Virus record (IMG/VR): IMGVR_UViG_2595698339_000001
Coordinates: 13,368 to 77,367 of that record
Origin: a virus
Taxonomy: Duplodnaviria > Caudoviricetes
Length of the DNA: 64,000 nt
Direction: 5' to 3' (one strand)
Shown: positions 1 to 64,000 of the stretch, one piece after another
How positions within the stretch are numbered: position 1 is the stretch's first letter
Layout: each line of letters opens with the position of its first letter
Program-made: the position numbers and the translations under genes
The notes under the pieces: model-generated
What the model saw: only the letters and a program-made list of their open reading frames with translations
Told to the model about the DNA's origin: nothing
Databases searched by the model: none

Positions 1-53
1 ACTACCTGGTAGCCACCATCAAGGAGCGCGAGGAAGAGGACCCAAACTCCTAG
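1..53 (+). CDS. tail assembly chaperone, short (G) form, 3' end only
   Basis: Frame ...YLVATIKEREEEDPNS* ends at TAG 51-53, just after a slippery heptamer and upstream of the tape measure gene. Confidence 0.8.
   Translation, partial: YLVATIKEREEEDPNS
41..47 (+). other. programmed -1 ribosomal frameshift site C CCA AAC
   Basis: X XXY YYZ heptamer in frame just before the stop; the -1 frame is open from 41 to 463 and contains the ORF-track ORF 185..463. Confidence 0.8.
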
Positions 54-463
54 AGGCGGTTCGACTCCTTCGGGAGTACGCCGCCGAGATTGAGGTCGAC
101 CTCGCCCTCAAGAACATCGACATCTTCGACTGGTACAACTTCACCAAGCGCAAGGACGGCGCCCCCAAGCTGTCGTCCCGGCGCTTGCTCAACATCGTGT
201 ACGGGGGACTGGACGATAAGTCCGTCACCAAGACCGCGATGCGTGAAGGCGACTGGTCCCCGGATGAGTACGCACAGGCCGCCACGGTCAACGAGTTGCG
301 TCTACTCCGTGCCGATCAGGCCGCCATCAGTGGTCGATCCTTCGATGTCAACCTGATGAAGTCCCCCGCCCAACTCAAGGCGGAGATGGAAGAGAGTCAG
401 GTCAAATCCCGCATCCAAGAGCGGATTTCAAAACAACTGAATAAAGGACGGCGTAGTGGCTGA
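41..463 (+). CDS. tail assembly chaperone, frameshifted (GT) extension
   Basis: Open -1 frame PKLLEAVRLLREYAAEIEVDL...RRSG*, overlapping the tape measure start. Confidence 0.8.
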   Translation, partial: PKLLEAVRLLREYAAEIEVDLALKNIDIFDWYNFTKRKDGAPKLSSRRLLNIVYGGLDDKSVTKTAMREGDWSPDEYAQAATVNELRLLRADQAAISGRSFDVNLMKSPAQLKAEMEESQVKSRIQERISKQLNKGRRSG

Positions 464-3400
464 AAAGGGAATCTTCCTTGACATCCTGCCTCGGTTCGAC
501 ATGGCAGCGACGTCCGCCCTTCTGCAGAAGGTGCAGGGCATCTTCGGCAAGGCGGGCAAGGAAGTCGGTGTCAAGTTCGGCACCGAAGCAGAAACGGCGC
601 TACGCCGCTACCAGGCTGAGCTGACGCGGGCTGAGAACCGCGCATCGCAGTCCTACTACCGCATGCGCAAGGCGCAGGGTGAGCTTCAGGTCGCCGAGGC
701 GCGGGCCAATGAGCTGCGCGCCAAGAACATCGAGGCCACCTCCGCCCGCATGATCGCCGCGGAGAACCGCATCGCCGACGCCAAGCGCAAGCAGGCGGCC
801 GAGGCGAAAATCTACGCCGCCCGCGAGGCGGAGGCGAACGCCGCGCGCGCCGCCTCCGCCGAGCAGGGCGCGCTGGTGGCCGGTGCTGGCGCGAGCAAGG
901 TGAAGTCGATCCTCAACGGGGTCGGCATCGCCGCCACCGCCACCACGGCCGCAGTCGCCTTCGGCACCGGCAAGCTGGCTGGCGAGTTCGAGTCGACGGG
1001 TGAGCGCATCAAGGTCGCCACCCGTATGCCGATAGAGGAGCTCAAGAAGCTCCAGGACGGCCTGCTTCAGCTCGGCCCCACGGTGGGTTACACCGCCTCG
1101 GAGTTGCAGGAAGCCTCGTACACGGTCTCGAAGGCCGGTTTCCGTGACGCCGCGGACGCCCTGGCCATCTTGAAGGCTGGCGCCCAGCTGGCCCGTACCG
1201 AGGGCGTGGGCCTGGAAGAGGCCATGAACGGTCTGACCACCACCCTGGTCGACTTCCACATCCCCGCCTCGCAGGTCGCCGACGTCGCCTCGCAGTTCCA
1301 GTACGCCTTCGGTAACGCCAAGGCGCCCATCGACCAGCTCATGGGCTCTCTGCACAACATCGAGCCGGTGATGAAGACCTTCGCTGGCGACTCGGGAGAC
1401 CCCAAGTCGTTCGTCGCGCAGGTCGGCACCATGCTCGCGCAGATGACCCAGACGGGTGCGTCTGCTGACCAGTCGTCGCAGAACATCCGAAACATGTTGC
1501 TGCACTTGGTGTCTGCCAACGGCCCGCAGCGTGAAATCGCCGGTCTGCTCGGTGTCGACATGGACGCGCTGTCCAAGCAGCTGAAGGACCCCAACGTCGG
1601 CCCGCTGGGCGTCATGAAGCAGATCAACGACGCCATCAAGAAGGACATGGGACCTGACGGCAACGTCATCCTCCCGGCCATGTACGAGAGTTCCCAGCTC
1701 GCGGAAAACATGGCGTTCACCTACCAGCAGCTAACCGCCGAGGGTAAGGCGTTCGCCGACGCCATCCAGAACGGCACCCTGTCCGCCAAGGACATGAAGA
1801 ACCTACGTCTTCAGGAGAAGCTAGAACCAGCCCTCAAGGACTGGGATGCGATGCACCAGAAGATCAACAGCATCAACCCCATCCTGAAGAAGAACCAGGA
1901 TCAGGTCCAGACCTACGCCTCGCTCGTCAAGAAGATCACCGGCACCGACCAGGGCATGACCGTGTTCTCGTCACTGTTCGGCGACGACAAGACGACCGCG
2001 AAGACGATGGAGCTCTGGAAGACCGCGCGCGAGGCTCACGCAGACGCCAACGGCGACGTCGAGCACGCCTCGGAGGTCATGGACACCTACCGGGCGAAGT
2101 TGGACGCCACGCACTCTGCGATGCACTCCTTGGGTATCCAGATGGGCGAGACCTTCCTGCCTTACATCAAGGGCATGGCTGACGGCCTCCGCAACGTCGC
2201 ACAGTGGCTCGGTGAGCACCAGACCCTGACGAAGGCTCTCATCACGACTGTGGGGAGCCTGGCGGCCGCGTGGGTCACCGTGAAGATCGCCGTGGCCGCG
2301 GTCAAGACTGTCGAGGCCATCGCTGGCGCCGTCTCGTTCATTCGGGGTGTCGCCATCCCCGCGGTCCAGATGCTGGCCTCCGCGTATCTGGGCATCGTCC
2401 CGGCTGCTGGCAAGGGCGCCGCCGCTGTCACCGCATCCGCCGCGACGCAGACTGCCGCCCTCGGTGGCGTCACCACCGCGGCGCGCACAGCCGCCACGGC
2501 TGTGTCGGGTATCGGCTTCGCGGCCCTGGCGGCCATCCCGTCGCTCATCGCGCTGTCCTCGGCCATCTTCATGGCGGAGCAGGCCAAGCAGAACGGCCAC
2601 GCCTTCGGCGGAAATCCCAACGACCCGAACAAGCACCGCGAGTACACGGTGGACCAGGCGCAGGGCTACCAGCTCCCCGAGGGCATCCCCGCGGCCGGAT
2701 CGACGGAAGCCGAGCAGGCCATCTCCGCTGCGGCGGTGGGTGGCGACGAGGGCGCCAAGTGGGTTGCCTCGGCCACCTCCAAGGGTGACCAGGCCATGCG
2801 CTACGGCTGGCTGATGACCCATGGTGGTCTCGGCGTGGTGGCGTTCCAGCCCCCCACGGACTACTCGGCGCCGCGCCCCGGCAACTGGAACTCCCAGATG
2901 GCGGGTGGCGGCAACGGTCCCCACGGCGGCCGTGGTATGCAGCTTGCCGACGAGCGCTACAAGCCCCCGGCGTCCCCGGTCGACCTGCAACTGCAGGCCG
3001 CGATGGAGGCGGCGGGCATCAGCCCGGACACCCTCGAGGGTCTCACTGGTGCTGGCGACGGCGCTCCGAGTACCGGCCTGTTCCCGGGTATGACGGGCGG
3101 TGGCAGCGATGGCACCGTCAAGCTGCCTGACGCTCCGGTCCTGCCTGTCGACACGTCGGTGCCTGGCGGCATCCCCGGCATGCCCGAGGACCCCTCGGTG
3201 TACTCCGCGGAGTCGAGCTACATCAACGACCGGCACAAGCTGGCCGAGAAGCGTGCTCGCGTAACGCAATTGGAGCAGTCGGGTGTCGCCACCGAGGATG
3301 ACATCCAGAAGGCCAAGAACGAAGCGCTCGACGCTGAGCGTGACTTCCACCAGGCTGAGCTGCGCCTCAACGAGGCCCGCAAGGACCAGTACGAGAAGTT

Positions 3401-5192
3401 CACCAAGGACGCGCAGAAGTTCGGCAAGGACTTCGACCTCGACAAGAGCACCAACGGTGCCGGTGGTTTCTGGGCTCAGATGGGCCAGAAGATCGCGGGC
3501 GCGTTCTCCGAAATCCTGTTCGGCGGCCTGCTTGGTCCACTGATCAAGTCCAAGTTCGCCGAGCTTGACGATCAGAACGTGCCGTACTTCGGCATGAACA
3601 TGAACGGCGGCTACCGCGGCGGATATGGCGGCGGATACCTCCCGTACCTCAACTACGGCGGATACCCCGGCGATGACGCGCTCCTGTCGCGCGTGCCCGC
3701 GGGTAAGTACACACAGGAGCAGCGCGGCGACCTCACCCAAGGTCTCGCCGACTGCTCCAGCGCTGTCGAGGATCTCGTCAACATCATGGACGGTCGACCC
3801 ACGGGTGGCGCCAACATGTGGACAGGCAACGCGGACCAGTGGCTCACTGAGCACGGCTTCGTCAAGGGTATGGGCGGCCCCGGTGATTTCCGGGTCGGCT
3901 TCAACTCCAGTCACATGCAGGCCACGCTGCCTGGCGGCACGCCGTTCAACTGGGGTAGCGATGCTGCCGCGGCTCGCCGCGGTATCGGCGGCACGGGCGC
4001 GGACGATCCCGCGTTCACATCGCACTACTACCGGCCCGCGGGCGGAACCATCCCGCTCTCACCCGCAGCCCCCGACTACGCCTCGACGGTTCGCCAGTCG
4101 ACGGCCGCGGTCAAGGAGCACAACACCGAGGTTGCCAAGGGTCAGGAGCAGGGCGAGAACCTCATGGAGGTTCCGCAGCCCACGCAGGCCGACATCAACG
4201 CGGCGGCCGCGCAAGGCACCGGCCTCACCAACCCGGGCGCCCCGGCGTTCACTCTGGAAGACCTCCAGAAGGAGTTTGCTGGCGGCGGCGGTGGCGAGGG
4301 TCCGATCTTCAAGCGGTCCCCGCAGGTGAGTGCCGAGGGCGGCACTGGTGGGCCACCGCAGCCCATGCGGCCACTCCCGCTGATCACGCACACGCCTGAC
4401 GCCACGGGCCAGTACGGCTCGGGCAATGCCTCACGTCAGCGCCGCGGTCTTCCGATTGTCCCGCCCGCGGGCATGGGCATCGGCATCCCCGGCATCGGCA
4501 CCCCCGGCCAGGCACCGGGTCAGGTCGGCCCGTTCCCCACGCCCAACGGAATCAACGGTCCTACTCTCCCTGGCGGTCCTGGAGCGCCTCCTGGCGCACC
4601 CCCGGGTGTACCGGGCGGGCAGACTCCGAAACCGCCTCCAGGAGCTTCAGGAGCGGCAACTCCGGGCGCGGCACGGCCGCAGTCCTCGACTGGCGGTCAG
4701 CAGCCTTCCGGTTCGTCCGGTGGCGGTGGCGGTCTCGGGTTCACCCCCGGTGGCGCCATCGACATGGCAGGCCAGGCGGCGGCCGCGGCGGCAAACGCCT
4801 TCGCACCCGGATCGGGCATCGCTGTCCAGAAGGGCATGGAGGTCGCCAACCGGGCCATGAAGTTCGGTGGCCAGCTGATCGGTATCGGCGCCGAGGGTCT
4901 CATGGAGACCTTCCTGCTGAACGACTCACCGCTAGCGGACCCGTCCAAGTCGTGGTTCGGCAAGGTCGCCATGGGTATCGGCAACATCAAGCCCGCGGGG
5001 GAGAACACCGCTGGCAAGACGACGCCACCCCTGAAGCCCGAGGAGAACCCTCAGCAGCATCAGGGCAACGGGCAGCCGCCTGGACCTCTCGTCAACATCG
5101 AGCAGCAGAACATCGCCAAGGGCGACGGCGGCGAGGCCGCGCGTGACACCGCACGCACGTTCAACCAGTACCAGGGAGGGGGAGCCCGATAA
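456..5192 (+). CDS. tape measure protein
   Basis: 1578 aa, Ala/Gly-rich helical protein after the chaperone genes; internal DCSS...SHMQATL peptidase-like motif. Confidence 0.95.
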   Translation: MAEKGIFLDILPRFDMAATSALLQKVQGIFGKAGKEVGVKFGTEAETALRRYQAELTRAENRASQSYYRMRKAQGELQVAEARANELRAKNIEATSARMIAAENRIADAKRKQAAEAKIYAAREAEANAARAASAEQGALVAGAGASKVKSILNGVGIAATATTAAVAFGTGKLAGEFESTGERIKVATRMPIEELKKLQDGLLQLGPTVGYTASELQEASYTVSKAGFRDAADALAILKAGAQLARTEGVGLEEAMNGLTTTLVDFHIPASQVADVASQFQYAFGNAKAPIDQLMGSLHNIEPVMKTFAGDSGDPKSFVAQVGTMLAQMTQTGASADQSSQNIRNMLLHLVSANGPQREIAGLLGVDMDALSKQLKDPNVGPLGVMKQINDAIKKDMGPDGNVILPAMYESSQLAENMAFTYQQLTAEGKAFADAIQNGTLSAKDMKNLRLQEKLEPALKDWDAMHQKINSINPILKKNQDQVQTYASLVKKITGTDQGMTVFSSLFGDDKTTAKTMELWKTAREAHADANGDVEHASEVMDTYRAKLDATHSAMHSLGIQMGETFLPYIKGMADGLRNVAQWLGEHQTLTKALITTVGSLAAAWVTVKIAVAAVKTVEAIAGAVSFIRGVAIPAVQMLASAYLGIVPAAGKGAAAVTASAATQTAALGGVTTAARTAATAVSGIGFAALAAIPSLIALSSAIFMAEQAKQNGHAFGGNPNDPNKHREYTVDQAQGYQLPEGIPAAGSTEAEQAISAAAVGGDEGAKWVASATSKGDQAMRYGWLMTHGGLGVVAFQPPTDYSAPRPGNWNSQMAGGGNGPHGGRGMQLADERYKPPASPVDLQLQAAMEAAGISPDTLEGLTGAGDGAPSTGLFPGMTGGGSDGTVKLPDAPVLPVDTSVPGGIPGMPEDPSVYSAESSYINDRHKLAEKRARVTQLEQSGVATEDDIQKAKNEALDAERDFHQAELRLNEARKDQYEKFTKDAQKFGKDFDLDKSTNGAGGFWAQMGQKIAGAFSEILFGGLLGPLIKSKFAELDDQNVPYFGMNMNGGYRGGYGGGYLPYLNYGGYPGDDALLSRVPAGKYTQEQRGDLTQGLADCSSAVEDLVNIMDGRPTGGANMWTGNADQWLTEHGFVKGMGGPGDFRVGFNSSHMQATLPGGTPFNWGSDAAAARRGIGGTGADDPAFTSHYYRPAGGTIPLSPAAPDYASTVRQSTAAVKEHNTEVAKGQEQGENLMEVPQPTQADINAAAAQGTGLTNPGAPAFTLEDLQKEFAGGGGGEGPIFKRSPQVSAEGGTGGPPQPMRPLPLITHTPDATGQYGSGNASRQRRGLPIVPPAGMGIGIPGIGTPGQAPGQVGPFPTPNGINGPTLPGGPGAPPGAPPGVPGGQTPKPPPGASGAATPGAARPQSSTGGQQPSGSSGGGGGLGFTPGGAIDMAGQAAAAAANAFAPGSGIAVQKGMEVANRAMKFGGQLIGIGAEGLMETFLLNDSPLADPSKSWFGKVAMGIGNIKPAGENTAGKTTPPLKPEENPQQHQGNGQPPGPLVNIEQQNIAKGDGGEAARDTARTFNQYQGGGAR

Positions 5193-5221
5193 CCACCCAT
5201 CCCGAGGGTGAAGTCAGCCTC

Positions 5222-6883
5222 ATGGGGGCGGAGCTGGCGAAGGAATACATCGACGCATGGATTTCCTACGTCAGCCCAGCCGGTCAGGTGTTCTACCTGG
5301 CCGGTCCCCAGGCTCCCGTCGCGGGAGCGCAGAACGGCTTTGTCCTCCAAGAGATTCGGGGCGTTCAAGCCCCTATCACCCACCTGACGAGCAAGGGTGC
5401 TCGCCAAGACGGCGACACCTGGAACGACTCCATCTATGAATCCGCCGAGCTCGACTTCACTGTTGAGGCATCCGGCGTCACCACCCAGGACACCCGACGC
5501 GAGGTTCGCAGCTGGGTGGACGCCTGGAGCCCCAAGAAGCTGGGCAAGTTCTCCTGGTTCACCCCGGAGAACGGTGAGTGGTGGATGGATGTCCGCCAGC
5601 ACAAGAACGTGCCGGATGTCCTCTCCCACGTCCGCAGCAAGCGTCAGGTCTTCACCTGGACCGCGGTCAACAACGACGCCTTCTGGAAGTCCTTCGACTC
5701 GGTCAGCGCCTTCGGTATGACCTACGAGGACGAGACCGACGAGTTCGACCGGGTCGACCACACCGGCCTGGGCGACGGGTACATCCAGACCTACACGGGC
5801 GACGAGGACGCAGGCGTCTGCGGCACCGATGGCACCGTAATGCGTTGGTACCCGGGAAGTTCCAAGGGCACCCGCTACGTGCATAACCTGTTCATCGCGG
5901 ACAAGCCCTCCTCCGACAACGTCATCGTCTCCTTCACCTACAGCGGTATCCAGCGCTTCCCGTTCCCCGCACCCGCGGTCAACGAGCTCTGGGCGCGCTG
6001 CGGCGTGGTCGATGACGGCGAGGGTGGGCAAGCCTGGGACGGCAGCGGCATCCGTATGCAGCTGGTCGGCCAGAACGTCTCCATCTCGGTCTTCAAGGAC
6101 CACGAGATGATCCACACATGGATCAGGCCGTTGCTGATCGCCCCGCTGTGGGGTGAGAAGTGGACGCTGGTGTGCGGCTCCGCCAAGAACGGCCGCCAGT
6201 ACCGCGTGCTGCGCGGTGACCCCGGCTTCGAGGTGCTGTCCTACACCGAGCCCAAGACCGAGTCCTACATGGACGAAGACCATCGCTACACCGGGCACGG
6301 CATGAAGGCCACCGCGGGCCTGCTCAACACGCAGGTGCTCCCCGCGGAAATCCACCGCTTCTCCTTCGCCGACAACCTCCAGGCCGGTCAGTCCGGGCAC
6401 TTGGCGCTGTCGAACCGCGGAGACCAGGACGGGTGGCCGCGCTACCTCTGCTACGGACCCGGCACCTTCAAGTTCAGCAATGGACCCGGCGCCGAGCCCA
6501 CGATCACGTTCGGACCCCTCCTGGAGGGCCAGGTCGTCATGCTCACCACGCTGCCCCGGCTGCGCTCGGTGATCGACTTGTCGCCCAATCAGCCCACAGA
6601 GCAACAGCTCTCGGCATTCCAGGACCTCATCAAGGACCTGATCAGCTTCGCCACGAACAACAACGTCCCGCCGCTCCTGCAGCAGTTTGAAAGCTGGTTC
6701 GGCATCCTGCCCCCGCAAGGCAACCTGTACGAGCTCCTGGATGGGAGGTTCACCGTGCCAATCCCGCCGAAGCCGGAAGACGGCCCGCCTGAGACCTCGT
6801 TCATCTCGGTGTCCATCTCAGGCGCGACCATCGACAGCAAGGTGGTCGCCGCCCTAACTCCGCTGCGAAAGTGGCCCGAGTAG
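5222..6883 (+). CDS. minor tail protein (distal tail-like)
   Basis: 553 aa directly after the tape measure; GARQDG..W and W..V motifs typical of mycobacteriophage post-TMP proteins. Confidence 0.85.
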   Translation: MGAELAKEYIDAWISYVSPAGQVFYLAGPQAPVAGAQNGFVLQEIRGVQAPITHLTSKGARQDGDTWNDSIYESAELDFTVEASGVTTQDTRREVRSWVDAWSPKKLGKFSWFTPENGEWWMDVRQHKNVPDVLSHVRSKRQVFTWTAVNNDAFWKSFDSVSAFGMTYEDETDEFDRVDHTGLGDGYIQTYTGDEDAGVCGTDGTVMRWYPGSSKGTRYVHNLFIADKPSSDNVIVSFTYSGIQRFPFPAPAVNELWARCGVVDDGEGGQAWDGSGIRMQLVGQNVSISVFKDHEMIHTWIRPLLIAPLWGEKWTLVCGSAKNGRQYRVLRGDPGFEVLSYTEPKTESYMDEDHRYTGHGMKATAGLLNTQVLPAEIHRFSFADNLQAGQSGHLALSNRGDQDGWPRYLCYGPGTFKFSNGPGAEPTITFGPLLEGQVVMLTTLPRLRSVIDLSPNQPTEQQLSAFQDLIKDLISFATNNNVPPLLQQFESWFGILPPQGNLYELLDGRFTVPIPPKPEDGPPETSFISVSISGATIDSKVVAALTPLRKWPE

Positions 6884-8550
6884 GGTACGAAGACCCGGCA
6901 AATCTCCACGCACGCCTCCGCGCAGACCCGTACAACGCAGCAACCGCCGCACAAATGGCGGCGCTGGCGCAGATCAATCCGCCAGATGACACTGTCGTCA
7001 CCTTCTATGGGAAGACGTACGGGATCGCGGGGGTGTCCTCGGACTACATCGAGGTCACCGCGGAGTTCCCACGCAATGCGGTAGAGACCGCGACAATCGT
7101 CCTCAAGCACTCGGACCCCATGGTCCCGCACGTCATGAAGTGCTACGAAGAGGTTGTCCCGGTCACTATCGAAATCGGGGCCATGCGATGGTCCGGTCGG
7201 GTCGACACATTCGATTATGCAATGAAGGACGGTGAATACACCGTCACACTCCAGTGCGTAGGCGACTACAACTGGTTTAACAAGATTCTCGTTTGGCCGA
7301 ACTGGCTATTGCCAATTCAGGTACAAATTCCCTCACGGGCCGTGTTTATCGGTCCCGCCATCACTTGCCTCAAAACTATGATTGGCGAACAGTGCCTACG
7401 CCTGCAATTGGGCATGTGGGAACTGGTCAACAATCTCGGCTCTGGAAACCTCGACTGGCAAGCCTGGTTCGGCACCGCGCTGATGAGCGACGGCAATCCG
7501 CTGGACACGCTCATGACGCCCATTGTGGTGGTCCCCACTAATCCGCTATTCGACACATCCCCGTGGATTTCGATTAACGGCCGAATGGACAGCGTCGCCA
7601 CTCTGGCGGAGCAGACCCTAAAGGACCTCGGTCTGCATCTCACGGCCAGCCTGTGGCTCCCTGGCGACCCCCAGCCCAAGGGCCTCCTGTTCCCGCTGAA
7701 GAAGGCGACCATCGTCGTGGACGTGGTCGACCGCAGCGGCGTCACGGGTCCTACCGGCACGTTCATCGACGGTCTGATCAAGGACGTCGTGGACTTGCAG
7801 GAGAGCGTCCTGGGCAAGGTGCTGGCGCCGTTCCTCAACCCCGGCAATGCCTACGCCCCCGAGGGTGTGAACATCGCCCCGACTCTTGGCGTGAACTTCG
7901 TGAAGCCATGGGCGCTATTCGTTGACCACCCGCGCGGTGGCCTCACCGAATTCCACCTAAATGGCCATCACCCATTGGCTCATACCATTATCGGTGGCGG
8001 TAAATCACCTAAGTGGCTAAATGATTTGATAAATGCGACAATGTCCTTTTTTGTCGACATTATTCAAATTGTTATTGGCATAACCGGCGTTCCAAGCGGC
8101 ATTTTCGATGGCACATTCGATGACATTCTGCTGGCCTTCCAGCTGATCGAGAACTTCGACCGTCGCAAGAAACTCGGACCCTTCGGGTACCCCGAGTATT
8201 TCGTGCAGACCGGCGCCTCCGCATACACCTTGGACGAATGGTTCGCCCTTCGCTCGGGCATGTGGGACACGCGCGGTTATCACAGCGTCCAGCTCACCTT
8301 CGAGAATGGCTACCCGTACACCATCGGGAAGGACCTCTTCGTCGGCGGCCTGGCGTCCTTTGCGATGCTCGACAAGCTCTACACCGACTACGTCGAGAAG
8401 GTCGTCTTCAAGGACAGCGCGAGCGCGCGCAACCAAGTCCAAGTGTTCATCGGCGATGGCAAGGCGCAGGAATCCCCTGTGGCCAAGTTGCAGCGCCGCA
8501 TCACCGGCTTCCAGGAATTCGTGCAAATCGTCACGATGAGCAACCACTAA
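6871..8550 (+). CDS. minor tail protein
   Basis: 559 aa; RWSGRV, WLPGDPQP, GGKSPKWLN and DILLAFQ motifs of the conserved second mycobacteriophage minor tail protein. Confidence 0.88.
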   Translation: MARVGYEDPANLHARLRADPYNAATAAQMAALAQINPPDDTVVTFYGKTYGIAGVSSDYIEVTAEFPRNAVETATIVLKHSDPMVPHVMKCYEEVVPVTIEIGAMRWSGRVDTFDYAMKDGEYTVTLQCVGDYNWFNKILVWPNWLLPIQVQIPSRAVFIGPAITCLKTMIGEQCLRLQLGMWELVNNLGSGNLDWQAWFGTALMSDGNPLDTLMTPIVVVPTNPLFDTSPWISINGRMDSVATLAEQTLKDLGLHLTASLWLPGDPQPKGLLFPLKKATIVVDVVDRSGVTGPTGTFIDGLIKDVVDLQESVLGKVLAPFLNPGNAYAPEGVNIAPTLGVNFVKPWALFVDHPRGGLTEFHLNGHHPLAHTIIGGGKSPKWLNDLINATMSFFVDIIQIVIGITGVPSGIFDGTFDDILLAFQLIENFDRRKKLGPFGYPEYFVQTGASAYTLDEWFALRSGMWDTRGYHSVQLTFENGYPYTIGKDLFVGGLASFAMLDKLYTDYVEKVVFKDSASARNQVQVFIGDGKAQESPVAKLQRRITGFQEFVQIVTMSNH

Positions 8551-8558
8551 GGAATCAG

Positions 8559-9392
8559 TTGTCTATCTCAATGGACGGCAACGACCTGATCTGGGACGGG
8601 GAAGTTCGCATCACGAACTTCACCCGTTCCGAGACGGGTGTTGTCACTCTCGTGCTCACTCCGCGTGGCGGCGTGGGCGCCCTGCCCGTCATGGCGCAGG
8701 GTGAGCCCGGTAAGCCCCCGGTGATCGACAGCGTCGAGGTCGGTGAAATCCCCCACGGCGAGGACCTCCCCGACGTCGAGTGGACGCTGGTGACCCCGGC
8801 CGCGGACGGCAACCCTCCGCACTACACCCTGAAGTTCTACGTCCACGCGGGTGAGAAGGGTGAGAACGGCGACAACGCCACCATCATCGGCGCCTCGGAC
8901 GTATCGGGAACTCCCGCAGACGGATTCATCCTCCAGTACGACGAGGCCACCCAGAAGATGGTCTGGGTCGCCAGCCGCATCAACGGCCTGTACGTGCCCA
9001 CTTCCTTCTCCACGGACACCGCGGGCAGCGCCGCGCGCAAGCAGATCGCCTACGTCCGCATCCCCGGCACCGACCAGCCCAAGGAGTGGCGCCCCCTGGT
9101 GTGGGCACAGACCCAGAACACCGGCACGGCCGCCACTCGGGTGAACCTCGAGTGTCGCATTGACGACCCCACCACGGGGCCTGTCGTGGGCCGCTACTAC
9201 GGCATCGCCGGGGCGACCCCGCCTCCGATGATCCTCATCCCCGCGTTCGACAGCGCCACCACCAAGGTCACCAAGAGCTCCACCTACACGGACATCTTCC
9301 TGGTGGCCGTTCAGGTGGAACCCGTTGGCGACAACTGGGTTTGGAACCCGGAGCGCACCACATTCACGGTCAAAGTCGACCAGATCAAATAA
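8559..9392 (+). CDS. minor tail protein
   Basis: Start re-set to TTG 8559 after AAGGAA (ATG 8571 is an alternative); short collagen-like GEPGKPP and GEKGENGD segments. Confidence 0.8.
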   Translation: MSISMDGNDLIWDGEVRITNFTRSETGVVTLVLTPRGGVGALPVMAQGEPGKPPVIDSVEVGEIPHGEDLPDVEWTLVTPAADGNPPHYTLKFYVHAGEKGENGDNATIIGASDVSGTPADGFILQYDEATQKMVWVASRINGLYVPTSFSTDTAGSAARKQIAYVRIPGTDQPKEWRPLVWAQTQNTGTAATRVNLECRIDDPTTGPVVGRYYGIAGATPPPMILIPAFDSATTKVTKSSTYTDIFLVAVQVEPVGDNWVWNPERTTFTVKVDQIK

Positions 9393-9408
9393 CTGAACAG
9401 GGGGAGTC

Positions 9409-11805
9409 ATGACATATCCGGTTACCCCGGACCCGTCAATCCACAACGTCCCCGCCCGCAATCGCGCGCAGGACCAGCAGCAGATCATCAACCAGCTGCG
9501 AACCCTGTTCCTAGCCCTCCCCAAAGCCATCCTGAGCCAGGTCGTTGCCTTCATCAAGCAGACGACGGGCATCGACCTCTCAGGGTTGCTCAACTTCCTG
9601 GAGGGCGTGTTCGGCGGCATCAATCTGCTCAACCCCCCGAGTCCCGCGGAGATTTGGCGTGGCGTCGTTCAGACGCTCATCCAGCCCCTCAACCTTCTCA
9701 TCGGGCCGAATTCGCTTCTGGGCCACCTCTTCCGGCAGCTTCAGGCGCCCGAGGTGGTCAACCTCCTGCCCGCCTCCACGTTCGCCAGTGGCTCCATTAC
9801 CGACAACACGCTGTTCACCGTCGACCTCGGCCACTCCCGCAGTTCTGATGGGTCGGGCGCCGCCAAGGTCATCGCAGACGGGGAACTCAAGACGATAACC
9901 AGCGGCACCAACCCGCAGGACGTCATCGTGATTGCCCCCGGCACCACCGTCTCTGGCACAGTGTTCGTCAGCCACGAGGGCTACGAGGGCACGGGGGTGG
10001 CCATCCGCCTCCTCCTGGTCCCGTTCGCCGACGACGGCGAGCCGGGTGAGCCCATCGAGCTGGCCTCCTACGCGCCCGCCTCCGCGGACATGGAGTGGCC
10101 CGGATTCGAGCTGACCGGGTCCGAGACGCTGCCCGAGGAAGTCGTCGGAGTGCAGCTCCGCATCGAGGTGACCGAGGAAGCCACCGCAGGCACCTTCTAC
10201 CTCGATGACGCGAAAGTCGTTCAGTCAGGCAAGATTCAGCCCAGCTGGATCAGCGGCCTGACGGACACGATTGACGACATCCGCGGACGCATCCAGGCCA
10301 TGCTCGACACAATCGTCAACACGCTGCGCGGCGCCGGATCGGGCGTGCTCAACACGTTCGCCGACCTGGTAGACGTCCTCAAGAACATCAACCCAGCCAA
10401 CATCCTCGGGTGGTTCGGCGCGGCTACCATCCCCGAAGCGTTCCAGAACTTCCTGGACGCCATTGTCGGTGGCGCCGTGGGCCAGCAAGGTTCCGGCGCC
10501 AGCCTGGCGGACGCCTTCAACGTGTTCCTCAAGATCGCGTCGGACGCCGCCAAGGGCCTGTTCTCCTGGGACCTACTCGGCGTGCGCACCAACAAGCCGA
10601 TCAACCGCGGCCTGATCAAGTCGGAGCGCTCCAACTTCAACTTCTCGGAGATCACCGACTGGCTCGAAGTCACGCAAGAGAATTCACTCATCGCGGTGGA
10701 CAACATCGAGGAGTCGATGCCACTGGGTGTCATCTCCTGGATTGGCTACGGCACCGTGGGCCTGACCGCGTTCTACGTGAACGTCTACCAGGTGCTGGAA
10801 AACGGCGACTTCGAGCTGGTCCACCACTCGCCCAACATTGTTGACCGGCTGTCCGGCAACGAGGCGCCGGGAGAGTTCCAGCGCTACGAGCTGGATGAGG
10901 CCCTACCAATCGAGATCACCGAGGCATACGCCTACGAGCTGGTGCCCGTGGGTGGCTCGCACTGGGTGCGCGGCATCATCTCGAAGATTCCCTTCGACCC
11001 GAAGACGACTCTCGTCTCCTTGGCCGCATCCCGCGACAACACCGCGGACCCCGACAACCCGCCCGAGCTGATCGCCAAGCTCGACATCACCCGCTCATTC
11101 AACGTGCCATGGGTCGGCATCGCAGTCGACACCGGCAACGGGGGAGATCACCACGACCCGCAGCGCATCGCGCTCGCTGGCGCCACGGAAATTCCCATGC
11201 CCGCATGGGCCAACGCGGTCGACCTCATCGGCGTCGGCGGCGCGGGCGGCGGCCGCCAAGGCTCCCTCACCAGCAATGGCGAGGGCGGCGACCCCGGCAA
11301 GTGGGCAGCTGCCACCCTTCTGCGCGGCGTCGACTTCGACGGACCCGTCATCATCCAGTTCACCCCCGGCGACGGGGGCTCTGGCGGCACAGGCGTCGGC
11401 GGCAAGGGTGGCGACACGGTCTTCACCCTTGGCGACAACACGGTGACCGCAGAGGGCGGCGCGGGCGGCACCTCGCTCAGCCTCCTTGGCACCTCGGTTG
11501 GCCGCGGACCCGTCCCGCTGGAGTACAACGGCGAGACCTACGTAGCTGGCGCGGACCAGAAGGTATTCAGTGGCCCCGGTCAGGCCCCTGGCGGCGCTGG
11601 CAACGGCGGCGACCGCTTCTTCAACAACGGCGGCCATGGCGCCCGCGGCGGCGGTTGGGTGCGCTTCTACAAGGTTGAGTCGCCCGATGAGACGACTCCG
11701 CCTGAGCCTATCGACACCACGCCACCGACCCCTCCCGAGACGGTGATCGTCAACACCACCTACTCGGTCATCACGGTGCGAGCGGAAGGAGGTACGGACG
11801 AATGA
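9409..11805 (+). CDS. minor tail protein with C-terminal glycine-rich domain
   Basis: 798 aa, GGGGAG RBS, carbohydrate-binding-like middle region, GGxGG repeats. Confidence 0.85.
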   Translation: MTYPVTPDPSIHNVPARNRAQDQQQIINQLRTLFLALPKAILSQVVAFIKQTTGIDLSGLLNFLEGVFGGINLLNPPSPAEIWRGVVQTLIQPLNLLIGPNSLLGHLFRQLQAPEVVNLLPASTFASGSITDNTLFTVDLGHSRSSDGSGAAKVIADGELKTITSGTNPQDVIVIAPGTTVSGTVFVSHEGYEGTGVAIRLLLVPFADDGEPGEPIELASYAPASADMEWPGFELTGSETLPEEVVGVQLRIEVTEEATAGTFYLDDAKVVQSGKIQPSWISGLTDTIDDIRGRIQAMLDTIVNTLRGAGSGVLNTFADLVDVLKNINPANILGWFGAATIPEAFQNFLDAIVGGAVGQQGSGASLADAFNVFLKIASDAAKGLFSWDLLGVRTNKPINRGLIKSERSNFNFSEITDWLEVTQENSLIAVDNIEESMPLGVISWIGYGTVGLTAFYVNVYQVLENGDFELVHHSPNIVDRLSGNEAPGEFQRYELDEALPIEITEAYAYELVPVGGSHWVRGIISKIPFDPKTTLVSLAASRDNTADPDNPPELIAKLDITRSFNVPWVGIAVDTGNGGDHHDPQRIALAGATEIPMPAWANAVDLIGVGGAGGGRQGSLTSNGEGGDPGKWAAATLLRGVDFDGPVIIQFTPGDGGSGGTGVGGKGGDTVFTLGDNTVTAEGGAGGTSLSLLGTSVGRGPVPLEYNGETYVAGADQKVFSGPGQAPGGAGNGGDRFFNNGGHGARGGGWVRFYKVESPDETTPPEPIDTTPPTPPETVIVNTTYSVITVRAEGGTDE

Positions 11806-14642
11806 TCGTCGCGTACAACGTATATGACGCGGACACCAACCTGAAGCTGAACGAGCAGCCCATCCCCATCACAGAAACGTGGGACTGGGTTGGTCGCTCA
11901 GCGGGGACGCCGTACCGGATCTACACCACCAACGTGGATGCGGCCGGATGGGAGTCTGAACCAGGCCCCGTCAAGGAGGTGTCCACCAAGGAGTTCGTCC
12001 CCACCGAAGGCCCCATGCCCTCTGACCTCACCTCCGTCATTGACGAGATCGTGGCGGAGGGTATGGCCACAGGGGCGGGGCCAGGCGTTGGCCTGTATGT
12101 GACATCGCCGCAGGGCTACTACCTGAAGACCTACGGCATCTCCACCACAGGCGTGCCGCTGACCCCGGACATGCACTTCCGCATCGGTTCGGCCACTAAG
12201 CCGTTCACGGCCACCGCGGTGCTCATGGCAATCCAGGACGGGCTCATCTCGCTGGAAGACACCATCGACCAGTTCGACACCCCGGAGTTCAAGCTCAGCG
12301 ACATCGACCGGGCCAACGAGATCAAGATTCGTCACCTGATGATGATGCGGTCGGGCGTCTTCAATGAGCAGCGAGACCTGACGTTCATGCTCAACTTCGC
12401 CCTGTTCCCGAAGTCGGGATTCTCCGACCAATCCTGGTTCAACGTTCTCAAGAGCCATAAGCTGGTTCGTGACCCGGGAACCGAATTCGAGTACGTCAAC
12501 GGCAACTGGTTCCTCATCAGTCTGATCCTGAAGGCGGTGCGCGGCAAGCACATTCGACAAATCCTCTACGACGATATCATCAACCCGCTGGGTCTGACGG
12601 AAACGTCCTGGCCCGCCACGGCGGCGATGCCCGCCCCCTACGCGGTGGGGCATGACGGACTCCTCGGCGGCATCACCACCGAGACTCATCCGACGTGGCC
12701 GCACTGCGCCGGGTCGATTGTGTCGACGCTGACCGACCTGCATAAGTGGTGTGGGCACATGCGAGACGCCACGCTACTGACCCCCGAAATGGAGCAGCTG
12801 CGCGACTCGATGTTCTGCCCCATCCCATCGGGAAGCCCCTTCGCGCCGCCAGAGTACGGCTACGGCCTGGCCTGGTACGACTATGGCGACTGGAAGGGTC
12901 ATGCCGGATCGTGGGTGGGCTACGAGTGCTCACCGATGTACCACAAGGAATCCGGCACGATCATCGTCTGCTACGAGAACTCGCAGAGTACCGGCACCAA
13001 CGGCGTTGGCGTCCAGACGTTCTCGCAGATTTTCCCGCAGATCGCCGAACTCCTTGTCCCGGGCTCTATGCCGGTCAAGGAGTACGCCTCGTGCGCCATC
13101 TCATCTGACCCGTTCCTCGGTAAGCCCGCCCCGGCCAACCTCGGCTACAAGGGCGTGTCCACTCCCATTACCGGGCTCGGCGGTGGTTCTGTCAACTTCA
13201 CCGCGGCGGCCAACGCTGACGTCTTCGGCTTCGTTACCTGGGACCGCAGTGGGCCGGTCCCCACCGCCACCTATGGCGGCGAGGACATGGAGCGCATTGC
13301 CGTTGAGTATCACAGCGGCGACTCGGCATACGGTGGTCAGGCCCTCTTCCGAATTCCCAACGCGGGAACGGGGGAGGCGAAGTCGTTCAAGGTGTCTGGC
13401 AGCGGCTACGGATGGCACACCGCCTACGCGGTCGCCTTCGAGTCCGTGGTCGGCGTCGAGGGACCTACAACCAACTCTGGTCTTGGCACCGTCCACTCGC
13501 ACCCGGTGGAGGCAAGCTCATCCGGGCTCGTCCTGCAAGCGTTCTCGGCGGGCTACGGGTACTCCAACATCGACACGATCACAGGCGCGCGCTACCGGGC
13601 GAAGTACACCGGCGTCGCGCCCCTCCTGGCCGTGAACACCACCAATCTCACGGGCGACATCTCGACTATCTCCTCCAGGGATAACCGCTGGGCGTCCATC
13701 GCGGTGAACATCACCGTGGCGCACGACATCGAGGTCACACCGCCCCCATTCGAGCTGACCCTCAACGGCGGAACCCCGGTGATCGAAATGGACGTGGCCA
13801 ACAAGGTCATCACCCCCGCAGGGTTTGACCTCGGCATGATCATGGGCGAGCCCAGCGGACAGAAGATCACCCCCGAGTCGACACCGCTGACCCTGACCTG
13901 GGGCACGCCTCAGATCGAGGTCGCACCGTCCTTCATCCCGTTCACTGACGTCAATATCGAACACACCGACGAGCCGGTACCGGCAGGCACCACAGGCGCC
14001 TGGGTCACCCTCGGTGGCGCTGGCGGCGGCGGCGGCTCTGGTCGCCGATCCAACTCCGGTTACCGATACGGCGGCGGCGGTGGTGGTGGTGGCGCCTACG
14101 TGGACCGCATCTTCGTCCCCGTCGAGCTCATGGGCTCCACCTATTCGGTGACGCGCGGCAGCGGCGGCAGCGGCGGCGCTAAGGTGCTCACTTCTGGAGA
14201 TGGGCGCGGCGGCGCCAACGGTGGCGCATCCGTCTTCTCATCCGGCAGCGTCGTCATTACCGCGAACGGTGGCGGACATGGCTCGGGCGGCACCAGCTCG
14301 TCCAGTAGCGGCACGCGGGGCCTCGGCGGCACGGCAACGGCTGTGGGCATCACTGGCGTCACTGCGTCACTGCTCTCTGGAGCCAACGGCGGCAACGGCG
14401 GCAGTAGTCCTACCAGCGGTGGCAGCAAGACCGACGGCGCTGGCGCTGGCGGTCGAGGCGGTGGCGGCAAGAAGTCCAACGACAAAACCTTCAACGGCGG
14501 CAACAACGGGACCAGCGACGGCCCCGCGGGCAACGGCGGCGGCGGATCGAGCGGCGGCAGCGGCACCGGCACTGACGCAGGTGACGGTGGCGATGGCTAC
14601 ACCAAGATCGAATGGTCCAACCTTCCGAACGGAGGTGTATAA
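11802..14642 (+). CDS. minor tail protein with D-Ala-D-Ala carboxypeptidase (serine beta-lactamase fold) domain
   Basis: FRIGSATK (SxxK), YVN (YxN) and GHAG motifs; Gly-rich C-terminus; lies in the tail operon. Confidence 0.9.
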   Translation: MIVAYNVYDADTNLKLNEQPIPITETWDWVGRSAGTPYRIYTTNVDAAGWESEPGPVKEVSTKEFVPTEGPMPSDLTSVIDEIVAEGMATGAGPGVGLYVTSPQGYYLKTYGISTTGVPLTPDMHFRIGSATKPFTATAVLMAIQDGLISLEDTIDQFDTPEFKLSDIDRANEIKIRHLMMMRSGVFNEQRDLTFMLNFALFPKSGFSDQSWFNVLKSHKLVRDPGTEFEYVNGNWFLISLILKAVRGKHIRQILYDDIINPLGLTETSWPATAAMPAPYAVGHDGLLGGITTETHPTWPHCAGSIVSTLTDLHKWCGHMRDATLLTPEMEQLRDSMFCPIPSGSPFAPPEYGYGLAWYDYGDWKGHAGSWVGYECSPMYHKESGTIIVCYENSQSTGTNGVGVQTFSQIFPQIAELLVPGSMPVKEYASCAISSDPFLGKPAPANLGYKGVSTPITGLGGGSVNFTAAANADVFGFVTWDRSGPVPTATYGGEDMERIAVEYHSGDSAYGGQALFRIPNAGTGEAKSFKVSGSGYGWHTAYAVAFESVVGVEGPTTNSGLGTVHSHPVEASSSGLVLQAFSAGYGYSNIDTITGARYRAKYTGVAPLLAVNTTNLTGDISTISSRDNRWASIAVNITVAHDIEVTPPPFELTLNGGTPVIEMDVANKVITPAGFDLGMIMGEPSGQKITPESTPLTLTWGTPQIEVAPSFIPFTDVNIEHTDEPVPAGTTGAWVTLGGAGGGGGSGRRSNSGYRYGGGGGGGGAYVDRIFVPVELMGSTYSVTRGSGGSGGAKVLTSGDGRGGANGGASVFSSGSVVITANGGGHGSGGTSSSSSGTRGLGGTATAVGITGVTASLLSGANGGNGGSSPTSGGSKTDGAGAGGRGGGGKKSNDKTFNGGNNGTSDGPAGNGGGGSSGGSGTGTDAGDGGDGYTKIEWSNLPNGGV

Positions 14643-15605
14643 ATGGCTGCAGGCTGGTGGGTTGAGAAGGTCGTCAAGCCCCAACCCAAGCAGCTGACCC
14701 TCACCATGGGGACGCCCATCGTGACGCAGACGAACGATGTCCTCGTCACCCCGGCGCCGATGCACTTCGACCTTGACTGGGGAACCCCAGTCAATGGCCT
14801 GGCGGTCACCCCGGCTCCCGCGGAGATGGAGCTCGCGTGGGGCACTCCCGTTGTAACGCAAGGGATTAACATCAACCCGCCCGGGGCTGGGCTCACACTC
14901 ACCCCGGGCACCCCCGCGGTCATCTCCACGGCAAACCAGTTCATCAAGCCCGCAGGCAAGGACCTTGCATTCAGCTGGGGGGTCCCAGTGGTGACGACCA
15001 AGCCTAAGCCAGCCTTCGGGTCTATTAGCTCGCTAGTCGGCGGAACTATCGGACCCACGGTCGGTCTCAACGCACCCGCGGGCGCTGACGTGTTCGCGCT
15101 GGTCGCATGGGACCGCTCAGTGACCGGCGTAACTGGCATCACCTACGACGGTGTCGCCATGGAGTTCGTGGCCCAGCTCAATCACAACAACACGCCAGCG
15201 AACGGCAGCCTCGTCATATACCGACTGGCAGGCGCAGGCACGGGCTCCACGGAGACCTTCTCGGTATCGTCATCGGGCTCTTCCTGGTACATCCTCGGTG
15301 GAATCTCCTACACGAACGTAGGCGCCATCGGAACGCCGGTGACGACATACGGAGTTGGTGACACAGCATCCCAAGCGCTCACAATTCCGTCGAACGGCGT
15401 TGCCTTGCAGGTGGTTTCATCAGGTAGGGGGAGCGCCTCAGTCGGCGAGTACACCTCGTTTTCCGGGGTGACCAACCACGCGCATAACAGGATTAACGGC
15501 GCGGTAACGATGGCAATCAACACGGTTTCCGCGTCAGGCGTGGCGACCTCAACGGCCACGTCAACGACCAACCCCTGGGCGGCCATCACAATCCCTCTCA
15601 CGTAA
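14643..15605 (+). CDS. minor tail protein
   Basis: GGAGGT RBS; repeated P...L.L.WGTP.V units; C-terminal domain paralogous to part of the preceding protein. Confidence 0.8.
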   Translation: MAAGWWVEKVVKPQPKQLTLTMGTPIVTQTNDVLVTPAPMHFDLDWGTPVNGLAVTPAPAEMELAWGTPVVTQGININPPGAGLTLTPGTPAVISTANQFIKPAGKDLAFSWGVPVVTTKPKPAFGSISSLVGGTIGPTVGLNAPAGADVFALVAWDRSVTGVTGITYDGVAMEFVAQLNHNNTPANGSLVIYRLAGAGTGSTETFSVSSSGSSWYILGGISYTNVGAIGTPVTTYGVGDTASQALTIPSNGVALQVVSSGRGSASVGEYTSFSGVTNHAHNRINGAVTMAINTVSASGVATSTATSTTNPWAAITIPLT

Positions 15606-15619
15606 CCCCTCCGCATCCG

Positions 15620-15650
15620 AAAGGCCCCTCGAAATCCGAGGGGCCTTTGT
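15620..15650 (+). terminator. intrinsic terminator
   Basis: AAAGGCCCCTCG-AAATC-CGAGGGGCCTTT(GT), 12-bp stem. Confidence 0.7.
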
Positions 15651-15674
15651 CATACCCATGGAAAGGAACATCCA

Positions 15675-16103
15675 ATGGCCGCTGGTCCATGGACTCCCGT
15701 CAACTCCACTCGCACCAACCTCCTCAACGGCACCTTCGACCTCGACAGCGACTCGTTCAAGGTCGCCCTGGTCACCTCGTCTGGCAACATCAGCGCCTCC
15801 ACCACCGCGTGGTCTGGCGTCACTGGCGAGGTCGCCTCGGGCAACGGCTACACCACGGGCGGCGAGTCAGTCACCCTGTCCCTCACGGGGACCACCTCGG
15901 TGGCTGTCACGTTCGCATCCAACCCGGTGTGGACGGCTTCCGGCTCGGGCATCGCCGCCAAGTGGGCAGTGATCTACGAGGTGGGCGGCAACGTGCTGGC
16001 CTACGCTCTGCTGAACTCTGATGGCTCGACGTCGACCACGACCGATGGCAACACGCTAACGGTCAACAGCTCTGGGGCGAACTACATCTTCACCCTGGCG
16101 TAG
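15675..16103 (+). CDS. putative virion (tail fibre-associated) protein
   Basis: GAAAGGAA RBS; D.FKVAL...EVASGNGYTTGG motif common in phage tail regions. Confidence 0.7.
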   Translation: MAAGPWTPVNSTRTNLLNGTFDLDSDSFKVALVTSSGNISASTTAWSGVTGEVASGNGYTTGGESVTLSLTGTTSVAVTFASNPVWTASGSGIAAKWAVIYEVGGNVLAYALLNSDGSTSTTTDGNTLTVNSSGANYIFTLA

Positions 16104-16275
16104 GTCGACCGGCCGCGCGCAGCTGATACACGCGCGCTTTCGAGATGTCGAGCGCTTCCGCGACCTGCTGCCAGGTGCAGCCAGCTTGCATGGCTTCCCA
16201 CACCAGGCGCGGGAGCTCGGCATCCAACGCGGCGCGCTTGCCCCTGTTGGCGCGAATGCGGTCAAGCTCGGTCAC
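16090..16275 (-). CDS. small helix-turn-helix DNA-binding protein
   Basis: TWQQVAEALDISKARVYQL HTH; probably leaderless (minus-strand TAGACT 7 nt upstream of the GTG). Confidence 0.75.
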   Translation of the reverse strand: MTELDRIRANRGKRAALDAELPRLVWEAMQAGCTWQQVAEALDISKARVYQLRAAGRPTPG

Positions 16276-16282
16276 AGATCGC

Positions 16283-16323
16283 AGTCTAGCAGGGCTTGAC
16301 TTCTGGTCTAGTTCAACTAGACT
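16283..16323. promoter_or_regulatory. divergent promoters with palindromic operator
   Basis: Plus strand TTGACT(16296)-N16-TAGACT(16318); perfect palindrome GTCTAGTT-C-AACTAGAC 16306-16322; minus-strand -10 TAGACT at 16288-16283. Confidence 0.65.
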
Positions 16324-16407
16324 GTAGCTAACGCACCGACCTGACGGGTACAGATTGGAACCCTTGCCCGCCAGGTCGGCCCAACCCCCAACACAGGAGG
16401 CAACACC

Positions 16408-16692
16408 ATGTTACGCAAACTCGTCGCAACCGTCATCGCCGCCGCGGCCATCGGCCTCGGAGCTCCCGCTGTCGCGCAGGCTCAGCCGCACATGTGTGAC
16501 AACCACGGCTTCGGTTCCGGCATGATCTACAAGGCGGCCTGTGGGTCGGGCTCGGGCGGCGCGGCCGCGGAGTGGACCTACGCCAAGAACCCTGACGGCA
16601 CCGACAAGATGGAGTGCGGCAAGCACGTCTACAAGATCGCCCGCCACAGCGGCGGCGGCCGGTACGGCGTCGAGACCACCGATCCGTGGTGA
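16408..16692 (+). CDS. small secreted protein
   Basis: AGGAGG RBS; Sec signal peptide ending APAVAQA; Cys residues in the mature part. Confidence 0.75.
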   Translation: MLRKLVATVIAAAAIGLGAPAVAQAQPHMCDNHGFGSGMIYKAACGSGSGGAAAEWTYAKNPDGTDKMECGKHVYKIARHSGGGRYGVETTDPW

Positions 16693-16717
16693 CCTGAACC
16701 CACAACTGAATATCGAA

Positions 16718-16750
16718 GAAAGCCCCTGAGTTTCGGCTCGGGGGCTTTCG
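16718..16750 (+). terminator. intrinsic terminator-like hairpin
   Basis: GAAAGCCCCTGAG-T-TTCG-G-CTCGGGGGCTTTC. Confidence 0.7.
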
Positions 16751-16765
16751 CATTGGGGGAACATT

Positions 16766-18268
16766 TTGAGTGTAACTCGCGCGAACGTCGAAGCGACGAA
16801 GCGCTTTATCGGAGAGCGCGTCGGCAACCCGTATGTGTACGGCGGGGCGCTCTCGCCCACGAACGTCCACCAGGGCACCGACTGCTCAGAAGTCTGGCAG
16901 ACCGTCCTGGAGATGATCCACGGCCGGTACCAGCCGGGACGCCAGTCCGAAGGTGCCACCACCGAGTCCTACCGGCGCAAGCGCCAAGGCGGTTCGCTGC
17001 CTGACGGCGTGCGTGGCCCATTCGGCACTGTGGACGTGAACCACTGGAGCGAGATTCCCGCGGACGCCGCGGTCAAGCTCGCCTTCCATCACGGCCCTGG
17101 TGGCGGTGCGAACTCCCACATGTGGGGCGAGCTCGACGGCATGCTCATCGAGTCCGCGGGCTCCAAGGGCCTGGTCACCAACGGCCGCGCCATGACTGTC
17201 GACAACTCCTACGCCACGGCCTGGGCCTACCTGCCCGGACCCATCGTGGAGGACGGCACGCCGCCCGCCGACCCGCTGGAGCCCCGCGACACCCTGTACG
17301 CGGACGTCTCCGAATGGCAAGTGCCGGTCGATGATTCGTACCCATACTCCACGATCTGCATCCGGTCGAACGACGGGACGCACAAGGACCTGGACTGGGC
17401 GCACAACTACGACTGGTGCAAGCGCAACGCGGACAGCGGCAAGCTGAAGTTCTTCATGGTCTACTTCGTGTGGCGGCCGAACTGGCAGGACGCAGTCCGC
17501 ACGCTCAAGGAGCAGATCGGCACACCGCATCCCAAGATGGCCATCATGCTGGACATCGAGTCCTGGGGCGGGCAGATTCGCGGCAATCAATCCGCTGGCA
17601 TCAACGCCGCTTTCGAGGACATCGCAGCGTGGCTGGGGGACCGGCGCCGAGTGTTTGGCTACGGCAACGTCGGAGACCTCAACAGCATCTGGCCGCAGAA
17701 GCCCGAAGGCATTCGCCTGGTGGTCGCAGCCTACGGCTCCAATCCGTCCTACCCGGGGAAGATCGCTCACCAATACACGAACGGTGAGGGCTACGGGGCG
17801 CGCGACGGACTGCCCGATGGTGCAGCTCCCTTCGGCAAGTGCGACATGAACTCTGCGGACGGCCTGACCGCAACGCAATTCGCTGCGGCGCTTGGCATTT
17901 CCGTTACAACTGAAGAGGACGACGACATGGCAAAAGTCCCGCAAGATCAGTGGGACCGCGTCTACCGAGAGCAGACGCAGAAGCACCCCAGCCGGTCACC
18001 GCTTCGTCACCTGGACGAGGGTGTAATCGACACCTGGTGCGGCATCGACCTGAACGTAGACGGCAACGTCCACGTCGTGGTCGTGAAGGCTCTCGCAGAG
18101 ATGGGTCACCAGCCCTCCATCGCGCTCCTGTCCGAAGTGGCAGGCGCCGACCCGATCAAGTACCCAGACCGGCAAGAAGACCGCGCGCTGGCACTGCTGA
18201 TCCTCAACTGGGTCGCCAAGGTCAATCCGCAGGCACTCCAGACCTACATCGACTCACAGAAGGCATAA
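16766..18268 (+). CDS. lysA: lysin A (N-terminal cysteine peptidase + GH25-like muramidase + C-terminal binding domain)
   Basis: YVYGG..GTDCS..SHM peptidase motif; DVSEWQ, LDIESW, HQYT, CDMN GH25-like motifs; first gene of the lysis cassette. Confidence 0.92.
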   Translation: MSVTRANVEATKRFIGERVGNPYVYGGALSPTNVHQGTDCSEVWQTVLEMIHGRYQPGRQSEGATTESYRRKRQGGSLPDGVRGPFGTVDVNHWSEIPADAAVKLAFHHGPGGGANSHMWGELDGMLIESAGSKGLVTNGRAMTVDNSYATAWAYLPGPIVEDGTPPADPLEPRDTLYADVSEWQVPVDDSYPYSTICIRSNDGTHKDLDWAHNYDWCKRNADSGKLKFFMVYFVWRPNWQDAVRTLKEQIGTPHPKMAIMLDIESWGGQIRGNQSAGINAAFEDIAAWLGDRRRVFGYGNVGDLNSIWPQKPEGIRLVVAAYGSNPSYPGKIAHQYTNGEGYGARDGLPDGAAPFGKCDMNSADGLTATQFAAALGISVTTEEDDDMAKVPQDQWDRVYREQTQKHPSRSPLRHLDEGVIDTWCGIDLNVDGNVHVVVVKALAEMGHQPSIALLSEVAGADPIKYPDRQEDRALALLILNWVAKVNPQALQTYIDSQKA

Positions 18269-18271
18269 CTC

Positions 18272-18655
18272 ATGGACAAGATTCGCCAGTACTACTACCT
18301 CGCGGCGGCTGCCATCGCGGGCCTCATCCCGATCCTCAACATCCTGCACGTGCTGAGCGACGACCAGATTCTGAGCGTGAACCAGATCATCGCCAGCATC
18401 GGCTCGCTGATCGGCGCCGCGGGTGTCGGCACGGCCGGTGTGATCCTGGGCAAGCAGCGCAAGGAAGGCGTCCTCGAGAAGCTGGACCCAGCCGACAAGG
18501 TCGTCACCGGCATCCAGGAAGCGGTCACCGCGGCGGCCCACGCCAACGACCAGCTGGACCGCGTCAAGGAGGTCGTGAACACGCTCAACCCGGGCACGGT
18601 CATCGGCAACCTGGTGGAGCAGGCCATCGCAGCGGCAGCGCGGCCTCGTGTCTAG
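18272..18655 (+). CDS. holin
   Basis: Two N-terminal hydrophobic helices, directly after lysA. Confidence 0.8.
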   Translation: MDKIRQYYYLAAAAIAGLIPILNILHVLSDDQILSVNQIIASIGSLIGAAGVGTAGVILGKQRKEGVLEKLDPADKVVTGIQEAVTAAAHANDQLDRVKEVVNTLNPGTVIGNLVEQAIAAAARPRV

Positions 18656-18986
18656 CCCGGACGAACTCAAGGCCATCGACCTGGGGGTGGAGCTCAACGG
18701 CGACCCCCAGCCTTGGCGCTTCGTCAAGGTCCGCCACAACCGGGAGATTGGCGACATCGTCACCGATCCGGCCCGCGGCGAGTGGAACTCGGACCACAAC
18801 GGCAAGCACTACGAAGGCACCACCGCGCAGGCGGAGCACATCGTGGGCATCGCTGAGCAGATCGCGTGGACGCACATCTTCTCGGATGGCGTGAAGCGCG
18901 ACGCGGGCGACGTCCTGATCGCGCTGGGTGAGTTCCTGGTGGCCGCTGGCATCTTCGACGCCCTGAAGGGGGCCGAGGAGAAGTGA
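18648..18986 (+). CDS. hypothetical protein in lysis cassette
   Basis: 112 aa ORF overlapping both holin and lysB. Confidence 0.7.
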   Translation: MSSPDELKAIDLGVELNGDPQPWRFVKVRHNREIGDIVTDPARGEWNSDHNGKHYEGTTAQAEHIVGIAEQIAWTHIFSDGVKRDAGDVLIALGEFLVAAGIFDALKGAEEK

Positions 18987-19840
18987 CCACCTACGGAGAA
19001 CTGAAGGCTCTCCGTCTTGGTGTGAAGTACGTTCGCCACACTCTCTTCACGGTGGCGGGGACCTGGGCCGACATGTGGTCCGGGTACCCCGCCGACGTCG
19101 CGCGGCTGGTGGATGAGGACCTCTTCCGCTGGCAGCCTGTGTGGTACCCCGCCTCGTTCGGCCCGGTCGGCAATCCGCTGGGCCGCTCGTACCAGGAGTC
19201 CGTCCAGGACGGCGTGAAGGAGCTGATCAGGCTCATCAACGCCACGCCTGGCACGTTCGCCTTGGTGGGATACTCGCAGGGCGCCGAGGTGGTGTCCCGG
19301 GTCCTCTTGGAAATCCTGTTCGGGTCGCTGCGGCATCGCCTGAAGGACTTCATCGGCGGCGGGTGCTTCGGCAACCCGTACCGCGCGAAGGGTGTCAGCT
19401 ACCCCGGTAGCGGCCTGCCGACCTCGGGACATGGCATCGCCCCCGTCAACCTGGCTCCTGACATTCTCCCCGCGGAGATGTGGGAGGAGTGGTGGAACGA
19501 GGGCGACCTGTACGCACAGAACCTCGACGGGAAGTCTGGCGAGATAATCACCAGCTTCTACGACATCCTCACCAAGCTGCAGTTCCACGACATGCTCGGC
19601 CTGGCCGTGAACATGTTCAAGGCGCTAAGCAACGACAAGGGCATCATCGCGCAGGTGATGCGGGTCCTCGCGGTTCCGCTGCCGGGTGTCATCGACGCCG
19701 GTCGCGCCGCGGTGTACGCCGGGACGTTCGCCGTCCAGGGCACCCGCCCGCACATCACACTGGCTGAGACCGGCCGCGTCGCGCGCGCCGTGTGGCACCT
19801 GAACCGCATCGGCGCCAAGACATTGGCTCGGGCCTCATGA
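18983..19840 (+). CDS. lysB: lysin B (mycolylarabinogalactan esterase, cutinase fold)
   Basis: GYSQGA nucleophile elbow, YPAS, FGNPYR and GDLY motifs. Confidence 0.93.
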   Translation: MTTYGELKALRLGVKYVRHTLFTVAGTWADMWSGYPADVARLVDEDLFRWQPVWYPASFGPVGNPLGRSYQESVQDGVKELIRLINATPGTFALVGYSQGAEVVSRVLLEILFGSLRHRLKDFIGGGCFGNPYRAKGVSYPGSGLPTSGHGIAPVNLAPDILPAEMWEEWWNEGDLYAQNLDGKSGEIITSFYDILTKLQFHDMLGLAVNMFKALSNDKGIIAQVMRVLAVPLPGVIDAGRAAVYAGTFAVQGTRPHITLAETGRVARAVWHLNRIGAKTLARAS

Positions 19841-20253
19841 CCGGCGAGTGGATCACCGTCGTTGCGGGCCAGTGGCCGTGGCTGATCCTGGTGGCCGTCT
19901 TCCTCATGCTCATCCCGCAGGCGGTTAAGGCCATCGAGACCGTCAAGGGTCTGTTGGCGCCGCTCTTCGAGCGCTTCACTCCCGCGGCGAAGCGCAAGGA
20001 CAAGCGCGACGACATTAACGCCAAGGTCGCCGACCTGGAGGCGCAGGTCACCTTCCTCACGGAGCAGGTGGCGAACCTCCGCGCGCGTGACCGCATGTAC
20101 TGGGCCTGGGTGATCTCAGACCAGGAGTGGCACCGCAAGGTCGAACTGGAAGCGGCCGAGCGCGGCTGGGAGCTTCCGCACCATGTCTCATTCGATGAGT
20201 TCTACGACGAGTGGATCATTCAGCACCCCATTCCCCGTCCCTACCAGCTCTAG
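19837..20253 (+). CDS. membrane protein, lysis-associated
   Basis: ATGA overlap with lysB; N-terminal TM helix followed by a coiled coil. Confidence 0.75.
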   Translation: MTGEWITVVAGQWPWLILVAVFLMLIPQAVKAIETVKGLLAPLFERFTPAAKRKDKRDDINAKVADLEAQVTFLTEQVANLRARDRMYWAWVISDQEWHRKVELEAAERGWELPHHVSFDEFYDEWIIQHPIPRPYQL

Positions 20254-20259
20254 GAACAC

Positions 20260-20505
20260 GTGAAGGTAACGATTTACACCAAGCCGGGGTGCAAGCCCTG
20301 CGAAGGCACCAAGAAGATGCTCACCAAGAAGGGCATCGAGTTTGAAGCCGTGGATGTGACTGAGGTCCCGTCCGCGGCCAAGGTTGTCACCGACCTCGGG
20401 TACGCAGGTGTGCCCGTCGTCGTGGTCGACTGCGGAGACGAGGCCAGTTGGACTTGGCACGGGTTCGCCCCGAGTCAGATTGAGAAGCTGGCCAAGCTTC
20501 AGTAA
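20260..20505 (+). CDS. nrdH: NrdH-like glutaredoxin
   Basis: IYTKPGCKPC..TK..L, GYAGVPVVVV, W.GF.P motifs. Confidence 0.9.
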   Translation: MKVTIYTKPGCKPCEGTKKMLTKKGIEFEAVDVTEVPSAAKVVTDLGYAGVPVVVVDCGDEASWTWHGFAPSQIEKLAKLQ

Positions 20506-20577
20506 TTCCCGCCCATCCAGCAGGACACAGATGGACGAACTCCGTCACCCCGGGTAGATGTGCCCGACAAATAAACC

Positions 20578-20661
20578 AGAGCCCCAGAGCTCGCCTCCCG
20601 GCATCAACGGCGTTCCCCCCGAATGATGTGTCAGGTCGTAGGCGAGCCTGGGGCTCTTTTT
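20578..20661 (+). terminator. long hairpin with U-tail (terminator or small RNA)
   Basis: AGAGCCCCAG-A-GCTCGCCT pairs with AGGCGAGC-CTGGGGCTCT, then TTTT; apical loop region GCGTTCCCC. Confidence 0.65.
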
Positions 20662-20666
20662 CGTCA

Positions 20667-21146
20667 CTAGGCGGCGCGAGCCTTGTATCTGACCCTCGCG
20701 TCGGCAGCGCACTGTCGGCATTTCCTCCGGTCGGGTCGACTGGGGTGCGTATAGGTGTTCTCGGGAGTGTATAGGTGCCCGTTTCGGCACTCGTCCCTCT
20801 CTCGCAGTCGCGCAGCCGCGGCGCCGGGGCTCGTTGGCCTGCCGTGCTTGACCTTGTCCGCCTGGTTCGCCTTGGGCGTGTCCCAGCGCAGATTGCTTAG
20901 CCGGTTATCCCCGGGAGTGCCGTTGTTGTGGCACGCCTCCATACCTGGCGGGCACGGCCCGACGAACGTCTCCAGCACCATGCGATGAACGCGCTGCTTG
21001 CGAACTGTCCCATCCGGGTAGTAGATATTGACCCTGCGGTAACCACTCGGGGTCCACATCCGCTTTAACTCTTGACCCTTAAACCCGAAGACTCGTCCGT
21101 CGTCACTGACCTTATACTTCGGATTGGGTGGATATGGCTTTATCAC
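20667..21146 (-). CDS. NUMOD4-type HNH homing endonuclease
   Basis: YKVSDDGRV, VHRMVLETFVG, ACHNNG..DNRLSNLRW..N and C-terminal CRNGH..CRQC; start re-set to GTG 21146. Confidence 0.88.
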   Translation of the reverse strand: MIKPYPPNPKYKVSDDGRVFGFKGQELKRMWTPSGYRRVNIYYPDGTVRKQRVHRMVLETFVGPCPPGMEACHNNGTPGDNRLSNLRWDTPKANQADKVKHGRPTSPGAAAARLRERDECRNGHLYTPENTYTHPSRPDRRKCRQCAADARVRYKARAA

Positions 21147-21168
21147 TTCACCAATGATTGTATCATGC

Positions 21169-21230
21169 GCCCCGCCTGAGACTCCCACAGCGTTCCCCTT
21201 GTGGTTGAGACTCGGCGGGGCCTTCTTTTG
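21169..21230 (+). terminator. hairpin with U-rich tail
   Basis: GCCCCGCC..CCACA-GCGTTCCCCT-TGTGG..GGCGGGGC, then CTTCTTTT. Confidence 0.6.
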
Positions 21231-21331
21231 CGTTTCGGGCCGGTGTAGCTTCACCGCTTAGCTGGAAAACCGGAAGTTCCATCCGGCCTGCGTGTCAATT
21301 CACGCCCTAGCTCATCCCAGCACCCGAAGTC

Positions 21332-21511
21332 TTACGCCGCGGCGGCGTGAGGGTTGTGCGCGCTGCGGAAATCCACCCCCAGACGATCCCGATCAAACTC
21401 TGCACCCTTGGCGCAGGTCGCCATGATGCCATCCCAGATGACGGTGCCGCCGACGATGACCTGCCGTGGCACGAAGCAGCGGTGGTCGCAAAACTTGCAG
21501 TATGGTCCCAT
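21332..21511 (-). CDS. hypothetical Cys-rich protein (59 aa)
   Basis: MGPYCKFCDHRC...; starts 2 nt after the lsr2 stop; translated by hand, below the ORF-track cut-off. Confidence 0.6.
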   Translation of the reverse strand: MGPYCKFCDHRCFVPRQVIVGGTVIWDGIMATCAKGAEFDRDRLGVDFRSAHNPHAAAA

Positions 21512-21513
21512 GC

Positions 21514-21900
21514 CTATCCTGAAAACTCGGGCGCCGCGGTGGCGCGCTTCTTCGGTGTGGACTTCTTCGGCTTGTGCGCCTCGGTGTACGCCTCCTCCAC
21601 CTCGATGGGGATGCGGCCCTTGGGTGACACGTTCCAGCCGTTGTTGTTTGCCCAGTCCCTCATGGCCTGGAGTTGTTCGGGGTCTCGCTTCGGCGCCTTC
21701 GGTGCGGGCTTGGGAATTCCCGCGCGCTTCGGCCGCCGCCCCTTGTCGAAGTAGGGAGCAAGAAGCTCCGCCAACTCCTTGCCATTCTCGGTGGACAAGT
21801 CGATCTCTACGACGTCGTCATTGAGTCGGAGGAAGTGAGTCTTCTCCGCTTCGCTACCGTCAAGATCATCAATGAGTCGATGAATGATCTCGGTTGCCAT
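21514..21900 (-). CDS. lsr2: Lsr2-like nucleoid-associated protein
   Basis: LIDDLDG..EIDLS.EN dimerisation domain and RDWANNNGWNVSPKGRIP DNA-binding domain; GGAGGG RBS. Confidence 0.93.
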   Translation of the reverse strand: MATEIIHRLIDDLDGSEAEKTHFLRLNDDVVEIDLSTENGKELAELLAPYFDKGRRPKRAGIPKPAPKAPKRDPEQLQAMRDWANNNGWNVSPKGRIPIEVEEAYTEAHKPKKSTPKKRATAAPEFSG

Positions 21901-21947
21901 AACCCTCCCTTACCTTATTCGGTAATAGTGAGGCTATCGGAGATTAA

Positions 21948-22145
21948 TCAGATATACCAGAGCCGGTCGCCATGGCTGTCGTACATGTTGCCCCAGTGGG
22001 AGCTCAGCAAGTTGTGGTGACCGCGCATATACCAGACTTGCTCGCCGCGGACGGCAACCACAGTGGCAGGCTCGGTGCGCTCCTGATCCAGGAAGACGTA
22101 GTCGCCAATCTGGGGACCGACTTCTCGGCTGGGTTTCATCGTCAC
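21948..22145 (-). CDS. hypothetical protein
   Basis: ORF in a tightly overlapping leftward operon. Confidence 0.6.
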   Translation of the reverse strand: MTMKPSREVGPQIGDYVFLDQERTEPATVVAVRGEQVWYMRGHHNLLSSHWGNMYDSHGDRLWYI

Positions 22146-22606
22146 GCCTTCAGTTCGTAGTGTTCGGGATTGCGGCAGTCATCACCACACTCGTCGTCGT
22201 TCGCCGACATTGCAGAATGTGGTCGCTCGACTTCTCGGGGCGCCTCGCTCCATCCCGACACCCAGCGGGCCTCGTGAGCGATGTGGGTGAGGGGCGAATC
22301 CATGTCGGGATCGTGGGAATCACCGTCTTTCGAGTAGTTCTCCAAAGCCCAGGCGGCCTCATCCTCGCTGCGTCCAAGCCACCGGTGGCCGGATTCCTCG
22401 ACGGGCACCCACTGCTCTTCGCGGGTGAGTCCTCCGAGGGCTTTATCAACCTCATAAGCCACGTGCGCGGTGTGTACGCCGTCGCCTTCCTCCGACCACC
22501 CGCAGATGCAGTACTCGGCGCGCACCATGTCGAACCCCACGTCTGCGCCGTTGTAGGCGTGCGCATCGATCACCTCGATCATGAGGTTTTGGGCTTCGCT
22601 GCTCAC
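22142..22606 (-). CDS. hypothetical protein
   Basis: GTGA overlap, GGAGG RBS; CICGW..H..H motif. Confidence 0.65.
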   Translation of the reverse strand: MSSEAQNLMIEVIDAHAYNGADVGFDMVRAEYCICGWSEEGDGVHTAHVAYEVDKALGGLTREEQWVPVEESGHRWLGRSEDEAAWALENYSKDGDSHDPDMDSPLTHIAHEARWVSGWSEAPREVERPHSAMSANDDECGDDCRNPEHYELKA

Positions 22607-22968
22607 GCTTCCTCCCCGGTATCCAGCGCGGCGAGGATCTGGTGGGCGATGGCGTTGCAGCCGCACGGTGCGCCGACATGCCGATTCGCCAGTTCCCGTA
22701 TTAGCGTTTCCCGCGCGCGCAAACGCTCAACCTCGGCCACCAGCTCAGGGATGATAGTGCGCGCGGCGGCAATGAACTCAGCCACTGGGAGGTCTTCGCA
22801 GTGAGCCACCCATCCGCCGTTTGGACTGTCCACGTCGTACCACTCATCCGCCGAGTCATAGTGGTGGGCTTCGTGAATAATCGGTTCGCCATCTTCGGAG
22901 TCGATGGTCCACGGACCATCTCCGATACTTTCCAGCGCGGCTTTTGCGCGGGTTACCGGGTCGCTCAT
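22603..22968 (-). CDS. hypothetical protein (Ead/Ea22-like)
   Basis: GPW...AEFIAAAR..IPELVAEVERLR motif. Confidence 0.65.
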   Translation of the reverse strand: MSDPVTRAKAALESIGDGPWTIDSEDGEPIIHEAHHYDSADEWYDVDSPNGGWVAHCEDLPVAEFIAAARTIIPELVAEVERLRARETLIRELANRHVGAPCGCNAIAHQILAALDTGEEA

Positions 22969-23138
22969 CGCTTCCTCTCCCACGGGTGTCCGGTCCAGTC
23001 GATCAGGCTGTTGTAGCCGAGCCCGAACGGGTAGTACCAGCCGTTCTCCATTCGCTTGATGATGAGTTCAAGCTCTTCGCCGGTTCTCACAGCCCGAACC
23101 CGTAGAACCACGGGCTTGCTGAGTTCTGTCTCGTTCAT
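22965..23138 (-). CDS. hypothetical protein
   Basis: MNETELSK...; overlaps both neighbours. Confidence 0.55.
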   Translation of the reverse strand: MNETELSKPVVLRVRAVRTGEELELIIKRMENGWYYPFGLGYNSLIDWTGHPWERKR

Positions 23139-23305
23139 CAGGGCACTACTTTCGCCAGGATTACCAGTGCGTCTGCCAGGCCGCTGGCCCGCCCCCCGCT
23201 GACTAGGCAGTCCTCTTTGTCGCCGCGGGCCGTGGCTGCTTCGCAGAATCGAAGCCACTTCACGCGCTCGGCGTTGATCAGGTCTATTGCATCGCTCAAG
23301 GTCAT
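23138..23305 (-). CDS. hypothetical protein
   Basis: MTLSDAIDLINAER...VVP*, translated by hand, overlaps at both ends. Confidence 0.55.
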   Translation of the reverse strand: MTLSDAIDLINAERVKWLRFCEAATARGDKEDCLVSGGRASGLADALVILAKVVP

Positions 23306-23472
23306 CGGGTCTTCTCGATCTCTCGGCGAACTTCCGAGTCATCCAGTAGGCGACTCCACGCGGCGGCCGTCACCGGAACGCCCTTGCACGAGTGGATGAC
23401 TTCAAAGACCCACTTGCCGCAACGCTGACACTCCTTCCGGCCATCGCCAGGGTCGGTGATGGGGTGGCTCAT
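23302..23472 (-). CDS. hypothetical Zn-binding protein
   Basis: MSHPITDPG..CQRC..HSC. Confidence 0.55.
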   Translation of the reverse strand: MSHPITDPGDGRKECQRCGKWVFEVIHSCKGVPVTAAAWSRLLDDSEVRREIEKTR

Positions 23473-23530
23473 CCCAGCGGCCTCAGAACCAGCCGATCCA
23501 CACGCGCAGCCCTGTCGAATGCGTACTTCA

Positions 23531-23746
23531 TCAGACACGCTCCCCGGTGCTTGGCATGTAGATCGGTCCAGGCTCACGCTCGCCGTAATGTTCGTCGTCC
23601 TCGACGGCGCGCACGTAGATGTCTCCACCCGGGGCCAGAAGAGTGCGAGCCGACAATGGATCGTCCAGCTTCTTGAGCAACGTCTCCAGGTTGCGCCGGG
23701 TCAGTTCCAGGATGGGCTTGCCCGGTTTGTTCTCGATGTACTTCAC
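23531..23746 (-). CDS. hypothetical protein
   Basis: LELTRRNLETLLKKLDDP.S.RTL; GGGGAA RBS. Confidence 0.65.
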   Translation of the reverse strand: MKYIENKPGKPILELTRRNLETLLKKLDDPLSARTLLAPGGDIYVRAVEDDEHYGEREPGPIYMPSTGERV

Positions 23747-23764
23747 AGCTTCATTCCCCTGAAG

Positions 23765-23911
23765 TTAAGTCATCTTCTTGTGCGGATGGATGCCCGCGGC
23801 CTTCTTGGCGGCGACGGTCAATTGCACCGACATCCCGATCCGGGTGTTGTGCTCCTTGGTGCGGAAGTGCTTGCCGCATTGGCAGCCGGGATTGCATGGT
23901 GGCGCGGGCAT
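23765..23911 (-). CDS. hypothetical basic Cys/His protein
   Basis: MPAPPCNPGCQCGKH..., TGATG overlap with the upstream gene. Confidence 0.5.
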   Translation of the reverse strand: MPAPPCNPGCQCGKHFRTKEHNTRIGMSVQLTVAAKKAAGIHPHKKMT

Positions 23912-24306
23912 CAGAGCACCCCCGACTTCTCGATGACACCCTTGATGTGGTGGATGTCCTTGGAGTCCGGGGTCGAGCTGTGGTGATCGGCCACGTACGA
24001 GGCGTACCTGAAGACCCGGGAGAGCACCTTCTCCAGCTCCTCCTCGCGCTCCGACTTCTGCGGGGCCTCGCCAGCGGCCGCGCGTCGCTTCTCCAATTCC
24101 GCCAAGAGTCCACGAACGTGATCGTCGCTCTCCTGTGTGCGCAGCTTCACCACCTCCTGATGGATGGCATCCCACTGGGAGAAGTCCTTGTCGAGGAAGA
24201 GGTTGAGCCTGCTGCCCTGATGGTCGGTGAGGTTGATCACGATGGTGTCGCCATCGAGGCGTTCCACCCTGTCAACCTTCGGGTCGTGGAACATGAGCGT
24301 GGCCAT
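23911..24306 (-). CDS. hypothetical protein, first gene of leftward operon
   Basis: AAGGAA RBS, 131 aa. Confidence 0.7.
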   Translation of the reverse strand: MATLMFHDPKVDRVERLDGDTIVINLTDHQGSRLNLFLDKDFSQWDAIHQEVVKLRTQESDDHVRGLLAELEKRRAAAGEAPQKSEREEELEKVLSRVFRYASYVADHHSSTPDSKDIHHIKGVIEKSGVL

Positions 24307-24534
24307 TTTTTCCTTCTTTCCCCTAGTGCCGTACCCGACTAGGTAACGACTTGTTGTTCGGTAGGGCGCTCAAGGTGAGTTCCGAAACCGAGGAGATTGT
24401 TCGATCAGCGCTGCGCTTGCCGAACGACTCGCCAACGTAGGCCGAGGGCCATCCGGCCTCGGGGCTGACTCGCTCGCTGACGCTCGCAAGTCCGCATAGC
24501 GCTCTCTACGTTCGCACTGATTCTCTACGCGAGG

Positions 24535-24584
24535 ACGCTACAGGCTGAATTCACTTCAGGTCAATTCACTTCACTGAATTCTTA
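24535..24584 (-). promoter_or_regulatory. leftward promoter with operator-like sites
   Basis: Minus strand TTGACC(24564)-N18-TAGCGT(24540); CTTCACTGAATT at 24569-24580. Confidence 0.6.
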
Positions 24585-24592
24585 GAAACTTC

Positions 24593-24895
24593 TCAGGAAT
24601 CGAGGTTGTGGATGGGGCGGCCGAAGACGTCCCGCGGCGGCGCCATAGGCACCGTGTCAGGACCCTCCGGGCTCACGAAAGGCGGTACGTCACTTGACGT
24701 TTCATCCGGCACCGCAGCTTGCAGCTTCGCCACTTCAGCGAAGACCGTGCCGACGAACACCAGGAGGACGAAGATGACCATCACCCACCCCAAAACCGCC
24801 CCAAACGCGGAGAAGAAGAAGCCCAGAAGGGCCGCGAGGAAGAGAGCGAGGAACGACAGGCTGACGATCCCCCACAGGAACTTGACGACAATCAC
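24593..24895 (-). CDS. membrane protein
   Basis: Two TM helices and a Pro-rich tail; start set at GTG 24895 after AAGGGGG. Confidence 0.7.
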   Translation of the reverse strand: MIVVKFLWGIVSLSFLALFLAALLGFFFSAFGAVLGWVMVIFVLLVFVGTVFAEVAKLQAAVPDETSSDVPPFVSPEGPDTVPMAPPRDVFGRPIHNLDS

Positions 24896-25091
24896 GGTAG
24901 CCCCCTTGAGCTGCACGTTTGTGACGGAATCGAGCGGTTAACTACAGGTAGCTATGTGTCAGATAATGCACGGCACACCGCTCGCAAACCATCTGCGAAT
25001 ACATGGCTTAGGACACCGTAAAAGCTGGTCTAATGTTCCATTAACAGGATTGGGGCCTTCTGCCTCGCACCTGCTCTGACCAGCCTCTTTA

Positions 25092-25124
25092 GTTGTCCTG
25101 GTGTCGATAATACACTAGGACAAC
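25092..25124. repeat. 13-bp inverted repeat with 7-bp spacer (candidate recombination core / attP or operator)
   Basis: GTTGTCCTGGTGT-CGATAAT-ACACTAGGACAAC (12/13 match), 21 bp upstream of the recombinase start. Confidence 0.55.
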
Positions 25125-25145
25125 GCTCAGGTGTAGGATAACTTT

Positions 25146-26027
25146 GTGACCGACGATTTGCTGGCAGAGCTCAAGGACTCCTGGCTCATGGAACTGCGGG
25201 CCGCGCGCAAGTCCGCCGAGACCATCCGGGCCTACGGCGGTAGCGTGGAGGGCTACCTGAACTTCTGCGTCGAAGGAGAGCTGGCGCCACTGGAGAAGGC
25301 CAGCCTGCTGGCGTGGGTCAACTCCATGGCCAGCCTGCAACCGGCCACCGTGCATCTGCGACTGACCGCGGTGAAGCAGTTCATGCGCTGGGTGGCCGAC
25401 GAGGAAGGCGTCAACGTCGACGGCCTGCTGGTGGTGCGCCCACCCAAGCTGGACCAGAAGGTGGTCAAGCACCTGTCCGACCGCGCCGTGCAAGCCCTGG
25501 TGGCCACCTGCGCGGGCAACACCTTCCGCGACCGCCGCGACAAGGCGCTCATCGTGCTGTTCACCGAGACCGGCATCCGGGCCGCGGAGATGCTCGCCCT
25601 CGACGTCGAGGACGTCAGCCTGGTCGACTGTCAGCTCACCGTGCGCCGCGGCAAGGGCGCCAAGGGCCGCCGCGTCAAGTACTCCCCGATGTGCGCGGCC
25701 ACCATCGACAAATACCTGCGCGCGCGGCGCCGCGCTGGACACGGCTCCGAGGGGCCGCTGTGGATCGGCCTGGGGGGAAGACTCTCCTACACCGGAATGA
25801 AGTCCTCCCTGAAGCGCAGAGCCGACGATGCGGGGGTGCCAGGCTTCCACCCGCACCGGCTGCGGCACACCTCCGCGGTGCGCTGGCTCAAGGCCGGTGG
25901 CAGCGAGGCGGGACTCATGGCCCAAGCGGGCTGGCAATCCCGGCGTCAGATCGACCGCTACATCAAGAGCGCGGCCGAGGAGCTCGCATCGGACGAATTC
26001 GACCGACTGAATTTGAGCGTGGAGTAG
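25146..26027 (+). CDS. int: tyrosine recombinase/integrase lacking an arm-binding domain
   Basis: TGIRAAE (R), GKG (K), HRLRH (HxxR), AGW (W) and RY (Y) catalytic residues; only 293 aa. Confidence 0.95.
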   Translation: MTDDLLAELKDSWLMELRAARKSAETIRAYGGSVEGYLNFCVEGELAPLEKASLLAWVNSMASLQPATVHLRLTAVKQFMRWVADEEGVNVDGLLVVRPPKLDQKVVKHLSDRAVQALVATCAGNTFRDRRDKALIVLFTETGIRAAEMLALDVEDVSLVDCQLTVRRGKGAKGRRVKYSPMCAATIDKYLRARRRAGHGSEGPLWIGLGGRLSYTGMKSSLKRRADDAGVPGFHPHRLRHTSAVRWLKAGGSEAGLMAQAGWQSRRQIDRYIKSAAEELASDEFDRLNLSVE

Positions 26028-26053
26028 ACACTTCACTGAACTGAAGCTAGGCT
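26025..26053 (+). promoter_or_regulatory. promoter with operator in the spacer
   Basis: TAGACA-CTTCACTGAACTGAAGC-TAGGCT (17-nt spacer filled by the 16-bp operator). Confidence 0.65.
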
Positions 26054-26165
26054 GAAGTCAACCGCAATGGGGGCGAGGCAGCAATTGCCCGCACAAAAAG
26101 ATATGGCCCTTCCGTAGCCACCTCCGGTTCGCCGGGGGTGGCTCTTCATTGCACTGAGGATCAGC

Positions 26166-26405
26166 ATGACCCCCGAAGACCTCGCCCGCCGCGCGACCAT
26201 CGCCTCCCACGCCTCGTGGGGCAAGACCGTGGACCGCACCGCGCGCACCGCGCCCGCGCGCGCCAAGTTCGAGCAGCGCTTCCTCGACCAGGCGGGCGGA
26301 GACCCCCAGCGCGCGGCCAGCCTGCGCAAGGAGTACTTCGCCCGCCTCAACGACAAGTCAATCCGCGCGCGTCGGCGCCGGGTCAACTCACCGGCTCGGC
26401 CTTGA
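26166..26405 (+). CDS. small basic integrase-associated protein (possible directionality factor)
   Basis: GAGGA RBS; Arg-rich, ASHASW..T.DRTART.PAR motif; function inferred from position only. Confidence 0.65.
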   Translation: MTPEDLARRATIASHASWGKTVDRTARTAPARAKFEQRFLDQAGGDPQRAASLRKEYFARLNDKSIRARRRRVNSPARP

Positions 26406-27156
26406 ACCAGCGCCGCTTGGCCTGCCAGGAATACGCAGACGTCAGGGCGAAGCCGATCCCGCAGGCCGACGCCAGCACCCAGATCGACAGGCTGGAGATC
26501 ATGTGTGACTGCACCCCGGGGGTCGCCAGGTCGGTGACCGCCCGGGACAGGCAGGCCGCGGCGCCGCAGATCGAGGCGATGAGATAGACCCGCGCAATCG
26601 ACCGGCTCCTGGGGTCGTGGAGGAGCTTGACGGTTGCGCGGGAGCCATATACGAGCAACCACACCAGCACGACGCACAGCAGTAGCCAGTACAGCCGAAG
26701 CCAGGGGAGCTCAGTAGTGGGGGCGGTGAAGAAATCGGGATAGTTCTCCTCGCCCGCTTGAGACAGGGTGAACACCGCCAGCAAGAGCGGCACCGCCAGC
26801 GTGGCCGGTGTCTCCACCCAGAGTTTGAATGCGCGCTGTTGGACCTCGGCGCCCTTGAGGCGGCCGATGACATTGAACGCCGCGGCCGACGCCGCCACGA
26901 TGTAGCAATCGTGCCCGACGTAGTCCTCGAGGTTGTATTGCCCGGTCAGGGAGTGGAGCCACTCACCGAGCGTCGCCGAGGCAAACGGCGACATGAGAAT
27001 TACAGCTAAGCCTTGAAGGGCGACGTTGATGGTGGCCGCCCTCTCCCAGCTACTCCGCCACGTAAGGCGGCGAATCCACAGGCTCCAGCAGACAGAAGCC
27101 AACGTGGCAATGATGAGACAAGCGACGGTCATGTACGTTCCACCCGGATTAAACAT
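26383..27156 (-). CDS. multi-pass membrane protein downstream of the repressor
   Basis: About 7 hydrophobic helices; same strand as the repressor. Confidence 0.8.
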   Translation of the reverse strand: MFNPGGTYMTVACLIIATLASVCWSLWIRRLTWRSSWERAATINVALQGLAVILMSPFASATLGEWLHSLTGQYNLEDYVGHDCYIVAASAAAFNVIGRLKGAEVQQRAFKLWVETPATLAVPLLLAVFTLSQAGEENYPDFFTAPTTELPWLRLYWLLLCVVLVWLLVYGSRATVKLLHDPRSRSIARVYLIASICGAAACLSRAVTDLATPGVQSHMISSLSIWVLASACGIGFALTSAYSWQAKRRWFKAEPVS

Positions 27157-27250
27157 TGCTGGCGATCCCTCTTATCCCCAGCGCCGAGGAAAATGTACTC
27201 TAAACCGTTTAAGATCGGAAGTAGCTAATTTTCATAGCTAACAACCAAAT

Positions 27251-27691
27251 TCACAGCGGAGGAGCGTCCTCGCGGTACAGGGTGGGCTTAACCTGCTTCG
27301 CCGCGCTCATCATGGTGACCACCCCCTTTCTCGTGAGTAGCTGAGGGTCCGCCTCCTCCAGCAGCATCTGCAGCATGGCCTTGACCTCGCCGAGCTCCTT
27401 GTGGACGTCCTCGATGGTGGGCTTGCCATCCATCGCGGCAGGGTAGCCACCCATGCGACGGCCCTCTTCGGCGCCGCCGCCGATGTGCTCACCGAACGCC
27501 TCGGCGTTGGTCACACTCGGACGGTCACCGTGCTTGCACCACTGCGTCATTGTCGACCCACTGAGTCCAAGCACCTCCGCAGCCTGCGCCCTTGTCAAGC
27601 TGCGCCTGCGTATCCAGTCGATTACGTACGTGCTCCAGCGGTCCCGATCTGCGTCGGTCCACTGCTCCTCATTCGACCCCATGCGACACAC
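27251..27691 (-). CDS. Xre-family HTH protein, probable immunity repressor
   Basis: LTRAQAAEVLGLSGSTMTQWCKHGDRPS; divergent from the early operon; alternative start ATG 27682. Confidence 0.8.
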   Translation of the reverse strand: MCRMGSNEEQWTDADRDRWSTYVIDWIRRRSLTRAQAAEVLGLSGSTMTQWCKHGDRPSVTNAEAFGEHIGGGAEEGRRMGGYPAAMDGKPTIEDVHKELGEVKAMLQMLLEEADPQLLTRKGVVTMMSAAKQVKPTLYREDAPPL

Positions 27692-27695
27692 CCTA

Positions 27696-27876
27696 CCTCA
27701 CTGAACTGAACTTCATCAAGATGGGTATTTGCTAGACAATCTATGGGACAACGCAAATACCCTGGTAGGACGTTTGACGTACAGGCAGCAAAGGTTAGCA
27801 ACGTACCCGGTACCGCTGGTTTCGACTTAATCACATGCTTGCGAGCTGCGTTTCGCTGTGCTTTAGTTCACTAAAG
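27696..27876. promoter_or_regulatory. divergent immunity control region with two operators
   Basis: CCTCACTGAACTGAAC 27696-27711 and CTTTAGTTCACTAAAG 27861-27876 in an AT-richer intergenic region. Confidence 0.65.
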
Positions 27877-27907
27877 CGAACAGAAACCGAAGCCGAAGGA
27901 GGGCAAC

Positions 27908-28006
27908 ATGTTCGGAATCCTGAGCGACACCATAAGGCGAGTTATCTTCCGCAAGCAAATCGCGGCCGCCATGCAGCGCCACCCCGCAGGCAGCGCACGG
28001 CGATGA
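27908..28006 (+). CDS. 32-aa first gene of the early operon
   Basis: AAGGAGGG RBS; MFGILSDTIRRVIFRKQIAAAMQRHPAGSARR*; ATGA overlap with the next gene. Confidence 0.6.
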   Translation: MFGILSDTIRRVIFRKQIAAAMQRHPAGSARR

Positions 28007-28140
28007 ACGAACTCCTCCGCCACGACGAAACGCCCACCTCCAAGTTCCTGGCCAACGCCTACTACGTGACCATGTTCAGCGCGGTCGGCATCGGCTCTCT
28101 TCTCCTCATCCTCGCAGTTCTCACCGGAAGGGCATCATGA
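28003..28140 (+). CDS. small membrane protein
   Basis: MNELLRH...; C-terminal TM helix; 4-bp overlaps on both sides. Confidence 0.6.
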   Translation: MNELLRHDETPTSKFLANAYYVTMFSAVGIGSLLLILAVLTGRAS

Positions 28141-28982
28141 CCACCGACATCTACGACCGCGACGGGAACCTCCTGCACGCCTCCAGGTTCGACGGCCTTC
28201 GCGCCGCAGTGGAAGACGCCGCCTCCCGGGGCATTTCCCTGCAGTGGGCCGATCTCCGCGGAGCCGACCTGTCCCGCGCCTACCTCGCAGGTGTCAACCT
28301 GTCCCGCGCCAACCTGAATAACGCCAACCTGTCCCGAGCTCAGCTGCAAGACGCCAACCTCAATGGCGCCTGCTTAATCGGCGCTGACCTGACCTACGCG
28401 GGGGCGATCTCGGCCAGCCTTGTCGACGCCAACCTCGTGCGCGCCAACCTGAGCAGTGCAACGCTCCAGTCAGCCAACCTGGCCTACGCCAGACTGTTCG
28501 GGGCCAACCTCTCCCGGGCCAACTTTGACGATGCCAACCTGGTCCACGCCAGCCTGATAGAGGCCAACGCCGCTAACGCCTCCTTCGAGGGTGTCAACCT
28601 CCGTCACGCCGAACTGGAGCGGATCAAGAACCTCAATCCGCACACGGCCGCCGAGCTGCTGGTCCCGCCCGCGGAAGGCGCCTTCACGGCCTGGAAGAAG
28701 GCCCAGCTCGGGAGCATCGTCAAGCTCACCATCCCCGCCCACGCGCAGCGCTCCAATGCCACCAGCCGCAAGTGCCGCGCATCGGAGGCGTACGTCGAAG
28801 CCATCTACGACGAATATGGCGCCCCCGTCTCGTCGGCGCGCAGCCTGCACGACCCGTACTTCATCTACCATGTCGGCGCGATTGTCACGCCTCGTGTCGA
28901 AGGCTTCGAGCCCGACCGCTGGCAGGAATGCGCCCCCGGCATCCACTTCTTCATCACCCGCAGCGAAGCAGAGGCATACTGA
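28137..28982 (+). CDS. pentapeptide repeat protein
   Basis: About 25 A[DN]Lxx repeats followed by a WKK...RKCRASEA...ECAPGIHFFITR domain. Confidence 0.9.
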   Translation: MTTDIYDRDGNLLHASRFDGLRAAVEDAASRGISLQWADLRGADLSRAYLAGVNLSRANLNNANLSRAQLQDANLNGACLIGADLTYAGAISASLVDANLVRANLSSATLQSANLAYARLFGANLSRANFDDANLVHASLIEANAANASFEGVNLRHAELERIKNLNPHTAAELLVPPAEGAFTAWKKAQLGSIVKLTIPAHAQRSNATSRKCRASEAYVEAIYDEYGAPVSSARSLHDPYFIYHVGAIVTPRVEGFEPDRWQECAPGIHFFITRSEAEAY

Positions 28983-28983
28983 C

Positions 28984-29130
28984 ATGGACAAGGCCACCGT
29001 CATCGCCAAGCTCATGGACATCCAAGAGCTGTGCAACGAAGCCCTCACCACTGCCGACCACAACAACCCGTGGTCCACCGCCAAGCCCTTGGCCAACAAG
29101 ATTCTCGGCATCATCAAGGCTCAGTCATGA
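28984..29130 (+). CDS. hypothetical protein
   Basis: MDKATVIAKL...; abuts both neighbours. Confidence 0.55.
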   Translation: MDKATVIAKLMDIQELCNEALTTADHNNPWSTAKPLANKILGIIKAQS

Positions 29131-29405
29131 GCTTCACCAAAACCGACGACGACATCATCGCCGAATTGTCGGAGCAGTTCTTCCTCGAATGCCAGGGGGC
29201 GAAGTGCAACCGCGAAGCCGAATACCTTCTCTGGCGCCGCCACGGTAAACGTCAGTGTGGCGCCAAGGTCTACACCTGCAGCGCGTGCCTGCGCGACACC
29301 GAGAATCGCTGGATCATCCTGCTCAACTCCGGTGGCGGCTGCGAACGCTGCGCCGAACCGTTCGAGGGTCACCTCTCGGACAACCTGCGCTACATCAAGC
29401 TCTGA
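29127..29405 (+). CDS. hypothetical Zn-finger protein
   Basis: ATGA overlap; several CxxC pairs. Confidence 0.65.
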   Translation: MSFTKTDDDIIAELSEQFFLECQGAKCNREAEYLLWRRHGKRQCGAKVYTCSACLRDTENRWIILLNSGGGCERCAEPFEGHLSDNLRYIKL

Positions 29406-29435
29406 AAACAACTCAAAATTAGTTCCCGGAACGAC

Positions 29436-29487
29436 TGGACAACCCGGAGATAAGCGGGTAACTTTAGTCCAGTGAAGTTCAGTAAAG
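29436..29487 (+). promoter_or_regulatory. promoter overlapped by tandem operators
   Basis: TGGACA-N17-TAACTT (29436-29464); operator matches at 29462-29477 and 29472-29487. Confidence 0.65.
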
Positions 29488-29925
29488 CGGGGGAGATGCC
29501 TCGCACACGAGGACGAATCTCCATCACCCGAATAGGGACTCACACAATCTTCTGACCGCATTCTGACGGTCAATCTAAAGCTCCAGGAAAGCTGGGCTTA
29601 CTATCGCGGCGGCGAGAACGCAAACCTAGAGGACAATCTTCAGCAGTAACTCCGCACTGGCTCTGAGCCGTTGAACGTGGCTACGACGAGTTGGGACGAG
29701 CTTCTTCGCGCTGTTGTTTTGTCTGAGCGTGTGGCATAAGGCCAGAGAAGACCTCTTACATCTTCTTCCGGGGACGTCATATCCCCGGCGCGCACAGTCC
29801 CTGAGAGCATATCCGCTCTATGTGGGATTACCAAGACCACCCTTGAGGTTGAGTCGTCATTGTCCATCACGGTCCCGCTCACATTGGGTTGAGCGTGGCT
29901 GAATGGCGACTCCCTCAAGGGTGAA
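29471..29925 (+). ncRNA. candidate large structured non-coding RNA
   Basis: ~540-bp gap with no convincing ORF; at least 8 helices found by eye, including long-range AGGGACT/AGTCCCT. Confidence 0.6.
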
Positions 29926-29948
29926 AACACCAACCAAGGAGGGTTTGA

Positions 29949-30254
29949 ATGCTGCTCGCACATTGCTCGGAAGACGAGAAGGTCCTACTGACCGCCTACC
30001 TCGCGCTAACCCCCGAGGGTCCTTCCCTCCTTGCCCCGAGGGACGCTGAGTCGACCCTGGCTTCGTACCTCGCCCTTCAGCCCGCCGATCAACCCCTCCA
30101 ACACACCCCGCCGCCGCAGTACACCGCCGCCCTCGGTGAACTCGCACGCTCATTCCACCACCTGAGTCACCGCCGAAAGTTGAAGCAGGGCAGGGGATTT
30201 GCCTCCTTCCACGAGGTCCGCGCCCACCCCCGCTACGGCACCAGCGTCCGCTGA
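29949..30254 (+). CDS. hypothetical protein
   Basis: AAGGAGGG RBS, 101 aa, basic C-terminus. Confidence 0.7.
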   Translation: MLLAHCSEDEKVLLTAYLALTPEGPSLLAPRDAESTLASYLALQPADQPLQHTPPPQYTAALGELARSFHHLSHRRKLKQGRGFASFHEVRAHPRYGTSVR

Positions 30255-30272
30255 AAAGGTGGAGGCCAAGAA

Positions 30273-30380
30273 ATGAGGTCACGACTCGCCGCCCTGCTCG
30301 GTCGCCTCTATGGCTGGCTGGAAGAACAACTCTTCGATCCCTTCCCTGACGCTCTCTCTGAGCTCTGGCCTGCCGAGTAG
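30273..30380 (+). CDS. 35-aa hypothetical protein
   Basis: GGAGG RBS; MRSRLAALLGRLYGWLEEQLFDP...*. Confidence 0.5.
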   Translation: MRSRLAALLGRLYGWLEEQLFDPFPDALSELWPAE

Positions 30381-30387
30381 GTACCCC

Positions 30388-30687
30388 ATGGCCGAGGACG
30401 TCAAACATCCGCACCACTGCGGAAAATGCACCAAGCGCTGGGGAGGTCTCAACACCTCCCACTGCGGGGCCTGCCACACCACCTTCACCGGCCTAACCGC
30501 CTTCGAGAAGCACCGCCACAAAGGCACCTGCCTCACCCCCGAGGCCGCGGGCCTGGCCCTCACCGGCCGCGAATACGAGTGCTACGGCGCCCCAATCACC
30601 AACGACCGCTGGAGACCTGATGCACTACAAGCTCAAGTACGACCGCAAGGAAGTGAAGTACACGATCACCGCCCCCGGCGTGCATGA
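30388..30687 (+). CDS. FDXHR-type zinc-binding protein
   Basis: CGKC...HCGACH.TF..LTAFEKHR...C motif. Confidence 0.7.
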   Translation: MAEDVKHPHHCGKCTKRWGGLNTSHCGACHTTFTGLTAFEKHRHKGTCLTPEAAGLALTGREYECYGAPITNDRWRPDALQAQVRPQGSEVHDHRPRRA

Positions 30688-30781
30688 AGAGTTCACCATG
30701 TGGACTGCGCATCGGGTGTGGGACTGGATTCAGAATCACCTGACTCCTGGCGACACACTCCACTTCGTCCCCGAGACCTGA
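30620..30781 (+). CDS. hypothetical protein
   Basis: MHYKLKYDRKEVKY...PET*, GC3-rich codons, GGAG RBS. Confidence 0.5.
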   Translation: MHYKLKYDRKEVKYTITAPGVHEEFTMWTAHRVWDWIQNHLTPGDTLHFVPET

Positions 30782-30787
30782 CCCCAC

Positions 30788-30944
30788 GGGCGCCCGTCCG
30801 GGCAACTCACCCTCCTCGCCACAGGGTGTGGGACGCGCGCGCCCAGCGTGGCTGGCTGGGGTCTTTCCTCCTTTCTACCCAGTCAGTCGCCACCCCATTA
30901 GAGACCCCCACCAAGGTTCCCTCCTTCCCTTGGTGGGGGTCTCT
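30788..30944 (+). ncRNA. tandem hairpins with pyrimidine (anti-SD) loops
   Basis: Three adjacent stems; loops CCTCGCCAC, CTTTCCTCCTTTCT and TTCCCTCCTTC. Confidence 0.6.
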
Positions 30945-30969
30945 CCTTACTTCCCAAGGAGATTCACCC

Positions 30970-31302
30970 ATGAAGAAAACCCTCATCGCCGCCGCGCTCG
31001 CGGCCGCCGCACTACTCACCCCGTCCTGCTCGCTGATGAGCCACCAGGTCTACACCGACTGCACCGTGCAGGCCAAGGACACCCTCCTCGACGGCAACGG
31101 CGACGGCGGCGTCACGCGCACCAAGCGCGTCACCACCACCTGCGGCGCCTTCGACGTCGAGGACTCCCTCGCGGGCGGCTTCAACTCGTGGGACCTCTGG
31201 ACCGCCCTGGAGGTGGGCAAGACCTACGACATCGAGACGGGCGGCCCCCGTGTCGGCTTCTTCTCCATGTTCCCCTACGTCACGAAGGTCACCGCGAAGT
31301 GA
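30970..31302 (+). CDS. putative lipoprotein
   Basis: AAGGAGA RBS; MKK + hydrophobic stretch + LTPSC lipobox-like site. Confidence 0.75.
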   Translation: MKKTLIAAALAAAALLTPSCSLMSHQVYTDCTVQAKDTLLDGNGDGGVTRTKRVTTTCGAFDVEDSLAGGFNSWDLWTALEVGKTYDIETGGPRVGFFSMFPYVTKVTAK

Positions 31303-31625
31303 ACACCATCGAGATTCTCGAGAAGGCCAAAGAGCTCGCCCCCGAGAAGTGGGATGAAGGGGCTTCACTGGGCTATTCCGACTCCCCCTGCTGCATCCTC
31401 GGCCTCGTGGGACACGCCCGCTTCGGGGAGAGTTGGGATCACTCCTACATCTCCCTAGATGAGGATGGGGACGCCGCCGCCGCGGTTGAAGCCCTCGCCG
31501 CGGTCTCCCTCCCCTATGGGGGAGATGCCCAGGAGAAGGTGTACCGCCACAACGACGCCCACCTGAAGACCGTCGCGCAGGTGCAGTCCTTCATCGACCG
31601 CGCCATCGAGAATCACCGGGGATGA
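31299..31625 (+). CDS. hypothetical protein
   Basis: GTGA overlap; W..G...PCCILG...HND...V...ID.AI motif. Confidence 0.65.
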   Translation: MNTIEILEKAKELAPEKWDEGASLGYSDSPCCILGLVGHARFGESWDHSYISLDEDGDAAAAVEALAAVSLPYGGDAQEKVYRHNDAHLKTVAQVQSFIDRAIENHRG

Positions 31626-32590
31626 CCGACTACACGGTCAAGCGGAACTACAAGGGGCAGGTGCTCGTGGCAGCACCGGACGCCCCGCCCGTGACCGGCG
31701 AATGGGTTGTGTCCAAGGACGGCAAGGACTACTTCCGCACCGAGAAGGGCCGCTCCGACGTCGAGCCATACTCCCGCACCTCCAAGGCGGGGGAGCACCT
31801 CAAGGGCAGCGGTGAAGCGCTCAGCAACTTCGCCGCCTCCATGGCCGCCCTCGGTGTGGTGATGAACGACAGCGTCCACTCCGAGCTGGCCACCCTGATC
31901 AACGAGTACGACGGCGACCCCTACTACAAGGGCGACGACGGCGGCTGGAAGTCGGGCAAGAAGCGGCTCCTGGAGCAGGTGGACATCGCCCGCAAGGTGG
32001 CCGGTGCCTCCTCCGCGTCGGCCAAGGGTACCGAGTTCCACAAGCTCGCGGAGATCGTCAACAAGGGCAAGACGCCCACCGTTGTCCGCGAGGAACTCAA
32101 GCCCCGCCTCGCCGAGTACCAGCGCCGCGTCTCCAAGGTCAAGTTCCTCCGACAAGAAATCCTGATCGTCAATGACCTCATCAAACGAGCAGGGTCCATC
32201 GACTACCTCATGGAGCTCCCTGCAGGACTCCGAACGCCTGATGGCGTCACTCATGACGAGCCCATCATTTGCGCCGGGGACCTCAAAACCGGCAAGTGGG
32301 ATCGAGACTATCCCGCTGGCGTATATGCACAGCTATTCGGCTATGCAGGCGGCTTCCGGTACAACCAAGAAACAAATGAGCGACTGCCTCTCCACCCGAA
32401 CTTCAATGATCGGTGGGCGGTCCTCGTGCATTACCCCTTGGTAGTGCCCGGTTCCACCGTCGAATTCTACTGGCTGGACATGGAAGTCGGCCGCGAAGCC
32501 GCACTCCTCAACAAGCGCCTTGACGACATGATCAAGTACTTCCAGTCGACCAAGGGCAAGCCCATTCACTTCGAGTTGGAGTCAACATGA
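31622..32590 (+). CDS. RecE-like PD-(D/E)XK exonuclease
   Basis: KGTEFH, AGSID, GDLKTG and QL..Y motifs; near the ERF gene. Confidence 0.8.
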   Translation: MTDYTVKRNYKGQVLVAAPDAPPVTGEWVVSKDGKDYFRTEKGRSDVEPYSRTSKAGEHLKGSGEALSNFAASMAALGVVMNDSVHSELATLINEYDGDPYYKGDDGGWKSGKKRLLEQVDIARKVAGASSASAKGTEFHKLAEIVNKGKTPTVVREELKPRLAEYQRRVSKVKFLRQEILIVNDLIKRAGSIDYLMELPAGLRTPDGVTHDEPIICAGDLKTGKWDRDYPAGVYAQLFGYAGGFRYNQETNERLPLHPNFNDRWAVLVHYPLVVPGSTVEFYWLDMEVGREAALLNKRLDDMIKYFQSTKGKPIHFELEST

Positions 32591-32997
32591 CCACCGAAAT
32601 CGGACAGAAGATCATCACCAAAATCCGTGAGATCGCTGCGGAGAAGCCAGACTTCGTCTACCAACCCCCCGTCAATGACTACGCGGACCACTGCGTCTAC
32701 GTCCACGGCGGGCAGCCATCCTGCATCGTGGGCCAGGCACTGTGGAAGCTGGGCATCATCGGCCCCAGTCTGGAGGTGGACCGGACCCGCATCGATGACA
32801 CTGAGCCTGGAAGTGGTAGGGGATTGGAGAGCTCACCCAACCGCGCAGGTTCCCGCGGCCTGCTCCGGTACCTCGGCCTGGAGGTCTCCCCCGAGGAGGA
32901 CGACTGGATTCGTGCCGTGCAGCAGAACCAGGACTGCGAGCATTCCTGGGCAGATTCAGTGAAGTGGGCCGACTCCACGGGGGATGAGGATGCCTGA
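32587..32997 (+). CDS. hypothetical protein, CIVG paralog family copy 1
   Basis: C.Y...PSCIVGQAL...QQNQD...W. Confidence 0.7.
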   Translation: MTTEIGQKIITKIREIAAEKPDFVYQPPVNDYADHCVYVHGGQPSCIVGQALWKLGIIGPSLEVDRTRIDDTEPGSGRGLESSPNRAGSRGLLRYLGLEVSPEEDDWIRAVQQNQDCEHSWADSVKWADSTGDEDA

Positions 32998-33712
32998 CGA
33001 AGCCCAGACCGGCCCACTCGCCGAGGACCCCGCCCCGCACACGCCCACTGTCTTTGAGGCGTGGTCGCGCGTCATGTCCGATGTGCAGGCCATCTCCAAG
33101 GACTCCCGCAACGAGCAGCAGCACTTCAACTTCCGCGGCATCGACGCTGTCATGAACGTGGTGGGACCGGCGCTGCGCGCGCACGGCGTCACGGTCATCC
33201 CGCGCGCCGTCGAGGAATACTCGGAGCGCTACGAGACGCAGCCCCGCGGCAACCGCCCCGGCACCCCGATGATCAACCGCCTTGTCCGGGTGGAGTTCAC
33301 CGTCTTCGGGCCTCGCGGCGACTGGTTCGCTGGCACTACCTACGGTGAGGCCGCCGACTCGGGCGACAAGGCGATGTCCAAGGCTCACAGCGTGGCCTAC
33401 CGGACATTCCTGTTGCAGGCTCTGACCATCCCCACCGACGAGCCCGACCCCGACGAGGACGCGCACGAGCGCGCACCCCGCCAGGAACGCCGCCGCGAAC
33501 CCAAGGACGAGCCGCCGCCGCTGAGCGACGAGAACGCCGAGGGCCGCGCCGAACTGCGCGAGTTCTGCGAGGAGAACAACCTCGACGCCAAGGTGGTGGC
33601 GGGCAAGTTCGCCACCGACAACCCTGGCCAGTCCATCCGCACCGCCGACAATGAGACCATCCGCGCCTACATCGCAACGATGAAGGCCGGTCTCGTGAAG
33701 GCGGATGTTTAA
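32990..33712 (+). CDS. ERF-family ssDNA annealing protein
   Basis: N..Q.FNFRGID.V, GEAADSGDKAMSKAHSVAYR..L..L.IPT..DPD. Confidence 0.88.
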   Translation: MPDEAQTGPLAEDPAPHTPTVFEAWSRVMSDVQAISKDSRNEQQHFNFRGIDAVMNVVGPALRAHGVTVIPRAVEEYSERYETQPRGNRPGTPMINRLVRVEFTVFGPRGDWFAGTTYGEAADSGDKAMSKAHSVAYRTFLLQALTIPTDEPDPDEDAHERAPRQERRREPKDEPPPLSDENAEGRAELREFCEENNLDAKVVAGKFATDNPGQSIRTADNETIRAYIATMKAGLVKADV

Positions 33713-34016
33713 CGGCCCGAGCATCGACCCGGACAATCTGGAACTCCCACCGATCACCGCCAACGAAGTCGATTACTTCGTCGCCCGCCAGCGCGCGCAG
33801 GCGACGCGGTCCTGCGACGTCGTCAAGGGATGCACGGTGGGAGTTGGGTGGATGCTCAACCTCCACGAGTGCCATCAGGTGGCTGCGTGCGACGGCCACT
33901 ACAAGTCGCTGCTCTACACCTACAAGCAGGGCGTGACCGATGGCTGGGTGCGCTGCCCGGATTGCGGCGAGGAGTTCACCAAGCTGCACGACATCATGAC
34001 GGCAAGGAAAATCTGA
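33705..34016 (+). CDS. hypothetical Zn-binding protein
   Basis: Cys/His clusters, CPDC. Confidence 0.6.
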   Translation: MFNGPSIDPDNLELPPITANEVDYFVARQRAQATRSCDVVKGCTVGVGWMLNLHECHQVAACDGHYKSLLYTYKQGVTDGWVRCPDCGEEFTKLHDIMTARKI

Positions 34017-34486
34017 TGGACGACGACGATCTGCGCTGCAGTTGCGGAAGCCTCTACGACGACTGCGACCCGGATTACTGCTTCGATAACCCGCAGAGCT
34101 ACTTCTACCCCGAGCCCAGAACATGGGACGACATCGAGGACGACATCGCCAGTGCATTCACTGGCCAGATGAAGAACCTCGATGCCGCATTCACCCGTGA
34201 GGCGCCCAAGTACGCACCCACCTGGTGGATGCTCGTCACCGCGTGCCCCGAAGACATCAGGATCGAAGAGGATGTCGAACATGAGGACGTGATTTGTGGT
34301 GACATCCGCAGGTCGATCATTACGAACCGCAACCTCTACCTCGCATGGGGCGAAGACAGTCGCCATCCGATCTACGCCTACTTCCAGCGCGTCGACTTCG
34401 ACAAGCAGCTCTCCTGGATTAGCGACGTGCAGATGGTTGAGCCCCCCGCCTGGGGGCTCTGGATGCCTTCTCTCATTGGAGTGTGA
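34016..34486 (+). CDS. hypothetical protein
   Basis: AAGGAA RBS, TGATG overlap. Confidence 0.6.
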   Translation: MDDDDLRCSCGSLYDDCDPDYCFDNPQSYFYPEPRTWDDIEDDIASAFTGQMKNLDAAFTREAPKYAPTWWMLVTACPEDIRIEEDVEHEDVICGDIRRSIITNRNLYLAWGEDSRHPIYAYFQRVDFDKQLSWISDVQMVEPPAWGLWMPSLIGV

Positions 34487-34854
34487 TGGACGAGGAAGAG
34501 TTCCACCACGAGCCCCTCACCCCGGTGGGCATCGAGAAGCAGATGGCCCGCGCCCTTCACTACGTGAAGAAGGGCACCAAGGTGGTCAAGGAAACGCGCA
34601 GCGAATACCTGGCCAAGAAGCGCGCCTACAAGCTGGCCCTCGCCGAGGCTCGCCAGTCCGATACGGGCACGCGGGCTGACCGAGAAGACCGCGCACTCAT
34701 CTCCACCAAGAAGCTCTGGGAGGAGATGGACGAGGCCGAGGTCGCCATGAAGTACGCCGAAGACAAACGAGACGACCTGGAAAAAGAACTGTCCGCATTG
34801 CAGACAGGAACCAAGTTGGTCTCCCAGGAATACAACGTCTCGACAAGGAGATGA
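34483..34854 (+). CDS. coiled-coil protein
   Basis: Helical, charged; GT.ADRE motif. Confidence 0.65.
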   Translation: MMDEEEFHHEPLTPVGIEKQMARALHYVKKGTKVVKETRSEYLAKKRAYKLALAEARQSDTGTRADREDRALISTKKLWEEMDEAEVAMKYAEDKRDDLEKELSALQTGTKLVSQEYNVSTRR

Positions 34855-35228
34855 GCATGTCAGAACTGAAGCCTTTCCGCTGGGTCATTCAGCGCATCAA
34901 GGAACTCGCCGCGGAGAACCCGGAGCGGGTGGCGCACTGCCAATACTTCACGGTCGAGCGCGACGGCAGCACCCAGCCCTGCTGCATCGTGGGCCACGCC
35001 CTCGCAGAGGCAGGCATCCGCCAAGAGGAGTCCGGGGACGGCTACCACTACATCGGCAATGACACCGCCTCCACGCTGGCGGGAACCCTGGCGGGCCAGC
35101 TCCCATGGGCCGAGTTCGGCTTCGAGTCGCCCGCGGTCAACGAGCTGCGCTGGGTCTCCTTGGTCCAGCACCTCCAGGACGGCGGCTACACCTGGAGTGA
35201 GGCCGTCGAGGGCGCGGGTGACATCTGA
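34851..35228 (+). CDS. hypothetical protein, CIVG paralog family copy 2
   Basis: CQYF...PCCIVGHAL...QHLQDGG.TW.EAV. Confidence 0.7.
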   Translation: MSMSELKPFRWVIQRIKELAAENPERVAHCQYFTVERDGSTQPCCIVGHALAEAGIRQEESGDGYHYIGNDTASTLAGTLAGQLPWAEFGFESPAVNELRWVSLVQHLQDGGYTWSEAVEGAGDI

Positions 35229-35407
35229 TGGTTGCCGTCGACAAGTCCGGGTTCCACATCAGCAACACCTATATCGGCATGCTGACGGGCCTCTCGCGCC
35301 TGTCTCACGTCTACGCGGGCACCGTCCCGTACAAGACCATCCAGCAGCGCCGCAAGAAGAACCGGGCAGCCAAGCGCTCCCGCAAGATCAACCGGAGGCA
35401 GCGATGA
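35228..35407 (+). CDS. small protein with highly basic C-terminus
   Basis: HVYAGTVP...RRKKNRAAKRSRKINRRQR*; overlaps both neighbours. Confidence 0.6.
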   Translation: MVAVDKSGFHISNTYIGMLTGLSRLSHVYAGTVPYKTIQQRRKKNRAAKRSRKINRRQR

Positions 35408-35637
35408 TCAGCGAGAAGTGGCTGGGCACCATCAAGAAGGGCGAGGAGGCCCTCAAGTTCATCAGGGAGGGGCTCGCAAAGCTCAGCGAAGACGGGCACC
35501 CTGACGCGGGCATCCTCCGCACGCAACTGCGTCGCTTGGAGTGCGAATTCCGCGATGCGCGTGACGATGGCAGCGGCGACAGCGAGTACAGGGAAATCCT
35601 GGAGCTCACCAAGATGGTCTCGGAACGGCTGAAGTGA
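35404..35637 (+). CDS. hypothetical protein
   Basis: GGAGG RBS, ATGA overlap. Confidence 0.6.
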   Translation: MISEKWLGTIKKGEEALKFIREGLAKLSEDGHPDAGILRTQLRRLECEFRDARDDGSGDSEYREILELTKMVSERLK

Positions 35638-36047
35638 CCCGCGTCGTCTTGGTCACCGGCTCCCGTGACCTCACCGAGGAACACATCGTCCACGAGGAGC
35701 TCTACACCGAGGCGCGCAAGGCGGGCGGTCTGCACAACCTCACCGTCCGCCACGGCGGCGCCGCGGGCGCTGACCACTGGGCGCACACCTTCTGCGTGAA
35801 GCACCCAGAGGTCACCGAGGACGAAGTCAAGGCCGACTGGAATCGGGACTGCACCGGCCAGTGCTTCCACGGCCCCCGCTACAAGGACGGCAAGCCCTAC
35901 TGCCCAGTCGCCGGGGTCCTGCGCAACCAGGCCATGGTCGACAAGGGTGCCGACATCGCCCTGGCCTTCCCCCGCGGGCAGGCCCGAGGCGCCAACGACT
36001 GCATCAGGCGGGCCAAGAAGGCGCAGATTCCCGTCGTCGTCCGGTGA
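35634..36047 (+). CDS. SLOG-superfamily (DUF2493/YspA-like) protein
   Basis: VLVTGSR, HGGAAGAD, ADW, G..RNQAMV, AFP...G...C. Confidence 0.85.
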   Translation: MTRVVLVTGSRDLTEEHIVHEELYTEARKAGGLHNLTVRHGGAAGADHWAHTFCVKHPEVTEDEVKADWNRDCTGQCFHGPRYKDGKPYCPVAGVLRNQAMVDKGADIALAFPRGQARGANDCIRRAKKAQIPVVVR

Positions 36048-36361
36048 ACGAGAAGGAGTGCCGGGAGCGGGCCAACGAGCGTGAAGCAGGCTACTGCGCG
36101 CTCTGCGGCCTCTACCTCCCCCTCACCCTCCACCACCGCAAGAAGCGCAGTCAGGGCGGCAAATGGGACCTGACCAACTGCGTCATGGTCTGCGGCCACG
36201 GCACCAAGGGCTGCCACGGCTGGATCGAAAACAACCCGAATGCCGCCGAGGACAAGGGCTTTCACGTCCGCCCCTGGCAGAACCCCGCAGAAACGCCACT
36301 GCTCTACCAGGGCAGGCAAGCACTACTCACCGAAGAGGGAACGGTCGAACATGTCAGTTGA
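36044..36361 (+). CDS. HNH endonuclease
   Basis: CALC..HHRKKRSQGG...NCVMVC....GCH. Confidence 0.8.
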   Translation: MNEKECRERANEREAGYCALCGLYLPLTLHHRKKRSQGGKWDLTNCVMVCGHGTKGCHGWIENNPNAAEDKGFHVRPWQNPAETPLLYQGRQALLTEEGTVEHVS

Positions 36362-36587
36362 CGGAGTCGCCAAGCGCGGACCCGAGAAGGGCCGCATCGT
36401 CATCACCCTGGAGACCACCATCCCGCGCGCCGTCTGGCCGCGCTACAAGGAGCGCCTGGGCTACGTCTCCGACGCCATCGACTGCCTGCGGGTCGACGTC
36501 CAGGACTACAAGGACGGCTACATCAGCCTCGAGGAGCTCATCGCCCTCGCTGACGACGGCGGCATCTCCGTCCAAGTCGGCAAATGA
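36351..36587 (+). CDS. hypothetical protein
   Basis: Overlaps both neighbours; GAGGG RBS. Confidence 0.55.
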   Translation: MSVDGVAKRGPEKGRIVITLETTIPRAVWPRYKERLGYVSDAIDCLRVDVQDYKDGYISLEELIALADDGGISVQVGK

Positions 36588-37234
36588 GCGACGTCCAGGT
36601 TAGTCGCAACTTCCACAAGCACCCCAAGGTGGTCGCCAGCTCCAATGGCGCCCTCGGCTTGTGGATCAAGGCGCTGTCCTGGTCCCGCGCCCACCGCAAG
36701 AAGGGCCACGTCCCCGCGGCCGACGCTGAACTCATGGGCACCCCCGAGGAAATCCGAGAGCTGGTCGACAACCGGCTGTGGGACGTGGTCGAGGGCGGCT
36801 ACCGCTACCACGACTACGGCGACTGGTACTGGAACCCCAGGACCACCGCGGAGAACCTCGTCTACCACGTCGTGGGCGACGCCCACCCCGACCGTGTCCT
36901 GCGCCAACTGGAACAGCAGATCGAAAGCCTCCTGACCGAGGGCACGGAGATCGCGGTTGCTGAGCGCGCGCTGAAGCTGTGGCTGGCGAAACCCAACGCC
37001 GGGGTAGCTCTGCTGCCCTACCTCGTTTCCGACGCTCTACGAGCTACAGGGAACGCAGCAATCGAGGAAGCGCTGCGAGACGCCTACCGCACCGGGGACA
37101 TGACCCCCCTCCTGGAGCACGGCTACATCTACGAGCTCCCAGACCCCGAACCCGGGATGACCATCGAGCAAGTCCGAGCCGCCACCCTGGCTCACAAGCG
37201 AGAGCAGATCAAGAAATGGCAACAGGAACTGTGA
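36584..37234 (+). CDS. putative replication initiator / helicase loader
   Basis: FHKHPKV...GLW...W...G.V...ELV...LW motif; near dnaB. Confidence 0.6.
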   Translation: MSDVQVSRNFHKHPKVVASSNGALGLWIKALSWSRAHRKKGHVPAADAELMGTPEEIRELVDNRLWDVVEGGYRYHDYGDWYWNPRTTAENLVYHVVGDAHPDRVLRQLEQQIESLLTEGTEIAVAERALKLWLAKPNAGVALLPYLVSDALRATGNAAIEEALRDAYRTGDMTPLLEHGYIYELPDPEPGMTIEQVRAATLAHKREQIKKWQQEL

Positions 37235-37563
37235 CCCCGCCCACCGCCACCCAGCTCGCCGAAGAGGTGAAGCGCCTCGCCGCCGAGTACCCCGACAAGC
37301 AGGCGGCCTGCCAATACTTCGAGTCGGACACGGGAGAGCCCTGCTGCATCGTCGGTCACGCGCTGGCCAAGTTCGGCTACACCTACGCCGACGCCAAGCG
37401 TCAATGGAACACCGGCGTCGACGTCGGGGAGCTCTTCCACAAGGGCGTCATCGCCCTCGGCGACGGCGAGAGTTATGACCTCCTCGACGGCCTGAGAGAA
37501 GTCCAGAGCGCCCAAGACGACGGCCTCCCGTGGGGTGAAGCAGTGAAGGCCCTGAGTGAATGA
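37231..37563 (+). CDS. hypothetical protein, CIVG paralog family copy 3
   Basis: CQYF...PCCIVGHAL...QSAQDDGLPWGEAV; GTGA overlap. Confidence 0.7.
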   Translation: MTPPTATQLAEEVKRLAAEYPDKQAACQYFESDTGEPCCIVGHALAKFGYTYADAKRQWNTGVDVGELFHKGVIALGDGESYDLLDGLREVQSAQDDGLPWGEAVKALSE

Positions 37564-38818
37564 GCAACCACCCCAGGACCTAGCCGCCGAGTCAGCAGTC
37601 CTCGGCGCCATGCTTCTCTCCAAGAACGCCACCCCGGCCGTCATGGAGATTCTCAAGCCCGAGGACTTCTACCGCCCCAACCACGCCACCGTCTACCAGA
37701 TCATCACCGACCTCTACATGGCCGGTGAGTCCGCCGACGTCATCACCGTCGCCGCGGAGCTCGGCAAGCAAGGGATGCTGAACAAGATCGGAGCCCCCCA
37801 GCTCCTCGACATGCAGCAGAACGTGCCCTCCGCGCTCAACGCCACGACGTACGCCACCATCGTCAAGGACAAAGCCAGGCAGCGTCGCCTCATCGAACTG
37901 GGCGACCGCTGCCGCCAGCTCGGCTACACCGACGCCACCACCTCCGAAGAGGTCGACGCGCTCATCGCCCAAGCTGGCCAGTTCCTCTCCGAGGTGGAGC
38001 AACCCACCGGCAACGGGCTCGGCTTCGCCCAGCTCGTAGAGAAGTGGCGGACCTGGCAAGACCAGCCCTCCGACGTCATCCCCACCCCATGGCCCGAACT
38101 CAACAGGTGGATTCCGGGCGGGGGATTCTCCCCGGGGAACCTGGTGGTCGTCGGCGGCCGCCCCGGCGCGGGCAAGAGTAACGCCGGTCTGAACATCATC
38201 TCCAAGGCCGCCGAAGACAAGCTCAAGAGCCTGGTCTTCTCCGTGGAGATGGACGACGTCGAAGTGTTCAGCCGACTCCTCGCGGCAGGCACCTGGTCCC
38301 CGCTCTCGCAGATCATCGGCCGCAGCATGGAGAACTCCACGTGGGAGCGCGTCGAGGAATACCTCGACACCCACAAGGACCTCCCCCTGGAAATCCACGA
38401 CGACGCCTCCCTGCGTGTCGAGGAAGTGGTCTCCCGCTGCCGGGTGCGCAAGCCCAAGGTGGTGATGGTCGACTACGCCCAGCTGATGGAGAACAGCAAC
38501 CCCAAGTGGGACGAGCGCACCAACATTGCGCACATCTCCCGCAGCCTCAAGGTGGCGGCCAAGCAGCTGCACATGGTGGTGGTCCTGGCATCACAGCTCA
38601 ACCGAGAAAACACGAAATCCACGGCCAAGAACGGCCCCGCCATCCCCGACCTGACCAACCTGGCCGGTGGCGACTCTCTGGGCCGCGACGCGGACGTTGT
38701 CCTCCTCCTCCAGAAGGCCGACGACAACATCATCCGCATGCACGTGGAGAAGAACCGGAACGGACGCACAGGAATGATCGAACTAGTGGCCCGCGGCGCG
38801 ATGTCGAGGGTCGGATGA
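37556..38818 (+). CDS. dnaB: DnaB-like replicative helicase
   Basis: PPQDLAAESAVLG N-domain, GRPGAGKS, FSVEM, VDYAQL, SQLNRE, DAD, KNRNG. Confidence 0.95.
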   Translation: MNEQPPQDLAAESAVLGAMLLSKNATPAVMEILKPEDFYRPNHATVYQIITDLYMAGESADVITVAAELGKQGMLNKIGAPQLLDMQQNVPSALNATTYATIVKDKARQRRLIELGDRCRQLGYTDATTSEEVDALIAQAGQFLSEVEQPTGNGLGFAQLVEKWRTWQDQPSDVIPTPWPELNRWIPGGGFSPGNLVVVGGRPGAGKSNAGLNIISKAAEDKLKSLVFSVEMDDVEVFSRLLAAGTWSPLSQIIGRSMENSTWERVEEYLDTHKDLPLEIHDDASLRVEEVVSRCRVRKPKVVMVDYAQLMENSNPKWDERTNIAHISRSLKVAAKQLHMVVVLASQLNRENTKSTAKNGPAIPDLTNLAGGDSLGRDADVVLLLQKADDNIIRMHVEKNRNGRTGMIELVARGAMSRVG

Positions 38819-39003
38819 GTAACCGCGCAGAGATTATCGCCAAGGTGCGCGAGGCGATTGAGGAACGCTTGCTCGCCCACGAGGGTCCGTACGTAAGCGT
38901 GTACGAGGATCACTGGGCGTGCCTAGACGGCGAGTTCGACCTCACCGACTTGGCCGAGGCAGCCTTCGACGCTATCGCGGACGAGTGGTCCCCTCCGTTT
39001 TGA
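38815..39003 (+). CDS. hypothetical protein
   Basis: ATGA overlap with dnaB. Confidence 0.55.
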   Translation: MSNRAEIIAKVREAIEERLLAHEGPYVSVYEDHWACLDGEFDLTDLAEAAFDAIADEWSPPF

Positions 39004-39260
39004 ACCTCTTCGAGCAGCTCATGCAGCCAGGCGGTAGCGAAACCGCAATCGACATGAGCTGGCACGGTAAGGCGAAATGCCAAGGGGACCTACGGTTCTC
39101 AAGCCACAAACCTGACGAAGAACTCACCGAAGAACTCACCGAGATTTGCCTGAACTGCCCGGTCTTCACGCGCTGCATGGTCGACCTGGCGGACAGCACC
39201 TCGGTGTTCGTCGCCGGGGAGTGGAAGGAAGACGATGAAGATCATACTGGTTTGCCCTGA
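39000..39260 (+). CDS. divergent WhiB-like protein
   Basis: W...AKC...ICLNCPV...C...VFVAG. Confidence 0.65.
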   Translation: MNLFEQLMQPGGSETAIDMSWHGKAKCQGDLRFSSHKPDEELTEELTEICLNCPVFTRCMVDLADSTSVFVAGEWKEDDEDHTGLP

Positions 39261-39456
39261 GCTTCCGGGCGGAAGGCTGGCCATCGGCCTGCCCGCGTGC
39301 CCGAGCCGCGGCGACGAAATCCAAATCCTGCCCGACTCCGAGCCGTTCATCGACGTGCGCTTCATCGTCACCGACGTGGCCTGGCAGGCTGGCGGCAAGT
39401 TTGACGGCTACTCCACATTCGCTCCCAACGTCTTCTGTGAGGTTGTCGATGGGTAG
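39235..39456 (+). CDS. hypothetical protein
   Basis: AAGGAAG RBS, 73 aa. Confidence 0.55.
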   Translation: MKIILVCPELPGGRLAIGLPACPSRGDEIQILPDSEPFIDVRFIVTDVAWQAGGKFDGYSTFAPNVFCEVVDG

Positions 39457-39814
39457 GCACTCCGCCGAGGTCCTCGTGCGGCTCTTCTATTCGGATCGGG
39501 ACCCGCGCTACATCGACGTCACTGCCTGGGATGAGCGAGACGGCGAGGGGGAGTTCTACCTTCCGTTGAGTCACCCGGCCACGGACTTCCTCATGGCCGC
39601 GACATTGGACGACTACGAGCTCCGTATGTTCATCGCCTCCGCTAGCTCAGGTGTCGAGTGGCACCTGTACCAGGCGGCCAAGGGTATAGCCCTCCCGGAT
39701 GACCCATACGGACCTCGCAACTGGGTGCGCTTCCGGGTCCTGGAGCACTACAAGTACCTGCGCTCACGCATGGCCCCAGACGAGTGGGTCCGCAACCTGT
39801 ACGGAGTCGAATGA
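39449..39814 (+). CDS. hypothetical protein
   Basis: GAGG RBS; overlaps both neighbours. Confidence 0.6.
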   Translation: MGRHSAEVLVRLFYSDRDPRYIDVTAWDERDGEGEFYLPLSHPATDFLMAATLDDYELRMFIASASSGVEWHLYQAAKGIALPDDPYGPRNWVRFRVLEHYKYLRSRMAPDEWVRNLYGVE

Positions 39815-40173
39815 CCAACCGCAGCAAGCAGAAGGGCACCGAATTCGAGACCCGCATCACGAACGGTCTGATCGAAGCCCTCGGCAACGAAGACATCGAA
39901 CGCCGCACCCTCAGCGGCATCCATGACCGCGGTGACATCGCGGGCGTCAAGCTCAACGGCCAGCGCGTCGTCATCGAGTGCAAGAACGTCGCCACCGGCA
40001 AGGTCCTCCACCTCCCGCAGTGGGTGGAAGAGGCCCAGACGGAGGCCAAGAACGACGGCGCCCTGGTCGGTGTCGTCATCCACAAGCGCGCCGGAACCAC
40101 CGACCCCATGAAGCAGTGGGTGTCCATGACCGTCGCCGACCTCGTCGCCATCCTCACCGGAGTGCCGCAGTGA
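39811..40173 (+). CDS. Holliday junction resolvase (PD-(D/E)XK type)
   Basis: SKQKGT.FE, DRGDI, IECKN, W..EA..E..N, HKR motifs. Confidence 0.8.
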   Translation: MTNRSKQKGTEFETRITNGLIEALGNEDIERRTLSGIHDRGDIAGVKLNGQRVVIECKNVATGKVLHLPQWVEEAQTEAKNDGALVGVVIHKRAGTTDPMKQWVSMTVADLVAILTGVPQ

Positions 40174-40364
40174 AGAACCCGCTCAACAACTACCGCGCCG
40201 TCGACACAATGGGCAGATTCCTCACCCACCTCGCCATCCTGCTCGCCATTGCCTTCTTCATGGAGGGCCATGCGGACTGGGGGGTGGCCTACATCATGGG
40301 GGCTGTACTGGCCATCGCAGTAGTCGTACTGGCTGATAGGTCAAATTACTTGAACGGCAAGTGA
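40170..40364 (+). CDS. small membrane protein
   Basis: Two TM helices; GTGA overlap. Confidence 0.6.
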   Translation: MKNPLNNYRAVDTMGRFLTHLAILLAIAFFMEGHADWGVAYIMGAVLAIAVVVLADRSNYLNGK

Positions 40365-40518
40365 AAAAAGCTAGGGACACCAGCAGAGACCTCTCCCGAC
40401 CCTCAAATAACCCTATTTCAAGCCGGGGGTCTCGCATTGCTGGCTTCCACGAGGGTCCGCCGCGCGCCCGAGAGCCCTAGAAGCGCGGCACAAACTTCCA
40501 ACCATAAGGGATCATTCG

Positions 40519-41460
40519 ATGACCAAAATCTGGGCCATGCGTGGCTACTCCGGGAGCGGAAAGTCAACGCGCGCAAGAGAAATCGCCACCGTCAACAAGG
40601 CTGTCGTCATCAACCGCGACTACCTCCGCAAGATGATGCTGGGGGAGTGGTGGACCGGCAAGAAGCAGGACGAAGACCGCATCACGACCGCCGAAGAGGC
40701 GCTGGTCCTCGCCCACCTCAAGAGCGGCACATCCGTCGTCATCGACGCCACCCACCTGTGGCCTAAGTACCTGCGCAAGTGGGCACGCCTCGCCACCCAG
40801 CTGGGTGTGGAGTTCGAGGTGGTCGACGTCAAGCGCGACGTCCAGAGCTGCGTCGACCGAGACATCCTCCGCAGCTACGACGGTGAGCGCAGTGTCGGCG
40901 AAGAGGTGATCCGCAAGCAGGCCAAGAGCTGGTCCCAGGATCGGTGGCCCGAGATCACCGCAGAGCCCTTCATCATCCGCCCGGTGGGAACCATCAGCCA
41001 GCTGCCCCCCGCAATCATCGTGGACATCGACGGCACCCTGGCTCATATCCCCGTGAACGGCCGCTCACCCTACGACTACACCCGAGTCAAGGAAGACAAG
41101 GTCGACAAGGAGATCGCCTGGCTGGTCTCCGTGCTGCACCAGTGGCGCTACGTCTCCGACGATGACCAGGCCCCCGAGGTCATCGTCATGTCGGGTCGTG
41201 ACGACACCTGCCGCGCAGACACCGTCGAGTGGATGAACCAGAACGACATCCCCTTCGACCAGCTCATCATGCGACCGGCTGACGCCAAGGACGACCGCGG
41301 CAACAAGCTGCCCGACTACCAGGTCAAGTACCAGCTCTTCAATGACCAGATCCGCGACAAGTACAAGGTCCTGTTCGTGCTGGACGACCGCCAACAGGTC
41401 GTGGACATGTGGCGCAAGCTCGGCCTGAAGTGCCTTCAGGTGGCGCCGGGGGACTTCTGA
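40519..41460 (+). CDS. pnk: polynucleotide 5'-kinase / 3'-phosphatase
   Basis: GYSGSGKST, NRD..R kinase domain; DIDGT, SGR, K, DDR HAD phosphatase domain. Confidence 0.95.
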   Translation: MTKIWAMRGYSGSGKSTRAREIATVNKAVVINRDYLRKMMLGEWWTGKKQDEDRITTAEEALVLAHLKSGTSVVIDATHLWPKYLRKWARLATQLGVEFEVVDVKRDVQSCVDRDILRSYDGERSVGEEVIRKQAKSWSQDRWPEITAEPFIIRPVGTISQLPPAIIVDIDGTLAHIPVNGRSPYDYTRVKEDKVDKEIAWLVSVLHQWRYVSDDDQAPEVIVMSGRDDTCRADTVEWMNQNDIPFDQLIMRPADAKDDRGNKLPDYQVKYQLFNDQIRDKYKVLFVLDDRQQVVDMWRKLGLKCLQVAPGDF

Positions 41461-41566
41461 CGTAGCGCCAAAATTGTCGGCGAAAGGACACCATGACTCA
41501 GATCGGCATTACCCGCAAGGCGTGGTTATCACTCGCCACTCAGACTTAATGAGAGGAAACTACTAA

Positions 41567-41935
41567 ATGTCAAGAGAATTTGAACCGGCGAAGCCATGGA
41601 TCGCCCGCGACGGAATGCCCATCTACCCCACAGCCTCCGAATTCGAGACCCGCTGGGACGCTGATAACACCTTCCCCTTCTTCGAGGATGAGTACGGTTA
41701 CGGCCTCTTCGGGTACGGACACCAGGACAAGGCTGAGTTCGTCGCCATGGCGAACCGCTATAACGAGCTCTGCGGAGTCGGGATTGACGAAGTGCCCTAC
41801 ACCAGCGACGACGTCGTCCACTGCTGGGCGGTCGTAACTGACCCGCGCAATGAGGACGACGGCATCAGATTCTCCTGGCTCGGGATTGATGCAGACACCT
41901 ACGGAGCATGGCCCCTGACGCGGATCAGCTATTGA
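41567..41935 (+). CDS. hypothetical protein
   Basis: GAGAGGA RBS, 122 aa. Confidence 0.7.
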   Translation: MSREFEPAKPWIARDGMPIYPTASEFETRWDADNTFPFFEDEYGYGLFGYGHQDKAEFVAMANRYNELCGVGIDEVPYTSDDVVHCWAVVTDPRNEDDGIRFSWLGIDADTYGAWPLTRISY

Positions 41936-42030
41936 TCCTTACCGCCGCCATAACCATCAAGGCCCTAGTCGGAATCACCGGCTGGGGCCTTCTCTTTGCC
42001 ATCGGAATCTACTGGGGAATGAGACAGTGA
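41932..42030 (+). CDS. 32-aa single-TM peptide
   Basis: (M)ILTAAITIKALVGITGWGLLFAIGIYWGMRQ*, 4-bp overlaps with both neighbours. Confidence 0.55.
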   Translation: MILTAAITIKALVGITGWGLLFAIGIYWGMRQ

Positions 42031-43352
42031 AACTCGACGCACCGAAGAACAAGAACTACGCGGCCCAGGTCGTGCGCGTGCCCGCCACCCTGGAACTCAA
42101 GGGCCTGGACAACCTCGTCGGGGTGCCTGTGCTCGGCTGCCAGGCCCTCACGCAGCGCGACACCAAGGAGGGCGACCTCCGCATCGCCTTCACCGTGGAG
42201 ACGCAGCTGTCCACGGACTACGCGCACTACAACAACCTCTTCCGCGACGCCGAACGCAACGAGGACCCGAACGAGACCGGCTACCTGGAGAACCACCGAC
42301 GCATCAAGGCAATGAAGCTCCGCGGCCACAAGTCCAGCGCGCTCCTCATGCCCCTCGAGTCGGTGGCCTGGACCGGCGTCGACCCGAGCGAGCTGCAAGA
42401 GGGCGACACCTTCGACACCCTCAACGGCCACGAGATTTGCCGCAAGTACGAGCTGCCAGTCAAGCACACCCACGGCGCCAAGGCGTCCAAGGTGCAGCGC
42501 GCCTTCAAGCGGGTGGACGCCAAGGTGTTCCCCGAGCATCTCGACACCGACAACTTCTTCCGCAGCGCGCACCTACTGGAGGCGGGCCGCGAGGTCATCG
42601 TCACCCAGAAGCTGCACGGCACATCCATCCGCGTCGGCAACGTCCCGGTGCTGCGCCAGAAGAAGTGGCTGGAGCGCTTCATCAACCGCTGGGTGAAGAC
42701 CCCGGACTACGAGTTCGACGTCGTCTACGGCTCCCGCAAGGTGATCAAGGACGTCAACAACCCCAACCAGAACCACTACTACCAGTCGGACATCTGGACC
42801 GAGTACGGCAAGAAGATCGCCGCGCTCATCCCCGAGGGCTTCATCGTCTACGGCGAGCTCATCGGCTGGACGTCGGACGGAGCACCCTTGCAGAAGGGCT
42901 ACACCTACGACGTGCCGCGGGGCGAGGCCCACCTGTACGTCTACCGGGTCGCCCACATCAACAGCCAGGGCCACCTCTCCGACCTGTCATGGAATGGCGT
43001 CAAGCAGTTCTGCCAGGTGCGTGGACTGAAGTGGACCCCGGAGATGGACCGGGTCAGCTTCGGTGGTGCCGACCCCGAGTACCCCTCGATTGAGGAGCTC
43101 ACTCAGTACATCACCCAGGCGATGGACATGCGCTACGCCGACCACTACGACAAGACCGTAGCCGGTACCGCGGTAGCCGCTCTCATTGACCGGCCAATTT
43201 CCTTGTCCGACAAGAAGTCCGTGGACGAAGGCGTCTGCCTCCGCCAGGACGGACTAGTGCCGACGATCTTGAAGGCCAAGTCCCCCAAGTTCTTTGAGTA
43301 CGAAACCAAGCTCCTCGATAGCGGGGAAGTCGACACCGAGAGTGCGGCTTAA
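42027..43352 (+). CDS. rnl: ATP-dependent RNA ligase (Rnl2/Rnl5-like) with N-terminal OB-like domain
   Basis: TQKLHGTS (motif I), YGELIG (III), EGVCLR (IV), KAKS (V). Confidence 0.9.
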   Translation: MKLDAPKNKNYAAQVVRVPATLELKGLDNLVGVPVLGCQALTQRDTKEGDLRIAFTVETQLSTDYAHYNNLFRDAERNEDPNETGYLENHRRIKAMKLRGHKSSALLMPLESVAWTGVDPSELQEGDTFDTLNGHEICRKYELPVKHTHGAKASKVQRAFKRVDAKVFPEHLDTDNFFRSAHLLEAGREVIVTQKLHGTSIRVGNVPVLRQKKWLERFINRWVKTPDYEFDVVYGSRKVIKDVNNPNQNHYYQSDIWTEYGKKIAALIPEGFIVYGELIGWTSDGAPLQKGYTYDVPRGEAHLYVYRVAHINSQGHLSDLSWNGVKQFCQVRGLKWTPEMDRVSFGGADPEYPSIEELTQYITQAMDMRYADHYDKTVAGTAVAALIDRPISLSDKKSVDEGVCLRQDGLVPTILKAKSPKFFEYETKLLDSGEVDTESAA

Positions 43353-43388
43353 CTAGGGGGCGGATCGCCGCCCCAGGAAGTCACTCCT

Positions 43389-44210
43389 TTGAAGAAGTTC
43401 TGCAAAATGTGCGTGAAGCAGGGTCGCAAGAGGCCAAACCTGGTAGCCGAGAAGGGTGGTAAGGGGCTGTGCTCAGTCCACTACCGCCGCAAGCTCGCGT
43501 ACCGCGGGGAGCCCCAAGGGCTCGTTCCCATGGGTCGAGCGCAGGAACATCTCAGCGCGCTCCGCGATGCTGGCGTCACCCTTCCTCGGATGGCCAAGTT
43601 GTCTGGCGTTAGCGCGCGGTCCCTGGAGCTCATCCTCTACGGCGAGCGTGAGAGCGTCCGCGCCCTCACGGAACAGAAAATCCTCTCCATCGGCATCAGT
43701 CAGGCCACGGAGCTCAAGGACAAGGGCAAGTCTCAGGTGGCCAGCCTGGGAACCGTCCGCCGCCTACAGTCCCTCCGCCGACTGGGCTACTCGATAAAGG
43801 ACCTCGCCGACAGGGTTGGACTGACCCGCGCAGCGCTCGACGCAATCCTCGGCCAACCCGACAGGAAGTGGGTCAACCAGAGCACCGCAGAGGCAGTGAA
43901 GAAGGTGTTCGCCGAGCTTCAGGCGACACCGCCACCGGAGACCGCGACCACGCGCCGCGCCGCCGAGGTGGCGAAGGAGCGGGGCTGGCCCCTCCCTCTC
44001 GCTTGGGATGAGGACGCGATTGACGATCCAAGCGCGGAGCCTCACGACGTGGAGCGGCGGAAAACGGACTGGTACCAGGAATACCTCGACATCAAGGAAA
44101 ACCTCGGCATCACAACGCAATCCCAGATCGCCCGACGCATGGGCATCAGGGAGGAGGCGCTCTACCAACGCCTCAAGAGGCTCAAGCAGACGGAGGAATC
44201 GGCGGCATGA
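43389..44210 (+). CDS. multi-HTH DNA-binding protein
   Basis: N-terminal CxxC..LC..HY, then about 3 HTH units (GTVRRLQSL..LGYS; SQIARRMGI). Confidence 0.75.
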   Translation: MKKFCKMCVKQGRKRPNLVAEKGGKGLCSVHYRRKLAYRGEPQGLVPMGRAQEHLSALRDAGVTLPRMAKLSGVSARSLELILYGERESVRALTEQKILSIGISQATELKDKGKSQVASLGTVRRLQSLRRLGYSIKDLADRVGLTRAALDAILGQPDRKWVNQSTAEAVKKVFAELQATPPPETATTRRAAEVAKERGWPLPLAWDEDAIDDPSAEPHDVERRKTDWYQEYLDIKENLGITTQSQIARRMGIREEALYQRLKRLKQTEESAA

Positions 44211-44467
44211 GCAACGAGAACTGGCGCGTGGAAGCGCGCTGCAACGGCCAAGACCCGGAACTCTTCTTCCCGCTGGGGAGGGGACCGGCCTACGAGCAGC
44301 AGGTGACCGAGGCCAAGAAGGTCTGCGGCGGATGCCCGGTATCGGGCGAGTGTCTCAGGTTCGTCCTGAGCGTGGAGAGGCCGGGGGACTACCGCCATGG
44401 AGTCTTCGCTGGCCTCACCGAAGACGAGCGACGTCAGTTGTTCGACCACCAAGAAGAAGCAGCATAG
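44207..44467 (+). CDS. whiB: WhiB-family transcription factor
   Basis: W...A.C...DPELFFP..AKKVCGGCPV..EC..GVFAGLT..ER. Confidence 0.92.
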   Translation: MSNENWRVEARCNGQDPELFFPLGRGPAYEQQVTEAKKVCGGCPVSGECLRFVLSVERPGDYRHGVFAGLTEDERRQLFDHQEEAA

Positions 44468-44483
44468 AGAGGGGACTATCCCA

Positions 44484-44642
44484 ATGCGACCCAAGATCAT
44501 GGTGACCAACACCGACAAGAACGGAAAGGTTACCGACAGCTGGTTTGTCCGCGTGGGCAAGAAGTCCCGCACCTTCTCCGCGGCCGACGCCAAGACCGGC
44601 GCCCACGTCAAGTGGATCAACGAACAGCTGGGCGCCGCGTGA
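44484..44642 (+). CDS. hypothetical protein
   Basis: GAGGGG RBS; MRPKIMVTNTD... Confidence 0.55.
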   Translation: MRPKIMVTNTDKNGKVTDSWFVRVGKKSRTFSAADAKTGAHVKWINEQLGAA

Positions 44643-45091
44643 ACCGCGAGGCGGTCCAGGCGCTGCGCGACAAGCTGGTGGCCGAGCGCGACAGTCACGC
44701 CCAGGAGACCTGGGCCAGCATCAAGCTCGATGCGGAGACCGCGCGTCTCCTGTCTGAGCGTTACAACAACGAATCGGTTCAACCCCTCAAGGTGTCCTGC
44801 GCCACGGCCGCCTGCGCCGCGGGCCACACCTGCCTGATGGCGGGGGACGTGTTCCTCATTGATCCGATGGGCGAATTCGACCCGGGCGAGATCGTTGAGG
44901 TGGACAGCGTGGAGACCCCCGATGGTGTCACGCGCACCGTCGAGGCGCGCGCCCAGGAGTTGCTGGGCCTCACCCGGGCAGAGACCAACAACCTCTTCGA
45001 CCCGCACCACTCCCACGAGGAGACCATTCAGCTCCTTGACCAACTCCTCGCCGGGGAGGACATCTCCCTCGACTGGTGCAGCTGGAGGTAA
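44639..45091 (+). CDS. hypothetical protein
   Basis: GTGA overlap; H.Q..W...CATAACAAGH...A.ELLGL...LF motif. Confidence 0.7.
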   Translation: MNREAVQALRDKLVAERDSHAQETWASIKLDAETARLLSERYNNESVQPLKVSCATAACAAGHTCLMAGDVFLIDPMGEFDPGEIVEVDSVETPDGVTRTVEARAQELLGLTRAETNNLFDPHHSHEETIQLLDQLLAGEDISLDWCSWR

Positions 45092-45094
45092 GCA

Positions 45095-45217
45095 ATGAAC
45101 AAGCGGATGATCCAAGACCTCCGCGACAAACTCATCCACCTCCTCGACCAGCTTCTCGCTGACGAGGACATCGAGGACTACTGCTCCGAAAACTGCTACG
45201 ACAGGGACGACGACTGA
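45095..45217 (+). CDS. 40-aa internally deleted paralog of the upstream gene
   Basis: GGAGGT RBS; MNKRMIQDLRDKLIHLLDQLLADEDIEDYCS... Confidence 0.55.
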   Translation: MNKRMIQDLRDKLIHLLDQLLADEDIEDYCSENCYDRDDD

Positions 45218-45218
45218 C

Positions 45219-45554
45219 ATGCCATCTATCGAAGAAATCAACCAGGCCGCCCGGGTGCTCGAAGACCTCGTGGAGGAGGGCGCCCACCGCGAACTTGACC
45301 ACGACACCCACTTCATGGCCACCGTGGCGAACCTGCGAACCCTTGCCTATCAGCGCACCCCCCAGACGCTGAAGGTCTACCGCCGTGACGGCAGGAACGG
45401 CTACACCATCTACGCCGAGAAGCGGGACGGCACCTACGTCGCCACCTATGTCACGGACGGCCTCCCCGGCGGCTCGTCCAGCTTCCAGAACATCAGCCCC
45501 TCAACAGTCGAGGCGCACCTCAAGCTCGGCAAGCTGGAACTCCTCTACGGTTGA
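45219..45554 (+). CDS. hypothetical protein
   Basis: 111 aa ORF within the operon. Confidence 0.65.
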   Translation: MPSIEEINQAARVLEDLVEEGAHRELDHDTHFMATVANLRTLAYQRTPQTLKVYRRDGRNGYTIYAEKRDGTYVATYVTDGLPGGSSSFQNISPSTVEAHLKLGKLELLYG

Positions 45555-46093
45555 TCGAATACCGTTGCCGTTCCGGGGACTCCTGCGTGGCCAGGACCCC
45601 GGACGGCGGAGCCCTAGTCACTGGCCCCACCCTCTGCTCCCGATGCGCTGACGACATCCAGAAATGCCTGGAACAGCTACCCCACCTCATCACCGCCCTC
45701 CAAACCATGAAGGGCACCTGGGGAGGCGTCAGCTACGAAGCCCGGGTGCAATCCTCCAAGGAACCCCCCACCCCTCTGCACCTCCACGTCGTTGACCTTA
45801 TCGACCGGATAAACCAGTCCATCGACGCGACAGAGGACTACCGCATAGTCGACCTGATCACTCAGGCGGATGGCGTCACCAGGGCGCTCGACATCCGGCA
45901 CGTCCACAAGCGGGCGTCCGAAGCGGTGGGCTTCCAGCCAACATGGCAGCGCCGCCACGCCCCCTGCTGGGAGTGCGGCCTGCCAACACTCGGAACCTGG
46001 GTCGGCAGCGATGTCATCCAGTGCTCCAACGAAGAGTGCCTCGCCCAGTGCTCGCTGGACGAATACACACAACACTGCATGAGGAACAGATGA
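45551..46093 (+). CDS. Zn-binding hypothetical protein
   Basis: C..G..C, LCSRC, CWEC, C..EC motifs. Confidence 0.7.
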   Translation: MIEYRCRSGDSCVARTPDGGALVTGPTLCSRCADDIQKCLEQLPHLITALQTMKGTWGGVSYEARVQSSKEPPTPLHLHVVDLIDRINQSIDATEDYRIVDLITQADGVTRALDIRHVHKRASEAVGFQPTWQRRHAPCWECGLPTLGTWVGSDVIQCSNEECLAQCSLDEYTQHCMRNR

Positions 46094-47571
46094 CAGAACA
46101 TCCTGTCTTGATCCACCTCGGCGACTGCCGGGACATCCTCGCCGAACTTGAAGACGCCAGCGTCGACTCCATCGTCACCGACCCGCCCTACGAACTGGGA
46201 TTCATGGGCAAGAAGTGGGACGGCTCGGGCATCGCTTTCGATGTCGAGATGTGGGAGCAATGTCTGCGGGTCCTCAAGCCGGGTGGGCACCTGCTCGCCT
46301 TCGGCGGCTCCCGCACCTGGCACCGGCTCGCCTGCGCGGTCGAGGACGCGGGCTTCGAGATCCGTGACTCCATCGCCTGGCTCTACGGGTCCGGGTTCCC
46401 GAAGTCGCTCGACGTGTCCAAGGCCATCGACAAGCAGCGAGATGACGGCGCAGATCGGCAGGCAGTCGGCGCATGGCTGCGGTCACACCGCGAGGACCGA
46501 GGCTTAACCCAAAAGGCGATCGCGACGCATTGGCCCTCCGCTACAGGCGGACTCACCGGTTGCGTGGCGAACTGGGAACTCGGGTTAAACCTCCCGACAT
46601 GGGATCAGTGGTTGCGCCTGAAAGAGCTGCTGTCGCTGCCCGACGACATGGACGGCGAAGTCTGGCGGCTCAACGGGCGCAAGGGGACACCCGGCGAAGC
46701 ATGGAGGACAGCCGAGGTGCTCAGCACAGAGGACCGGATGAACGAGCCGTCTGGAGTGGTAAACGTCGGGCAAGGAGTTCGGACTCCTGTCACCCGCCTC
46801 ATCAAGGCCGCAAATTCCGAGGCGGCACGCCAGTGGCAGGGATGGGGCACAGCTCTCAAGCCCGCGTTCGAGCCCATCGTGGTCGCACGTAAGCCTCTCG
46901 TGGGCACGGTGGCGGCGAATGTGCTGGAGTACGGCACGGGGGCGTTGAACATCGACGCCTGCCGCATCCCCGCCTCCGACAAGGCCAAATTCCCTACGGG
47001 CTACAGCAAGGCTACAGGGGACGCCTTTGCCCAGGACGCATACAGCAAGTCTTGGACTTGCGGTGAGGACAAGAACCCTGGCGGCCGATGGCCTACGAAC
47101 GTTGTTCTCGATGACACGCAGGCTGCCGAACTCGACGCGCAGACCGGCATTCAAAAGTCCGGGACGGCGGTTCAGCGCAATGGCGGTGGGCAGAAAATCT
47201 TCGGCGGCATCGCGGGCGGGGAGAACAGTGCGGGTGCCCGACCTGACGCCGGGTACAACGACGAGGGCGGCGCGTCACGCTTCTTCCCAGTGTTCAAGTA
47301 CCAGGCCAAAGCTCCCACCAAGGAGCGTCCCAGCTACGTCAACGAAGACGGCAACAAGGTCGTGCACAGCACCGTCAAGCCACTCGCCCTCATGCGGTGG
47401 CTGGTCAAGCTAGTCACCCCACCCGGGGGTGTAGTGCTGGACCCCTTCGCGGGCAGCGGAACCACAGTGGAGGCGTGCCTCTTGGAGAAGTTCCGGTGCA
47501 TCGCCATCGAAAACGAACCCGACTACATCCCACTCATCGAGCAGAGGCTGGAGCGATCCACAAGTGAGTAA
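46090..47571 (+). CDS. N4/N6 DNA methyltransferase (beta class) with inserted Xre HTH
   Basis: TDPPY precedes HSTVKP and [10 protein letters not shown]; start re-set to ATG 46090. Confidence 0.92.
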
Positions 47572-48004
47572 AGACCTACAGGTACATCTCGTCGGCACCC
47601 TGACCGCCGACCCCGAGCTGCGGTTCACCCAAGGTGGGCAGGCCGTCGCCAACTTCACCGTCGTGTCCAACGAACGCCGCCGCGACGCCCAGGGCAACTG
47701 GGTCGACGGCGACGCCACATTCCTCCGCTGCACCATCTGGCGCGACGCCGCCGAGAACGTAGCGGAAAGCCTCCAGAAAGGCCAGCGCGTCATCGTGCAT
47801 GGCTACCTCAAGCAGCGCTCCTTCGAGACCAAGGAAGGCGACAAGCGCACCGTCATCGAGGTGGAGGTAGACGAGATCGGCCCGTCGCTGCGGTGGGCAA
47901 CAGCTCGCGTGTCCAAGGTCGGCGGCAACAGCAACGGGGGCGGCAGCTCCTCGTTCAAGGAAGCCGACGCCAACAAGTGGGGCGATGACGAGCCGCCCTT
48001 CTGA
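47564..48004 (+). CDS. ssb: single-stranded DNA-binding protein
   Basis: [35 protein letters not shown]-terminal DDEPPF. Confidence 0.95.
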
Positions 48005-48119
48005 CCCCCAGGAAAACCGCCCTTTTCTGAGCCAGATTTTGCTTCCCCTCCGAAAACTTTTCCGCGGGGGGAAACCCAGTTTTGAGCAAATCATGGCCCC
48101 CTCCGAACAAGGAAGCACA

Positions 48120-48899
48120 TTGACTGCACCCACTCCCATGAGCCCCGCCCTGGAAGAGGCGACCATCGCCAAGCTGCGCGCAGAAGCCGCCGCCGCGGAG
48201 GCCGCCGCCGAGGTCTCCAAGATGGAAACCCGCCTGAAGCTGGAGTCCGTCCGCAAGGAGGCCGCCCTCGCGCGCCACCAGACCGCGGCCGCCATCGGCC
48301 AGGAGCTCTACGTCGCCAACCAGGAGCGCACCCAGAAGCTGGAGCTCCTGCGCAACCACTACGTCCACGAGTACCACTTCGTTGACGGCGTGAACGACTA
48401 CTCGGTGGAGGCGTGCCTCAACCAGTTGGCGCTGTGGCACCGCGAGGACCCGAACTGCGACATGCACATCGTCATGAACTCGCCGGGCGGCAGCGTCATC
48501 GCGGGCATGCACCTGTTCGACCAGATCGCGGCCTACTCGACGCGGCCGTGGGACACCTCTGACCGTCCCAAGGGCACGCACAAGACCACGATGACTGTGC
48601 GCGGCATGGCGGCCTCCATGGGCGGCATCCTGCTGCAGTCGGTGGACGAGCGCATCATCGGCCCCGAGGCGTACCTGATGATCCACGAGATTTCGGCGGG
48701 CACGGGCGGCAAGATCGGCGAGATTGAGGACATGGTGGGCTGGTACCGCCACCTGTGCGCGCGCATCGCCAAGGTCTTCGTCCACCGCGCCGGGGGCAAG
48801 ATCACCGCCGAGGAGTTCGACGCGGGATGGAAGCGCACCGACTGGTGGTTGGACTCCGACGAGGCCCTGCGTTACGGCTTTGTGGATCGGATCGCCTGA
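48120..48899 (+). CDS. ClpP-like protease
   Basis: MNSPGGSV, GMAASMG, MIHE, WLD..EAL.YGFVD; start TTG 48120 after AAGGAAG. Confidence 0.9.
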   Translation: MTAPTPMSPALEEATIAKLRAEAAAAEAAAEVSKMETRLKLESVRKEAALARHQTAAAIGQELYVANQERTQKLELLRNHYVHEYHFVDGVNDYSVEACLNQLALWHREDPNCDMHIVMNSPGGSVIAGMHLFDQIAAYSTRPWDTSDRPKGTHKTTMTVRGMAASMGGILLQSVDERIIGPEAYLMIHEISAGTGGKIGEIEDMVGWYRHLCARIAKVFVHRAGGKITAEEFDAGWKRTDWWLDSDEALRYGFVDRIA

Positions 48900-48900
48900 A

Positions 48901-49098
48901 GTGCATCACGACTTCAAGCACCACGCGCCAAAGGACGACGCGACTGTGGCCGCCCATGAACTCGTGCGGCGCGACATCGACGCGCTGTGGGCCAACCTCG
49001 ACGTAGTGCTGCCCGCTGGACGCGAGAAGGCCGTCGTCAAGACGAAGCTGGAAGAGGCCATGTTCTGGGCCAACGCCGCGATTGCGAGGTCTCAGTGA
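48901..49098 (+). CDS. Acb2/Tad1-like helical hairpin protein (putative)
   Basis: F.HH.P...LP.GREKA...TKLEEAMFWANAAIAR. Confidence 0.6.
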   Translation: MHHDFKHHAPKDDATVAAHELVRRDIDALWANLDVVLPAGREKAVVKTKLEEAMFWANAAIARSQ

Positions 49099-49451
49099 GC
49101 GAGCCCATTCCCGGCGACATTCGGGTACTGGCATGGCTGGGCGCCGACACCGCCCTCTCCGCCGCCCAGGAAACCCGAATGGCCGAGGGGCACGACCCCA
49201 CGGTGGTCTACGAACTCCTGATCATGGCCCAGGCCATGGGCACCCTGGCAGCCGCCTCCGACACCGTCTACCTCGGTGTCATCCAGGAGATGGAACGCCG
49301 GGAGCGCGCCGAGGCGGAGAAGCAGGAGATGGTCCAGAGACTGATCAGCGAGAAGCTGAACCGACCCAAGGAGAGCACACAGGATGAATCTGCACCTACT
49401 GCTGACGATGCGTCGTCGGCGCCGGATGAGGCGGACGGGGTGGGGGCGTAG
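49095..49451 (+). CDS. hypothetical protein
   Basis: GTGA overlap, GAGG RBS. Confidence 0.6.
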   Translation: MSEPIPGDIRVLAWLGADTALSAAQETRMAEGHDPTVVYELLIMAQAMGTLAAASDTVYLGVIQEMERRERAEAEKQEMVQRLISEKLNRPKESTQDESAPTADDASSAPDEADGVGA

Positions 49452-49742
49452 ATGACCTCCAAAGCATCCCTCCGCAATCAGGTCGACAGGCTGACCGCCG
49501 AGTTGGCTATCGCCAACGCCAAGGTGAACCGCCTGACTGACGATGTCGCGCACCACAAGGGACGCACCGAGCGCGCCGAGAAGGACCGCGACCGCTACAA
49601 GAGCGGCCTGGAAGAGCTCCGCGCCAAGATTGGGAGCATCTTGACGCCCAAGGCTGTGGGCGACTACATCTCCTTCCTCGGAGGCGGCGGCGGCGGCGCG
49701 AGCAGCTTTCCGTCCATCATCCTTGGAGCTTCTGCGCTGTGA
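49452..49742 (+). CDS. coiled-coil protein
   Basis: Heptad-rich N-terminus. Confidence 0.6.
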   Translation: MTSKASLRNQVDRLTAELAIANAKVNRLTDDVAHHKGRTERAEKDRDRYKSGLEELRAKIGSILTPKAVGDYISFLGGGGGGASSFPSIILGASAL

Positions 49743-50058
49743 GCCATTGAGCGGCTGGCATTCCAGGTACCGCAGGATCATCGACATCTACCGATCCAAC
49801 CTTCAGCTCGAGAACGCTGAGCTGTGCCGGATCGTGGACTATCAGATGGAAGAGATCGGGGAGGGGTGGGTCTGCGACGACTCGCCCCTTCCCCCGCTCG
49901 ACACCCTGATGTCCGCGGCGGAGATCGGGAAGAGGTTCGGCTTCGCCCGGTGGGACGTTACGAACTGGGTAAAGTCGGGGAAGATCAAGCGGCACGAGAC
50001 GGAAGAAGGGCCGCGGTATCGCCTCGGTGATGTCGTCGCCTACTTCTCGTCTCGATGA
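49723..50058 (+). CDS. MerR/excisionase-like HTH protein
   Basis: MSAAEIGKRFG....VTNWVKSGKI......PRYRLGDV; start uncertain. Confidence 0.7.
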   Translation: MELLRCEPLSGWHSRYRRIIDIYRSNLQLENAELCRIVDYQMEEIGEGWVCDDSPLPPLDTLMSAAEIGKRFGFARWDVTNWVKSGKIKRHETEEGPRYRLGDVVAYFSSR

Positions 50059-50110
50059 AAAATCCGCCCAAATTCGCGTGTGATAACATCAAAGGTGCAG
50101 CGATACCCCC

Positions 50111-50401
50111 ATGCCAAAAACAGAAGAATGGCTCGACTGCGGTCCTGAATTCCCTGGCCACCAGGCTTCCAGCCTCGGCCGGATCAAGAACCCAAAGGGG
50201 AAGATACTTACTCCCCGCCCACACAATGGGGCACTTCGAGTGGACATCGGCAAGCGCGCGGTAATGGTTCACGACGTCATTCTCAAGACGTTCTCGGGCA
50301 ATCCCCCGAACCTCAATTACCGAGTGAAGCACCTCAACGAGGACCGCACCGACAACCGCGAGGAGAACCTGATGTGGGCTCAGCGGAAAGCGTCGAAATG
50401 A
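50111..50401 (+). CDS. NUMOD4/HNH endonuclease-like protein (short)
   Basis: EEW...FPGHQASSLGRIK...VH..ILKTF...KHLNEDRTDN...NL.W. Confidence 0.75.
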   Translation: MPKTEEWLDCGPEFPGHQASSLGRIKNPKGKILTPRPHNGALRVDIGKRAVMVHDVILKTFSGNPPNLNYRVKHLNEDRTDNREENLMWAQRKASK

Positions 50402-50502
50402 CCACCTGCAAGTGGTGCGCCGCGGACTCGTCATGGTCGCACAATTGCATAAGGGCGCTACGGCGCCCTCGGTACGCCACCACCGACTGAACGGGGCTCA
50501 CA

Positions 50503-50582
50503 TGGCCCGTAGCTCAGTCAGGTAGAGCAGCCTTGCCCCTTGCGGGCTTGGTTCGTCCCCGGTTCAAATCCGGGCGGGCCTT
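50503..50582 (+). tRNA. atypical tRNA-like RNA (identity unclear)
   Basis: GGCCCG/CGGGCC acceptor, TA-GCTC-AGTCAGGTA-GAGC D arm, CCCGG-TTCAAAT-CCGGG T arm; anticodon arm about 8 nt too long. Confidence 0.7.
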
Positions 50583-50587
50583 GCCTC

Positions 50588-50659
50588 GCGCCCGTGGTCG
50601 AATTGGAAAGACTCCTGGCTTCCACCCAGGTTATGCAGGTTCGAGTCCTGTCGGGCGCT
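50588..50659 (+). tRNA. tRNA-Gly(TCC)
   Basis: GCGCCCG/CGGGCGC acceptor, CCTGG-CT TCC AC-CCAGG anticodon arm, TTCGAGT T loop, U73; CCA not encoded. Confidence 0.92.
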
Positions 50660-50854
50660 CGATATCCCCAGTGGTCCCGGGTATAGGGGATTGGAATTCC
50701 GAGCTCGCTACTCGGTGACCCCGGTTGACACAAAACTTGGACGCTCCCCTGACAGCCTCAGTCCCCTCTGAGTGAAACAGGGTTGAGCGTCCCAACGGTG
50801 AAGCCTAGCGCGCACTCTGCTTCACCGCTTGCTTCCTATCGAGGGGATATTCCA

Positions 50855-51079
50855 ATGGAAAACTGCAATGCCTGTGGCGCACAACGCTTTCCGTGGCTGG
50901 GTAGTCCGCACTACAAGTGCCACGCCAACTTCGTCCGCATGGTCTGGGGCGAGGATGGCCGCTGGCATGAAATCCCCGAACCGCACACCGCCGAGGAATT
51001 CGAGCTCCAGTACCTCAAGGATGGCTACGACAACCACGAATTCCCCGACTTCCATCCACGGAAGCTGGCGAAGAAGTGA
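50855..51079 (+). CDS. hypothetical protein
   Basis: GAGGGG RBS; CNAC..H.KC. Confidence 0.55.
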   Translation: MENCNACGAQRFPWLGSPHYKCHANFVRMVWGEDGRWHEIPEPHTAEEFELQYLKDGYDNHEFPDFHPRKLAKK

Positions 51080-51339
51080 GGCCCGCGGACAAGGCGTGGG
51101 CGACAATGGCCACCGGCATCGTCCTGTACGAGGCATTCGCCAAGGATGACGAGCTCCTCTCCGAGGGCTGGGACCGATACATGAAGTCCCACCCCGTAAT
51201 TGCGTTCGCCGGTCCATTCCTGGTCGCCGGTCACCTGACGAACACCCTGCCCCCATGGGCAGACCCGATCCACCAGTCCTTCCTGCTTCTCGGTCATGTG
51301 GCCAAGAAGCTCTCCACCTTCATCCATCGCCACTCTTAG
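51076..51339 (+). CDS. small membrane-associated protein
   Basis: AW....GIV.YE....ELLSE..DRY...HP...HL.N.LP..DP motif. Confidence 0.65.
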   Translation: MRPADKAWATMATGIVLYEAFAKDDELLSEGWDRYMKSHPVIAFAGPFLVAGHLTNTLPPWADPIHQSFLLLGHVAKKLSTFIHRHS

Positions 51340-51349
51340 GGGAACAAAG

Positions 51350-51724
51350 ATGGCAACACTCATCGACTACACCCAGATCGCCATACCGGACGATCCCGCC
51401 AAGTTGGGCCTGACATACATCGCAGGCCCCATGACGCTGGTGGGTCCGCCCACCTGGAACTACCCAGCCTTTGATGACATGGCGAATCGCCTTCGGGCGG
51501 TGGGCATTCCGGTCGTCTCGCCCCACGAGCTGCATCCCGCCTCCGAGGGCACCCCGTGGGACTGGTACCTGCGCCGCGACCTCACCCAGCTGGTGAAGTG
51601 CTCGCGCATCGTGATGCTGAAGGACTGGCACCTGTCCCGCGGCGCCCGCCTGGAGCATGAGGTGGCTATGAGCCTGGAGATGGACGTCTACTACCCGCAC
51701 GACTACGCGAGCCTGGGCATCTGA
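51350..51724 (+). CDS. nucleoside 2-deoxyribosyltransferase-like (DUF4406-type) protein
   Basis: YIAGPM..N.PAF...SP..L...W..Y.R.DL..L..C..I.ML..W..S.GARLE. Confidence 0.8.
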   Translation: MATLIDYTQIAIPDDPAKLGLTYIAGPMTLVGPPTWNYPAFDDMANRLRAVGIPVVSPHELHPASEGTPWDWYLRRDLTQLVKCSRIVMLKDWHLSRGARLEHEVAMSLEMDVYYPHDYASLGI

Positions 51725-52041
51725 TGGCTGTTGCCCTCGACGCCGCCCACCTGGAGCGCCAGCGCGAATTCAGCCTCCGCACCTTCGGCCCCGGAACCCG
51801 CCTCAACGGTGTCCTGGATCACATCGCCAAGGAGCTCGAAGAGGTTCGCCAAGCGCCCGACGATGTCACCGAGTGGGCGGACATCCTCATCCTCGCCTTC
51901 GATGGCGCCCTGCGCTCCGGCCATGAGCCGCAAGCCATCATCGACGCCGTCAAGGCGAAGCAGGCCAAAAACGAAGCGCGCCAATGGCCCGACTGGCGCA
52001 CCCAAGACCCGAACAAGGCGATTGAGCACATTGAGCGCTAA
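51724..52041 (+). CDS. DUF550 / MazG-like dATP-dGTP pyrophosphohydrolase
   Basis: FS.RTFGPG....GVLDHI.KEL.E...EWADI.ILA.DG..R...K..KN..R.WPDWR. Confidence 0.85.
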   Translation: MAVALDAAHLERQREFSLRTFGPGTRLNGVLDHIAKELEEVRQAPDDVTEWADILILAFDGALRSGHEPQAIIDAVKAKQAKNEARQWPDWRTQDPNKAIEHIER

Positions 52042-52624
52042 CGAAGTTATCCACACCTCCGAGACCGGCGCCCGCAAGGCGGGGAACCTGGAGCGCTACG
52101 ACCTCCTGCCGGTGACCGCATTGCAGGACCTGGCGTACGTCTACGGCTCCTACAGGCTTCTTCCGAAGCCGTCGTTCAACGTCCTGAACGAGCATCTCCT
52201 GCAGTTCTGGGACGGTGTCACCTTCGATGACGCTGGCATCCCGCACATGGCCTACGTCGCCTTCCACGCCCTGGAGCTCGTCAACCAGATTGAAGGCTTC
52301 GGCGAGCAGCTGGACGAGGACGCCACCGCGCTCCGCCACTACGACCGCATCCCGGCCAAGGCGCTCCGCCTGCTGGCCGAGCATTACGGCAAGGGCTCGC
52401 TGAAGTACGACGACAACAACTGGCGCAAGGGCTACGACTGGGGACTTTCGTACGCCGCGCTCAATCGACACCTCTGGTCCCATTGGGCCGGGGAGACATT
52501 CGACCCAGAGACCGGTAGCTATCACCTGATCGCTGTCGCCTGGCACGCATTCGCACTGCTCACCTTCACGGACGAGCACCCCGAATTCGACTCTCGCTGG
52601 TCGTCTTCGAGCAAGACACCCTAA
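52031..52624 (+). CDS. DUF5664-type dATP/dGTP diphosphohydrolase with duplicated domain
   Basis: RYDLLP..AL and HYDRIP..AL...G..KY..NNWRKG..RHL..W.GE..DPETG..HL; start TTG 52031. Confidence 0.8.
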   Translation: MSANEVIHTSETGARKAGNLERYDLLPVTALQDLAYVYGSYRLLPKPSFNVLNEHLLQFWDGVTFDDAGIPHMAYVAFHALELVNQIEGFGEQLDEDATALRHYDRIPAKALRLLAEHYGKGSLKYDDNNWRKGYDWGLSYAALNRHLWSHWAGETFDPETGSYHLIAVAWHAFALLTFTDEHPEFDSRWSSSSKTP

Positions 52625-52634
52625 AGGGGGAGCC

Positions 52635-53420
52635 ATGACGGCCAAGATCCTAACTATCGACATCGAGACGCAGCGCGCGGTGGTTGAAACCTTCAGCCTC
52701 TTCCGGCCTTTCATTCACATCGACCGCGTCCTGATCCCGACTCGCGTTCTCTGCTTCGCCGCCAAGTGGCGTGGCGAGGACAAGGTGATCTTCAAGCACG
52801 CCTGGGACGACAACGACCAGGATGCCTACCTGAAGATGATGAAGGCCGCTCATGACCTCCTCAGTGAGGCCGACATCGTCATCACCTGGAACGGTGACCG
52901 CTTCGACATCCAGTGGTTTGAGGCAGAGTTCGTCCGCCTCGGCCTCGGCCGCCCCACCCCGTACAAGTCGGTCGACTTGATCAAGACGGTGAAGAAGTGG
53001 TTCAAGGCCGGTCTGATGTCCATGAAGCTGGACTGGTCCTCGCGCATGATCCTCGGTGATCGCAAGGTGCCCCACGGCGCCACGGACCTCTGGCATGACA
53101 TCCGCTACGGCACGAAGGCTGAGAAGGCCGCCGCGCAGAAGCTGATGAAGGAGTACAACATCCACGATGTTGAACTCACCGAGCGCCTCTTCGAGAAGCA
53201 CCTGCCATACCTGAACATCAACCTCGCCCTCTACGCGCGCAATGAGGACGGCCTGCTGCACTGCACGAAGTGCAACGGCACCGACCTGAAGCGCGATGGC
53301 AAGAAGTATCACGCCACCACCGCGGGCATGTACCAGATGTGGCGCTGTAAGGACCCGAGCTGCAATGCGACGTCGCGCGGCAAGCGCATGAAGCACACCA
53401 CGGAACTGAGGCCCGTGTGA
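52635..53420 (+). CDS. DnaQ/YprB-like 3'-5' exonuclease with C-terminal Zn ribbon
   Basis: IDIET, WNGDRFD, YN..DV (DEDDy) plus CTKC..C..C. Confidence 0.85.
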   Translation: MTAKILTIDIETQRAVVETFSLFRPFIHIDRVLIPTRVLCFAAKWRGEDKVIFKHAWDDNDQDAYLKMMKAAHDLLSEADIVITWNGDRFDIQWFEAEFVRLGLGRPTPYKSVDLIKTVKKWFKAGLMSMKLDWSSRMILGDRKVPHGATDLWHDIRYGTKAEKAAAQKLMKEYNIHDVELTERLFEKHLPYLNINLALYARNEDGLLHCTKCNGTDLKRDGKKYHATTAGMYQMWRCKDPSCNATSRGKRMKHTTELRPV

Positions 53421-53569
53421 TCAACCCGGAGGGCTTTACCCGCTACGGCGGGGATTGTATCTGCGGCCCGATCTACACCTACAACGGCATCCCCGAGCCG
53501 GGGCAGTTCGATCCGTTCTGCCCTGACCATGGCGACCCTGAGTATGTGGCCAGCCTGGAGCTGACATGA
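53417..53569 (+). CDS. small hypothetical protein
   Basis: CIC...DPFCPDHG; 4-bp overlaps on both sides. Confidence 0.55.
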   Translation: MINPEGFTRYGGDCICGPIYTYNGIPEPGQFDPFCPDHGDPEYVASLELT

Positions 53570-53775
53570 CCCCAGAGGAGGCCCGCCTCCATGTGGAGAT
53601 CGCGGTCCTGAAGGCCGAGCTGGAAACCGAGCGCCGCCACGCCGACAAGTGGCAGAGGCTCGCCGGTCGCTACGACGACATCCGCTACGCCCTGCGCAAC
53701 GCCCCGGACACCCCGAAGGGTCACGCAGAGTTCTACAACGAGTGCGCTGAACTCATCTTCGGAGAAACCTCATGA
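53566..53775 (+). CDS. hypothetical protein
   Basis: 69 aa, overlaps neighbours. Confidence 0.55.
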   Translation: MTPEEARLHVEIAVLKAELETERRHADKWQRLAGRYDDIRYALRNAPDTPKGHAEFYNECAELIFGETS

Positions 53776-53857
53776 AATTCCTGCTTGTAATGGCCGCGGT
53801 TGTCATCGCGGGGGATTGGTACCTGGAGCGCCAGGAGCGCGGATTGGCGGATGGCCA

Positions 53858-54100
53858 GTGATCCTCGGACCTGGAGCGCCCATCCGGCTGCATACCGACC
53901 TTCCCTGCGATGGCCGGTACATCGACTACACCTTCGACACGGAGACGGGGGAGCACACGCTCAACTTGTGCTGCATCCTGATCCACTCGCAGGTGCCTGG
54001 CGAGCTCGTCAACCATCTCGCACCGTACCGCGACTCCCGCGGCGTGCGGGACCTTATTTCCTGGCTAAACAAGGCCGACCACCTCCGCTCTCTGACGTAA
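53858..54100 (+). CDS. hypothetical protein
   Basis: GTG start inside ORF 53816..54100. Confidence 0.5.
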
Positions 54101-54107
54101 GGGGAAC

Positions 54108-55070
54108 ATGTCCCTCAAGGATGCCCTAGCCGAAGTCGATAAGAGGTTCGGCGCCGGGGCCGCAATGACCCTCGGCGCCAAGCCGCAGACTGTGGACACC
54201 ATTCCCACCGGCTCGATAGCTCTGGACGCCGCTCTCGGCATCGGGGGGTATCCGAGGGGCCGGGTAGTGGAGATCTACGGTCCTGAGTCTTCAGGGAAGT
54301 CAACGTTGTGCCTCCACGCGGTGGCCAATGCCCAGAAGGCCGGTGGCAACGCCGCCTACATCGACGCCGAACATTCTCTCGACCCTGAGTACGCCGCGGC
54401 GCTCGGGGTGGATGTCGACAATCTCGTGGTTGTGCAGCCAGACACTGGCGAGCAGGCCCTGGAGATCGTTGACCTTCTCGTCAAGTCTGGCGAGGTTTCC
54501 ATCATCGTTGTGGACTCTGTGGCGGCCCTGGTGCCGCGGGCGGAGCTCGAAGGGGACATCGGGGACTCGCACGTCGGCCTGCATGCCCGCCTGATGTCTC
54601 AGGCCATGCGCAAGCTGACCGGCACGATTGCCAGCACCAACACGCTCACCCTGTGGGTGAATCAGCTGCGCGAGAAGATCGGCAACGTGGGCTACGGCCC
54701 GAATGAGACCACCACCGGTGGTAAGGCTCTGCGCTTCTACGCCTCGGTGCGTATGGATGTCCGCAGGATCGCCACCGAGAAGGAAGGCGATGAGGCTGTC
54801 GGCAACCGCACGCGCGTGAAGGTTGTCAAGAACAAGCTGGCGCCTCCGCACCGCCAGGCTGAGTTTTCCATCGTCTACGGCGAGGGCATTTCCCGCGAGG
54901 CCGAACTCCTCGACATGGCCGTTTCCCGAGGGCTCATCAAGAAGTCTGGGGCCTGGTTCAAGTACGGGGACAAGAACATCGGCCAGGGCAAGCCCAAGAC
55001 CGTGCAGTGGCTGAAGGACAACCCGGACGTCGCCGCCTCCATCGAACAGACCATCAAGGGGGCATTGTGA
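54108..55070 (+). CDS. recA: RecA recombinase
   Basis: [48 protein letters not shown]. Confidence 0.97.
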
Positions 55071-55285
55071 AGACGCTGAAGCGCCAATGGGCGCGCCTGA
55101 AGTCGTTCGTCCGCCGCAACGCGGACGCCCTGCTCAACATCACGGACGCGTTCCTCCCGTGGTGACTGGAACGATCCTCGTCGGACTCCTCCGCTCTTCG
55201 GAGGAGTACCCGAGGTACACCCTCGTGCGTCACTACATCCCCGAGAGCAGCCCTCCACGCCTCCTGAAAGTGACCATTCACCCAC

Positions 55286-55459
55286 ATGAGCCTCACTGAC
55301 TATCTCGCGTCCAAGACGACGCGCCTCATCGAGTCGCACAACACCATCGAGTCGGCCCTACTGAAGAACGACGTCGGCACCGACGACAAGGGCCGCTGGC
55401 GCTACCGTATGGCCAACCTGGTCTCGTCGGACAATGTGCGGCGGTACTTCAATGCCTAG
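55286..55459 (+). CDS. hypothetical protein
   Basis: MSLTDYLASK...RYFNA*, translated by hand. Confidence 0.5.
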   Translation: MSLTDYLASKTTRLIESHNTIESALLKNDVGTDDKGRWRYRMANLVSSDNVRRYFNA

Positions 55460-55664
55460 CCTCGGCCGTAGCCTCCACCCGGGCGTGTTCGGCCCCTATG
55501 ACAGCGTCGTGCGTCATCTCCGCGGCGAGGCTGTGGGGGATGAAGTTTTCCAGGACCACTCACCCTTCGTCGCCGCCCTTAATACCGGCGACTTCTTCCA
55601 TGAGCTCTATCACGACAAAATCCATGATTGCGTAGGCGAAGAGCTTGACGACGAAGAGGTCTAA
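55452..55664 (+). CDS. hypothetical protein
   Basis: Overlapping ORF within the operon. Confidence 0.5.
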   Translation: MPSLGRSLHPGVFGPYDSVVRHLRGEAVGDEVFQDHSPFVAALNTGDFFHELYHDKIHDCVGEELDDEEV

Positions 55665-55899
55665 ATCGGGCTGGGCCATCCGCAAGGAAGAGAATAACTT
55701 CGGGGCTCCCGGCAAGAGCTGGTTCATGATCGGTCCCGATGGGCGCAAGAAGTGGTGCCCCTCTTGGGAATTCGCGCTCATCATGCTTCCCCTTGAGCAG
55801 ACGTACCACTTCATCACCGACATGAAGACCATTGAGGAACCCACAACATGGACAGCGAACTCTTCCCCATCGACGTCAAGGCCAATGACTCTCTCTTGA
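55645..55899 (+). CDS. hypothetical protein
   Basis: 84 aa ORF. Confidence 0.5.
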   Translation: MTTKRSKSGWAIRKEENNFGAPGKSWFMIGPDGRKKWCPSWEFALIMLPLEQTYHFITDMKTIEEPTTWTANSSPSTSRPMTLS

Positions 55900-56309
55900 T
55901 CGCTGAAGAGCAACGCCGCCACGGTCTCATCGACTACGCCGTGCGACGTTTCGCACCAACCCTGGCAGGTAAGCCAGATGTGACGGTCGTTCACTTGTAT
56001 TCCACGAACGCCAGCCTGCGTAAGGCAATACGAGAGCTCTGCGGAGCCCGGACAATCTGCGTGGAACACAGCTTGGACGACAAGGAACGCAAAGGCGTCA
56101 ACCAGGTCAACCAGGACGGCACTCTGCTGAGGCTGCCGAAGAAGGCTGACCTCGTCGTGACGAAGTCGAACCTCAATTCCGCCACGGAATGGCTCGCGGC
56201 ACGCCTGGGCGCCATGCCGGTGGTTCTCCCCGAGGGGCAGGACTACTTGCTGGCACGCCTGGAGCGGCAGCGGGCCATAGTTCTCGTGGGAGCGGAGCAG
56301 GCCAAGTGA
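55848..56309 (+). CDS. hypothetical protein
   Basis: GAGGAA RBS; ..GA.PVVLPEG..YL motif. Confidence 0.65.
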   Translation: MDSELFPIDVKANDSLLIAEEQRRHGLIDYAVRRFAPTLAGKPDVTVVHLYSTNASLRKAIRELCGARTICVEHSLDDKERKGVNQVNQDGTLLRLPKKADLVVTKSNLNSATEWLAARLGAMPVVLPEGQDYLLARLERQRAIVLVGAEQAK

Positions 56310-56473
56310 AGGGCACCAAGTGCTTCCCCTGCCTCATGGAGGCCCTGGAAGGCAAGGACGAGCTGTCCTTCGTGGAGCTCACCTCCTTGCATGACGCAGT
56401 GACCATGATCGCTGGCACCGCGGTGTGTCAGTGGCACGCCAGGCCGAAGGAGTTAGATGACGGTCGACCATAG
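56306..56473 (+). CDS. small Zn-binding protein
   Basis: CFPC...AVT..AGTAVC.WH. Confidence 0.55.
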   Translation: MKGTKCFPCLMEALEGKDELSFVELTSLHDAVTMIAGTAVCQWHARPKELDDGRP

Positions 56474-56657
56474 ACAGGCCGCAGAGGAGCTGGTGAAGGA
56501 CCCGGGGAGTACCTACCGGGAGGACCCTCTCGCTGGCTACCGCATGGTCACCCACGCTCTACTGGCCGCGGTCGACGCCATCGAGGCGCTGACCATCGTC
56601 ACGGCCGCCGCCACCGAAGACTTCGAGTACGAGGAACAGGAAGACAAGACGCCATGA
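56457..56657 (+). CDS. hypothetical protein
   Basis: AAGGAG RBS. Confidence 0.6.
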   Translation: MTVDHRQAAEELVKDPGSTYREDPLAGYRMVTHALLAAVDAIEALTIVTAAATEDFEYEEQEDKTP

Positions 56658-56787
56658 TGTGTCCAGTGTGCGACAACGACCTCGATCCGCGCGAACCTCA
56701 CGACGAGTGCGACTTGACACCGGGCCGCACCTGCGACACCGATGGCTGCGCCTTTCAGTGGTGCGTACACGCGGGGGAGTGTGTGGT

Positions 56788-56967
56788 GTGAAGCGCCGCC
56801 TCGCCCGCGCCCTGGCTTCCCTCGCCTACCGGCTCGGCTACACCACCGGCATCAAGGAGCTGGAGATCATCTGGTCTCGCGGCAATCCTCCGTACGTGAA
56901 GATCGACTTGCAGAGTGGCCAGCGCGTCATCGGCTGGGTCTGCCCGACACCTGATGGGCCGATCTGA
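56788..56967 (+). CDS. hypothetical protein
   Basis: GGGGAG RBS, GTG start. Confidence 0.5.
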   Translation: MKRRLARALASLAYRLGYTTGIKELEIIWSRGNPPYVKIDLQSGQRVIGWVCPTPDGPI

Positions 56968-57243
56968 TGGACCGCGTGGACGAGCTCGCAACTGAGCTCA
57001 TCGAGGACTACCTCCGGGAAGAGCAAGACACCATCGTCCCCAGTATCGACGCTGAGCACATCGTCCAGGAATTGAGAAAGCATGGCCTCCTCAAGTAACC
57101 CACTGACCATGTCGGCCTCCGTGGACATCACCCCGGAGATCGACTGGAATGCCCTCCATGGGGAGTTGACACGATTCCTGGTGCGCGAGGTGCGCCACGC
57201 CGTGTGCTCACTGCTGCGGCGGCCGTGCCCCGACTGCAAGTGA

Positions 57244-57620
57244 CGTGAAAAGGCCGACGAAAATTCGCGCGAAACGAAATCGCGTCATAGAAAAAAATTT
57301 AGGAATGTTTTCGCATTCCGGGTCGGCCGAGAATTTCTCCAAAGTGATCGTTAGGTAGTCTAACTAACTTTCCGATTTTGACACCTGTCAGCTAACTCGT
57401 TCGCGCACCTAACTATATGCAGGCAAGGGTACCCTAACCCTACCGCCAAGTAGGTTTGCCAGCGGCCGCGCGCACGTCACTACGCGCGCACGTACCCATG
57501 GTTAGCTGAGACCGTGCCCTCTGTCGGCTGTCCTGTCGCTACCTCCGTCCCTCTAGTGTCCTCCGCTCCGCGCGGAGTAGAACGAACTAATGCCTCAGCC
57601 GCTACCGACTGAGGCTGTCC
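57244..57620. other. AT-rich, palindrome-rich non-coding junction between convergent operons
   Basis: A7 tract, five short palindromes and repeated CTAAC. Confidence 0.6.
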
Positions 57621-57621
57621 T

Positions 57622-57885
57622 CTAGGTTTGCGTGTCTCCTGTTGCGATAGCCCTCTGTATTGCCGCTACCGACAGCCCAGAGACCTCCGAGAGTTGCGGG
57701 TAGCTATGCCCGCTGGCTTTCGCGTCTCGGAGCTCAGCGTGGAGCTCAGCCCTCAGCGTCTCCAGCGTCTCTCTGGCTTGCCAGTAGGCATCAGAGACCG
57801 CGCGAACACGGGCCATGCGTTCCTCATTGGCTGGCCTGTATGTCATTGGGTTGAAGTCTGGCCGCGCGATTGGGTCAACGCTCAT
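57622..57885 (-). CDS. small HTH protein
   Basis: GHSYPQLSEVSGLSVAAIQR. Confidence 0.7.
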   Translation of the reverse strand: MSVDPIARPDFNPMTYRPANEERMARVRAVSDAYWQARETLETLRAELHAELRDAKASGHSYPQLSEVSGLSVAAIQRAIATGDTQT

Positions 57886-58271
57886 GCTGTCCGTCCCTCC
57901 GTGTCTGGTCCGCCGTACCCGTACTCATAGAGGCTATTGCCGTCCCACCACACTTGCCGCGCGCGCACTGTGGCACGAAGGACTGTCATGCCCTCCGTGT
58001 CTCCATGGTCACGCGCGTATCCCTCTGAGAGACTCACCCAATCGCCAGCGTTGATGGCTGTCACTCCGTGCGGTACCGCACGGTAGATAGTCACGCGCGC
58101 GTGCGGATTGCCACGCGCGGACAGGACAGCCACCATGGTCTCCGTGTCGTCTCCACCATGGTGATCCTGCGGCCGCTCGTAAACGTCAGCCGTATGGTCG
58201 CTGAGACTGTCCAACGGTACTGAGTACCCGTCGTCGGTTGGCGCGGTATGGGTACCGCGATAGTCGCTCAT
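57882..58271 (-). CDS. putative ADP-ribosyltransferase-fold protein
   Basis: GGAGGA RBS; IYRAV / WVSLS..YA / YEYG in R-S-E order. Confidence 0.5.
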   Translation of the reverse strand: MSDYRGTHTAPTDDGYSVPLDSLSDHTADVYERPQDHHGGDDTETMVAVLSARGNPHARVTIYRAVPHGVTAINAGDWVSLSEGYARDHGDTEGMTVLRATVRARQVWWDGNSLYEYGYGGPDTEGRTA

Positions 58272-58290
58272 CTATCCTCCGATTACTCTG

Positions 58291-58373
58291 CAGAGTGCTC
58301 AGCCTCATGGCTGAGCACTCTGTCGGGCAATCGCCGGATAGCAGAATGCCCGCGCGGCATATTCCGCGCGGGC
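58291..58373. terminator. two perfect hairpins (terminator or processing site)
   Basis: CAGAGTGCTCAGCC-TCAT-GGCTGAGCACTCTG (14 bp) and GCCCGCGCGG-CATATT-CCGCGCGGGC (10 bp). Confidence 0.6.
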
Positions 58374-58389
58374 TCTAACCCTCAGACAG

Positions 58390-58644
58390 TCAATCGCTCC
58401 ATGGTTTGACCATGGGTCGGACTAGAACAGTCTCCCCGTTGTCGTGACGGTGCCAGCTGGCTTGAGTTTGATAGCGCTCCGCCTCAGCTCCGTTGAGTCG
58501 CATAGCTTCAGCGGTAGCGCGCACCGTGTCACGGTCTCCACGCTCAGCGGCCGCGAGCATGCCCTCAGCCATCCTTGCGTTGACTGTCCGCAATCGCGTT
58601 GCGTGAGCTTCGAGTAGCTCCACATATGACCGGGTGGCACTCAT
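58390..58644 (-). CDS. hypothetical protein
   Basis: GGAG RBS, MSATRS... Confidence 0.6.
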   Translation of the reverse strand: MSATRSYVELLEAHATRLRTVNARMAEGMLAAAERGDRDTVRATAEAMRLNGAEAERYQTQASWHRHDNGETVLVRPMVKPWSD

Positions 58645-58711
58645 GATTGCAGCTCCAGTGTTGCCCAACCGAATTCTGAGCGGCCGTGGTGGATGGTCTC
58701 GACAATGGTGC

Positions 58712-59080
58712 TCATCGGAGTAGAGCCTTCCGAACCATGGTCACATCTTCACGTGAGCCGCTGAGTCGACTGTTGCACACGGAGCAAGGACTGTGGTTTC
58801 CGTATGCGAAAGTCGTTCTCTCGCAATCGCAATCTTCCTCGCAATCCTCCCCGGCGTGCGAGCAAGTTGACCATGGTCCGTCATGCAAGTGTCCCAGAGT
58901 CACGTCATACTCCGCGAGTGTGGCATTGGCATTGTCCTCGCTCTGTTGGGTCCAGTCTCCCTCACCAACTGTTGGCCAATCTCCGTTAGCCAATCCCATG
59001 AGGCAGTCCACGCACACGGAGCCAGCGTGGAAATTGCCCGACTCCAGTGCCTCAGCGTATTTGTTCGTGATTGTGCTCAT
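58712..59080 (-). CDS. Cys-rich hypothetical protein
   Basis: CVDC..ANG, CDC, PCSVC; ATGA overlap. Confidence 0.65.
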   Translation of the reverse strand: MSTITNKYAEALESGNFHAGSVCVDCLMGLANGDWPTVGEGDWTQQSEDNANATLAEYDVTLGHLHDGPWSTCSHAGEDCEEDCDCERTTFAYGNHSPCSVCNSRLSGSREDVTMVRKALLR

Positions 59081-59535
59081 GCTGCCACCAACGTTCCATT
59101 TCCGTTGTCCCACAACTCCGTTGCCGCTCCGTAAGAGTCAGCGACTTTAGTCAAGTAGTCTCCCAACTCACCCAAACCACAGTCCCAGAATCCCGCGCCG
59201 TGATGCTCGCGCGTGAGATAGAAGTCATGCCCGAAATAGGCAGACACGGTGCCCTGTCCCGGGTCATACTCGCGCGCATTGAGGTACATCCGCACGGCTA
59301 GCGGATGCTGCGCCACTACCTCTGTGAGTTCCGCGCGGACGGCCGCAACGTAGTCCTCTGCAATGTCCTCGCGCGAGTAGTTCTCATCGTAGTGAACCGG
59401 CTCAGAGCCTTCCTCGCGGTAGTCCAGTCCTGCCCAGAGCTGAGCGTCAAGGTAACCCTCAACCATGGCATTGATGTCCGCTCCGCTGAGTTCCACGCTC
59501 CGCGCGTAGTCCTCCGGGTCAATTGTGTATGGCAT
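59077..59535 (-). CDS. hypothetical protein
   Basis: GY..A.LW...GHDF.LTR..HGAGFWD motif; AGGA RBS. Confidence 0.7.
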   Translation of the reverse strand: MPYTIDPEDYARSVELSGADINAMVEGYLDAQLWAGLDYREEGSEPVHYDENYSREDIAEDYVAAVRAELTEVVAQHPLAVRMYLNAREYDPGQGTVSAYFGHDFYLTREHHGAGFWDCGLGELGDYLTKVADSYGAATELWDNGNGTLVAA

Positions 59536-59549
59536 TGTTCCTGTCCTTC

Positions 59550-59879
59550 CTAGCCCTCTGCCAGCTCAAGCCAGCGCTCATAGCGGTATTCGAGTCCGTT
59601 GTACGCCTTGCGAGCTTCCTCATCGGAGGCGTACCGCGTGATGTGGATAAAACCTTGAGAGTCCTCGACGGTGAGGAATGATCCGACGATGTCCTCATCG
59701 GCCGGATTGCCGTATGCCTCAATGACTTCCGAGAATTCCCTACGGATGTCTGCCAGCTCAGCTGGAGTGTTGGTGACGTATGCGAAGAATCCCGTTGAGG
59801 ACTCCACATCGCCATTGCTCATGGTGAACCAACCGTCACTCACCATGGCTTGAAATAATGCCTCGATTGCAGTCTTCAT
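59550..59879 (-). CDS. hypothetical protein
   Basis: MKTAIEALF...GDVE..TG.F...EDSQGF. Confidence 0.65.
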   Translation of the reverse strand: MKTAIEALFQAMVSDGWFTMSNGDVESSTGFFAYVTNTPAELADIRREFSEVIEAYGNPADEDIVGSFLTVEDSQGFIHITRYASDEEARKAYNGLEYRYERWLELAEG

Positions 59880-59883
59880 GTCT

Positions 59884-60402
59884 CTACTTCCATTCCTCTG
59901 GAGCCGCGTCATAAAGGCTATCGGTGAGGTAGTCCAGTACGGTTTGGAACTCGTCACCGTAGCGGTAGACATTTTCGATGCCCCAGTAGCCGACGAGCTT
60001 GGCAGAACCCTCCGACAGATCCTGGACGATCTCGATGTGCGGGCCACCCGTGCCGATCACCACGGCCAGCGGTCGACCGATCTTCACCTCTACCGAGATC
60101 GGAAATTCACTGATGGGCGATTCATTGCCGTACTCGTCAACGATGGTCGGTTCATCGAACTCATCGAGCTCGATTACCCAGGTATCGGGTTCACCCGTTA
60201 GGGCAGTTGTATTCTCGCTAACGATGATCTCGTAGGCGCTGCTTTCGGAGTCAGCTATGGTGACGTGTTGGTTGCCATCATCATCGGTGATGGTCCATCG
60301 GTTGCCGTACTCGGCCGACTCGATCTGTCGCGCGTACTCGCGGATGGTCTCGGCAGCATTCTCCACGTACTCGGTAAGCATGCCCTTGGTTGATTCAGTC
60401 AT
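59884..60402 (-). CDS. acidic hypothetical protein
   Basis: GTGGPHIEI...GYWG motif. Confidence 0.7.
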   Translation of the reverse strand: MTESTKGMLTEYVENAAETIREYARQIESAEYGNRWTITDDDGNQHVTIADSESSAYEIIVSENTTALTGEPDTWVIELDEFDEPTIVDEYGNESPISEFPISVEVKIGRPLAVVIGTGGPHIEIVQDLSEGSAKLVGYWGIENVYRYGDEFQTVLDYLTDSLYDAAPEEWK

Positions 60403-60422
60403 TGTCTCGTCTCTCTATGAAG

Positions 60423-60734
60423 TCAGTAGCCGCTCTTGGTTGGCACGTACTTGCGGCCGTCCCATACGGCCGTGATCCGGTCATTGGGGCCAAGTAGGTC
60501 AGATGAACCTTGCGCGTTACTTCGATGCATAAGCAGTAGCGCTGGCCTCCAGCCCGTGGTGCGTGATACTACGCCCGTGCGGACCAGTCCTTCACCCTCC
60601 ACGCGCACGCGCACCCCGGTTTCGTACGCCTTGATGAGCGCACCATGGCATGCCGCTATATTGCTCACGTCTGCCCTATCTCCGTGCTTGCGCGCCACGT
60701 CCGCCAGAATGTTTGCCAAAACCCGTTCGCTCAT
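60423..60734 (-). CDS. hypothetical protein
   Basis: G.V..TTGWRP..LLM.RS...GSS motif; GAGGACTAGGAAC leader. Confidence 0.65.
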   Translation of the reverse strand: MSERVLANILADVARKHGDRADVSNIAACHGALIKAYETGVRVRVEGEGLVRTGVVSRTTGWRPALLLMHRSNAQGSSDLLGPNDRITAVWDGRKYVPTKSGY

Positions 60735-60853
60735 GTTCCTAGTCCTCATCTTCCTCGTAGCATCCGCAAACCTTGCAGTCCGTGCAATGGTTGACTCCGT
60801 GCTCTAGACATCCGTGCCATGGGCGGATGTAATCGGTAATTTGCACCATGGTG

Positions 60854-61060
60854 TTACGCTCCATATCCGTTGATGAATTCCAGTGCCTCAGCTTTGGTGA
60901 AAAACGGGTCAATCCACAGTGTTTCTTCAACACTGTCCACGTACCAGTACCACCCCGAACCGTAACCGTTGCCCGGAGCCTGCCGACGCTCCACAGTGAA
61001 TTCTCCGCGCGCGGTAGTGACACGGTAGAGGCCTGCCCGGATGCGAGTGTTCTTGCTCAT
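60854..61060 (-). CDS. hypothetical protein (leaderless)
   Basis: ATG 7 nt after TAAGGT; F.TKAEA motif. Confidence 0.65.
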   Translation of the reverse strand: MSKNTRIRAGLYRVTTARGEFTVERRQAPGNGYGSGWYWYVDSVEETLWIDPFFTKAEALEFINGYGA

Positions 61061-61067
61061 GTCTGTT

Positions 61068-61097
61068 ACCTTACGCGAGTAGTAAGCCACTAGGCAA
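61068..61097 (-). promoter_or_regulatory. leaderless promoter, copy 1
   Basis: TTGCCT-N18-TAAGGT-N7-ATGAGCAA. Confidence 0.7.
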
Positions 61098-61105
61098 GTG
61101 TTGGC

Positions 61106-61618
61106 TCAGAAAGCCTCGAAAGTCGCGTAGATGCGAGTCCATCCCCTGCCCTCAAGCTCAGCCACGCGCGCGGCAACTTGACCCGGGTGGACATTGCGGT
61201 AAACCGTGGTCACGTGCTTGTCGGTAGGGTTCATGCCTCCGACAATGAACGTTGCGCGTGTGTCGCGGAAGATGGGACGGCCGGTAGAGGTCTCGTAGGC
61301 GATTGGCGCGTGCTCTGCGCAGTACGCGCCGGAGTAGAGGCCATCCTTGCCGTAGTAGTGGTCAATGACATCACTACCGCATGTCTGGCACTCCGACTGC
61401 AGCTCGACAGTCTCCGCGACTTCCTCCACGGTCTCTGCCTCCACGGTCTCCACGGTCTCTGCCTCCACGTACCGCAATCCGCAGTACTGGCACTCCAGCC
61501 GCGCGCCACCTTCGACTGCGCGCACCACATGGTCATAGTCGCTGAAGTCAATGCAGTCATTGCAGCGGAAATGCCCATTGCGGATGACGCCGATGATCTT
61601 GCTTGCTTGGTTGCTCAT
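61106..61618 (-). CDS. Zn-binding hypothetical protein (leaderless) with ETV tandem repeats
   Basis: CxxC pairs; EAETVETVEAETVEEVAETVE. Confidence 0.65.
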   Translation of the reverse strand: MSNQASKIIGVIRNGHFRCNDCIDFSDYDHVVRAVEGGARLECQYCGLRYVEAETVETVEAETVEEVAETVELQSECQTCGSDVIDHYYGKDGLYSGAYCAEHAPIAYETSTGRPIFRDTRATFIVGGMNPTDKHVTTVYRNVHPGQVAARVAELEGRGWTRIYATFEAF

Positions 61619-61625
61619 GGGGACC

Positions 61626-61654
61626 ACCTTACGGCTGTAGTAACGAATAGGCAA
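61626..61654 (-). promoter_or_regulatory. leaderless promoter, copy 2
   Basis: TTGCCT-N17-TAAGGT-N7-ATGAGCAA. Confidence 0.7.
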
Positions 61655-61657
61655 GCG

Positions 61658-62050
61658 TCAATCGCGCAAGTTGTCTATGTGGGATGCATCCGTAGGCATG
61701 AGCGCATGGCGCGAGTACCAACCGTCCGTACCTCCGCCTTGAGCCATGCTGCCATCAGTCCAGCGGACATAGACGCAATGGCCTCCGTTGTCCTCGAGGA
61801 CAGTGCCAACACGGCCGTTTCTGTGTCGCACGGACAGTCCTTGCAGTGTCTCCACGCGCTCCATGTCGCGCGTATACGCGTAGTGACGGTTACCGCTGAG
61901 CCCTTCCACCATGTAGCCCTCAATACCTGTGTTGAGTGTGTATGGACCTCCGACCACAACGGCCGGATAGCGGAAGTGCTGCAAGTCTGCACTCCGCACG
62001 TTATCTCCCGCGAAGACCGTGACGTGGTCACGTTGCTTGAAGTCGCTCAT
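61658..62050 (-). CDS. hypothetical protein (SH3-like repeats)
   Basis: VRH..GRVGTV...V.VRW.DG. Confidence 0.6.
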   Translation of the reverse strand: MSDFKQRDHVTVFAGDNVRSADLQHFRYPAVVVGGPYTLNTGIEGYMVEGLSGNRHYAYTRDMERVETLQGLSVRHRNGRVGTVLEDNGGHCVYVRWTDGSMAQGGGTDGWYSRHALMPTDASHIDNLRD

Positions 62051-62054
62051 GTTC

Positions 62055-62228
62055 CTAGTCCTCCCTCAGTCCTTGGTAGACATATCCGTGACGTCCGTAC
62101 TTGTCCGCCACTACGTACCGCTCAGAGTAACCGCTAGCATCACGGACGACAGTCAATCGCTCTGCCCAATTGAACTGATGACTCAGCGGTCCATCCACAC
62201 CGTTGATGAACACTGTCCCGACGCTCAT
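62055..62228 (-). CDS. hypothetical protein (57 aa)
   Basis: MSVGTVFING...LRED*, translated by hand; ATGA overlap. Confidence 0.55.
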   Translation of the reverse strand: MSVGTVFINGVDGPLSHQFNWAERLTVVRDASGYSERYVVADKYGRHGYVYQGLRED

Positions 62229-62470
62229 CGGACTACTCCCCAGCGCGTGACATCCGCTCCACGGAGCATCCGCGCGAGCAAGTCCTCAGCGTCCGTGACC
62301 ATCCGCCACGCCTCGACTGTCTCGTAGGCATCGCTTGCAGTGCTCATGGCCCGCTGGGCTGAGCTGAGCGCTCCGTGCGCGTACCCAGTAAATCCGGTGA
62401 GGCATGCCCGGTCCATCAGTCCATCCGCCCGACGCATGAGGCTGTCAAACACGTTGCTCATGGTGCTCAT
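62225..62470 (-). CDS. hypothetical protein
   Basis: GGAGG RBS, ATGA overlap. Confidence 0.6.
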   Translation of the reverse strand: MSTMSNVFDSLMRRADGLMDRACLTGFTGYAHGALSSAQRAMSTASDAYETVEAWRMVTDAEDLLARMLRGADVTRWGVVR

Positions 62471-62721
62471 GCCTCCGTCTCGAAGAGTCGAGCCAACAGG
62501 TGGCCCGCGCAACGTTTCTGTCCGCAGTAGGCCACGACGTTGGTTCCGTGGATGCGGACTCCGCCGTAGTTCATGTGCTCAGCCATTGCCCGGAGTGTCT
62601 TGTGTGCCTCACGGAGGCTGTCCACGTAGTCCTCACCGTCCGTGGTGACGATTGTGTATGCCATTGCCTCAGTCCTTCCATTGCCCATGGCACGCATGGC
62701 GCGCGCACCGTTGTTGCTCAT
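62467..62721 (-). CDS. hypothetical protein (leaderless)
   Basis: ATG 7 nt after TAAGGT. Confidence 0.6.
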   Translation of the reverse strand: MSNNGARAMRAMGNGRTEAMAYTIVTTDGEDYVDSLREAHKTLRAMAEHMNYGGVRIHGTNVVAYCGQKRCAGHLLARLFETEA

Positions 62722-62728
62722 GCGGACA

Positions 62729-62757
62729 ACCTTACGCCGCGCATAAGCCATTGCCAA
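62729..62757 (-). promoter_or_regulatory. leaderless promoter, copy 3
   Basis: TTGGCA-N17-TAAGGT-N7-ATGAGCAA. Confidence 0.7.
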
Positions 62758-62785
62758 GCACCAACCATCTACCAACTAGGGAGAC

Positions 62786-63133
62786 ATGGACAACACAGAG
62801 CTCACAGAGGCACTCCAGCCGGTACGCATCAAAGCAACGGCCGCTGTAGACCTCATAGAACAACGCTTGCAAGCACTGGAGCATCCGGCCGCGGGCGTCC
62901 TCCGCCTCACCATGTTCTCGCACGTATCGGACGGTATCCGCAAGCTCAAGCGACAGCTCGCGGAAGCTCTGGTCCTACTCCTGGAGAACAACGGTTACTC
63001 GCTCCACAACGGTCTCTCGGAGGCTATCGAGACCGTGACGGCCGCTGGCTACATCGTGACCAAAGCAGATGACACGGAGCCCACGGAGCCCTCACTGATG
63101 GACCTACTCGCACGGCCAGAGACCTGGACATAG
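62786..63133 (+). CDS. hypothetical protein
   Basis: GGGGAG RBS, 115 aa. Confidence 0.7.
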   Translation: MDNTELTEALQPVRIKATAAVDLIEQRLQALEHPAAGVLRLTMFSHVSDGIRKLKRQLAEALVLLLENNGYSLHNGLSEAIETVTAAGYIVTKADDTEPTEPSLMDLLARPETWT

Positions 63134-63207
63134 AAGTAACCCTCCCTCTGTCCCACGTAGCCCTACAGAGACTCACCCAGAGAGACCTACAGAGAGACAG
63201 CCACCCA

Positions 63208-63429
63208 ATGACCCAACCCTCACCCAATCAACCCGTGGTAGCCCTCACCGCAGACCAGAAGAGAACCGTGGTGCAGAGCATTGCGCTGAGGTTCCTAGAT
63301 CGCGCCGGTATCGCCTACCGGGTCGAGGACACAGACCACGGACTCACCGTCGACATCCGCCTTGAGGACAGCCCACAAGCTGACGACATCCACGGGCAAC
63401 ACTTACGTAGCGCTCAGCGTGCCTCGTAG
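63208..63429 (+). CDS. hypothetical protein
   Basis: 73 aa ORF overlapping the HNH start. Confidence 0.55.
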   Translation: MTQPSPNQPVVALTADQKRTVVQSIALRFLDRAGIAYRVEDTDHGLTVDIRLEDSPQADDIHGQHLRSAQRAS

Positions 63430-63766
63430 CGCTCCCAAACCCTGCACCAAGTGCGGAGCGAAAGCCACCAGACGTGGCCTCTGCGCACGCCACGACAGAC
63501 AGGGAGACAGCCACAGAGGCTCAGCACGGGACAGAGGCTACGACAGCGAGCACGAGACCGAATTCCGTGCGGCCGTACTCGCGGCGCAGCCCACATGCCC
63601 ATGTGGACAGCCCTCGACAGTAGCTGACCACTACCCGCTCAGTAGACGCGAGCTCATACGCCAGAGGCTCAACCCAAACGATCCACGACACGGTAGAGCC
63701 CTTTGCGCCACGTGCCACAACACACACACAGCACGCACACAATCCCATCTCGGGCACCGTAGCTAG
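63419..63766 (+). CDS. terminal HNH endonuclease (HK97 gp74-like terminase cofactor)
   Basis: MPR.A.KPC..C..C..H...RGY...ADH...ALCATCHN; last gene before the genome end. Confidence 0.85.
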   Translation: MPRSAPKPCTKCGAKATRRGLCARHDRQGDSHRGSARDRGYDSEHETEFRAAVLAAQPTCPCGQPSTVADHYPLSRRELIRQRLNPNDPRHGRALCATCHNTHTARTQSHLGHRS

Positions 63767-63770
63767 TCCT

Positions 63771-63905
63771 TGCATCCGCATGCATACCCGCATGCATACC
63801 CATCACATCAATGCAGGTGGCATTGCATACCCATGCATGCATAACCATGCACCCAACCTCATAACCATGCACCAGCAAACTACTTAGCCCATCGAACACT
63901 TAGCC
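63771..63905. repeat. short direct-repeat cluster near genome end
   Basis: TGCATACCC x3 (63781, 63793, 63824), CATAACCATGCACC x2 (63840, 63860), ACTTAGCC x2 (63882, 63898). Confidence 0.75.
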
Positions 63906-63991
63906 AGTCGCACAGTTTGCTGTAGGACGCAAAACCGCAGGTCAGAGGGGGTGGGGGTGGTTGCGGTCTCGAAATCGCCGCCTCGGGGGAC

Positions 63992-64000
63992 CGCTTGTCA
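63992..64000 (+). other. probable right cos end (9-nt 3' overhang CGCTTGTCA)
   Basis: Window ends in CGCTTGTCA, which I recall as the Cluster E overhang; preceded by an HNH gene and non-coding repeats. Confidence 0.7.

Follow-up and report, generated by a model that had tools for sequence, protein, structure and literature searches.

The 543-bp gap between two early genes of a Cluster E (Cjw1/Kostya-type) mycobacteriophage is best read as the source of a repressor-controlled, early-lytic noncoding RNA, or of a long leader, that is the Cluster E counterpart of the Pleft RNA of Cluster A phages, and we put the probability of this reading at roughly 55%. The gap lies in a window of 64,000 nucleotides (nt), the whole stretch of DNA that was analyzed, and the features that bear on its interpretation are collected in Table 1. 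Its existence, already noted in a preliminary description made from the sequence, was confirmed in the record of Palpatine, which is 100% identical over the query: the upstream coding sequence (CDS) ends at the equivalent of window position 29405, the next CDS starts at 29949, and there is no annotation inside 29406-29948. The G+C content of the gap is 53%, as opposed to 63% for the window. A full-text literature search found no paper on Cluster E phage transcription or on the gap.

Table 1. Positions of the gap, its predicted elements, and related features in the window
Feature	Position	Strand	Description
Noncoding gap	29406-29948	+	543 bp between upstream early gene (end 29405) and 101-aa gene
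Promoter-like element	29436-29464	+	TGGACA 29436-29441, 17-nt spacer, TAACTT 29459-29464
Operator-like 16-mer and overlapping palindrome TGAAGTTCA	29463-29481	+	16-mer 29463-29478; TGAAGTTCA 29473-29481
5' domain	29472-29543	+	Hairpin 29488-29530 enclosed by 29472-29480/29536-29543; pair probabilities 0.82-0.99
Two small hairpins	29553-29599	+	29553-29572 and 29578-29599; pair probabilities 0.93-0.99; z = -3.4
Conserved hairpin module	29657-29694	+	7-bp outer helix, asymmetric internal loop, 5-bp inner helix, 7-nt loop
Four-way junction	29727-29793	+	Closing helix and three adjacent hairpins, no linkers; pair probabilities 0.94-0.98
Small bulged hairpin	29796-29829	+	z = -3.5
86-nt near-perfect hairpin	29838-29923	+	Ends 13 nt before ribosome-binding site; no U-tract after
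AAGGAGG and 101-aa orphan gene	29936-30254	+	AAGGAGG 29936-29942; gene 29949-30254
Second strong hairpin	30900-30944		17-bp perfect arms; next intergenic space, same operon
Putative immunity repressor gene and promoter	27251-27715	-	Gene 27251-27691; operator word 27695-27710
Operator word, exact copy	26030-26045	-	Just past integrase gene
Operator word, palindromic copy	24563-24580	.	Gap between leftward genes

Putative promoter, operator-like words, and composition of the gap

The two hexamers named in the preliminary description, TGGACA and TAACTT, are present with their 17-nt spacing and predict a transcription start near 29471. The -10 hexamer fits only the looser TANNNT form. Both hexamers are identical across the 9 genomes compared, among which the sole change is a spacer base (position 29454) in one genome. 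As proposed, operator-like sequence overlaps the promoter: an enriched 16-mer overlaps the -10 hexamer and the predicted start and is itself overlapped by a palindrome whose only other copy lies at the repressor promoter (27707). A generic sigma-70 scan of 27000-31000 reported no promoter.

Scanning the whole window for the operator word with a tolerance of up to 3 mismatches yields 5 matches where 0.28 would be expected, a total not equaled in any of 100 shuffles. One palindromic site is counted twice, once per strand, so that the word occupies four places, all of them inside 24.5-29.5 kb, the immunity region around the repressor gene. The product of this gene matches phrog_2745 ("transcriptional repressor"; E = 5.7e-102) and HTH_31 at 21.6 bits, under the cut-off of 27, and a leftward repressor gene is conserved in all 84 Cluster E phages (PMC5511906). 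Directly before the repressor start, a putative promoter (TTGATG-N18-TAGGGT) appears to carry the operator word in its spacer. Taken at the level of sequence, the gap promoter is plausibly under repressor control, with repressor binding predicted, and the gap adjoins, on the downstream side, an early promoter with a putative repressor site, which is the layout of Pleft.

The gap is noncoding by composition, as originally described. The open reading frames (ORFs) within it have third-position G+C contents (GC3) of 0.50 to 0.61, compared with 0.78 to 0.85 in five neighboring genes, and none displays a codon-position bias in G+C. The 543 bp thus offer the roughly 500 bp devoid of a long or conserved ORF that characterize a Pleft-type region.

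Predicted fold and the conserved hairpin

Over 481 nt, the + strand folds at -185.5 kcal/mol (z = -4.2, with 0 of 100 shuffles as good), which is 13.5 kcal/mol better than the - strand (-172 kcal/mol, z = -2.3), bearing out the earlier preference for the + strand. When 266 genomic windows of 240 nt serve as a GC-corrected background, the 3' third of the gap (29709-29948) is exceptional (residual z = -2.39, with 0 of 266 windows as low), whereas the first two thirds are ordinary (residual z = +0.39 and -0.26); the description of the gap as highly structured applies to its 3' third.

Every complementary segment listed in the preliminary description occurs in the sequence where it was placed, but the architecture of about 450 nt built from them did not survive folding. 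The AGGGACT/AGTCCCT closure of a single large multibranch domain (260 nt), the AACTC/GAGTT helix, and the CTGGC/GCCAG pseudoknot are absent from both the minimum free energy structure and the ensemble; the single domain was rejected on this ground, and in place of the pseudoknot the comparative data favor pairing of 29657-29663 with 29688-29694. The z-scores of individual elements, here and in Table 1, are inflated because the ends of the elements came from the fold: the 5' domain reaches -26.4 kcal/mol (z = -3.5) on the + strand and -21.2 kcal/mol (z = -1.1) on the - strand, the four-way junction reaches -27.6 kcal/mol (z = -3.2) and is equal on the - strand, and the 86-nt hairpin reaches -49.4 kcal/mol (z = -6.8) and -42.5 kcal/mol (z = -6.5) on the + and - strands, respectively. 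The junction contains no T-loop motif. The long hairpin is a candidate processing or stability element, and the sole indel seen in it (in Cookies, after 29885) sits in the apical loop.

Within Cluster E, comparison of the window with the 8 records that diverge most among 132 full-length ones shows about 11 variable columns in the gap, making the cluster too uniform for a covariation test of its own. Of the nine variable sites within 29471-29948, seven are unpaired, compared with 36.8% of all positions unpaired in the fold (binomial, P = 0.015).

Searches of Rfam 15 agree with the original failure to match a known RNA family. At the gathering threshold, the only match in the whole window is a tRNA at 50588-50659, outside the gap; at E values of up to 10, the gap yields noise (MIR169, E = 0.57; SNORD35, E = 7.3), with a best score of 18.7 bits against an 80-bit threshold, and the tRNA model yields no match. 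Ribozyme, RNase P, tmRNA, riboswitch, and intron were rejected, there being no model match to any of them. Of the roles first suggested for the RNA, those of ribozyme, RNA-polymerase decoy, and RNP scaffold drew no support from the analysis.

Compensatory changes in other phages are found for one hairpin, the module at 29657-29694, which occurs also in Cluster A phages and in a Mycolicibacterium houstonense prophage. By BLAST, it matches Cluster A1 phages at 39 of 42 nt (93%), oriented with early transcription. In an alignment of 14 distinct module versions, which represent about six lineages, pairing holds in 95.8% of cells, compared with 83.0 ± 1.9% in shuffles (0 of 500), and 6 of the 7 pairs of the outer helix change on both sides; the inner helix is invariant because the search pattern required it to be. 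Slid registers of the helix pair at 43.5% or less. All three outer-helix changes specific to Cluster E preserve pairing through G-U, and on the other strand they are mismatches. Further G-U pairs comprise an invariant one in the inner helix and others in the L5 and A1 variants. The rod that carries the module is no more structured than the genome at large (z = -0.2).

Each locus or genome searched contains exactly one module. The covariance model has a single match in the window (29653-29701), which is also the single match in the whole phage; its matches on L5 and other training sequences arise by construction. With the module pattern, 40 of 50 stretches in viral contigs lay in the expected context (the remaining 10 being chance matches), as did 1 of 17 in metagenome contigs and 1 of 7 in genome contigs. 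This last is a prophage, the other six being chance matches in unrelated sequence, and no further exact-pattern match that could represent a host copy was present in the genome contigs. The covariance model was positive in 1 of 151 genomes of the family, with 40 candidates scored per genome, and the positive was the same M. houstonense prophage. The module is likely a contact point for a host or phage factor; alternatively, the 42-nt shared piece could be, in Cluster E, a functionless remnant of recombination.

Early RNAs of Cluster A phages as a precedent

Although the gap was first presented as encoding an undescribed RNA, a precedent with the same layout and a common hairpin exists in the Pleft RNA of Cluster A (PMC5712189). 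According to the text of that study, the noncoding Pleft RNA is abundant, stable, and toxic, and part of it is required for lytic growth. In L5, about 90% of Pleft transcripts end in 51,140-51,190, in a manner unclear to the authors, the downstream genes receive about 10% of transcripts, and stable species arise from the primary RNA by processing (PMC5712189). The loci of L5, D29, and StarStuff (A2) resemble that of Cluster E in having an operator-overlapped early-lytic promoter directly upstream (predicted in Cluster E), followed by about 500 bp without a credible ORF and then by the first early gene. L5 also carries a homologous hairpin on the transcribed strand (window 29657-29694, L5 51148-51196), and its copy falls where Dedrick et al. 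placed the 3' ends of the Pleft RNA. Taken alone, the L5 match is weak by BLAST (22 of 24 nt, E = 1). The Cluster A copies of the module always lie within a noncoding stretch, and in the loci that were read through, this unannotated stretch starts with a stoperator-overlapped promoter.

The likeness between L5 and Cluster E sequences is confined to the hairpin. Only 49 of the 543 nt of the gap resemble Cluster A RNAs, and when the module is masked, the other ~490 nt align to four Cluster A-type RNAs with scores no higher than those of shuffles. In L5, the hairpin serves as the long arm of a 3' domain that resembles a tRNA and includes a T-arm, the 3' strand of the domain's acceptor helix lying at about 51,133-51,141. 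The T-arm, in which 5 bp close the loop TTCGATT no more than 140 nt past the module, accompanies 47 of 47 Cluster A-type copies, in which 4 of its 5 pairs covary; it is absent from the Cluster E gap, which contains no TTCGATT, GTTCGA, or TTCGA. ARAGORN detected no tRNA in five Cluster A loci, and the Rfam tRNA-Sec model matched Cluster A loci weakly (22.1 and 20.9 bits, where the threshold is 47) and locus L029 not at all. The term "tRNA-like" has 0 occurrences in the main text of PMC5712189, and the full-text literature search found no paper on a tRNA-like element in Pleft RNA. Promoters also differ in number, with three tandem stoperator/promoter units in L5 and one promoter predicted in Cluster E, and the Cluster E gap has an extra four-way junction and the 86-nt hairpin. 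Abundance, stability, toxicity, and essentiality have been demonstrated for the L5 RNA.

The best sequence match to the module is in a stoperator-flanked cassette of Cluster A1 phages (Bxb1, KSSJEB, Fenn, and others), which is either left unannotated or called a small hypothetical gene and on which the literature search found no paper. Like the Cluster E locus, it consists of its own promoter under a repressor site, a noncoding body (about 230 nt), a ribosome-binding site, and a gene. It differs in its shorter body, in the T-arm-like hairpin and second stoperator that follow the module, and in the gene that it precedes, which varies from phage to phage.

Near-perfect hairpins of some length, or stem-loops in pairs, just downstream of early promoters and between early genes are also known from the processing hairpins of coliphage T7 and the cis-acting put antitermination RNAs of HK022, but no sequence or model match to these was obtained for the gap. 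RNA-based prophage origins were rejected as a parallel, since they are central, next to parABS, and not at Pleft (PMC7157519).

Possible expression of the gap and competing explanations

If the gap is the counterpart of the Pleft locus, then in a lysogen the HTH repressor would sit on the operator word over the -10 hexamer and start, and at its own promoter. Upon infection or induction, host RNA polymerase would start near 29471 and yield an untranslated RNA of about 480 nt. This RNA is predicted to fold not as one large domain but as independent local elements (the 5' hairpin, two small hairpins, the module, the four-way junction, and the 86-nt hairpin), comparative support being confined to the module. 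By analogy with L5, most of the RNA would probably accumulate as one or more stable noncoding species, one of which may be about 230 nt long and end at the module. The 86-nt hairpin may mark another end, as a double-strand-specific cut or as a 3' protective end. A minority of transcripts would run on into the 101-aa gene and the rest of the early operon, for which they would provide the leader that the gene layout implies.

The gap RNA must serve as a leader for the 101-aa gene as well, because a strong ribosome-binding site lies 13 nt past the last hairpin. The preliminary description had the RNA possibly working with this protein, and nothing links the two. The protein is an orphan of Cluster E only: all 132 of its tblastn matches in phages are in Cluster E at at least 99% identity, its only family is phrog_2744 (function unknown), and there are 2 matches among 5.8 billion proteins. 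No match was found in Pfam or the protein atlas, nor any relative in viral or genome contigs, from which near-identical records were possibly left out.

The strongest competitor, to which we give appreciably less credence than to the Pleft counterpart, is that the gap acts purely in cis as a long structured 5' untranslated region. Its hairpins would set the stability, processing, or read-through of the mRNA, for example, by acting as an antitermination signal of the put type or as a site of double-strand cutting, and no free functional RNA would be made. No promoter-like sequence occurs between the last hairpin and the ribosome-binding site, so the leader must be part of any transcript that reaches the gene from the gap promoter; no canonical hairpin-plus-U terminator was reported within the gap; and the exceptional structure is in the part adjoining the gene. 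The strong hairpin in the next intergenic space likewise suggests a general use of hairpins between early genes. However, a cis-acting leader fails to explain why a hairpin with compensatory changes is common to Cluster A loci that produce a separate abundant RNA, and the Cluster A1 cassette, preceding different downstream genes, is not tied to the regulation of any one gene.

It is unlikely that the gap functions at the level of DNA, as a regulatory or replication region (perhaps an origin or recombination hotspot) in which hairpins are incidental or form cruciforms and the 42 shared nt are a mosaic relic. Consistent with such an element are the operator-like words and promoter, the near-equal stability of the long hairpin and four-way junction on the - strand, and the sharp end of similarity at the module borders in genomes described as highly mosaic (PMC3029335). 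But the operators and promoter fill only the first ~75 bp of the 543, the G-U pairs of the module are tolerated on the transcribed strand only, the + strand folds better overall, and the homologous region of L5 is reported to be expressed as RNA (PMC5712189).

Least probable is a functional protein product, whether from the 62-codon ORF at 29714-29902 or from another small ORF. The former is the only + strand ORF of the gap called by some annotators, as a CDS in 3 of the 9 Cluster E records inspected (Cookies, Tomaszewski, and Kanye), and it matches phrog_4633, a match that reflects these very annotations. But the other six omit it, its GC3 is 0.50, its TTG start is not preceded by a ribosome-binding site, its end is moved in Cookies by a 1-nt insertion, and its span takes in the four-way junction and much the greater part of the 86-nt hairpin. 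The small gene called in these records is probably not real.

A more speculative proposal, which we regard as doubtful, extends the Pleft counterpart reading: the 38-nt hairpin would be a portable module in the first lytic transcripts of unrelated temperate mycobacteriophages. In L5-type phages it would be an elongated "anticodon arm" within the tRNA-like 3' domain of the toxic and essential Pleft RNA, in A1 phages and the M. houstonense prophage it would lie just before such a domain, and in Cluster E it would have been grafted into a wholly different scaffold. Were this true, the early RNAs of different phage lineages would engage the same host factor through the hairpin, candidates being a tRNA-directed processing, modification, or defense enzyme or the 3'-end machinery, and the definition of the L5 RNA end, left open by its authors, would be explained.

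Both the function and the 3'-end formation of the Cluster A early RNA (L5, D29) are unexplained in the text of the study that characterized it (PMC5712189). The comparison with Cluster E isolates the 38-nt hairpin as the only element common to both clusters, providing a small target for mutagenesis or pull-down, and indicates a tRNA-like domain exactly where the L5 RNA ends. If the Cluster E counterpart exists, the early-RNA phenomenon would extend past one cluster of mycobacteriophages.

Setting of the intergenic gap

The gap of about 540 bp noted in the preliminary description is real: in Palpatine, the upstream coding sequence ends at 29405, that of the 101-aa gene begins at 29949, and none is annotated between them, with genes tightly packed on both flanks. 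The G+C content of the gap is 53%, versus 63% for the window, and the third-position G+C of five real nearby genes is 0.78 to 0.85 (values for the three open reading frames that extend into the gap are listed in the table). The plus-strand frame is annotated as a coding sequence in 3 of 9 records inspected (Cookies, Tomaszewski, and Kanye); it starts with TTG, has no ribosome-binding site, and matches phrog_4633, a match that merely mirrors these existing annotations. In Cookies, a 1-nt insertion moves the end of this frame. The gap is non-coding.

Many Cluster E mycobacteriophages (Cjw1, Palpatine, Phrux, Murphy, and others) match the 921 bases around the gap at 100% identity, and coverage of this query reaches at least 80% in 132 records, with identities of 97.8 to 100% among the matches listed; the window itself comprises bases 13368 to 77367 of a 77,367-bp phage record. 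According to its curators, Cluster E is among the least diverse clusters, and the leftward repressor gene was kept in 84 of the 84 members then known (PMC5511906).

All 132 tblastn matches to the downstream 101-aa gene (29949-30254) are from Cluster E, at identities of at least 99%, and its product has 2 matches among 5.8 billion proteins. The protein has no Pfam family and no lead in the protein atlas, its sole family match being phrog_2744, of unknown function. The label "RDF protein" given to this gene in Quink (KF279417/NC_022330) is supported by no family match; the other records listed label it "hypothetical protein." Farther downstream, a plus-strand open reading frame at 30388-30687 encodes a Phage_zn_bind_3 (FDXHR zinc-binding) Pfam domain (E = 3.8e-19) and is called in several Cluster E records; Palpatine lacks it and has instead an overlapping open reading frame in another frame (30620-30781). 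A hairpin with 17 perfect base pairs and an 11-nt loop (30900-30944, plus strand) occupies the intergenic region before a lipoprotein-like gene starting at 30970, and may serve the same early operon as a further signal for processing or termination.

Coordinates of predicted features (window positions unless a sequence is named)
Feature	Location	Strand	Remarks
Operator-word place	24563-80		palindromic word (24563-80 span)
Operator-word place	26030-45		16-mer match
Operator-word place	27695-710		in 18-nt spacer of TTGATG...TAGGGT, directly before HTH gene start
Operator-word place	29463-78		covers end of -10 hexamer and predicted start of gap promoter
Hairpin	29488-29530	+	pair probability about 0.9 or more
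Two hairpins	29553-72 and 29578-99	+	pair probability about 0.9 or more
Four-way junction	29727-29793	+	pair probability about 0.9 or more
Hairpin core	29804-19	+	pair probability about 0.9 or more
86-nt hairpin	29838-29923	+	pair probability about 0.9 or more
Gap ORF	29714-29902	+	third-position GC 0.50
Gap ORF	29640-29963	-	third-position GC 0.61
Gap ORF	29121-29573	-	third-position GC 0.51
Cluster A1 cassette	KSSJEB (L002) 3433-3735; Fenn (L003) 3502-3812; 263 phage records		non-coding, about 300 bp
tRNA-like domain, further sites	L025 about 664-752; L043 about 7335-7420, minus strand (further sequences)		

Predicted promoter, operators, and fold

The promoter hexamers proposed for the gap are present as described, TGGACA (29436-41) and TAACTT (29459-64) being separated by a 17-nt spacer. 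A sigma-70 scan of positions 27000 to 31000 reported no promoter; it passes over this site since TAACTT agrees with nothing stricter than TANNNT. When matches to an operator 16-mer derived from repeats in the region were counted with up to 3 mismatches across the 64 kb, there were 5, versus 0.28 expected, a number reached by none of 100 shuffles. These represent four places, since two of the matches are both strands of one palindromic site. All four surround a minus-strand helix-turn-helix (HTH) gene (27251-27691) that matches phrog_2745, "transcriptional repressor" (E = 5.7e-102), and, below threshold, the Pfam family HTH_31. The palindrome TGAAGTTCA is found solely at the place directly before this gene and at the gap promoter; from the sequence, the first of these putative operators would mark the promoter through which the repressor regulates its own gene, and the second a lytic promoter that it keeps off. 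The interval from the repressor gene to the first rightward genes holds an inverted repeat, GGGTATTTGC ... GCAAATACCC (27716-27770), possibly another type of operator in the switch region.

All of the complementary segments listed in the preliminary description exist at the coordinates given there, and the plus strand of 29470-29950 does fold better than the minus strand (-185.5 kcal/mol, z = -4.2, versus -172 kcal/mol, z = -2.3), but the proposed architecture of a single multibranch domain was not recovered. Its closure by 29534/29796, a 29648/29688 helix, and the suggested pseudoknot are all missing from the minimum free energy (MFE) structure, which is a string of local elements. The elements with pair probabilities of about 0.9 or more are listed in the table. 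Folded alone, the 86-nt hairpin reaches -49.4 kcal/mol (z = -6.8; other strand, -42.5 kcal/mol, z = -6.5) and a rod at 29631-29724 scores z = -0.2, values that are generous because element boundaries were taken from the fold itself. A fairer control took both strands of 133 windows, each of 240 nt, and regressed MFE on G+C content: against this background, the first two windows of the gap do not stand out (residual z = +0.39 and -0.26), and 29709-29948 is extreme (z = -2.39, as low in 0 of 266 background windows). The term "highly structured" thus applies to the 3' third of the gap and not to the remainder. There is no U-tract 3' of the 86-nt hairpin, which is therefore read, in view of how intrinsic terminators are generally built, as a putative processing or protective element and not as a terminator.

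Alignment of the window with the 8 records, out of 132, that diverge most shows variation in about 11 columns of the gap, too few for a covariation analysis within Cluster E. Within 29471-29948, 7 of 9 variation events affect positions that the fold leaves unpaired, against a background of 36.8% unpaired (binomial, 0.015). The two paired exceptions are an A insertion at 29644/45, in a low-probability helix, and a change at 29944, in the spacer that precedes the start codon. Such a pattern lends weak support to structural constraint on the predicted fold.

A hairpin shared with Cluster A phages

Two distant BLAST searches matched a 42-nt piece of the gap (29660-29701) to approximately 50-kb Cluster A phages at 90.5 to 92.9% identity, in the orientation in which these phages are transcribed early (leftward). 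Its location in KSSJEB and Fenn is a stretch of about 300 bp after the DNA methylase gene, lacking annotation or carrying a dubious one, with a TTGACA-type promoter and overlapping stoperator at the 5' end and a second stoperator and ribosome-binding site at the 3' end. At least 80% of this cassette is present in 263 of 403 matching records, and it is strongly conserved, whereas the flanking genes on both sides vary among phages. The order in Cluster A1 is stoperator-overlapped promoter, a body of about 230 nt (with the hairpin module and a T-arm-like hairpin), and second stoperator; the cassette stands before a gene that varies from phage to phage, and in some records it is overlaid by a small annotated "hypothetical protein." A shorter query matched Lucyedi, BPBiebs31, and L5 (51163-51186, 22/24, E = 1, weak alone). 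Searches with a degenerate pattern returned 50 matches in viral contigs (40 Cluster A-type copies and 10 unrelated chance matches), and stretches in the proper context numbered 1 of 7 in genome contigs, a Mycolicibacterium houstonense prophage, and 1 of 17 in metagenome contigs.

The 14 distinct versions of the module (Cluster E, nine A1 variants, L5, Lucyedi, another Cluster A type, and the prophage) align without gaps as a 7-bp outer helix, a one-base/four-base internal loop, a 5-bp inner helix, and a 7-nt loop. Pairing occurs in 95.8% of cells, versus 83.0 ± 1.9% in shuffles (0 of 500), and 6 of the 7 outer pairs change on both sides, in a structure derived from the same sequences, which represent no more than about six independent lineages. 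In slid registers, pairing does not exceed 43.5%. Variable positions of the inner part all fall within the loop, the invariance of the inner helix being imposed by the search pattern. The three outer-helix changes specific to Cluster E yield U-G, G-U, and G-U pairs, and the inner helix ends with an invariant G-U; these would be mismatches on the opposite strand, indicating that the hairpin is selected on the plus (transcribed) strand. By these sequence comparisons, the module is a real hairpin, and on the transcribed strand. Scans with a covariance model made from the alignment gave a single match in the window (29653-29701, 61.4 bits), a single one in the entire phage, and one in each Cluster A locus, the training sequences matching by construction. 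Once the module is masked, alignments of the gap to four Cluster A-type RNAs do not outscore those of shuffled sequences.

Relation to the Cluster A early RNA

Cluster A phages L5, D29, and StarStuff are reported to produce a very abundant, stable non-coding RNA of about 500 nt from the operator-controlled early promoter Pleft, which is cut down to species of 100 to 400 nt; about 90% of Pleft transcripts end at 51,140-51,190, before gene 89 (PMC5712189). The same source describes the region as toxic to Mycobacterium smegmatis, with deletion of 51,407-51,619 obtained but that of 51,195-51,407 unobtainable. In D29, the sharpest peak is directly upstream of gene 89 (2025 preprint, 10.1101/2025.11.21.689395). 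The L5 copy of the module, at 51148-51196, coincides with the reported transcript-end stretch.

This 3' end region of the L5 RNA is predicted to fold as a tRNA-like domain in which the module forms a long "anticodon arm," alongside an acceptor-like helix, a D-like hairpin, and a T-arm whose loop is TTCGATT. Matches to the Rfam tRNA-Sec model are weak (L5 51228-51133, minus strand, or 659-754 of the L5 sequence L024, 22.1 bits, E = 0.5, threshold 47; 20.9 bits in a related phage), and ARAGORN found no tRNA in five Cluster A loci. The TTCGATT loop, itself a search term, lies within 140 nt after the module in 47 of 47 Cluster A-type copies. Across 8 distinct forms of the 5-bp T-arm helix, 100% of cells pair and 4 of the 5 pairs change on both sides, making the T-arm of these copies solid on comparative grounds. 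The module replaces the anticodon arm in L5-type phages and precedes the tRNA-like part in A1 phages and the prophage. A literature search returned no paper mentioning a tRNA-like domain or T-arm in these RNAs. In the prophage of M. houstonense DSM 44676 (L067 1264-1400; the same as L029 and L091), the module is followed about 20 nt on by a fuller cloverleaf, with an acceptor-like helix, a D-like hairpin bearing L5's loop, its own anticodon-like arm, and a T-arm, and then by a stoperator-like word.

The Cluster E gap and the Cluster A loci have a common layout: a putative repressor-controlled promoter, hundreds of untranslated bases with a single module about 180 to 230 nt from the predicted start, and a ribosome-binding site ahead of the first gene. 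Unlike the Cluster A copies, the gap lacks the T-arm, and its four-way junction and long hairpin are absent from Cluster A. It was therefore filed as a variant of the "early-lytic non-coding RNA of temperate mycobacteriophages," outside the strict L5 RNA family. The preliminary description of an undescribed structured RNA is borne out in part, both as observation and as interpretation: the gap is a real, unannotated feature, probably an early non-coding RNA or leader, related in its design to a phage RNA that is known but still lacks an explanation. Every step proposed to follow transcription would hold by analogy with that RNA. The main value of the feature lies in the shared hairpin, which offers a sharp experimental handle on both it and the known RNA.
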